The notes below the pieces were generated by a model. It worked only from the letters and a program-made list of their open reading frames with translations, ran no database searches and was not told the origin of the DNA. DNA of 46,962 nucleotides from Xylographa opegraphella (Eukaryota): positions 1-46,962 of the forward strand of contig JALDZX010000094.1 in NCBI GenBank assembly GCA_022813865.1, written 5' to 3'. Within the stretch, counting starts at the first letter, position 1. The number at the start of each line of letters is the position of its first letter. Of this stretch, positions 1 through 46,962 are shown one piece after another. The position numbers and the translations under genes were made by a program.

Positions 1-12030: not shown

Positions 12031-15000
12031 CTTTTATTATATATAAATATCGAGATTTATTATTTAATAAAATTATTATCAAACAAAGTTTCGTTATTAA
12101 ATAGCAAACGAATACCGTTAATTGAAAATTATTCATTTGATTTTGTAATATTATTTATAAAAATAGTTTCGTTTTTTTTCCCCGAATAACTACGAAATTA
12201 GTTTTAAAATGATTATTTTTTTATTTAAATAAAATATACAACACGATCGTTTTATATGTTTTATTATATAAAAAAAATTAAAAAATTATAAATCGCAATG
12301 TTTTTTTATAAAATTTAATATACAACGTAGTTAATAAAGCTATAAAAATATTTAAAAACTTAAAATAAATTATAGTAAAACAAGATTAATAACTCGTGAA
12401 ATTAATTTTTTCGTAAAGAATTTATTAAAAAAAATTACGCTCGAGTTAAAATCCCTTAATTATTATTTTAAATTTAATGATTTAATAAATTTATTAAACT
12501 TAGAGAAAATTAAAGGTTTAATATATTTATTAATTATTGTATTTCTAATAAATATTTATTAATAAGTCATGCAATTGCGTTGAATTTGTTTTTTAAATTA
12601 ATAATAATGAACGTTAATATATTTAATACGTTTATAATACTTCGAATTATACAATAAATTGATTAATTTTTAATTATTTTCGATTACAATTAAATCTTTT
12701 AAGGAATATTTAATTATAATTTAATAAAAAATTGAATTTTTATAATTAATCTTTTTATATTTTTTATAAATCGTTATATATTCGACTTCGTAAATAAATA
12801 TCGTAATAATCTTTTATTTAATGATTATTTAATTAATCGGTTCGCCGGCTATTTTCAATAAATAATTATCTATAAAACATTAAATATTTACGTCGCTGGC
12901 GTAATCGTTATTAATTTATTTTCTATGAAAAAATTAATTTAATAAATTTTTTTTAAATTAAACGTTATTTTAATATAAACGGAAGTTTAACGTAACGCGT
13001 TTTAATTAAATTATTTAAAATTTAACGTAAATGAAAAAAATTCGAAATAAAAATACGATATTCCGTTAAATATTTATTATTAAACATATTAAAAATATAA
13101 TTTTTAATCAATATTTAATAACATTCTCGACGTCGGTTTATTTGATGAGTTTTTATAAAAACGCGTTAACGATTATAAATATAATTACGAAAATAATTTC
13201 TTTGTAATTATATTTTTCAAAATTTTATAAAACGTAATATTATTAATTTATATAAAAACGTTTTCGTTAAAAATGTATCAAATAATAATAATATTAAGGA
13301 AAAACTTCGATTTATTTAAATTCTTTATTTAAAATTTCGACGACAGTTAATTTTCTAATAATTAAATAACGACTAATATTTGGTTAAACAGTAATAAATT
13401 ATTAACGTATGTTATTATTATAATATCGTTTTTATTAATAAATAAAGCGAAATTTTTAAAATATTGCCGAAATTTTGGCTAGCGTAAATATTTAACGTTT
13501 TTAATATATTATATTTAATTAAATTATTCATATTTATATAAAAAAATTTAAGCTTTAAAATAAAAATTTCCCGGGCGGGATTTCGAAGCTCGTGAATTAC
13601 TCGATATAAAATTCTTTAATTATACTAATCTTTAAATAAATTATTTTAACGTTTATTTAGTAAATTAATAATTAAAATATAATTATCAAAATAAGTAAAA
13701 ATTGGTAAATAATAAATATAGTTATAAAAACGAAATTTTTAATATAATCGATTTCGCATTGTTGCCAAAAGTTTTTAACAATTTAACGATTTTTATATTT
13801 AAAAATTCTTTTCGAAAATTAATTTCAATATAAATATTCATTTGTTTTTGATAGTCATTCGGCTTTTAAATGAAAATTATTTTTATTTTTATTTTAAGCG
13901 TTATTAAACTATAGTATTAATTTTTTTTATAATAATTTATTATTCAAAAACGTTAATGTTGGCTATAATTTTCGCGTAAATTTTTAAAAAATATATTATT
14001 ATTTCTTTAATAAATCGAATTTTTTAACGTAAATGAAATCGAGTTATTTTAAAATCGAATTTTTAATAAAACTTATCAATCTATTTTTTCAATCTTTCAT
14101 CGAGTGGGTTATTGAAAAAAATATTATAATTATTATTATTATTATTAAAGTTGTTTATTTCGAGATTTACGGAATTTTTAAAATTATTTTAATTTAATTT
14201 TTCGTTATTGAGGCTTTTATTAAAGTTAAATTCGCTAAAAAAATGGAATTTAATAAAGGATTTAATATTGTTATAATATTATTAATAAAATGTTTAATTT
14301 CAATTTCGTCGTCCCTTTAATTATTTATAATATTTATTTTTTATTTTTGAGGTCGATTTCGAAGTCGTTATTAAATTTTCTGTTAATTTAATTATTTTAA
14401 ATTATTATTTTAATAAATTTAAAGACTTTAATCAAATTTAATCGCTAAATTTTATTAATATAAATTTAGCATATTTTTATAATACGATCGATATCGAGGT
14501 TTTATATTTAATAAATATTAACATTTTTATAATCGATTAAACAACGTAAAATTTTTTAAAATAATATTTGTCGCCGCTAAAATTCCTCGAATTTATAATA
14601 AATATAAATAAATAATTTAAAATTTTTTAATTAAATAAAATAAAATAACTCGTGAATTTATATTTTAAAAGGGGTTTTGCCGTGAATTACTCGTGTGAAT
14701 GATCGATTAATAATATAAATAACGTAGCGTAATGTTTTATTTTGAATTTTTTTTGCAGTTTGCTGTTAACGAATAACGCTTTAATTTATTTTATTAAAAT
14801 TTTATTTAGGCGCTGGATTATTTTATTTTAATAATAAACGTAAACGTCGATTTTAATAACGTTAATTTTAAATCCAATTTAAAATACGATTTTCAATTTT
14901 ATCGCGTATGATTTGCTTTTATCGTGGCGAATTCATTTAATTTTAGTTTTCTTTATTGTTTCATTCAGTGTTACGATCCTGCCTCTCATTAATATAGTTC

Positions 15001-15174
15001 GATTCGGGATTTGAATTGAATTCGTTAATAAATGAATAACAAGGCACGATAACAGGCTTATAATTCTTTAATAAATAATAATTTTCGTACAGCACTGTGT
15101 TGGAATCTAATAACTTAAAATTATAATATAAGTTAAATACGCTTTTTATAACAAAAGGAATTTTTATTTTATAT

Positions 15175-15489
15175 ATATTTTTTATATTTTTTATATTTTT
15201 TATATTTTTTATATTTTTTAGATTTTTTAGATTTTTTAGATTTTTTAGATTTTTTAGATTTTTTAGATTTTTTAGATTTTTTAGATTTTTTAGATTTTTT
15301 AGATTTTTTAGATTTTTTAGATTTTTTAGATTTTTTAGATTTTTTAGATTTTTTAGATTTTTTAGATTTTTTAGATTTTTTAGATTTTTTAGATTTTTTA
15401 GATTTTTTAGATTTTTTGGATTTTTTAGATTTTTTGGATTTTTTATATTTTTTATATTTTTTATATTTTTTATATTTTTTATATTTTTA
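15175..15489. repeat. 9-bp tandem array (TATTTTTTA/GATTTTTTA), about 35 units, inside the 3' LTR of A2
   Basis: Directly visible. The sister LTR has only about 4 degenerate units (~21502-21543). Confidence 0.95.
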
Positions 15490-15639
15490 ATGCTTTTATA
15501 ATCGAGGCCATAAAGGCAACGAACGCATCGAATTATAGTTTTTTTTAACCCCTGTTTTATACAGTATTAATTAAAATTTTATTACTAGCTCCCCCCGCCA
15601 GATTCTTGTTTCGGAAGAATTTTAGCAGTTTTTTTTATT

Positions 15640-16177
15640 ATACTTAAACGTAAATTATTTAATTCCCCTCGCCGAAAGATTCAGTCTATCGATATTCGTA
15701 AAAAAGGAGAATTTGCAATATATTCCTGCGATCGCTGTATTCAAAAAGGTAAATTATACGAAATTTTCGCAGATTTTGATTTTTACGCAAAATATATTAA
15801 AGTAAAAGTACGTTGTTTGTTAATTATTATCGATGCCGATAAAAGGGTATTCAAAAAAAGAAACGTCGTTTACGCAAAAAAATTGTTAAATTAAAAATTA
15901 AATTTAAAACGATAATATTTAAAATTATTATATTAATGGCCCGCGAAGCTGCAAAATTAATTACTGAAAAATTGATTTTTAAACCTTAAGGTCGAGGGTC
16001 GCGAAATATTTCAACAGGAAATATTCAATATTAAGGCTTTAAAAGAAAATAAAAAACGTAGGCCCGTGCTTTTTACCAGCGATTCTTTTGAGGGGTTTTT
16101 TTTAATTCTTGCCTTTTAAAATTTTAAATTTTTTTAGCGAAACTTTCGAAGAAGCTTTTAGCAATCCTCAAGGCTAG
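15640..16177 (+). pseudogene. Antisense accessory ORF relic of Gypsy A2 (basic N-terminus, Zn2Cys6-like motif, coiled coil)
   Basis: ATA(ATG?) LKRKLFNSPRRKIQSIDIRKKGEFAIYS C-DR-C-IQKGKL-Y-EIFADFDF-Y-AK-Y-IKVKVR-C (motif 15727-15816, 30 codons). Followed by a charged helical segment with frameshifts. Confidence 0.68.
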
Positions 16178-18348
16178 TAAATAATTCTTAAATATTATCT
16201 AATTCTGGGTATTTATTTTACTTAATTAAATAGTTTTAATCTTGCTGTTCCAGAATTTTTTCTTCTTCGAATTTTTTTTATTGTATCGAAAGGTTATTTG
16301 TAGTAAAATACTTAAGTCTGCTAATTTTAGCAAACAAATATAAAACAATAAATATACTTTTATATTTTTTTCGACAGATTAAAAAGGTAAATTAACTAAT
16401 GTATTTACTTTATTTAATTAAAAATGATTCGATTATAATATAATGGAGTTTTAATATTTCAATATTTGCTAATTATTCATTTTTTTATGAAAAAATATAC
16501 TTTATCCCTCTTTTTTAGCCAAGGTTCATTTTTTATTACTGTATTTTGCAGCAGTATCTTTATTATTATTTCATTAAATTTTTTTAATAGCGTTTCGTAC
16601 GTATTTTTTAAATTTTTAATTAATATTATTACCCTGTTAGCGTTAAGTCTCGAGTTTTTATTTTTAAATAATTTTGAATATTGCCTCGTATTTACGAAGA
16701 ACGGCGATATTTTAGTTATTACAAATTATTTACCGTTTAATGCTAATTTTTAAAAGGCAATAATAATATTTCATTATTTTATTTAAAATTAATAAAATAT
16801 TTAAAATATACCTTTAAATTTTAATTTATTCTTTCTATTTAACCGTTTATTTGTAAATAATAAACGGTTGATATTTTTAATTTGACTTTTAATTTAAATA
16901 TTAAAGTTTTCCAGAAATTTAGCGTAAATAATTTATTCCGATTAAATATAATTTCTGCTAAAGATTTATCATTTTTTATTAATTTATTTAATAAAAAAAG
17001 CTTATTACTTTATTTAAAATACTTAGTAAATTTATTTTTAAATATTATTATTAAATTATATTTCAATTTTATAGCTAAGTTTTCTAATTTTAATAATTTT
17101 GGAATAAAGTTAATCGAGATTTGTTTCTACGGTTTTTTTAAAATATTCGAAAATTTAAATATTTTCGTATACTGTATGCTTTGCTAACTTATTTTTTTGT
17201 TAAAATATATATTTTTAATATATTCCTTTACAAACTTTTTTATGTTTAGGAATTTATAGTTTTTTTTATAAATTCTATTGTTTTGATAACTTTTGAATAT
17301 TTATTCATTAAATTATCGTAATAATATTTAAATATTTTTTCTGCTAACAGTTCTATTAAATCTTTAGTAATCGTTTTTATCTCGAAAGTTATAATTTATT
17401 TTGCAAACATCAAAACTCTACTATTATTTTTTTGTAGCAATACTTTATTTATTAATTTTTTATTTATTAAATCTTTTTTTCTGCTAGGCGCGTTTATTTT
17501 TCTATTTTTTAATGTATGTATAACTTTGAATTTATCCTATTTTAAAAGTTTTCCTTATTTTACTTATTTTTTATAAAATATTTTCGTCGTCGTAAAATTA
17601 AACAGATCTTTATAGTCTATATAAATTGTAAGCTCGAAGTAATTTTTTGTATATACTCTTTAATTTTAAATAATCGTTACTATAGCGAGTAATATTTCAT
17701 CGTAAATATTATAATTCTATTTTACTTATAATATTTTTTTAAATAATATACGATAAAGTACTATTTTATATTTTATATTTGCAGCAGATATATACCTATT
17801 ATTAAATTTAACACGTTTGTTTTTATGTTTACAGATTTTTTTACCTGAAATATTATTAATATTAATAATTTTATACAATTTCTTTTTAAATTGTTAAAGA
17901 CTCGTTGTTGGTTTAAATTATATATTTTTATATATTAAATTCGTCAGCAATATCGCCTTTTTAAGTAATCTCTAATAAAAATTCTATTAAAATTCGCAAA
18001 CTTTAAAATTTTTAAGTTTTTATTTTTACTACTGTTGATTAAGGTTATTTAAATATAGTTTGTATTTTTTCTGAGTTTATTTTAATTTTGTTTTTACTAA
18101 TTATAAATTTTAAAAAAATCTATTTCGTTTTTATAAAATTTATATTTCTTTGATTCAAAAAGCAATCTCGTTTTTTTAAAATATATAAATATTTTCTATA
18201 CGTATATTACATATTCTTTTGGTTATTTAGAGTAAATAGATATATTCTTTAAATAAATTACTATCGTTAAATTTAAATGCGCTTTTAATACGTTGTTGAT
18301 CAATAATTAACAAATAGTTAATGCATTTATTAACTCAAAAGGCATAAT

Positions 18349-18615
18349 TTAATATTTATGATATTTATATTTACTTCGAAACGTAATTTTCCATTTTTCG
18401 TCTTTTTCTATTTTAATTGAATTATATACGCCCTTAAGATTAAGCTTGATAAAAAAAATTACTTTATTAAATTTATTTCGTATTTCGTTAATTTTTAGTA
18501 GCGAATATCGATTTTTAATAATAATATCGTTTAGCTTTCGATAATTAATGTAAAAATTTAAACTTTCGTTCTTTTTAGATATAAATACTACGAGATATTT
18601 TATAAAAAATTTCAA
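18349..18615 (-). pseudogene. Gypsy reverse transcriptase fragment
   Basis: FISKKNESLNFYINYRKLNDIIIKNRYSLLKINE...KLNLKGVYN...WKITFRSKY matches the FVPKKDGSLRLCIDYRKLN..KNRYPLP..KLDLKGAY..WKTAFRTRY consensus. Confidence 0.95.
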
Positions 18616-19709
18616 TTCGCGTATAAATCCTTTTTTTTAAATTTTTGTTAATATATTTTCGAAGTTCTCGAAGTTCTCGAAGTTCTCTTTTTGATATATT
18701 ATGTATAAATTTAAATATTGATTTTTCCCCTAATTAAAGATTAATTTCGTAATCCCAAAATTAATGCTTAAATAAGGCGTTAAACTCTTTCTTTTTTTAA
18801 AAAATTATATTTACGTTTTATATTTTTCAGGGATGTTAAAAGGTGCGTTATTTTTTTAAACTCTAATTTATTTCGCTCTGTTAATTTTTGCTGATGCGTA
18901 TCGAGCCGAATCTTTAAATAAAAATATTTTTATTCGAATATGAAATTTTTATAATTTTGATCGGTTTTCGATTTTTTTTATTATCATTCTTTATCGATAT
19001 ATAAAATATATATCAATAACGCGGTTAATATGTTTTTTAGTAAATATTTCTTTATTTTAGTTTAGAAATATATTGTACTTAATTTACCAAAATAAAATTA
19101 AAATAATATAGTATTTAATTATATTTATTATACTAAAAATGATTTTTTATGATATTAATAAATAGCGATAAAAATGGTTTTATATGTCGTTCGTTTTTCC
19201 CCAAAATAACCCGTCGACTATTATTATTCAAATTTATTTTAAAATTAAAAACTCGAAGCCGTATCTCTCCGCGAAAGTACTAAATCTATAATTAAAATCA
19301 ACTTTAGTATTTAATAGTACGGTTATTTGACAATTGTTTATTTTAATCGAAATTTTTATAAAATTTATACAGTCTGGTTTTTTAGAATATTTTAAAATAT
19401 ATTATATTATTTTTTATATATTTTTTTAACTATATAAAATTACTTTCTTTCTGTTCAAAATAGCCGTAAATTTCTTTTATTCTTTTGTATATCACGTATT
19501 ATCCATAAATATATATTACTATAGTAAGTTTCCGCAGTTTTTTTTTCGAACAAATTTTATATACAATAAAATTATGGCAAATTTTTTATCTATATTCTAA
19601 AAATTATAAATGTTTTCGTTTTTTTTAAATGCCAAAAGCATTTATTCCAGATTTAAATACTATAATAGGCTTTCCCTGTATAATTATTATGTTTATAGTT
19701 TTTTAATAA

Positions 19710-19900
19710 ATGTTGCAGTATATATTTATATAAATACTACTGTATATTATACTATAATATAAATGTTCTGGGTTTACTCGATAATTCTATATATTTATTT
19801 GTTTAATACATGTTGCAGTATATATTTATATAAATACTACTGTATATGATACTATAATATAGATATTCTGGGTTTACTCGATAATTCTATATATCCATTT
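19710..19900. repeat. 100-bp-period tandem duplication within A2
   Basis: TGTTGCAGTATATATTTATATAAATACTACTGTATA.. occurs at 19711 and 19811. The region is single-copy in A1 and A3. Confidence 0.9.
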
Positions 19901-20492
19901 TTTAAATATATATCGACGTTGTTATTTTATTAAATTTTTATAAATTTAGTTTTTTAAATTATTTAGCTCGATATTTTATTTCTCGAGATTTTTTTCGATT
20001 TATAAATTATTAATACTTCAATCGTTTTTTTCTTTATTATTAATTTTTATCTAAAAGTTATTTTATAAATTAATTTTTTCGCGCATTCTATTAATATTAG
20101 CTTTGTCGTTTAAAGTTAAAATAAATTTCGTATTTTTTTTGTATAAAAAATTTTCTTTTTCTAAGTTTTGATTTCACCGGAAATTTTAAATATATACTTA
20201 TTTATAATTTAAATATTTGTTTTTCGATCGATAATTTTTAGCGATATAGCCGATTTTTTATATATATAATATTTATTTATTTTTTCTCCGGGAATGCTAT
20301 TTCCTATATTTTTATTTTTATTTTTTAAATACGTTTATTTTTATTGGTATTATTTTTTTTAGAAATTTAGCATTTTATAATTTGTTTTTTATTTTATTGC
20401 CGTTTTTTAATAATTGATTTTTGCTGCGTTTTCTATTTCGTATCTGCGTTTTATAATTCTTTATATAATTTATCGTCGATTTTTATATATTT

Positions 20493-20683
20493 TATTAAAA
20501 GGCACGTGTATTTGGATCAGGGCGGGGGCAACAGTAATCGTATATTCGGTGAAGTTCGGTATAGGCCACGAGAACGTGACATATACCTCCTACGCTAGTA
20601 CTGAACTACGCTATACATAAATAGAACTAGCCTTGAGGTATTCCTTTATGCCTACCAGCAAGTGATGCTTCTACCAATTGACA
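20493..20683. mobile_element. 191-bp solo-LTR-like insert, largely not RIPed, in the gag region of A2
   Basis: TSD TATTT (20488-20492, 20684-20688). Ends TATTAA (probably mutated TGTCAA)...TTGACA. Absent from the homologous site in A1 (~5368). Confidence 0.85.
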
Positions 20684-21272
20684 TATTTCTCGATTATTTG
20701 ATTAATAATTTTAATTACGGCATTAATTTTTATTAGTTTATTTTTAATCGAATTTTAAATCCTTTGCGATATATCATATTTAACGCATCGTCGTTTTATT
20801 TCGTTTAAATTGCGAATTATTAAAATCGAGTTAAATATTCCGCGCAAAATTCTTTTTACTTAAAATACTACATAATTTATATCGCTATATTTTTTTTGTT
20901 AAATAATTTTAAAAAAAATTTAATTTCGATTTTAAACGTCGCGAAGCTTTTGAATTACTTAGAATTTTCGTTATTAAAATCTTCAAAATATTTTTTAAAA
21001 TAAAAAGCAATCTATTTTTAAACTTGTTCTCGGATATATATAATAACAAAAATAATCTTTTTAACTTTAAAATACTGTTTCCCTAAATCCCGAAAAATGT
21101 ATTTATTTTCATAAATTAATTTTTTAAATAATCTTTATTTTTTAATACTTATCGACTATTTTTATTTTAACGCGATTATTTTCTTTTATAGTATTTCTTT
21201 TATTGCCTTTTATAATATTTAGAATTAAAGTTAGTCGTGCTTTTAATACACTTATTTTAAAAATATCTAAAA

Positions 21273-21630
21273 TATTACGATTCTGCCTTTTATTAGTATA
21301 GTTCGATTCGAGATTTAAATTAAATTCGTTAATAAATAAATATAAAAATACGGTAACAAGCCTATAATTCTTTAATAAAAAGTAATTTTTGTACAGTATT
21401 GTATTGAAGCCTAGTAATTTAAAGTTATTATAATATAAATTAAAAACGTTTTTTACAACAAAAGGAATTCTTTACTTCATATAGAAATTCTATTTTGAAA
21501 TTATTTTTTATATTTTTTATGTTTTTTATGCCTTTCATGCCTTCGTGATCGAGGCTATAAAAATAACAAACGCATCGAATTATAGTTTCTTTAACCCTTG
21601 TTTCACACAGTATTAATCAGAATTTTATCA
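21273..21630 (-). repeat. 5' LTR of Gypsy A2
   Basis: Direct repeat of 14969-15584 without the expanded array. Confidence 0.92.
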
Positions 21631-22140
21631 TCCAGGTGGTAAATTGTAAAAAAAATTAGCGTCAATAAAATATTTAATATTTTTAAAAAAAAATAGAAAC
21701 GGGTATATTATAAGTAATTATTAATAAAAAAAGAAATATTAAATATAAATAATCCTGGTTTTCGATTTCGCAATTATTGATAAAAAAACTTTAAATATCG
21801 TTATAAATAAATTTTAATTATTTTTATATACGTCGTTTTAAAGTTTTAAAAATTCATTTCATTATTTTTGCCGTAAAGTATTTATTGTAATAAATTTTAT
21901 TTGAAATTTGAAATCTATCGAAAATAAAATTTAATTTAATTTAATAAATATTTTAATAAGTTTTTTAACGTTGTCGTAATTAAAATATACGAAATATTAA
22001 TATTACGTCTATAATTTAATTTTAATCGAATTTTTTAAAATTTTAAACAATATTACGGTTTTCGTAGCTTGAACGATTAAAACGGTAATTAATTTAAAAA
22101 AACATATTTTTTGTATATAATTATATAATTTAAAAAAGAA

Positions 22141-25100
22141 AAGGGAACAACCACGTAAGAAGTAAAGCAAATTCCTGAAATCCAGTCATAATACAGTTGA
22201 TTGAATTATTATACGTATAAGAATAGCCGTTTTTACGTTTTTTATACGCTTTTTGCAATAAAAAACGTAAAATATTTATAATATTATAATTTCGACGCGT
22301 CGAGTTAATTATATTAATAATACAAGATACGTATTTACTTTAAATAATCGATACGTTATTAAAAGAATAAAAAATATATAAAAGCTTTAAAAACTTTGTT
22401 TAAAAATATATTCGTTAAAAATTATTTTATTAAATTTTAAAATAGCGTCGAATTCACAAAATTTAAAAAAACAAAAAGTTAATTATATAAATAGTTTTTT
22501 TTAAATAACTAAATCGTTAATTTATTTAAAATAATTAAATAAAATCTTTTATTAATAATTTTTAAATATTTAATAAAGTCGGCCGAGCTTCGATATACGT
22601 ATTTAAATAACGATAATTATAAAGAATAAAGGATTCACGCTCAATTAAAGCTTTTTCAATAAAAAATTTAAAAAAATAATAAAAACAATTGAAACCGCTA
22701 AAAATAAAGATTAAATAAAAAAATATAAACCGGATTTAATTATTACAAACCTTAAAAATAAAGAAATTAAAAATAAAAAATTGATAATATTTATAAAACG
22801 TTTTTTAGCGATAACGTAACGATTTACGCGATAAACATAAATATAAAGAACAAATTTAAAAAATTTAAATTAAACTAAAGAATTCTCCGCGTTTGCGTAA
22901 ATTCAACGCCGGAAATTCCTTAACTTAATATTTAAAATTCAAATTATATTGAATATTGAAAATCAAGAAACTTTGAAAAAATTATAAAAGAAACAAAGAA
23001 AATTATCCAGGCCTAAAAATTCTTAGGGTAACCTGATTTACAAAAAACATTTAAAAACGATAAAATTATTAATTAATTATTATAAAGTAGTTAACGAAGC
23101 GATAATCAATTATATATTACATTATAAAATCATATTAAAAACACGAATGTAAATATTTCCAAAAGAAAAAATAAAAAAAATTTAAAAAATATAAAAAATA
23201 AAAAAAGTATAAAAAATAGAAAAAATAGAAAAAATATAAAAACTATAAAAAATATAAAAAATATAAAAAATATAAAAAATATAAAAAATCGAAAAAAATA
23301 GAAAAAATATAAAAACTCTAAAAAATATAAAAAATATAAAAAATCGAAAAAATCTAAAAAATAGAAAAAATATAAAAAATCTAAAAAATAGAAAAAATAT
23401 AAAAAATCTAAAAAATATAAAAAATATAAAAAATCTAAAAAATAGAAAAAATATAAAAAATCTAAAAAATATAAAAAATCTAAAAAATCTAAAAAATATA
23501 AAAAATATAAAAAATATAAAAAATATAAAAAACATAAAAAATATAAAAAATATAAAAAATAGAAAAAATAGAAAAAATTTAAAAAATTTAAAAAATAGAA
23601 AAAATATAAAAGCGTAAATACTGCGTAATATACGCGAAAAAATTAAAATTAAAAATTATAAATAAACGCGCGTTCAATAAAAAAATCAATATTATTTTTA
23701 AAAATAAACTAAAACCTTTTATAAATTATTATATAAACGTACAACGCAAGGAGACTTGGCGATATTTAATAATTAAAATTCTATATTTAAGGAAATAATG
23801 GAAAGTACGAGTTTTATAAATTAATAATAATAAATAACGTCAGGCAAGCGCAAAAAACTCGACTTTAAAATTATAATAAAATTATTTAAAATAAAATATA
23901 ATTTATTTTAATTATTATAAAAAAATTCGAGCAATTCGTATTTTTAGCGTTGTTTCATAAAAACGAATAATAATTTAAATAATTAAATAAAACTTAATTT
24001 TACGAAATTTTAATAAATACATATTTAAACTTACGAATATTATAATATAATATGTAAAAACGATTAAACGCAGTTCAAATAATATTATTAAATAATTTAT
24101 TGATCGAAAATATAAATATATTAACGATATAAAAGCCGAAACGTAATCTCGACCCTATAAAATCCTATAATATAAATAAACAAAATTTTTATTTCATTAA
24201 AAATATATATTTATATAAATAAAAAATCGATATAAATATATAAAACGTAAACTCGATAAAAAACGATTTTATAATATTAAAATTGTTATTTAAATTAGCG
24301 CTAAACTAAAATATAAAATATATTTATACAATATAGATAATTTATTTTTCTTGTTAATAATATTTATAAAAAGGTTTTTAATTTTACTTAAATTAAATAC
24401 TAAATTATAGTAAAAAAATCGTAGTAAAAGAATTTAATTTATATTATTCATATTTAAAAACCGGGCTATTGAAATAATTGCAATACATTTATTTAATTTA
24501 TAAATATTGCTACGACGGCGAAAGTTTGATTATTATTCTTATTAAAATTAATTATAAAATAAATAGATTAATAAAAAAACTATTAATTTAATATTTACGA
24601 ACGAATAATTTATTAAAAGAATTAATAAAATATTAAATTCAAACAGATTTATATTATAATTTAAATTATTTATTAGTTTTAATAAAAACTAATTTACGTA
24701 TAGCCAGCGCCGCGATGATATAATAAAAATTAAAAAAAATCGATTTGAATAAATTTTCGAAAATCTTGTAATAAAAAATTAAAAATTTTATTAAAGACTT
24801 TAAAGCTTTAATTACAACCGAAAAAAATAGAAATCATATAATTAAATTAAAAAGCGATTTAAAAAGCGATTTAAAAAGCGATTGAAATAATAATTTTATC
24901 AATTAAATCAATAATAATAAATCATTCGAATTTACTAAAAATATTTTGATCATATAAATATAACAACGCAATAACGCTGGCGAAAGAATAATTTAATAAT
25001 TAAAAATTATATTTATACGAAAATACGTAAAACCCGTTTTTAATAAAAATCGACGTAAAAAATAAAATAATAATAAAGGTTAAAAAAATATTTTTCAGTA

Positions 25101-27652
25101 TTAAAATATACAAAGTTCATAGCGCGCAGTAAAAAATTTAAAAATTAACAAGATAAATAAAATAAAATAATTATATATTTAAAAAACCTTTATAATTTTT
25201 TTCGTTCAAACGCGGTAAAAGCAAAAAATAGCGCAATTATTTATTAAATAAAAATAACGATGTTAAAAAAGTTGTTTTCGACCCTTTTAAAGTAAATGTA
25301 ATAAAGATTACTAAATATTTTTATAAAACAAAATTTCGTAAAACGATATAATTATTTTAAAATAAAAAAAATTAAAAAATTAAAAAAGTTAAAAAAATAA
25401 AAAATATATATGAATCGTATCCCGATAAGACGTCGAAAGTATTTAACATTTTTAATAGAAGATTTTAATTAATTTTTTGGATTTTAAAATTATTTTAACT
25501 TTATTTATTTAATATATACGTTTAAATGTCGTATTATTTATTTTATTAGAAAATAAACAAATATTATAGTCCTTCGTAAGTCGAGAAAAAGAAAACTATA
25601 TAAGTTTAAAATTTTATAAATTTATCGTTTTTTTAATATAATAAAAAAGGCCTTAAAATCGATTATCGTAATAAAAATTAGCCATTTAATAGAAAAATAT
25701 AATTTATTTTTAATTTACTAAATAAGGGCAAAGCGCGAGTGATTTATTAAAATAACGCTAAAATTATTTACAAAATAAATTTATATACAATAAAATACAA
25801 ATAATAATTACGTAACAATAATGTTAAATTTAAATATTAATAGCATTTTAAATAATATATTTTATTAACGAATATTATATAGTTTACGTAAATTATTTTT
25901 TCTAATTATATTATAATATAAATAAATAGTTTTTTAAAAAATAAATATTTATTTTTAACGTTTAATAAATAAAAACGAGCGTTATAAACGACATTAACGT
26001 TAAAATTCCGTAAAATTTATTATTTTTATTATTGTTATTTTTATTTTTCAACGCAAATTTATTCGATGATTATGATAGGTTGAATTTAGTAATATATTAA
26101 TTTACGACCGGTTAATTAAAAGGAAATTGTAAAATCTTAATTAAAATATATGAAAAATATACGATATGAATAAATAAATACGACCCTGTTTTCGCGCTTA
26201 AAATTATAAATTTATTCACCTTTTACATATTTTTAAAAAATTCAATATAATAACGACGTTATAAACGGCGAAAGCTATTGGTCATTTAAAATTTTTTTTT
26301 AAAATATTAAAAGTTTAAATTTATACGAAATTGAAACAAAGTATATATTCATAAAATACAAAAATATAAAAATTAAAAATACAACATAAATACTAACAAA
26401 ATCAAAATTAAATAATTTTATTTAAAAAGCGACCTTCGCGAAAGCAAGACAGATATATAGTATAATAATTAAATCGATTATTATATATAAAGCGACGATA
26501 TAATAGGATCAAAACGATATTAAAGAAGTTAATAAAAATAAAAAAAGACTTAAAGTTTTATAAAATCAAAAACTACGAAATATAATAAAAAGAATTAAAA
26601 AATTAAATATAAAAAAGTTATAAATAAAGGTATTCGTGCCCTTAATTAAACTATATTCTCATAAAATTTAAAGCTACCCGATTTTACGCATGCGAGATAT
26701 AAATAAAACGTAAAAAATAAATAAAATTTTTAATAAAATAAAAATAAAAATAAAAAAATAATCAAAATAAACAACCCCAGGCAAAAAAACAACGAATTTT
26801 AAAAAAAAATAATTAATAAAATTGTTATACTATTAAACGTCAAAAATAGATATATAACGCTATTAAAAAAGATTATAATAATCGTTTATTAAAGTAAATA
26901 AAATAAAAAATAAAATAGATATTAAAAAACGAACAGAATATTAACACGGCGCTGTTTTTTTAATAAAAAACGACGAAATTAAAAAACGGGCTTTACATAA
27001 TAAAAAATACGTTAACGATATATACTAAAATAAAAAATATATTTAGAAATATATTTATCGTAAAAGAAATCATCGACTATAAATTATAATAAAAAATAAT
27101 AATTAATTATAAATAGTTTAATACGTATTAACGTAGTATAAAATTTCAACGACGCTAAAAAAGCGTATAAAAATAAGTTCAATATTATAAAATTATTAAA
27201 TTATCGAAAATTAATGAAATTTACTACGAGATTTTAAGCGGCGGCTAAAATATTAATATATATAAAATTACTAAAATAATTTTTAATAACGAAAATACTT
27301 TTTTATTAAGGCGATGAAATTAATGAATAAATTAATATAAATACGTAGGGCAACGCAATCGCGACGATAAAGATGTATTTATAAATTAAAAGACTGATTT
27401 TTTAAAGAATTTTATTCATATAATTATTAAAGAAATTCTTTAATAAGTCGACGATAATCGATGTTACAAAAGTGTATAATTATTATTATTATTATATAAT
27501 TCAAAAAAATTTCGTTAGATTTAATTAATCGTTTTTCGTTAAATTTATTCGAGATATAAATATCGATTTCGAATATTATTAAGGATTTTTTATCAACGAT
27601 ATTATAACAAACGATTAAATAATAATAAACGATAAATAAAATTAAATAAACA
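22141..27652 (+). mobile_element. Tad1-like LINE (ORF1, endonuclease, RT), RIP-inactivated, inserted in the Copia element
   Basis: RT relics at ~25555-26040: TNIIVLRKS..KFYKFIVFFNIIKKALKSII (= VLRKPGK..YRPIALLNTIGKALESI), RAKRE*FIKITL (GARRGRSTETAL), KIP*NLLFL (GIPQGSPLSP). A-rich TAAA-type 3' tail. Boundaries approximate, no TSD read. Confidence 0.85.
23183..23607. repeat. 9-bp tandem array (T/G)AAAAAAT(A/C), about 47 units, within the LINE ORF1 region
   Basis: Directly visible. Confidence 0.95.
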
Positions 27653-28906
27653 ATTTTTTTCGTATTCGAATTTTTTTAGCGAAACTTTTATTAATTTTAC
27701 CTTTATTAGTTTTAATTTTAATTTTTTGTCGATAATTTTTATTCTTATCATTTTAATTATATAATTTTAAAATGAAACGCTATTTTTGATTAAACATACG
27801 TTTGTTTATAAATTAATAATTTAACCGAGTTGTTTAATGAATTTAATTAATATATATATTTTGATTTCCGTTTTGCAGAGCAAAATAAAAATCGAGTCAA
27901 AATAAATTATATTGATCGCTGTGAATTAATTTTTATTTTAACTGCTATATTCGCTCGAGTTTTTATTTTTTTGTTTTTAAATTTCTCGTTTTTTATTTAT
28001 TTTTTCTCTTTTTTCTATTTTTATTTTCTTTAATTGATTAATTTAGTAATCAAAGCGTAACGCCTTCGAGTATAAATTTCAAATATAAATATTAATATTT
28101 CGTCAAATTGTAAACGCTTTTACGATAGTAACTGTATAAATTCTTTTTTTTAAGTTTATCAACGTTTATTTATTTATCGTGTAATTCTATTTGATTTTTA
28201 AAAAATCGAATTGTAATTAAACAAAATTTATCGTTATTATCGAGTTTTTTTAATACGATAAATATGTTTTTAAATATCATATTATTTAATAAATTTTTGT
28301 ATTAAAATATTTTTTATTCGACGATCGGAAATGGATTTTCCTAGGATTTTTAACCGAAATTATAAAATAATTATTTTGTTAACATAATATTAATATTAAA
28401 GAAATTTTTTAAAGTAATTATAATTAATCTTTACTTTGAATAATGAATTATAATATTTTTTAAAAATCGCTATTTTTTAAATATATATATAAAATAAATT
28501 CGTTAATAAAACTAAGCGTTTTATTATCGTATTTAATATAAATATTTTTACGCAACAAGGTTAAAATCTAATTATTAAGGTTAATTTATTATTTTTATTA
28601 TTTATAAACGCGCTTAATTTTGGCCGTAATTTTTAAATATTTTAGTTTTTGCCCGTAATATTTTATTTATATTAAACTTTTTAAATAATCAAAGTATTAA
28701 TTCTGTCCGCTGCGCCTACATTGATACGTTACGTAATAATAAATGAATACTAATTTTTCGTAGTTATTTAGCGTAATTATTAAAGCTTTATAGTTAATAT
28801 TGAAATTTAAGTAAAAATATATTATTATAATATTTAAAAATAAACCCTCGTAAAATATAATAAATTAATAATTCATTAACTATTTTTAGCGTAGCTAAAA
28901 CGTAGC

Positions 28907-28919
28907 CGAGCTTATAATT
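28907..28919 (-). promoter_or_regulatory. Primer-binding site relic of Copia copy 2
   Basis: Minus strand AATTATAAGCTCG immediately after the 5' LTR. It converts by transitions alone to GGTTATGAGCCCG, the internal tRNA-iMet-type PBS of many Copia elements. Confidence 0.75.
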
Positions 28920-29470
28920 TATTAAATTTATAAAATATAAATATAAATTTACAAAATATAAATATAAATTTACAAAATATAGAATTTAATTTAATAAAAA
29001 TAAAAATTAAAAAAATATTTAAAGCGAAACCCTGAATATATTTTATATTAACTATATTTAAAAGATTCGAAAAAAATATATAAAAAAGGCCCGCAGGGCC
29101 TTCGTTTATTTTTTTTAAAAACTTTTATTCTTGAGTAACCATAATCGCCTCGAGGGCCCACTTCGAGGGCGCCCTCGAGGACTCGAGCTTGTGTGGTGGA
29201 TTCGGGGCGGGTCTTTTGGGCGCTTTTTGATTTGGAGCTTCCTTCCTCACGCATCTGCATATAGCGATAGAGCAGCAGAGCCACAACGGCAGTTNNNNNN
29301 NTTTTTTTCTTCTTTTCACTCTCTGTCGGACGGAAAGTGACCTTATTCAGAAAAGACTTGACCTAGCTGCGACCCCGATCCAATCCTTTTGCCTACCCCT
29401 TTGCCTACTCAACTAGGCTGCTGCGGACTTCCTGCGAATTCCTTTACACTTGTAGACTTCCATTTCAATA
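28920..29470 (-). repeat. 5' LTR of Copia copy 2, interrupted by a 257-bp insert
   Basis: Homologous to 11785-12030 after removing 29192-29452 and a short local duplication at ~28925-28980. Confidence 0.85.
29192..29448. mobile_element. 257-bp solo-LTR-like insert, not RIPed, with 4-bp TSD
   Basis: TGTGGTGGATTCG...CGAATTCCTTTACA flanked by CTTG (29188-29191, 29449-29452). Contains 7 Ns. Confidence 0.85.
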
Positions 29471-30617
29471 GTTGAAATAAAAAAACGTTTTGAATAACTT
29501 TAAAAAAAGGTTAAAAAATATCTTATAAAGAGATAACCTTGAAGTAATAATCATGAATTTTCTGAATTTTCTGAATTATTTTAAAAATTACCTCTCGATA
29601 AATTAAAAAGGCCTTGATTTTATTTATTTTTAAATATTATTTAAACTGAATTTAATTATTTAACTACGAACGATTAAACGATTTATATTTATCGAATTAA
29701 TTTATTTACTTTAATTGCAAAACTTTATGAAATATTTATATTATAATATCGATATTTAACTTATTGTATCACTTTTTTAAAAGTAGATTAATATATATTC
29801 AATTTTAAATTACGAATTCAAATTTATTTTCGTCTTGACCATATTTTCCTGCAGTAATAATAAATATATTAATATATTTTATGGGATTACGGAAATTTCG
29901 TATATTTTTAATAATATAACGCGTATTAACGTATTTATTAAAAATTTTGTTTAATAATAATCGAAACGTCGCTCGAGGGCCTTGCAAAATTCTTTAACGT
30001 TATTTAAATAAGTTATTAAGTCGAATTTTATAATTTCGGTAAATTAAATATTTTATTATAATTCGACATCACTACGAAAATACGTATTTAAATTTTATCG
30101 TATTTTTACTATATTTTTAATACTAACTGCAATACGTAATTACTATATAAGACTATAAATATTCCTGTAGTAATTTTTTTTAATTTTTATTAATAATATT
30201 TTCTTCGCCTTAATTTATTAATATATTTAAATAAATAAAATAAATCAATATTAATTGATTTTCTAATAATCTTTATTTTCGCTTTTATCGTTTGAGCCGT
30301 TTTCATTAGCTGAGTAAAATAAATCGAGAGAATTAAAGAAATTTAATAAAATGAAAATTTATATACATAAATTATTAATTTTTAAATTTCTTTTATTAAA
30401 TCCTATTAAATTTCATATTTTTATAATTATTATCGTTTATATTTTTTAAATTTTAAATTTTTGAAGCATTAAAAATTTTAAATACGTTTAATTTCTCGAA
30501 TCCTTTTCCGTCACGAATATTTGTTCGGCTATTAATAAAAATAGTAAAATTTATAAAAAAAATTAAAAATTTACAGTAAAAACTTTATCGATATTTATTA
30601 TTTATAAAAATATTAAT

Positions 30618-31052
30618 TATTAAATTCAAAAAGTATGAAATTAATTCTAATGAAAATGAAAAAATATTTAAGGCGAAGCCCTGAATATATTTTATGTTAA
30701 TTAGATTTGAAAGATTCGAAAAGAAATAAAAAATAAAAATAAAAATATAAAGACCCGCAAGACCTTCGCCTATTTTTTAAAAACTTTTATCCCCGGGTAG
30801 TCATACTCGTCCCAGGGACCCCCTTCGAGGGCATTTTCTAAGGATTTAAATTTATAAACTTTTATTTTAATACTTTTACTGTATATAAGCATTAAAATTT
30901 ATTACTAATAAAATTATTATCGAGTAGCGTTTCGCTATCGAGTAATAAATAAATATGTTTAATAAAAAATTAATTATTTTATTCCTTAATATTTTTATAA
31001 AAATAATTTCATTTTTTATTCTTTTATTTCCGAATAGCTACGAAATTTATTT
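30618..31052 (-). mobile_element. Copia copy 3: 3' LTR (30618-30872) plus adjacent 3' UTR, cut by Gypsy B
   Basis: Colinear with 11785-12205. Confidence 0.85.
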
Positions 31053-31053
31053 T

Positions 31054-34000
31054 GGTCACGAATTAAAGCTGTATAATTTTAGTTTCTGAGACTTGAGTCG
31101 AAAACCTCCGGCGTTATTATTGAGGGGTATTGCTACGTAATGCCCCCGGGTTATAATAAAGTTTAAAAGCCTTCCTTTATTCATCTTTAGCAATTAGTCT
31201 TAAAATAATATAATTATTATAAATTACTTCATATTATTATAAATTTAAAGATTAAATCTTTTATTCAATTAAGCTTTAATCATTTACAATTTTAATTACT
31301 TTATTTTATTTAAAGTAATAATTTGTTGTATATCGTAATATTTAAAACGCGAAAAAAAGAACAAAATAGCGTTTAACCACGAAAAACAAATATGACAACC
31401 TCGAATATTATAGTATAAAAAGAATACGAAATTATAGATTAAAGAAATAAAAATAAAGATAACTTTGAATTTAAAAAAAAAACGATAATAAATCGTTAAA
31501 TAAATAATTAATATAAATAATAGCCCAACGGGCTTGATTTAAGAAACGACGTAAATTAAAATAATTGAAAATTTTTTATATATTACGTTAAAGTATTAAC
31601 GGCGAAAAAATAACGGTAAATTTACAAAACATTTTTTGATATACTATAAATAACGTTTAATTGATACCCGCAACGATTACGATTAAAAGTTTCCGATTTA
31701 AAAATTTAAAAATTTATAATAATAAAATTATAAAAAATATATAAATTGAATTAAAAATGTAAAAACTGCTTTTAAGTTTTGCCCCGACTTTTTACCGACG
31801 AAAAAGCAAAAAATCTTTTAGTATATATAGCTTTCAAAAGAGAAATCTGGATATACGTAATATTGAGTGAATACTTAAAATAATTTTTTTTAAATATAGT
31901 TAAAAGAAATTTACGAACTTTTTATTTAATATTATTATTAATTTGGTAAGTCAAGGGTTTTAATATATTTAAATTTACTCGAAAATTATTTAAAAATCGA
32001 ATTAATTTATTTATAATTTCGTAGTTTATTTCAGCCAGCTCGCAGTTTATTTATTATTATATAACGAAAAATATACGAACAATAATTTTTTTTATTAAAT
32101 TACGACTTTCTTTATGAAATACTTTAATAAACTGTTAAAATATTTCGATAATAAAAAAGTTTAATAGCTCTCGCAGTACGGCTTGAAATTAATATGGATA
32201 CGATAAGCGAAAAATATCGTTATTTTATTATATCGCTGGCGATGATAAAATTTATAATAAAAAATTTTAAATCAAAAAAATCTCAATCAGAAAAGCTATA
32301 AATACAAATGAAACAAATAGTCGAAATAATATAATAACGCTAAATTAAAAAAATTATAAAAATCAGAAAGAAAAAGACTTATTCGACGTAAAGTATTAAA
32401 CGTACGAAAAAAATATTATTTTATTACGTATTTCAATAAGGATTTTTAATCTCAATTCGAATAAAAATTTTATCGATTTCGTTATATCTTTAAAAAATTA
32501 ACGTGTAACGTCGCTATTTTAATACCGGCGCAACGTTAGTAAAAAGTAAAATTTAAATTTAATTTAATAATAAAAAAGAAATCTTTGTAAATTATAAATA
32601 GTAGGCTATTAAGGCACTACTAAATACGGACTTCGAAATTAATATAATAATTTAACGTTTTATCGTCGAACATTAATTATTACGCATAAAAATATACTAT
32701 CAATATTATAAATTATAAATAGAAATAGTTATTAATATAATATTTACAAGTTTAAATATCAATTTAGTAATAATTAAAGGAAAATTAAAATCAAGATATA
32801 TATTTTTTACATATCAAATGAAAATAGCTTAGCGCTAATTTTAGGCCTTTTTTCTTTACGAAATAAAAATGTACGAATTAATATTAAATCGCGAATTTAG
32901 CGTTTTGATATTAAAAAGTTATTTTTAACTTTAAAGAAAATAATTATTTTTATAAAATTATTAAAGAATAAATTAGTCGTTTTCGCTTTATTAATATTTA
33001 GGGTTTTTATGCTCTAAAAAATCATAATATCAATATAGATATATCGTAAATATTAACGTAACGCCTGCGATATTAAAAGAATATAAAAATTTCGCCGACG
33101 TATTCTTTATTAAAAATACAGAAAAGCTTTTATTGTATAAAAATAATAATTATACGATCGATTTTAAAAATAAAATATTATTTTATAAATTTGTATACAA
33201 TTTTCTTTTACAAAATTATAAATATTGAGGATTTACCTTAACGACGTTTTAATAAAAAATTTAATTCGATATTTTATCAATTCGATTAAAGTATTTTTTT
33301 TAAAAAAAAATCTTCGATTGTACGTAAACTATAAAAAATTGAATGAAGAATTATTAAAAATAAATCCGTATTTCTCTTTACTAGCGAAACGCTAAACTGA
33401 TTTAATTAATTTAAAAGGTTAGTTAAATCAAACTTTAAGAATATTTATTATAAAATAAGAATCAAGAAAAGCGATAAATAAAAAACAATATATCGTATTT
33501 ATTATAATTATTTCAAATATATAGTTATACTTTTTAGTTTAGCAAATGTATTTATTATAATTTAAATTTATATTAATCGTGCTTTAGCGAATGATATAAA
33601 TATATTTTATATCATTTATTTGAACGATATTTTAATATATTTCGAAATGCCGTAATTCTATTAAAAATACGTCAGAAAAATCCTTAAATCCTTAAATGTT
33701 TAAAATAATTTTAATTTTACGTAAATTTAAAAAAATACGATTTTTTATATATCGTATTAAATTTCCAAATTTTATTATTTTTATAAATAGCGTAGCGATA
33801 AAATCGAGCCGTATAAATATTATTATAAATTAATTAATTTTTAAAATCTTTTAAAAAATACAAGTTCCGCTTAAATTCGCCAATTTTTTACAACGATTTA
33901 TGAAAAAACTATTTGAAGATTGCCTCGCGTTTAATAAGTTTTTAAAAAAATAGTAAAAATAAAAAATAAAAAAACTATTAAAATAAAATAAAATGATCGA

Positions 34001-34299
34001 AAAAACGTTTATATAATTTAAAATCGCCTTTACGATAACGCTTATTTTTATTTATTTTAATTCTATTAAACGATCGAAAATAAAAATCGATAATTTTAAT
34101 TACGCTATTATCAGTATTTTTATATAAACTGTAAAGAAAGGAAATAGTACCCCGTCGTATTTTAATCCAAAAAATAATCATTTAAAAAATAATATACAAA
34201 ATATATAATAAAGAGTTTTTAATTATCGTTATAATATTTAAATATTAACGATATAACTTCGAAGGGAATAAATACCCTATTAAAATTTTAACGACTTAT
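31054..34299 (+). mobile_element. Ty3/Gypsy family B, 5' part (LTR ~31054-31340, gag, protease, RT, RNase H), RIP-inactivated
   Basis: GTCACGA...TCGTAATA LTR-like ends. Protease ALLNT(D) at ~32614-32630. YLNDI at 33617-33631. RNase H IYNKEFLIIV..YPIKILT at ~34195-34295. Confidence 0.85.
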
Positions 34300-34661
34300 T
34301 AAAAAATACAAGGTTTGAGCTCAGGGTGCAATACGTATTTGATTTATTAAATTAAAATTAAAAATAAAAGTATTTAGAACCGCAGATTCTGACTGTATAT
34401 ATCATATATTTTTTAAACGAAAAGTTACGCTTAAAATGCGCGCAGTCGAAAACCACGTTGAAAATATAAATCGATAAATAAATTAATAAATAAATAAGTA
34501 AATAAGTAAATAAATAAATAAATAAATCAATAAATCAATAATTAAAACGTTATTTCGAATTTTATATTTTACAGTATTTTTTTTCTATATTTTTTAGCCT
34601 TAAATTTTTTTAAAATCTTTTACGATCAAAACTTAAAATACTTATATCGTAATGTATAAAA

Positions 34662-34820
34662 TAAATATAAACGAAATATAAAAATAATAAATACAAACGT
34701 AATATAAAACTTCGCGAACACAAACGTAATATAAAAATTTACGAATACAAATATAATATAAAATTTCGCGAATATAAATAAAATATAAAAAAATTAATAT
34801 AATACGAACGTAATGTAAAT
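34662..34820. repeat. Degenerate ~27-bp tandem repeat (GAACACAAACGTAATATAAAACTTCGC-like) in the 3' region of Gypsy C
   Basis: About 6 units visible. Confidence 0.8.
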
Positions 34821-35520
34821 TTATTAATAAAATATAAATATAAATAATAGCAAATTCTTTATAAAATCTCGAATGATTATTTATTAAGCAAAGGCCCCAG
34901 GGTAAAAAAGTATTTTTATATAAAAAATTTATTAATAACGACGCGTTCTGCTGGATAATTTTTACTAATTTAATAGTAGTAGTTTTATAGCCTTGCTATT
35001 TACAAAGATATTTAAATTTACGTTTTATATATTTTAATTGTACTATTTCTTTAACGATAAACTTTTAATATAATTCGTTTTTATTTATTATTTTAATAAA
35101 AAATAGAATGACTGGCGCTCGCGTACTTATTTCCCGCAGTTTAAATAATTTTATATAAAAAATATTATAAATATTATATATACTCGAAAAGTTCAACTTA
35201 TAAGCTTGCTTCTTAATATATTTAATAAAATAAAATAACTTAAAATATCGATCTTTAAATTTTTTTTGATAAGCATATTGTTCGAATATTCGTGTTTTTT
35301 AAAAGAATTAAGTCGTTTTTTTAAAAATTTTACTGGAAAACAATATTATTTATAGTACTTTGCTTCAATTTTCTGTACGACCTTTATTATATATTTAGCT
35401 TTTATTAAATTTCTTTAATATTTTTCACGTAAATTATAACGTTTATTAATGCTTTATTGACTTTAACGTTTATTACTGCCTATTATTAATGTTTTTTTCG
35501 AAAAAGAGTAATTATTCTAT

Positions 35521-35589
35521 AAATATATTAATATTGTTATATATATATTAATATTGTTATATATATATTAATATTGTTATATATATATT
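35521..35589. repeat. 20-bp tandem repeat ATATATATTAATATTGTTAT, about 3.5 copies
   Basis: Directly visible. Confidence 0.9.
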
Positions 35590-36864
35590 TAGCCAGCGAT
35601 AAATAATTCGCTTAATTATTCTGATTTCAATTAATAAAGGCTCGTAGGTATTGTTTTGCTATTTAATTATACCTTTTACTTTATTTATTAAATTAGGGAT
35701 AATAAAATATTAATATTAATATTTTAATTTTTAGTACTTTGAATAATATTTTTAAACATTTTAATATAAATTTAAAATTTTTATCGCTTACGATTGATTC
35801 TAATATTATATAAAGTTTGAAGATTTATTTAATTATTAAATATTCAAATTAAGCCGCGTTTATTTTAATATAATATAAAATAAAATAAAATAATAATTTT
35901 TATTTATTTATTAATTACGATTATTATTAAATTATATTTTAAATTATAGCCTTTATCGGTCGAGAATATGGAACGTAAAGATTTTATAATTATATTAATT
36001 AAAATACTGACTTAAAAATAGTTAAAAATAAATAATAATTGGAGTTTTTCGTTCGATTTTACTTAAGGTATTTTAATTTTTTTAATATATATCGTATATT
36101 TTTATAAAATCTCGAATAAAGTTTTTAAATCCGAATTAATAATAATATTTATTAACGAGGTAAAGTATTTTCGTTGTTTTAAAATATTTCGTTATTAAAA
36201 TATTATAGTATTTCTCTAGAACGTGATTTCGTAGCGTAAATAAAGTATAAATTTTATTACTTTCGAAAAATAATAAACCATCGCGAATTATAAAGTTTAA
36301 ATATATCGCCGATATTGCGATTACGAAACGAAACGTATTATTTTTTAATAATAATTATTTAATTTAAAATAATCAATCAACTTGTATATTATTGAATATC
36401 GTAATTAAGTACTTTTTAGCGTTTTACATTATTATTAATTTATAGTTAAAAAATTCTGTAAAAAATTTATAAACATTTTTACGTAAATAAATTATAATAT
36501 ACACTTCTTTTAATTTAAAATTAATTGTCAATTCGCACGTTATAAAAATACGTTAGTTAAATTTAATTTACTAAATATATATATAATTATAAAATCAAAA
36601 CTAGCGAAATATTCTGCTTGTTACGCTTTTCGCCGTAATAAATTTATTATAATATTAAATATACGCAGATTATTATAATTATTATCTATTATGATTAATT
36701 TTTTTACGCCTTTAAAATAGTGTTTTCAGGTTTTAAAAAGTACTATAATAATTAAAAATTCGTTATTTCTCGTAGTATAATTGAGCTTAAAAGCGATTAA
36801 TTATTTAAAGTAAAATACGATACAATATCCAATGTATATCTTTTTATTTTTAAAAAAAATTCTT

Positions 36865-37128
36865 TTAAAATCGCGAAATCGCTTGCGTCGTAATACATAA
36901 AACGTTATTTTTTTTTAGAAAAAAGTGTCGAAGTAAAAACTTTTTTAAAAATACCGTTTTTAATTCTTCGAATGCGACTAGCGCTGATATAATTATAGCG
37001 AAAAAATAATAAAAAATTTCAGTTAAATCGATTATAACTGCGGCGATTTTGTTATAATAAAAAATAAAGCGTCGATAAAAATTCGTAAAATTTAGAAAAA
37101 TTGTAACTCTTTTAAGATATACTAACAC
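36865..37128 (-). pseudogene. Gypsy C RT-connection/RNase H fragment
   Basis: FLNFTNFYRRFIFYYNKIAA..AFEELKTVF..LLRHF matches the FLGFANFYRRFI..YSKIAA..AFEELK..P.LRHF consensus. Confidence 0.92.
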
Positions 37129-37240
37129 GGGTTAATTCGATATCGTAATAATTGCAAATGAATATATATATATATATATATTAAACGTAAAATTTTTAAA
37201 TTTTAAATTTAAAAAAATTAAAAAATTCGACGTTAAATAT

Positions 37241-40200
37241 TGATAAGGTTCTGACCAATACTGTGTGAAATAAAAATCGAGGAAACTTTATTTCGAATGC
37301 CTCCTCTGCCCTTCTGCGAAGGCATGGAAGGCACAATCCTTTTATTTTAATCGCCTTTCTGCGAAGGCATAAAAAACATTTTAAAACAGAATTTTTATAT
37401 AAAATAAAGAATTCCCTTTATTATAAAAGGCGTATTTAAATTAAATTATAATTTTAAACTACTAGGCCTCAATACAATATTATACAAAAATTATTATCTT
37501 TTAAAAATTATGAATTTATTACCGTATTTTCTATTAACGAATTTAATTTAAATCCCTAATCGAATTATATTAAGAAAAAACAGAATCGTAATACTTTAAA
37601 TATTTTTAATATAAATATATCAAGAGCACGAACAAACTCAACCCCAAATATTATAAAAAATAACAGAAAGAATACTATAAAAACCGCGTTAAATTAAAAA
37701 GATTTTATAAATATAAAAAAATAAAAACTATCTAAAAAACTGACTTATACAAATGGACATATTTTTCGGGTTTTAGGGGAACAATGTTTCAACGTAAAAA
37801 AATTACTTTTTGCTATTACGTCTATATAAAAATAAGTTTAAAAATAAGTTATTATTTATTTTAAAAAATATTTTAAAAATTTTGATAATAAAATTTTTAA
37901 ATGGTTAAAAAGCTTCGCGACGTTTAAAACCGAAATTAATTTTTTTTAAATTATTTAATAAAAGAAATATGGCTATACGAATTATATAGTATTTTGAATA
38001 AAAAGAATTTCGCGCGAAATATTCAACTCGATTTTAATAATTCGTAATTTAAACGAAGTAAAACGACGATGCCTTAATTATAATATACCGCAGAAAATTC
38101 AAAAACTTGATGAAAAATAAGTTAATAAGAACTAATACCGCAATTAAAATTATAAATTAAATAATCAAAAAATGCATATAATTCAACGATAAATTATATA
38201 GAAAAGCTATAAAACGCAGATATAAAACCGAAGGCGCAGTAAAAATTAATTATCAAAAAAGCGATTTTAAAGTAAAAAGAAAATTATACAAAACGCCAAA
38301 CCCCTATAAATCAATATCAATGGAAATAAAAGTATTTTAAAAATAAAAATAAAAATATAAAAAATAATATTCCTAGGGAAGAAACACAGAAGTTATTTAT
38401 TATATATATAAAAAAATCGGCCATATTGCTAAAAATTATCGGTCGAAAAACAAAACATGAAATAAGAAATAAATATATATTTAAAATTTTCGATAAAACC
38501 GAGATTTTAGAGAAAACAATTAAATGTTTTTATATAAGGAAAAGAATACGAAATTTACTCTAATTTTAAACGATTAGGTTAATTGTAACGGCGTGTTACA
38601 TGGCACCTTAACAAGTGATAGACGGAACGGGACTAAAGCGCGTCCGGGACTCAGGCTAGTTCGAAAGCGGTTAGGAGTCTTGGCGTTAGCACTGTTTATT
38701 TTAACTCCTACGTGTATTACTAAACTTGCTTCCTTATATTATTCTAGGTTGAAATCGCTCACCTATAGCTGTGGTTCTAGGCCTGCTTTTCTGGTGAGAT
38801 AGCGAGCTGTAACATTAATATTAGCGAAACGCGCGAGAAAATTAATTTATAAAATAACCTTTAAATAAAAATTAACAACAACGAAAAAAACGATTTAAAT
38901 ATTGATAACTTGCCAATCGAAAAAAATCTCGAAATACAAAATATGCAGTTAAATAATTAAAAAAAGTAAATTTATAAAAAACTTAACGAGCCAACAACGC
39001 CGATATATACTAAAAAAAATAGATAAAATTATCGAGTATACCCAGAATATTTATATTGCAATATCATATACAGTAGTATTTATATAAATATATACTGCAA
39101 AATTTATCAGAAAAACCACGAGTACAATAATTATAGAAAAAACTTATTATAATATTTAAATTTAAATAAATACTTTAAAAATAATTTCCCTAAATACTTG
39201 AAAGAAAAACGAAAATATTTATAATTTTTAGAATATATATAAGAATTTTGCCGTTATTATAAACAAAACCCGTTCGAAGTAAAAAAACTGCGAAAAACCT
39301 ACTATAACAATGATATTTTTATAAAAAATATATATAATATACAAAAAAATTAAAAAAATTTACGACTACCTCGAACAGAAAAAGAAATAATTTTATATAT
39401 TATAAAAAATATATATATAAATTAATATAATATACTTTAAAATACGCTAAAAGAAATCAGGCTGTATAAATTTTATAAAAATTTCGATTAAAATAAACGA
39501 TTATCGAACAATCATATTATTCAATACTAAAGCTAATTTAAATTATATATCTAGTACTTTCGTGGAGAGCTGCGGTTTTAAATTTTTAACTTTAAAATAA
39601 ATTTAAATAATAATAGTCGACAGGTTATCAAAAAAAACGAACGGTATATAAAATCACTTTCTGTCGTTATTTATTAATACTATAAAAATAATCTTTAGTA
39701 TAATTACTATAATTAGATACTATAGTATTTTAAATTTATTTCAATAAATTAAATACAACGAATTTTTAAATTAAATTGAAAACATTTACTAAAATTCATA
39801 TTAATCGCGTTATTAATATATGTTTTATATATTAATAAAAAACGGTAATAAAAAATCGAAAATCGATCAAATTTATAAAAATTTTATTTTCGAATAACAA
39901 GAATTTTACTCAAGAGTTCGACTCGATACGTACCGACAAAAATTAATAAAGTAAGTTAAGTTAAAAATTAAAAAAACGCAACGCACCTCTTGACATCCCT
40001 AAAAAATATAAAACGTAAATGTAAATTTTTTTAAAAACACAAAAAAGGTTTAACGCCTTATTTAGGCACTGATCTTAAAACTGCGAAATTAATCTCGAAT
40101 TAGGGAAAACCCCAATATTTAAATCCAAATATAATATATTAAAAAAAGAACTTCAAGAACTTCGAAAATATATTAATAAAAATTTAAAAAAAGAATTTAT

Positions 40201-43200
40201 ACGCGAATTAAAATCTTTAGTAAAATACCTCGGAATATTTATATTTAAAAAAACGGAAGCTTGAAATCTTATATTAATTATCGAAAGTTGAAAAATATTA
40301 TTGTTAGAAATTGATATTCGCTATTAGAAATCAGCGAAATACGAAATAAATTTAATAAAGTAAAAAATTTTATTTAATTTAATCTTAAAAACGTATATAA
40401 TTAGATTAAAATAAGAAAGGCGAGAAATAAAAACCGCATTCCGAGCTAAATACAAATATTAAATTATATTTTTTGAATTAATTAATATACTAGCTATTTA
40501 TTAGGTATTAATTAATAACGTATTAAAAACGTATTTAAATTTAACCATAATAATTTATTTGAACGACATTTATTTACTCGAAATTAGCAAAAAAAAATAT
40601 AAAGTATATACAGAAAATACTTATATGCTTAAAAAACGAAATTATTTTTTAAATTAAAAAAATATAAATTCAGCAAGAGCGAAGTAGCCTTTTTAAAATT
40701 TATAATTAATAGAAACGAAATTTAATTTTTTTTTAAAAAAAATACGACTAATATTTATATAGTTTTAACTAATAATAGCAAAAAAGGTTTTAAAACTTCT
40801 AAAGTTTACGAACTTGAATAAAACTTTTATTAAAGATTATTTTAAAAAGGCGATATCTCTGACGAATTTAATACATTAAAATATAAATTTCAAATAGAAT
40901 TCGAAGCAAAAACGGGCCTTTAACAATTTAGAAAAATTGTATAAAATTATTAGTATTAATAATATTTTAAATTAAAAAATTTGTAAAAATAAAAACAAAC
41001 GTATCGAATTTAATAATAAATTTATATTTACCGCAAATTCAAAATAAAAAATAGTACCTTATTGTATACTATTCAAAAAAAAATTGTAGTAAAAAAAACT
41101 ATAATATTTATAATAAAAAACTACTTTTTATAGTAGCATTTATTTAAAATTGAAAAATATATATATAAAAATTTGCTTCGAGTTTATTATTTATATAAAC
41201 TATAAAAATCTGTCAAATTTTACGATAATAAAAATGCTTAATAAGAAATAAATAAAATAAGTAGAACTTTTAGGACAGTATAAAATTAAAATTATACATA
41301 TACCCAAAAAACAATAGAAAAACGAATATATTTAATAAAAAATTTAATGAATAAAAATCAATAAATGGAGTATTGCTACGAAAAAATAATAATAATTATT
41401 TTATTTTTACAAAATAAATCGCAACTTTCGAACTAAAAACGATTACCAAAGATTCAATAAAACTGTCAGCAGAAGAATTAATGAAATATTATTATAATAA
41501 TTTAATAAATAAATTTTCAAAAGTTATGAAAACAATAAAATTTATTGAAATAATTATAAATTCCCAAATAGAAAAAAATATGTAAAACAATATATTAAAA
41601 AATATATACTTTGTTAAAAAACAAATCAGCAAAACATGCGATATACGAAAATATTTCATTTTCGAATATTTTAAAGAAATTATAAAAATAAATTCTAATT
41701 AATTTTATCATTAAACTACCAAGGTCAGAAAATCCAATTAAAAAATAGAAATATAATTCAATAATAATATTTATAAATAAACTTATTAAGTACTCGATTA
41801 TTATATTTTTAAAGAAATATTTATACTAAAATCACTGGCTTTATTTCTATTAAATAAGCTAGTAAAAATTATGAATTTTCAGCAGAAATAATATTTAATC
41901 GAAATAAATTATTTACGTTAAATTTCTAATAGAAAATTTTTTAAATTAAAAGTTAAATTAAAGTTGTTAATCGTTTATTATTTATAAATAAACGATTAAA
42001 CAGAAAGAATAAACCAAAAATCAAAAATATATTTTAAATACTTTATTAATTTTAAACCAAATAATCGGGTATTATTATTACTTTTAAAACAATTGGCACT
42101 AAACGATAAATAATTTATAACAACGGGAATGTCGCCGTTTTTCGCAAATACGGGGCAATATTCGAAATTATTTAAAAAAAAAAGGCCGGGACCTAATACT
42201 AACAGGGCAATAATATTAGTCAAAGATTTAAAGAATACGCACGAAACGCTATCGACAAAAATTTAACAGAATAATAATAAAATTACTACTATAAAATGTA
42301 ATAATAAAGAATGGGTCTTAACTAAAAAAAGGGAATAAAATATACTTTTTATAAAAGTTTCTAATAATTAATAAGAATCGAAGCGAAAAGCTCGATTATA
42401 TCAAAGTCGAATCGTTTTTAATTAAATAAATTTGAAAATTAACTAATTACCTTCTCAATCTGCCAAAAAATACAAAAATATATTTAGTATTTTTTTATTA
42501 AAACCAGCGAACGCGAGTACTTTATTTTAAATAGTTTTTTAATATAATAAAACAAAATAAAATTCGAAATAAAGAAATGTTAAAATAGCAAGGTCAGAAT
42601 TATCTGGTCAAGCAAAAAAAATTCAGAATTAAATAATATTTAGGAACCACTTACCAGCCTTGAAAATTACCAGAAACTTTTTTAACAGTTTTATTAAATA
42701 AAGCAAAAAATCTTAAACGAAAAAGCTTTCAAAGTTTTTAAAATAAGAATTTAAAAGAATATAAAAAAACCTCGAAAAAATCGTTGGTAAAAGTTTTCGT
42801 TTTTTAACGTTTATTATTTCTTAAGGCTCCGATGTTAAATCTTTTACGTTAAATATTTCCCGTTTTTCGTTTTGAATATTTAAAAGCCGACTTTATTTAC
42901 AGTCAAGGGCTTGCTAAGCGTAATTTAAACTTTTTTTAATTTAATTATTTAACGTTTTATTTTATTTTTTTGTTTTTTCAAATTACGACGATCGATATTT
43001 ATAATAATTAAAAAGTAGCGGGCTGTAACGGCAATATAATTTACGCAGAACTTTTATTTCGAAAATTCTTTGTAAATTAAATTCTCCAAGGATATATCGT
43101 AAGCTTTTTTATTAGAAATACTGTACGATTAAACCTTTCGGCGAAAAGCACAAAATAAATTATATTTTAATATAATATAAAAAAATTATTAAAATTCTTT

Positions 43201-43592
43201 TGAAAGTAAAATTCTGGCGGGGGAAGTTAGTAATAAAATTTTCATTAATATTAGATAAAATAAAAGTCGAGGGAACTTTATTTTAAATACTTTTTTTACC
43301 CTTCTGCGAAGGCATAAAAGCCATAACTCTTTTATTTTAATCGCTTTTCTGCGGAGACATAAAAGGCATTTTAAAATACCATTTTTATATAAAATAAAGA
43401 ATTCCCTTTATTATAAGAAACGTATTTAATTTACATTATAATTTGAAAATATTAGGCATCAATACAATACTGTACGAAAATTATTATTTTTTAAAGAAAA
43501 TTATAAGCCTGACCGTGCTTTTTTATTATTTATCAACGAATTCACCCCAGATCTTCAATCGAACTATATTAAACAGAAGCAGAATCGTAATA
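37241..43592 (+). mobile_element. Ty3/Gypsy family A copy 3 (divergent subfamily), full length, RIP-inactivated
   Basis: LTRs 37241-37593 and 43231-43592. PPT GGCGGGGGAAGTTAG (43216-43230). Gag knuckle YYIYKKIGHIAKNY (38398-38439). Protease FNTKA (FDTGA) ~39520. YLNDI ~40556. Chromodomain NYLVK..*EPLTSLEN ~42598-42668. Flanks AATAT/AATAA. Confidence 0.95.
38584..38814. mobile_element. 231-bp solo-LTR-like insert, copy 2, not RIPed
   Basis: TG..CA ends. Perfect TSD TTAAT (38579-38583, 38815-38819). Near-identical to 6114-6344. Confidence 0.95.
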
Positions 43593-46500
43593 AATAAATA
43601 CTTAAAAATTTTAATATAAAGATTTTTTTTACGTAATAAATTTATTATTATTTTTACGTTTTTTACGTAATCTTTAAAATCGTTTAACAATATTAAAATA
43701 TCGTTAAAGTATATAATTGCCGTTTGATCAATTATCGAATTGTAAAATAATGTTAATATATAACTAAAATATCCCTAGGGTATTATAAAGATTGAAGGTA
43801 TAATATAATATTCGAAATTTTCATATCGCGTTCGAAACGTCGTTATTCATTTTCGATTATATTAAATTCGAATTAAATTAAATACCGCAATCAAGTTTAA
43901 ACGCATGAAAAGCCGAACTTTTAACAGTCGATTTGATAATTCGAGAATTAAAGAAAAAAAAGTATTGATTTTTTATCGTAATTTTATTTAAACCGCGATA
44001 ATTAATATACAATTTTAAAAAATTATTTTTTTAAAAAAAAATCGACGCGTTTATTAAATTTATAATTTTTTGATTTTTTAATAAATTTTAATACAAGATT
44101 CGTATTGATATAAGCTTTTAATATTTTAAATTTTAATTCGAAAAAATTGTACAGAGAATTTAAAAAAATATTATTTAATAAAAATTTAAATTTAAATTTA
44201 AAGTTAATTTTAGGGTAATATTTAAATCATATAATTATTTTAAATTCTCTAAAAATATTTATAATATTTATATATTTTTGGGAAATATAAGCAGTTTAAT
44301 ATCGGGTTCGATAATTTAAACTATTATTATTATATTATTAAATTCTAGGGTACGTAGTACGATATTTACGTTTATAAATAATATAAATAAAAAAATTTCG
44401 TAATAAAAAATTCCGAGATTTTTAAACAATTTTCGAATTATTTTTTATTAATTATAGTAGCTCGAATATTATATCGTAGTTTAACAAAAATTATTACTCG
44501 AAAAAGTTGCTTGTATTTAATTGCCTTAAGTTTTATAATTATAAAATAATAATTATTTATAAATTTTAAATTTTAAAATTTATTTTTTATCTTTTTAACT
44601 GCGAGAGCTGCCAGATTTACGAGCTTTAAAGTTTATACATTAATTTATATATATAAAACAAAATTTGTCGTTGCGTTGTAATTAATTAAATAATTTAAAA
44701 TAATTTCTTGCGTATAAATTTAAGTAATAAATAATATAAATTAATTAAAATCGTTAAATATAAATTATTCGAAATTAATAATATATTTTTCTACGATATT
44801 TTTACTTTCGCGACGAAGCGTTTCCCGCCGTAAAATTATTCGACTTTATATTATAGTTATTAATAAAATATTTATATAAATTATTCTTTAATCGGTGATC
44901 GCGCTCGTTATTTATTAAACATCTTTATTTTCAAAAAATTATTGCTTAATAAAGTAGTATTAATATTTAAAATATTTTACTAAATATATTTTTTTACTTT
45001 TTCGCGTTTATGTATTATTTACTTTTCGTCGAACGTAATATTTATTAGCGCCAAATCCATTTTTATTTAAAATACGATTGATTCAAAAACGGCGTATCTT
45101 TAAAGTAATTTAGAAAAATAATCGATTACAATATAATTTATTATTTTATTCGACAATTTTAATTTAAAAATAGTATGAACGGCCTGGTCGTTTTATATTA
45201 TATTGTTAAAAATATTTAAAATTATTAATGAACTTTCGAATTGGTTAATTCGAGCTATAAACAAATTGTGATAATAAACTTTTTGTTATTATATTTATAT
45301 CAATATTTTTATAATATATTTTAATTTAAAATTTAAAATAGTACTATAAAATAATCGCGGAGTGAAATCCTTTTATTTCAATAAACTGTTATTAATCTTT
45401 TATAATAGATTTATTTTTTAAATATTTAAACGTATATAATACCCGAGCTTTATTAATGAAAACGTATATAAATCTCGTTCGCAATTATTTTTTATATTTA
45501 TTAATTAAAACCTCGGGTCTTTGATTCTATTATAAATTAAAGATTTATTAAACGGGATTTTAAAAATGCCGTAATTTTTTCATTCGCTGTACGATAGTAA
45601 TAGTTTAAAAGTTTATATCAATAAAATAATAATAAAATTAAACGAAATTTTCGATAATTTCCCGTTTTAATATCATAATATTTAAATCATTAAGACTTTA
45701 ATATTTATAAATTTATTTAAAGTTTTTTAAAGACTATCGCGGAAATATTCGTAAAATATAAAAAAAAAATATACTGTACAATTAAATTTCGTTATTTACT
45801 AAAAGTTTTTTAAACTTTTTCGATTATATAATAAATTATACTCTAGGCCGAATTTAATAAATTAATCTCGCGAAGCGCGGGTTTTCGAGTATATATTAAT
45901 AATATATATTTTAATGCGAGTAAATACTTATCGAGGTTTATGAATATAAACTTATTAATATATAATAATCGTATATATATACGTACTACAGGTAAATAAC
46001 CCTTTACAGCTAGATTTCGATTAAATTTATTAAATAATATTAATAGTATTTACACGCGTAATTCGAGTAAATAATTATTTCGAATTTCTTTAAAAATATT
46101 TAATTCGTCGCTATCGCTATTAAATTTATAAATATCGATCGAATTTAAATTTTAAAGTTTTAAAATATAATCGTAATACTTTAAGCGAGTTTTTTTAATA
46201 CGGTTTTTTCACTAAAAAAGTCGTTTTGCAGTATATTTACCTCGTTATCAACTATAAAATCAAATATGATTATTTTATTAACATTTATTTCAAAAACAGT
46301 AGCAGTTTGAATGCGTATCGACGATAATATTATACAAAATAAACGTAAGCGATAAAGGCGAAGCGAAAAAGAAAATACGCTTGCTCGACCGAGCGGTTAT
46401 TACGAATAATTTTAATATATAAAATACAAGGTTTGGGCTCAGGGTGCAATACGTAATTGGATTTATTAAGCTGAAATTAAAAAGGGAAGTATTCAGGACC

Positions 46501-46644
46501 GCAGATTCTGATTATATACATATTGAACTTTTTAAACAGGAAGCCACGCTCAGGATGCGGGCAGCCGAAAATCACGCTCAAAATACAGATTGATAAATAA
46601 ATAAACAAGCAGATCGAAAGCTACTTCGAACCCTGTATTTTACA

Positions 46645-46710
46645 ATTATAATAATTTTCGAAAATTTATAAATATTCGAGCCTTAAATAATTAATAAATT
46701 GAATAAATTA
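46645..46710 (+). mobile_element. Resumption of Gypsy B RNase H after the C insertion
   Basis: Reads YNNFRKFINIRALNN**IE* (= HNNLRKFM...LN.RQ.RW), continuing the PIKILT motif that stops at ~34297. Confidence 0.7.
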
Positions 46711-46721
46711 TATTGAATAAA

Positions 46722-46962
46722 TTATATTGTATATTGTATATTGTATATTGTATATTGTATATTGTATATTGTATATTGTACATTGTATATTGTACATTGT
46801 ATATTGTATATTGTACTTTGTATATTGTACATTGTATATTGTATATTGTATATTGTATATTGTACTTTTAACTTTTTACTTTTTACTTTTTACTTTTAAC
46901 TTTTTACTTTTTACTTTTTACTTTTTACTTTTTACTTTTTACTTTTTACTTTTTACTTTTTA
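46722..46962. repeat. Compound heptamer microsatellite (TATTGTA/CATTGTA)n followed by (CTTTTTA)n, running off the window
   Basis: Directly visible. Confidence 0.95.

What the first reader, a model, noticed from the sequence alone, without database searches (positions are those of the whole stretch)
15640..16177. Hidden antisense gene in Gypsy family A: Zn2Cys6-like cluster plus coiled coil facing pol from the 3' LTR
Seen: the ~600 bp between the chromodomain and the PPT is retained in all three family A copies. On the strand opposite gag-pol, A2 (15727-15816) and A1 (539-628) both read C-x2-C-x6-Y-x8-Y-x2-Y-x6-C in exactly 30 codons. Each Y codon (TAC/TAT) is one G>A from Cys. The divergent A3 copy (minus strand, ~43016-43048) reads C-VN-Y-IAVTAR-Y, so it keeps as TGC the fourth Cys that is Tyr in A1 and A2. 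Upstream is a basic KRK..RRK stretch and downstream a charged helical segment. Known: CX2CX6CX5-12CX2CX6-8C is the GAL4-type binuclear zinc cluster, usually followed by a dimerising coiled coil, and it is not a standard Gypsy domain. Inference: the element encoded its own ~180-aa nuclear DNA-binding or regulatory protein, expressed antisense from the 3' LTR, perhaps for autoregulation or anti-silencing. I cannot say whether this is already described.
Basis: partly seen in the sequence, partly recalled or inferred. Interest (0 to 1): 0.82.

Follow-up and report, generated by a model that had tools for sequence, protein, structure and literature searches.

The report
Dead antisense zinc-cluster gene in Gypsy
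A fungal Gypsy retrotransposon carries, on the strand opposite its polymerase gene, mutation-killed copies of a real small gene whose intact relatives have six cysteines spaced like a yeast Gal4-type zinc cluster followed by a long helix.

Summary
The window is heavily RIP-mutated fungal DNA: GC about 20%, CpA and TpG each about 0.55 of expectation. It holds three copies of one LTR retrotransposon.

On the strand opposite pol, between the polypurine tract and the end of pol, copy A2 has a 183-codon frame (15640-16191). It has 8 internal stops, ATA in place of ATG, and Tyr at three of six Cys positions.

A profile of the window frames, searched against 1.84 billion proteins, found four proteins (best E 1.3e-11). 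A follow-up search added three more. Two of these, P0003 (177 aa) and P0008, read C-x2-C-x6-C-x8-C-x2-C-x6-C with all six Cys. P0003 aligns with A2 in one frame over residues 3-148 (E 2e-20).

Pfam Zn_clus is the top hit for 3 of 7 relatives, but all are below threshold (best 20.5 against 21 bits). I therefore call it Zn2Cys6-like and do not file it as a member.

Expression, zinc binding and DNA binding are untested. An antisense gene in this position (brtn of Botrytis Boty) is already in print; I could not test homology to it. This is a new member of a known kind, and it makes a function testable.

The parts
15640..16191 (+). Copy A2 of the antisense accessory gene: 183 codons plus stop, inactivated. 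ATA stands for the start codon, there are 8 internal stops (5 TAA, 2 TAG, 1 TGA), and 3 of the 6 Cys are now Tyr.
   Evidence: tblastn of P0003 residues 3-148 against 15646-16092 in one frame, E 2e-20. Profile search hit, E 1.3e-11.
15640..15726 (+). Basic N-terminal part (ILKRKLFNSPRRK...IRKKGEFAIYS). It matches MPK[RA]K...RR[RK]K...AM[HR]P of the relatives and is a candidate nuclear localisation signal.
   Evidence: The nuclear role is an inference.
15727..15816 (+). Six-position Cys cluster, C-x2-C-x6-(Y)-x8-(Y)-x2-(Y)-x6-C. Positions 3 to 5 are TAC, TAC, TAT.
   Evidence: P0003 and P0008 have all six Cys.
15832..16090 (+). Remnant of the long charged helix, broken by 5 stops. It includes REIFQQEIFNIKALKE, against RKMFAQEMFNIEALEE in P0003.
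   Evidence: for the alignment. AlphaFold2 puts a helix at residues 65-147 of P0003 with pLDDT 83-99, and at 39-104 of P0008.
15583..15599 (-). Polypurine tract of A2 (GGCGGGGGGAGCTAG on the minus strand), next to the 3' LTR. The antisense start codon lies 58 nt from the LTR edge.
   Evidence: Read from the sequence; the LTR edge comes from the LTR-LTR alignment.
14971..15582 (-). 3' LTR of A2, lengthened by a 9-nt tandem array (15177-15488). An antisense promoter would have to lie here or in the 58 nt after it.
   Evidence: (blastn against the 5' LTR, 81-84% identity). The promoter is an inference.
21275..21628 (-). 5' LTR of A2.
17716..17913 (-). RNase H part of pol in A2. It fixes the orientation of gag-pol.
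   Evidence: PF17919 RT_RNaseH_2, E 0.0038, 17.7 bits, below the 29.8 cut-off.
16137..16271 (-). Chromodomain-like end of pol (FEEEKILEQQD.NYLIK.NKYPELDNI.ELFTSLEDC.KLLRKFR). The last roughly 20-30 codons of the antisense gene overlap it tail to tail.
   Evidence: Read by eye against a recalled consensus. Pfam found no Chromo domain in any of the three copies.
452..1013 (+). Copy A1 of the same gene (Cys cluster 539-628). It is inactivated, and its frame is lost after about codon 85.
   Evidence: tblastn of P0003 residues 3-80 against 458-691, E 5e-14.
42640..43173 (-). Copy A3, a divergent version of the gene. It has a 14-nt deletion over the first CxxC, a frame change, and keeps TGC at the fourth Cys position.
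   Evidence: tblastn of P0004 against 43122-42928 and 42881-42663, E 1e-9.
40941..41168 (+). RNase H part of pol in A3. It is on the strand opposite the A3 gene remnant.
   Evidence: PF17919, E 4.2e-6, 27.2 bits, below the 29.8 cut-off.

Best explanation
The three family A elements each carry a RIP-killed copy of a real accessory gene. It lies between the polypurine tract and the end of pol and is read on the opposite strand, so gene and pol converge and their ends overlap.

The ancestral product was about 180 aa. It had a basic N-terminus (MPKRK...RRK), six cysteines spaced C-x2-C-x6-C-x8-C-x2-C-x6-C, a conserved S-L-[IY]-[IV]-[ST]-D-A-D linker and a helix of about 80 residues.

This is the layout of the DNA-binding end of Gal4-type fungal transcription factors: zinc cluster, linker, dimerising helix. 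The most likely mechanism is therefore a nuclear protein that binds two zinc ions and binds DNA. It would be made from an antisense transcript starting in or just inside the 3' LTR, and would act on the element's own or host transcription or chromatin.

Shown here: the position and orientation of the gene, homology to intact proteins, Cys>Tyr, Met>Ile and stop codons in the RIP direction, and the predicted helix.

Inferred: zinc binding, DNA binding, dimerisation, nuclear location, the antisense promoter, and any regulatory role.

I put the odds that this is a once-functional antisense protein-coding gene at about 0.9. The figure of 0.55 is for the whole statement, including the DNA-binding reading.
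For: - The profile of the three window frames found 4 proteins at E <= 0.001 among 1.84e9 (P0003 E 1.3e-11, P0004 1.8e-8, P0005 8.8e-5, P0006 1.6e-4).
- A profile of those four found P0007, P0008 and P0009 (E 4.5e-35 to 1.6e-21).
- P0003 aligns with the A2 + strand in a single frame over 151 columns, through five stops, at 36% identity and E 2e-20. It also aligns with A1 (E 5e-14). P0004 aligns with A3 (E 1e-9).
- All six Cys are present in P0003 and P0008, and five in P0005 and P0007.
- P0003 is only 33-35% identical to P0005, P0007 and P0008. All three complete ones (P0003, P0005, P0007) are open frames with MPK at or near the start. Conservation on the pol strand alone would be unlikely to keep this.
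- RIP signature of the window.
- Direction of the damage: 21 of 49 changed conserved columns are reachable by C>T/G>A only, against 1 by the reverse. These include Met>Ile three times and Cys>Tyr three times.
- 7 of the 8 internal stops are TAA or TAG.
- Zn_clus is the top Pfam hit for P0008 (E 5.2e-4, 20.5 bits), P0005 (E 0.041) and P0003 (E 0.33).
- The helix is predicted with pLDDT above 90.
- All three copies hold the gene in the same place relative to pol.
Against: - No relative reaches the Pfam gathering score of 21 bits. 4 of 7 relatives and the window frame give no Zn_clus hit at all. The best stretches align the first half of the cluster to the second half of the model.
- The residues after the second Cys (I-x-K/H-G/A) do not fit the basic pattern I recall for Gal4-type clusters.
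- The Cys part is modelled with low confidence (pLDDT 51-68).
- Hydrophobic a/d periodicity in the helix is only modest: 0.48-0.56 against 0.33-0.37 overall.
- I could not see the DNA around any intact relative, so their place inside Gypsy elements is unverified.
- A3 differs from A2 far more here than in pol. That fits a fast-evolving or swapped module, but weak constraint would fit too.
- All copies in the window are dead, so nothing here shows present function.
Confidence: 0.55

Rival explanations
1. The gene is real and element-borne, but the product is not a sequence-specific DNA-binding regulator. The Cys cluster and helix would serve another step of the element's life cycle, such as nuclear import of the pre-integration complex, RNA or protein binding, or recruitment of a host factor.
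For: Pfam Zn_clus is not reached. The basic residues after the second Cys differ from the Gal4-type pattern, which I recall and did not test. A review of plant antisense accessory ORFs lists nuclear localisation and several possible roles, with none established (PMC7264820, passages).
Against: The spacing of the six Cys matches the binuclear cluster exactly, and they are followed directly by a linker and a long helix, as in Gal4-type factors. Zn_clus is the top Pfam hit for 3 of 7 relatives.
Confidence: 0.27
2. The gene is a passenger. The N-terminal piece of a host Zn2Cys6 transcription-factor gene was picked up by an ancestor of the element and has no role for it.
For: Zn2Cys6 factors are abundant in ascomycetes (general knowledge). 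Gene capture by LTR elements is known (PMC7264820). A3 and A2 differ strongly here.
Against: The gene is in 3 of 3 copies, including the divergent A3. Intact relatives 33-35% identical keep full-length frames, the same start and the same ends. No longer host-type protein turned up, but proteins outside 46-354 aa were not searched. The review says captured genes are typically in one or a few copies.
Confidence: 0.1
3. There was never a gene on this strand. The motif is chance, or the open frames are the mirror of a coding C-terminal extension of pol, and the database relatives are mis-called ORFs.
For: In the three-copy deRIP consensus the pol-strand frame has about as few stops (10) as the antisense frame (9). 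Other long antisense frames occur inside pol (16439-16753 and 16864-17187). The database proteins are automatic predictions without names.
Against: Six Cys codons with exact spacing, an MPK start and full-length open frames persist at 33-35% identity. The motif is expected about 0.01 times per window. The window alignment stays in one frame over 151 columns. The damage has the RIP direction relative to this frame.
Confidence: 0.05

Closest known systems
[quoted passage not shown] 2011, Virology 417:248). The paper is not held. I know it only from citing passages in PMC8365987, PMC7264820, PMC4227169 and PMC5987419.
   Same: It is an extra gene between pol and the 3' LTR, read antisense to gag-pol, in an ascomycete Gypsy element whose pol ends in a CHROMO domain. 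It is present in several species, and BRTN-like transcripts are reported in Monilinia.
   Different: Sequence homology could not be tested, because no BRTN sequence was available to any tool. None of the passages I saw mentions a zinc cluster or a coiled coil. None of the 7 relatives carries a source name. The LTR here is about 354 nt; I recall about 600 nt for Boty.
Antisense additional ORFs between pol and the 3' LTR of plant LTR retrotransposons (maize Grande gene23, rice RIRE2, Silene Retand, Phaseolus PvRetro13). Review PMC7264820; passages read.
   Same: Same position and orientation. They are present in most copies of a family, have no clear database similarity and unknown function. Some products are nuclear, and Grande has its own promoter upstream of the ORF.
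   Different: Plant elements of other lineages. No sequence relation is claimed or tested. No Cys cluster is reported in the passages read.
Gal4-type Zn2Cys6 binuclear cluster transcription factors (Pfam PF00172).
   Same: Six Cys spaced C-x2-C-x6-C-x8-C-x2-C-x6-C, within the family's C-x2-C-x6-C-x5-12-C-x2-C-x6-8-C. They are followed by a short linker and a long helix. Confined to fungi. Zn_clus is the top Pfam hit for 3 of 7 relatives.
   Different: All scores are under the gathering score (best 20.5 against 21 bits). The protein is only about 180 aa, with no middle homology or activation region. It is encoded inside a retrotransposon. The basic residues after the second Cys are not conserved.
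HBZ of HTLV-1, a bZIP protein encoded antisense and transcribed from the 3' LTR. Recalled; the antisense promoter in the HTLV 3' LTR is mentioned in PMC7264820.
   Same: This is an analogy of design. It is a small dimerising DNA-binding-type protein encoded on the minus strand at the 3' end of a reverse-transcribing element.
   Different: Unrelated fold and host. For the element here, neither the transcript nor its start is known.

Membership tests
Zn2Cys6 binuclear cluster (Pfam PF00172 Zn_clus) | Six Cys spaced C-x2-C-x6-C-x5-12-C-x2-C-x6-8-C | tested here: met
   P0003 and P0008 have all six (x2, x6, x8, x2, x6). P0005 and P0007 have five plus Tyr. The window copies have three Cys plus three Tyr codons, each one G>A step away.
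Zn2Cys6 binuclear cluster (Pfam PF00172 Zn_clus) | Score at or above Pfam's gathering score (21 bits) | tested here: not met
   P0008 20.5 bits (E 5.2e-4), P0005 14.4 (E 0.041), P0003 11.5 (E 0.33). No hit for P0004, P0006, P0007, P0009 or the window frame. It is a borderline miss, so I call the protein Zn2Cys6-like and not a member.
Zn2Cys6 binuclear cluster (Pfam PF00172 Zn_clus) | Basic residues between the second and third Cys that contact DNA (pattern recalled from PROSITE, not from a call) | tested here: inconclusive
   By eye, C-I-E-K-G-L-V-C (P0003) and C-I-N-H-A-K-E-C (P0008) have one K or H but not the recalled [RK]-x-x-[RKHQ] arrangement. The pattern is from memory.
Zn2Cys6 binuclear cluster (Pfam PF00172 Zn_clus) | Fold of the cluster: two short helices around two zinc ions | tested here: inconclusive
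   The Cys part is modelled at pLDDT 51-68. The structure searches were filled by the long helix and did not test this part.
Zn2Cys6 binuclear cluster (Pfam PF00172 Zn_clus) | Binds two zinc ions and DNA | not testable with these tools
   Needs the purified protein.
Antisense accessory ORF between pol and 3' LTR (brtn of Boty; plant aORF-3R) | Lies between pol and the 3' LTR, on the strand opposite gag-pol | tested here: met
   The gene is at 15640-16191 (+). PPT and LTR edge are at 15583-15599 and 15582. RT_RNaseH_2 is on the minus strand in A2 and, mirrored, on the plus strand in A3.
Antisense accessory ORF between pol and 3' LTR (brtn of Boty; plant aORF-3R) | Present in all or most copies of the element family | tested here: met
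   3 of 3 copies in the window. Other copies in the genome were seen only as contig pieces in run X1.
Antisense accessory ORF between pol and 3' LTR (brtn of Boty; plant aORF-3R) | Sequence homology to BRTN | not testable with these tools
   No BRTN sequence is held. The paper is not in the library.
Antisense accessory ORF between pol and 3' LTR (brtn of Boty; plant aORF-3R) | Antisense transcript | not testable with these tools
   No RNA run is available for this DNA.
Ty3/Gypsy chromovirus (the host element) | LTRs, PPT, pol with RT-RNase H followed by integrase and a chromodomain | tested here: inconclusive
   LTR pair and PPT were found. RT_RNaseH_2 is below the cut-off in two copies (17.7 and 27.2 against 29.8 bits). 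Integrase and chromodomain motifs were seen only by eye. Pfam found no Chromo domain. RIP has degraded the proteins.

The most novel reading that the evidence does not exclude
Fungal chromoviruses of several ascomycete lineages carry their own Gal4-like transcription factor, a minimal Zn2Cys6 cluster plus dimerising helix. It would be expressed antisense from the 3' LTR, HBZ-fashion, to steer LTR transcription or local chromatin. The family is so far unannotated: it has no Pfam family, and the nearest ESM Atlas clusters are 62-210-member sets of ascomycete 'hypothetical proteins'. It could also be an evolutionary link between mobile elements and the large host Zn2Cys6 repertoire.
Probability: 0.3. 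Interest if true: 0.75.

Novelty: new member of a known kind. Interest (0 to 1): 0.55.

Why it matters
Antisense accessory genes of LTR retrotransposons have been known for years, including one fungal case, but the review I read says their functions are unknown (PMC7264820).

Here a dead copy led to intact relatives that share a recognisable layout: a basic N-terminus, a six-Cys cluster with Gal4-type spacing and a long helix. That turns 'unknown ORF' into a concrete hypothesis. One can measure zinc stoichiometry, look for DNA binding to the LTR, and map an antisense start site.

It also shows that a gene can be read through very heavy RIP when the direction of the mutations is taken into account. 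Gene callers and Pfam currently leave this family unnamed.

If brtn turns out to be the same family, the gene itself is not new. Only the domain reading would be.

Tried and rejected
- **Direct searches with the window frame found nothing useful.** The word-index search gave no hit. PDB sequences gave one E 1.1 hit. Pfam gave none. The ESM Atlas gave only unnamed ascomycete clusters at 0.88-0.89.
- **The word search with P0003 alone** found only itself.
- **DNA context of the relatives could not be obtained.**
  - Metagenome scans with alignments A5 and A6 found no relative.
  - Viral-contig scans with A5 and P0003 found none.
  - Alignment A4 was too diverse to scan with.
  - No whole genome is held for the window.
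- **Sequencing runs.** One DNA holder, X1, is probably the source. No RNA holder was listed.
- **Laying X1 at 80% likeness** showed other diverged copies with mostly transition differences. Among the listed rows there is no A>G at the three Tyr codons, but 66 rows were not shown.
- **The deRIP consensus of three copies** is too shallow. It leaves 9 stops in the antisense frame and restores one of the three Cys.
- **Structure searches.** Foldseek against the PDB gave nothing at E <= 0.001. VIA-align wide gave only coiled coils and long helices at Z about 7, over residues 35-105, so the Cys part was not tested.
- **A profile search against PDB sequences** gave only weak coiled-coil-type hits and no Zn2Cys6 protein.
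- **Complex prediction** on two copies of P0003 residues 25-150 returned no answer: score 0.31 against a mark of 0.32.
- **Rfam and tRNA scans** of the window found nothing.
- **Pfam found no Chromo domain** in the three copies.
- **Literature.**
  - No paper holds 'antisense ORF', 'LTR retrotransposon' and 'fungi' together.
  - The four papers with retrotransposon, Zn2Cys6 and antisense are unrelated by title.
  - None of the 10 papers listed for 'LTR retrotransposon', 'binuclear zinc cluster' and 'accessory' contains the zinc-cluster phrase.
  - Three family peptide motifs occur in no held paper.
  - The two held supplementary files of PMC8365987 contain neither 'brtn' nor 'additional ORF'.

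Full report
**Setting**

The window is extremely AT-rich, with GC about 0.13-0.30 per kb. CpA and TpG are at 0.54-0.56 of expectation, CpG is at 3.6, and (CpA+TpG)/(ApC+GpT) is 0.67. This is the signature of repeat-induced point mutation (RIP) in an ascomycete. No whole genome is held for the window.

Repeat search and alignment show three copies of one LTR element:
- A1, about 1-6500, with pol on the minus strand
- A2, 14971-21628, with pol on the minus strand
- A3, about 37200-43500, with pol on the plus strand

For A2, the LTRs are 14971-15582 and 21275-21628. The polypurine tract lies at 15583-15599.

Pfam sees little in the RIP-damaged pol. There is an RT_RNaseH_2 match on the minus strand of A2 (E 0.0038) and on the plus strand of A3 (E 4.2e-6). 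Both are below the gathering score. Integrase-like and chromodomain-like motifs are visible by eye downstream of it, but Pfam finds no Chromo domain.

**The observation**

On the strand opposite pol, A2 15727-15816 and A1 539-628 both read C-x2-C-x6-Y-x8-Y-x2-Y-x6-C. The codons are TGC, TGT, TAC, TAC, TAT, TGT. A3 keeps TGC at the fourth position. The basic stretch upstream is present.

A relaxed motif with at least three real Cys and no stop occurs nowhere else in the window. It is expected about 0.01 times per simulated window. A1 and A2 are copies of one element, so this is one event. The motif was also chosen after the fact, so on its own it would not have carried the claim.

**What decided it**

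The window frame alone found nothing by word search, PDB sequences or Pfam.

A profile of the three window frames (alignment A2) was then scored against 1.84 billion representative proteins. It returned four proteins: P0003 at E 1.3e-11, P0004 at 1.8e-8, P0005 at 8.8e-5 and P0006 at 1.6e-4. A profile of these four found three more, P0007 to P0009.

- P0003 (177 aa) and P0008 (105 aa) have all six Cys with exactly the spacing seen in the window.
- P0005 and P0007 have five Cys.
- P0004, P0006 and P0009 look like damaged copies, with Tyr or Trp at Cys positions.

P0003 aligns with the A2 + strand in a single frame from 15646 to 16092. The alignment covers residues 3-148 at 36% identity and E 2e-20, and runs through five stop codons. 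It includes REIFQQEIFNIKALKE against RKMFAQEMFNIEALEE. A1 aligns over the first 80 residues (E 5e-14). A3 aligns with P0004 in two frames (E 1e-9).

The start of the relatives, M-P-K, falls on ATA CTT AAA at 15640. The frame ends at 16189-16191.

**Direction of the damage**

I took the 77 columns in which at least three of the four intact-looking relatives agree.
- A2 has the same residue in 28.
- In 21 it has a codon reachable from the conserved residue by C>T or G>A only.
- In 1 it has a codon reachable only by the reverse changes.
- The other 27 are reachable by neither.

The RIP-type changes include Met>Ile (ATA) three times, Cys>Tyr three times, and Pro>Leu or Ser. Seven of the eight internal stops are TAA or TAG.

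The three-copy deRIP consensus is too shallow to open the frame. It leaves 9 stops and restores only the fourth Cys.

**Which strand codes**

In the consensus, the pol-strand frame has about as few stops as the antisense frame. Long antisense frames also occur inside pol. Openness in the window therefore proves nothing.

The argument rests on the relatives. P0003 is 33-35% identical to P0005, P0007 and P0008. Even so, they keep six two-codon residues in exact register, and the complete ones (P0003, P0005, P0007) keep a common start and full-length open frames. I could not compute dN/dS because no DNA of the relatives could be fetched.

**Anatomy and likely mechanism**

The gene starts 58 nt inside the 3' LTR edge and runs towards pol. 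Its last 20-30 codons overlap the chromodomain-like end of pol tail to tail. An antisense transcript would have to start in the LTR or in those 58 nt. This is inferred, as no RNA run was listed.

AlphaFold2 predicts one long helix with pLDDT above 90, at residues 65-147 of P0003 and 39-104 of P0008. The Cys part is modelled at only 51-68. Heptad periodicity in the helix is modest.

A basic N-terminus, a six-Cys cluster, a conserved linker and a long helix make up the layout of the DNA-binding end of Gal4-type factors. My preferred reading is therefore a small nuclear protein that binds zinc and DNA and acts for the element.

**Membership**

The spacing criterion of Zn2Cys6 is met. The Pfam criterion is not. 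Zn_clus is the top hit for 3 of 7 relatives but stays under 21 bits: 20.5, 14.4 and 11.5. Fold-level tests did not reach the Cys part. I call the protein Zn2Cys6-like and do not file it as a member.

**Comparison with what is known**

Four held papers cite Zhao et al. [quoted passage not shown]
- The review PMC7264820 places it between pol and the 3' LTR, also in Sclerotinia. It lists the plant counterparts (Grande, RIRE2, Retand, PvRetro13), all with unknown function.
- PMC8365987 notes that brtn is missing from the current B05.10 annotation.
- PMC4227169 describes a Boty-like element whose pol carries a CHROMO domain together with brtn.
- PMC5987419 reports a Monilinia transcript similar to BRTN.

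The original paper is not held, and no BRTN sequence was available. Whether the family found here is BRTN remains open. None of the passages I read mentions a zinc cluster. My searches for such a description found nothing.

**A further point**

A2 is closer to A3 than to A1 in pol: 3-6% transversions against 4-16%. In the gene region it is much closer to A1: 2-3% against 10-20%. This suggests that the 3' module has been exchanged between sublineages or evolves fast.

**Verdict**

The hidden antisense gene is real, though dead in this window. The Zn2Cys6-like reading is plausible but unproven. The arrangement has a published precedent.

Noticed in passing
window 6114-6344 and 38584-38814: A 231-nt stretch is 98% identical between two places, one at the 5' LTR side of A1 and one inside the gag region of A3. 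It is visibly richer in G+C than the RIP-damaged DNA around it. It may be a short young insertion (SINE- or MITE-like) that escaped RIP. It has no Rfam or tRNA match.
   Followed up: partly
window 15177-15488 and 23166-23611: Two 9-nt tandem arrays (ATTTTTTAG, about 35 copies; AAAAAATAT, about 49 copies) are reverse complements of each other, 89% over about 327 nt. The first lengthens the 3' LTR of A2 compared with its 5' LTR.
   Followed up: partly
window 15773-16069 compared with 16330-21170: A2 is nearer to A3 than to A1 in pol, but much nearer to A1 in the accessory-gene region (transversions 2-3% against 20%). This suggests recombination between sublineages or a rapidly evolving 3' module.
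   Followed up: partly
window 9706-10203: A long AAT microsatellite-like array of about 500 nt gives several spurious long ORFs on both strands.
   Followed up: no
window 1528-1557 and 29295-29301: Two runs of N (30 and 7). The first lies inside the integrase region of A1 and is flanked by G+C-richer sequence. This may be an assembly gap in an insertion.
   Followed up: no
window 6552-6914 and 12691-13053: A 363-nt inverted repeat (79% complementary) lies 5.8 kb apart, with a second arm pair at 6906-7198 and 12406-12698. This may be two oppositely oriented copies or the ends of another element. I did not examine it.
   Followed up: no
window 16439-16753 and 16864-17187 (+ strand): Two further stop-free frames of 104 and 107 codons lie antisense to the integrase region of A2. 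Their translations are low-complexity and they have no counterpart in the relatives' alignment. They are probably a by-product of strand composition.
   Followed up: no
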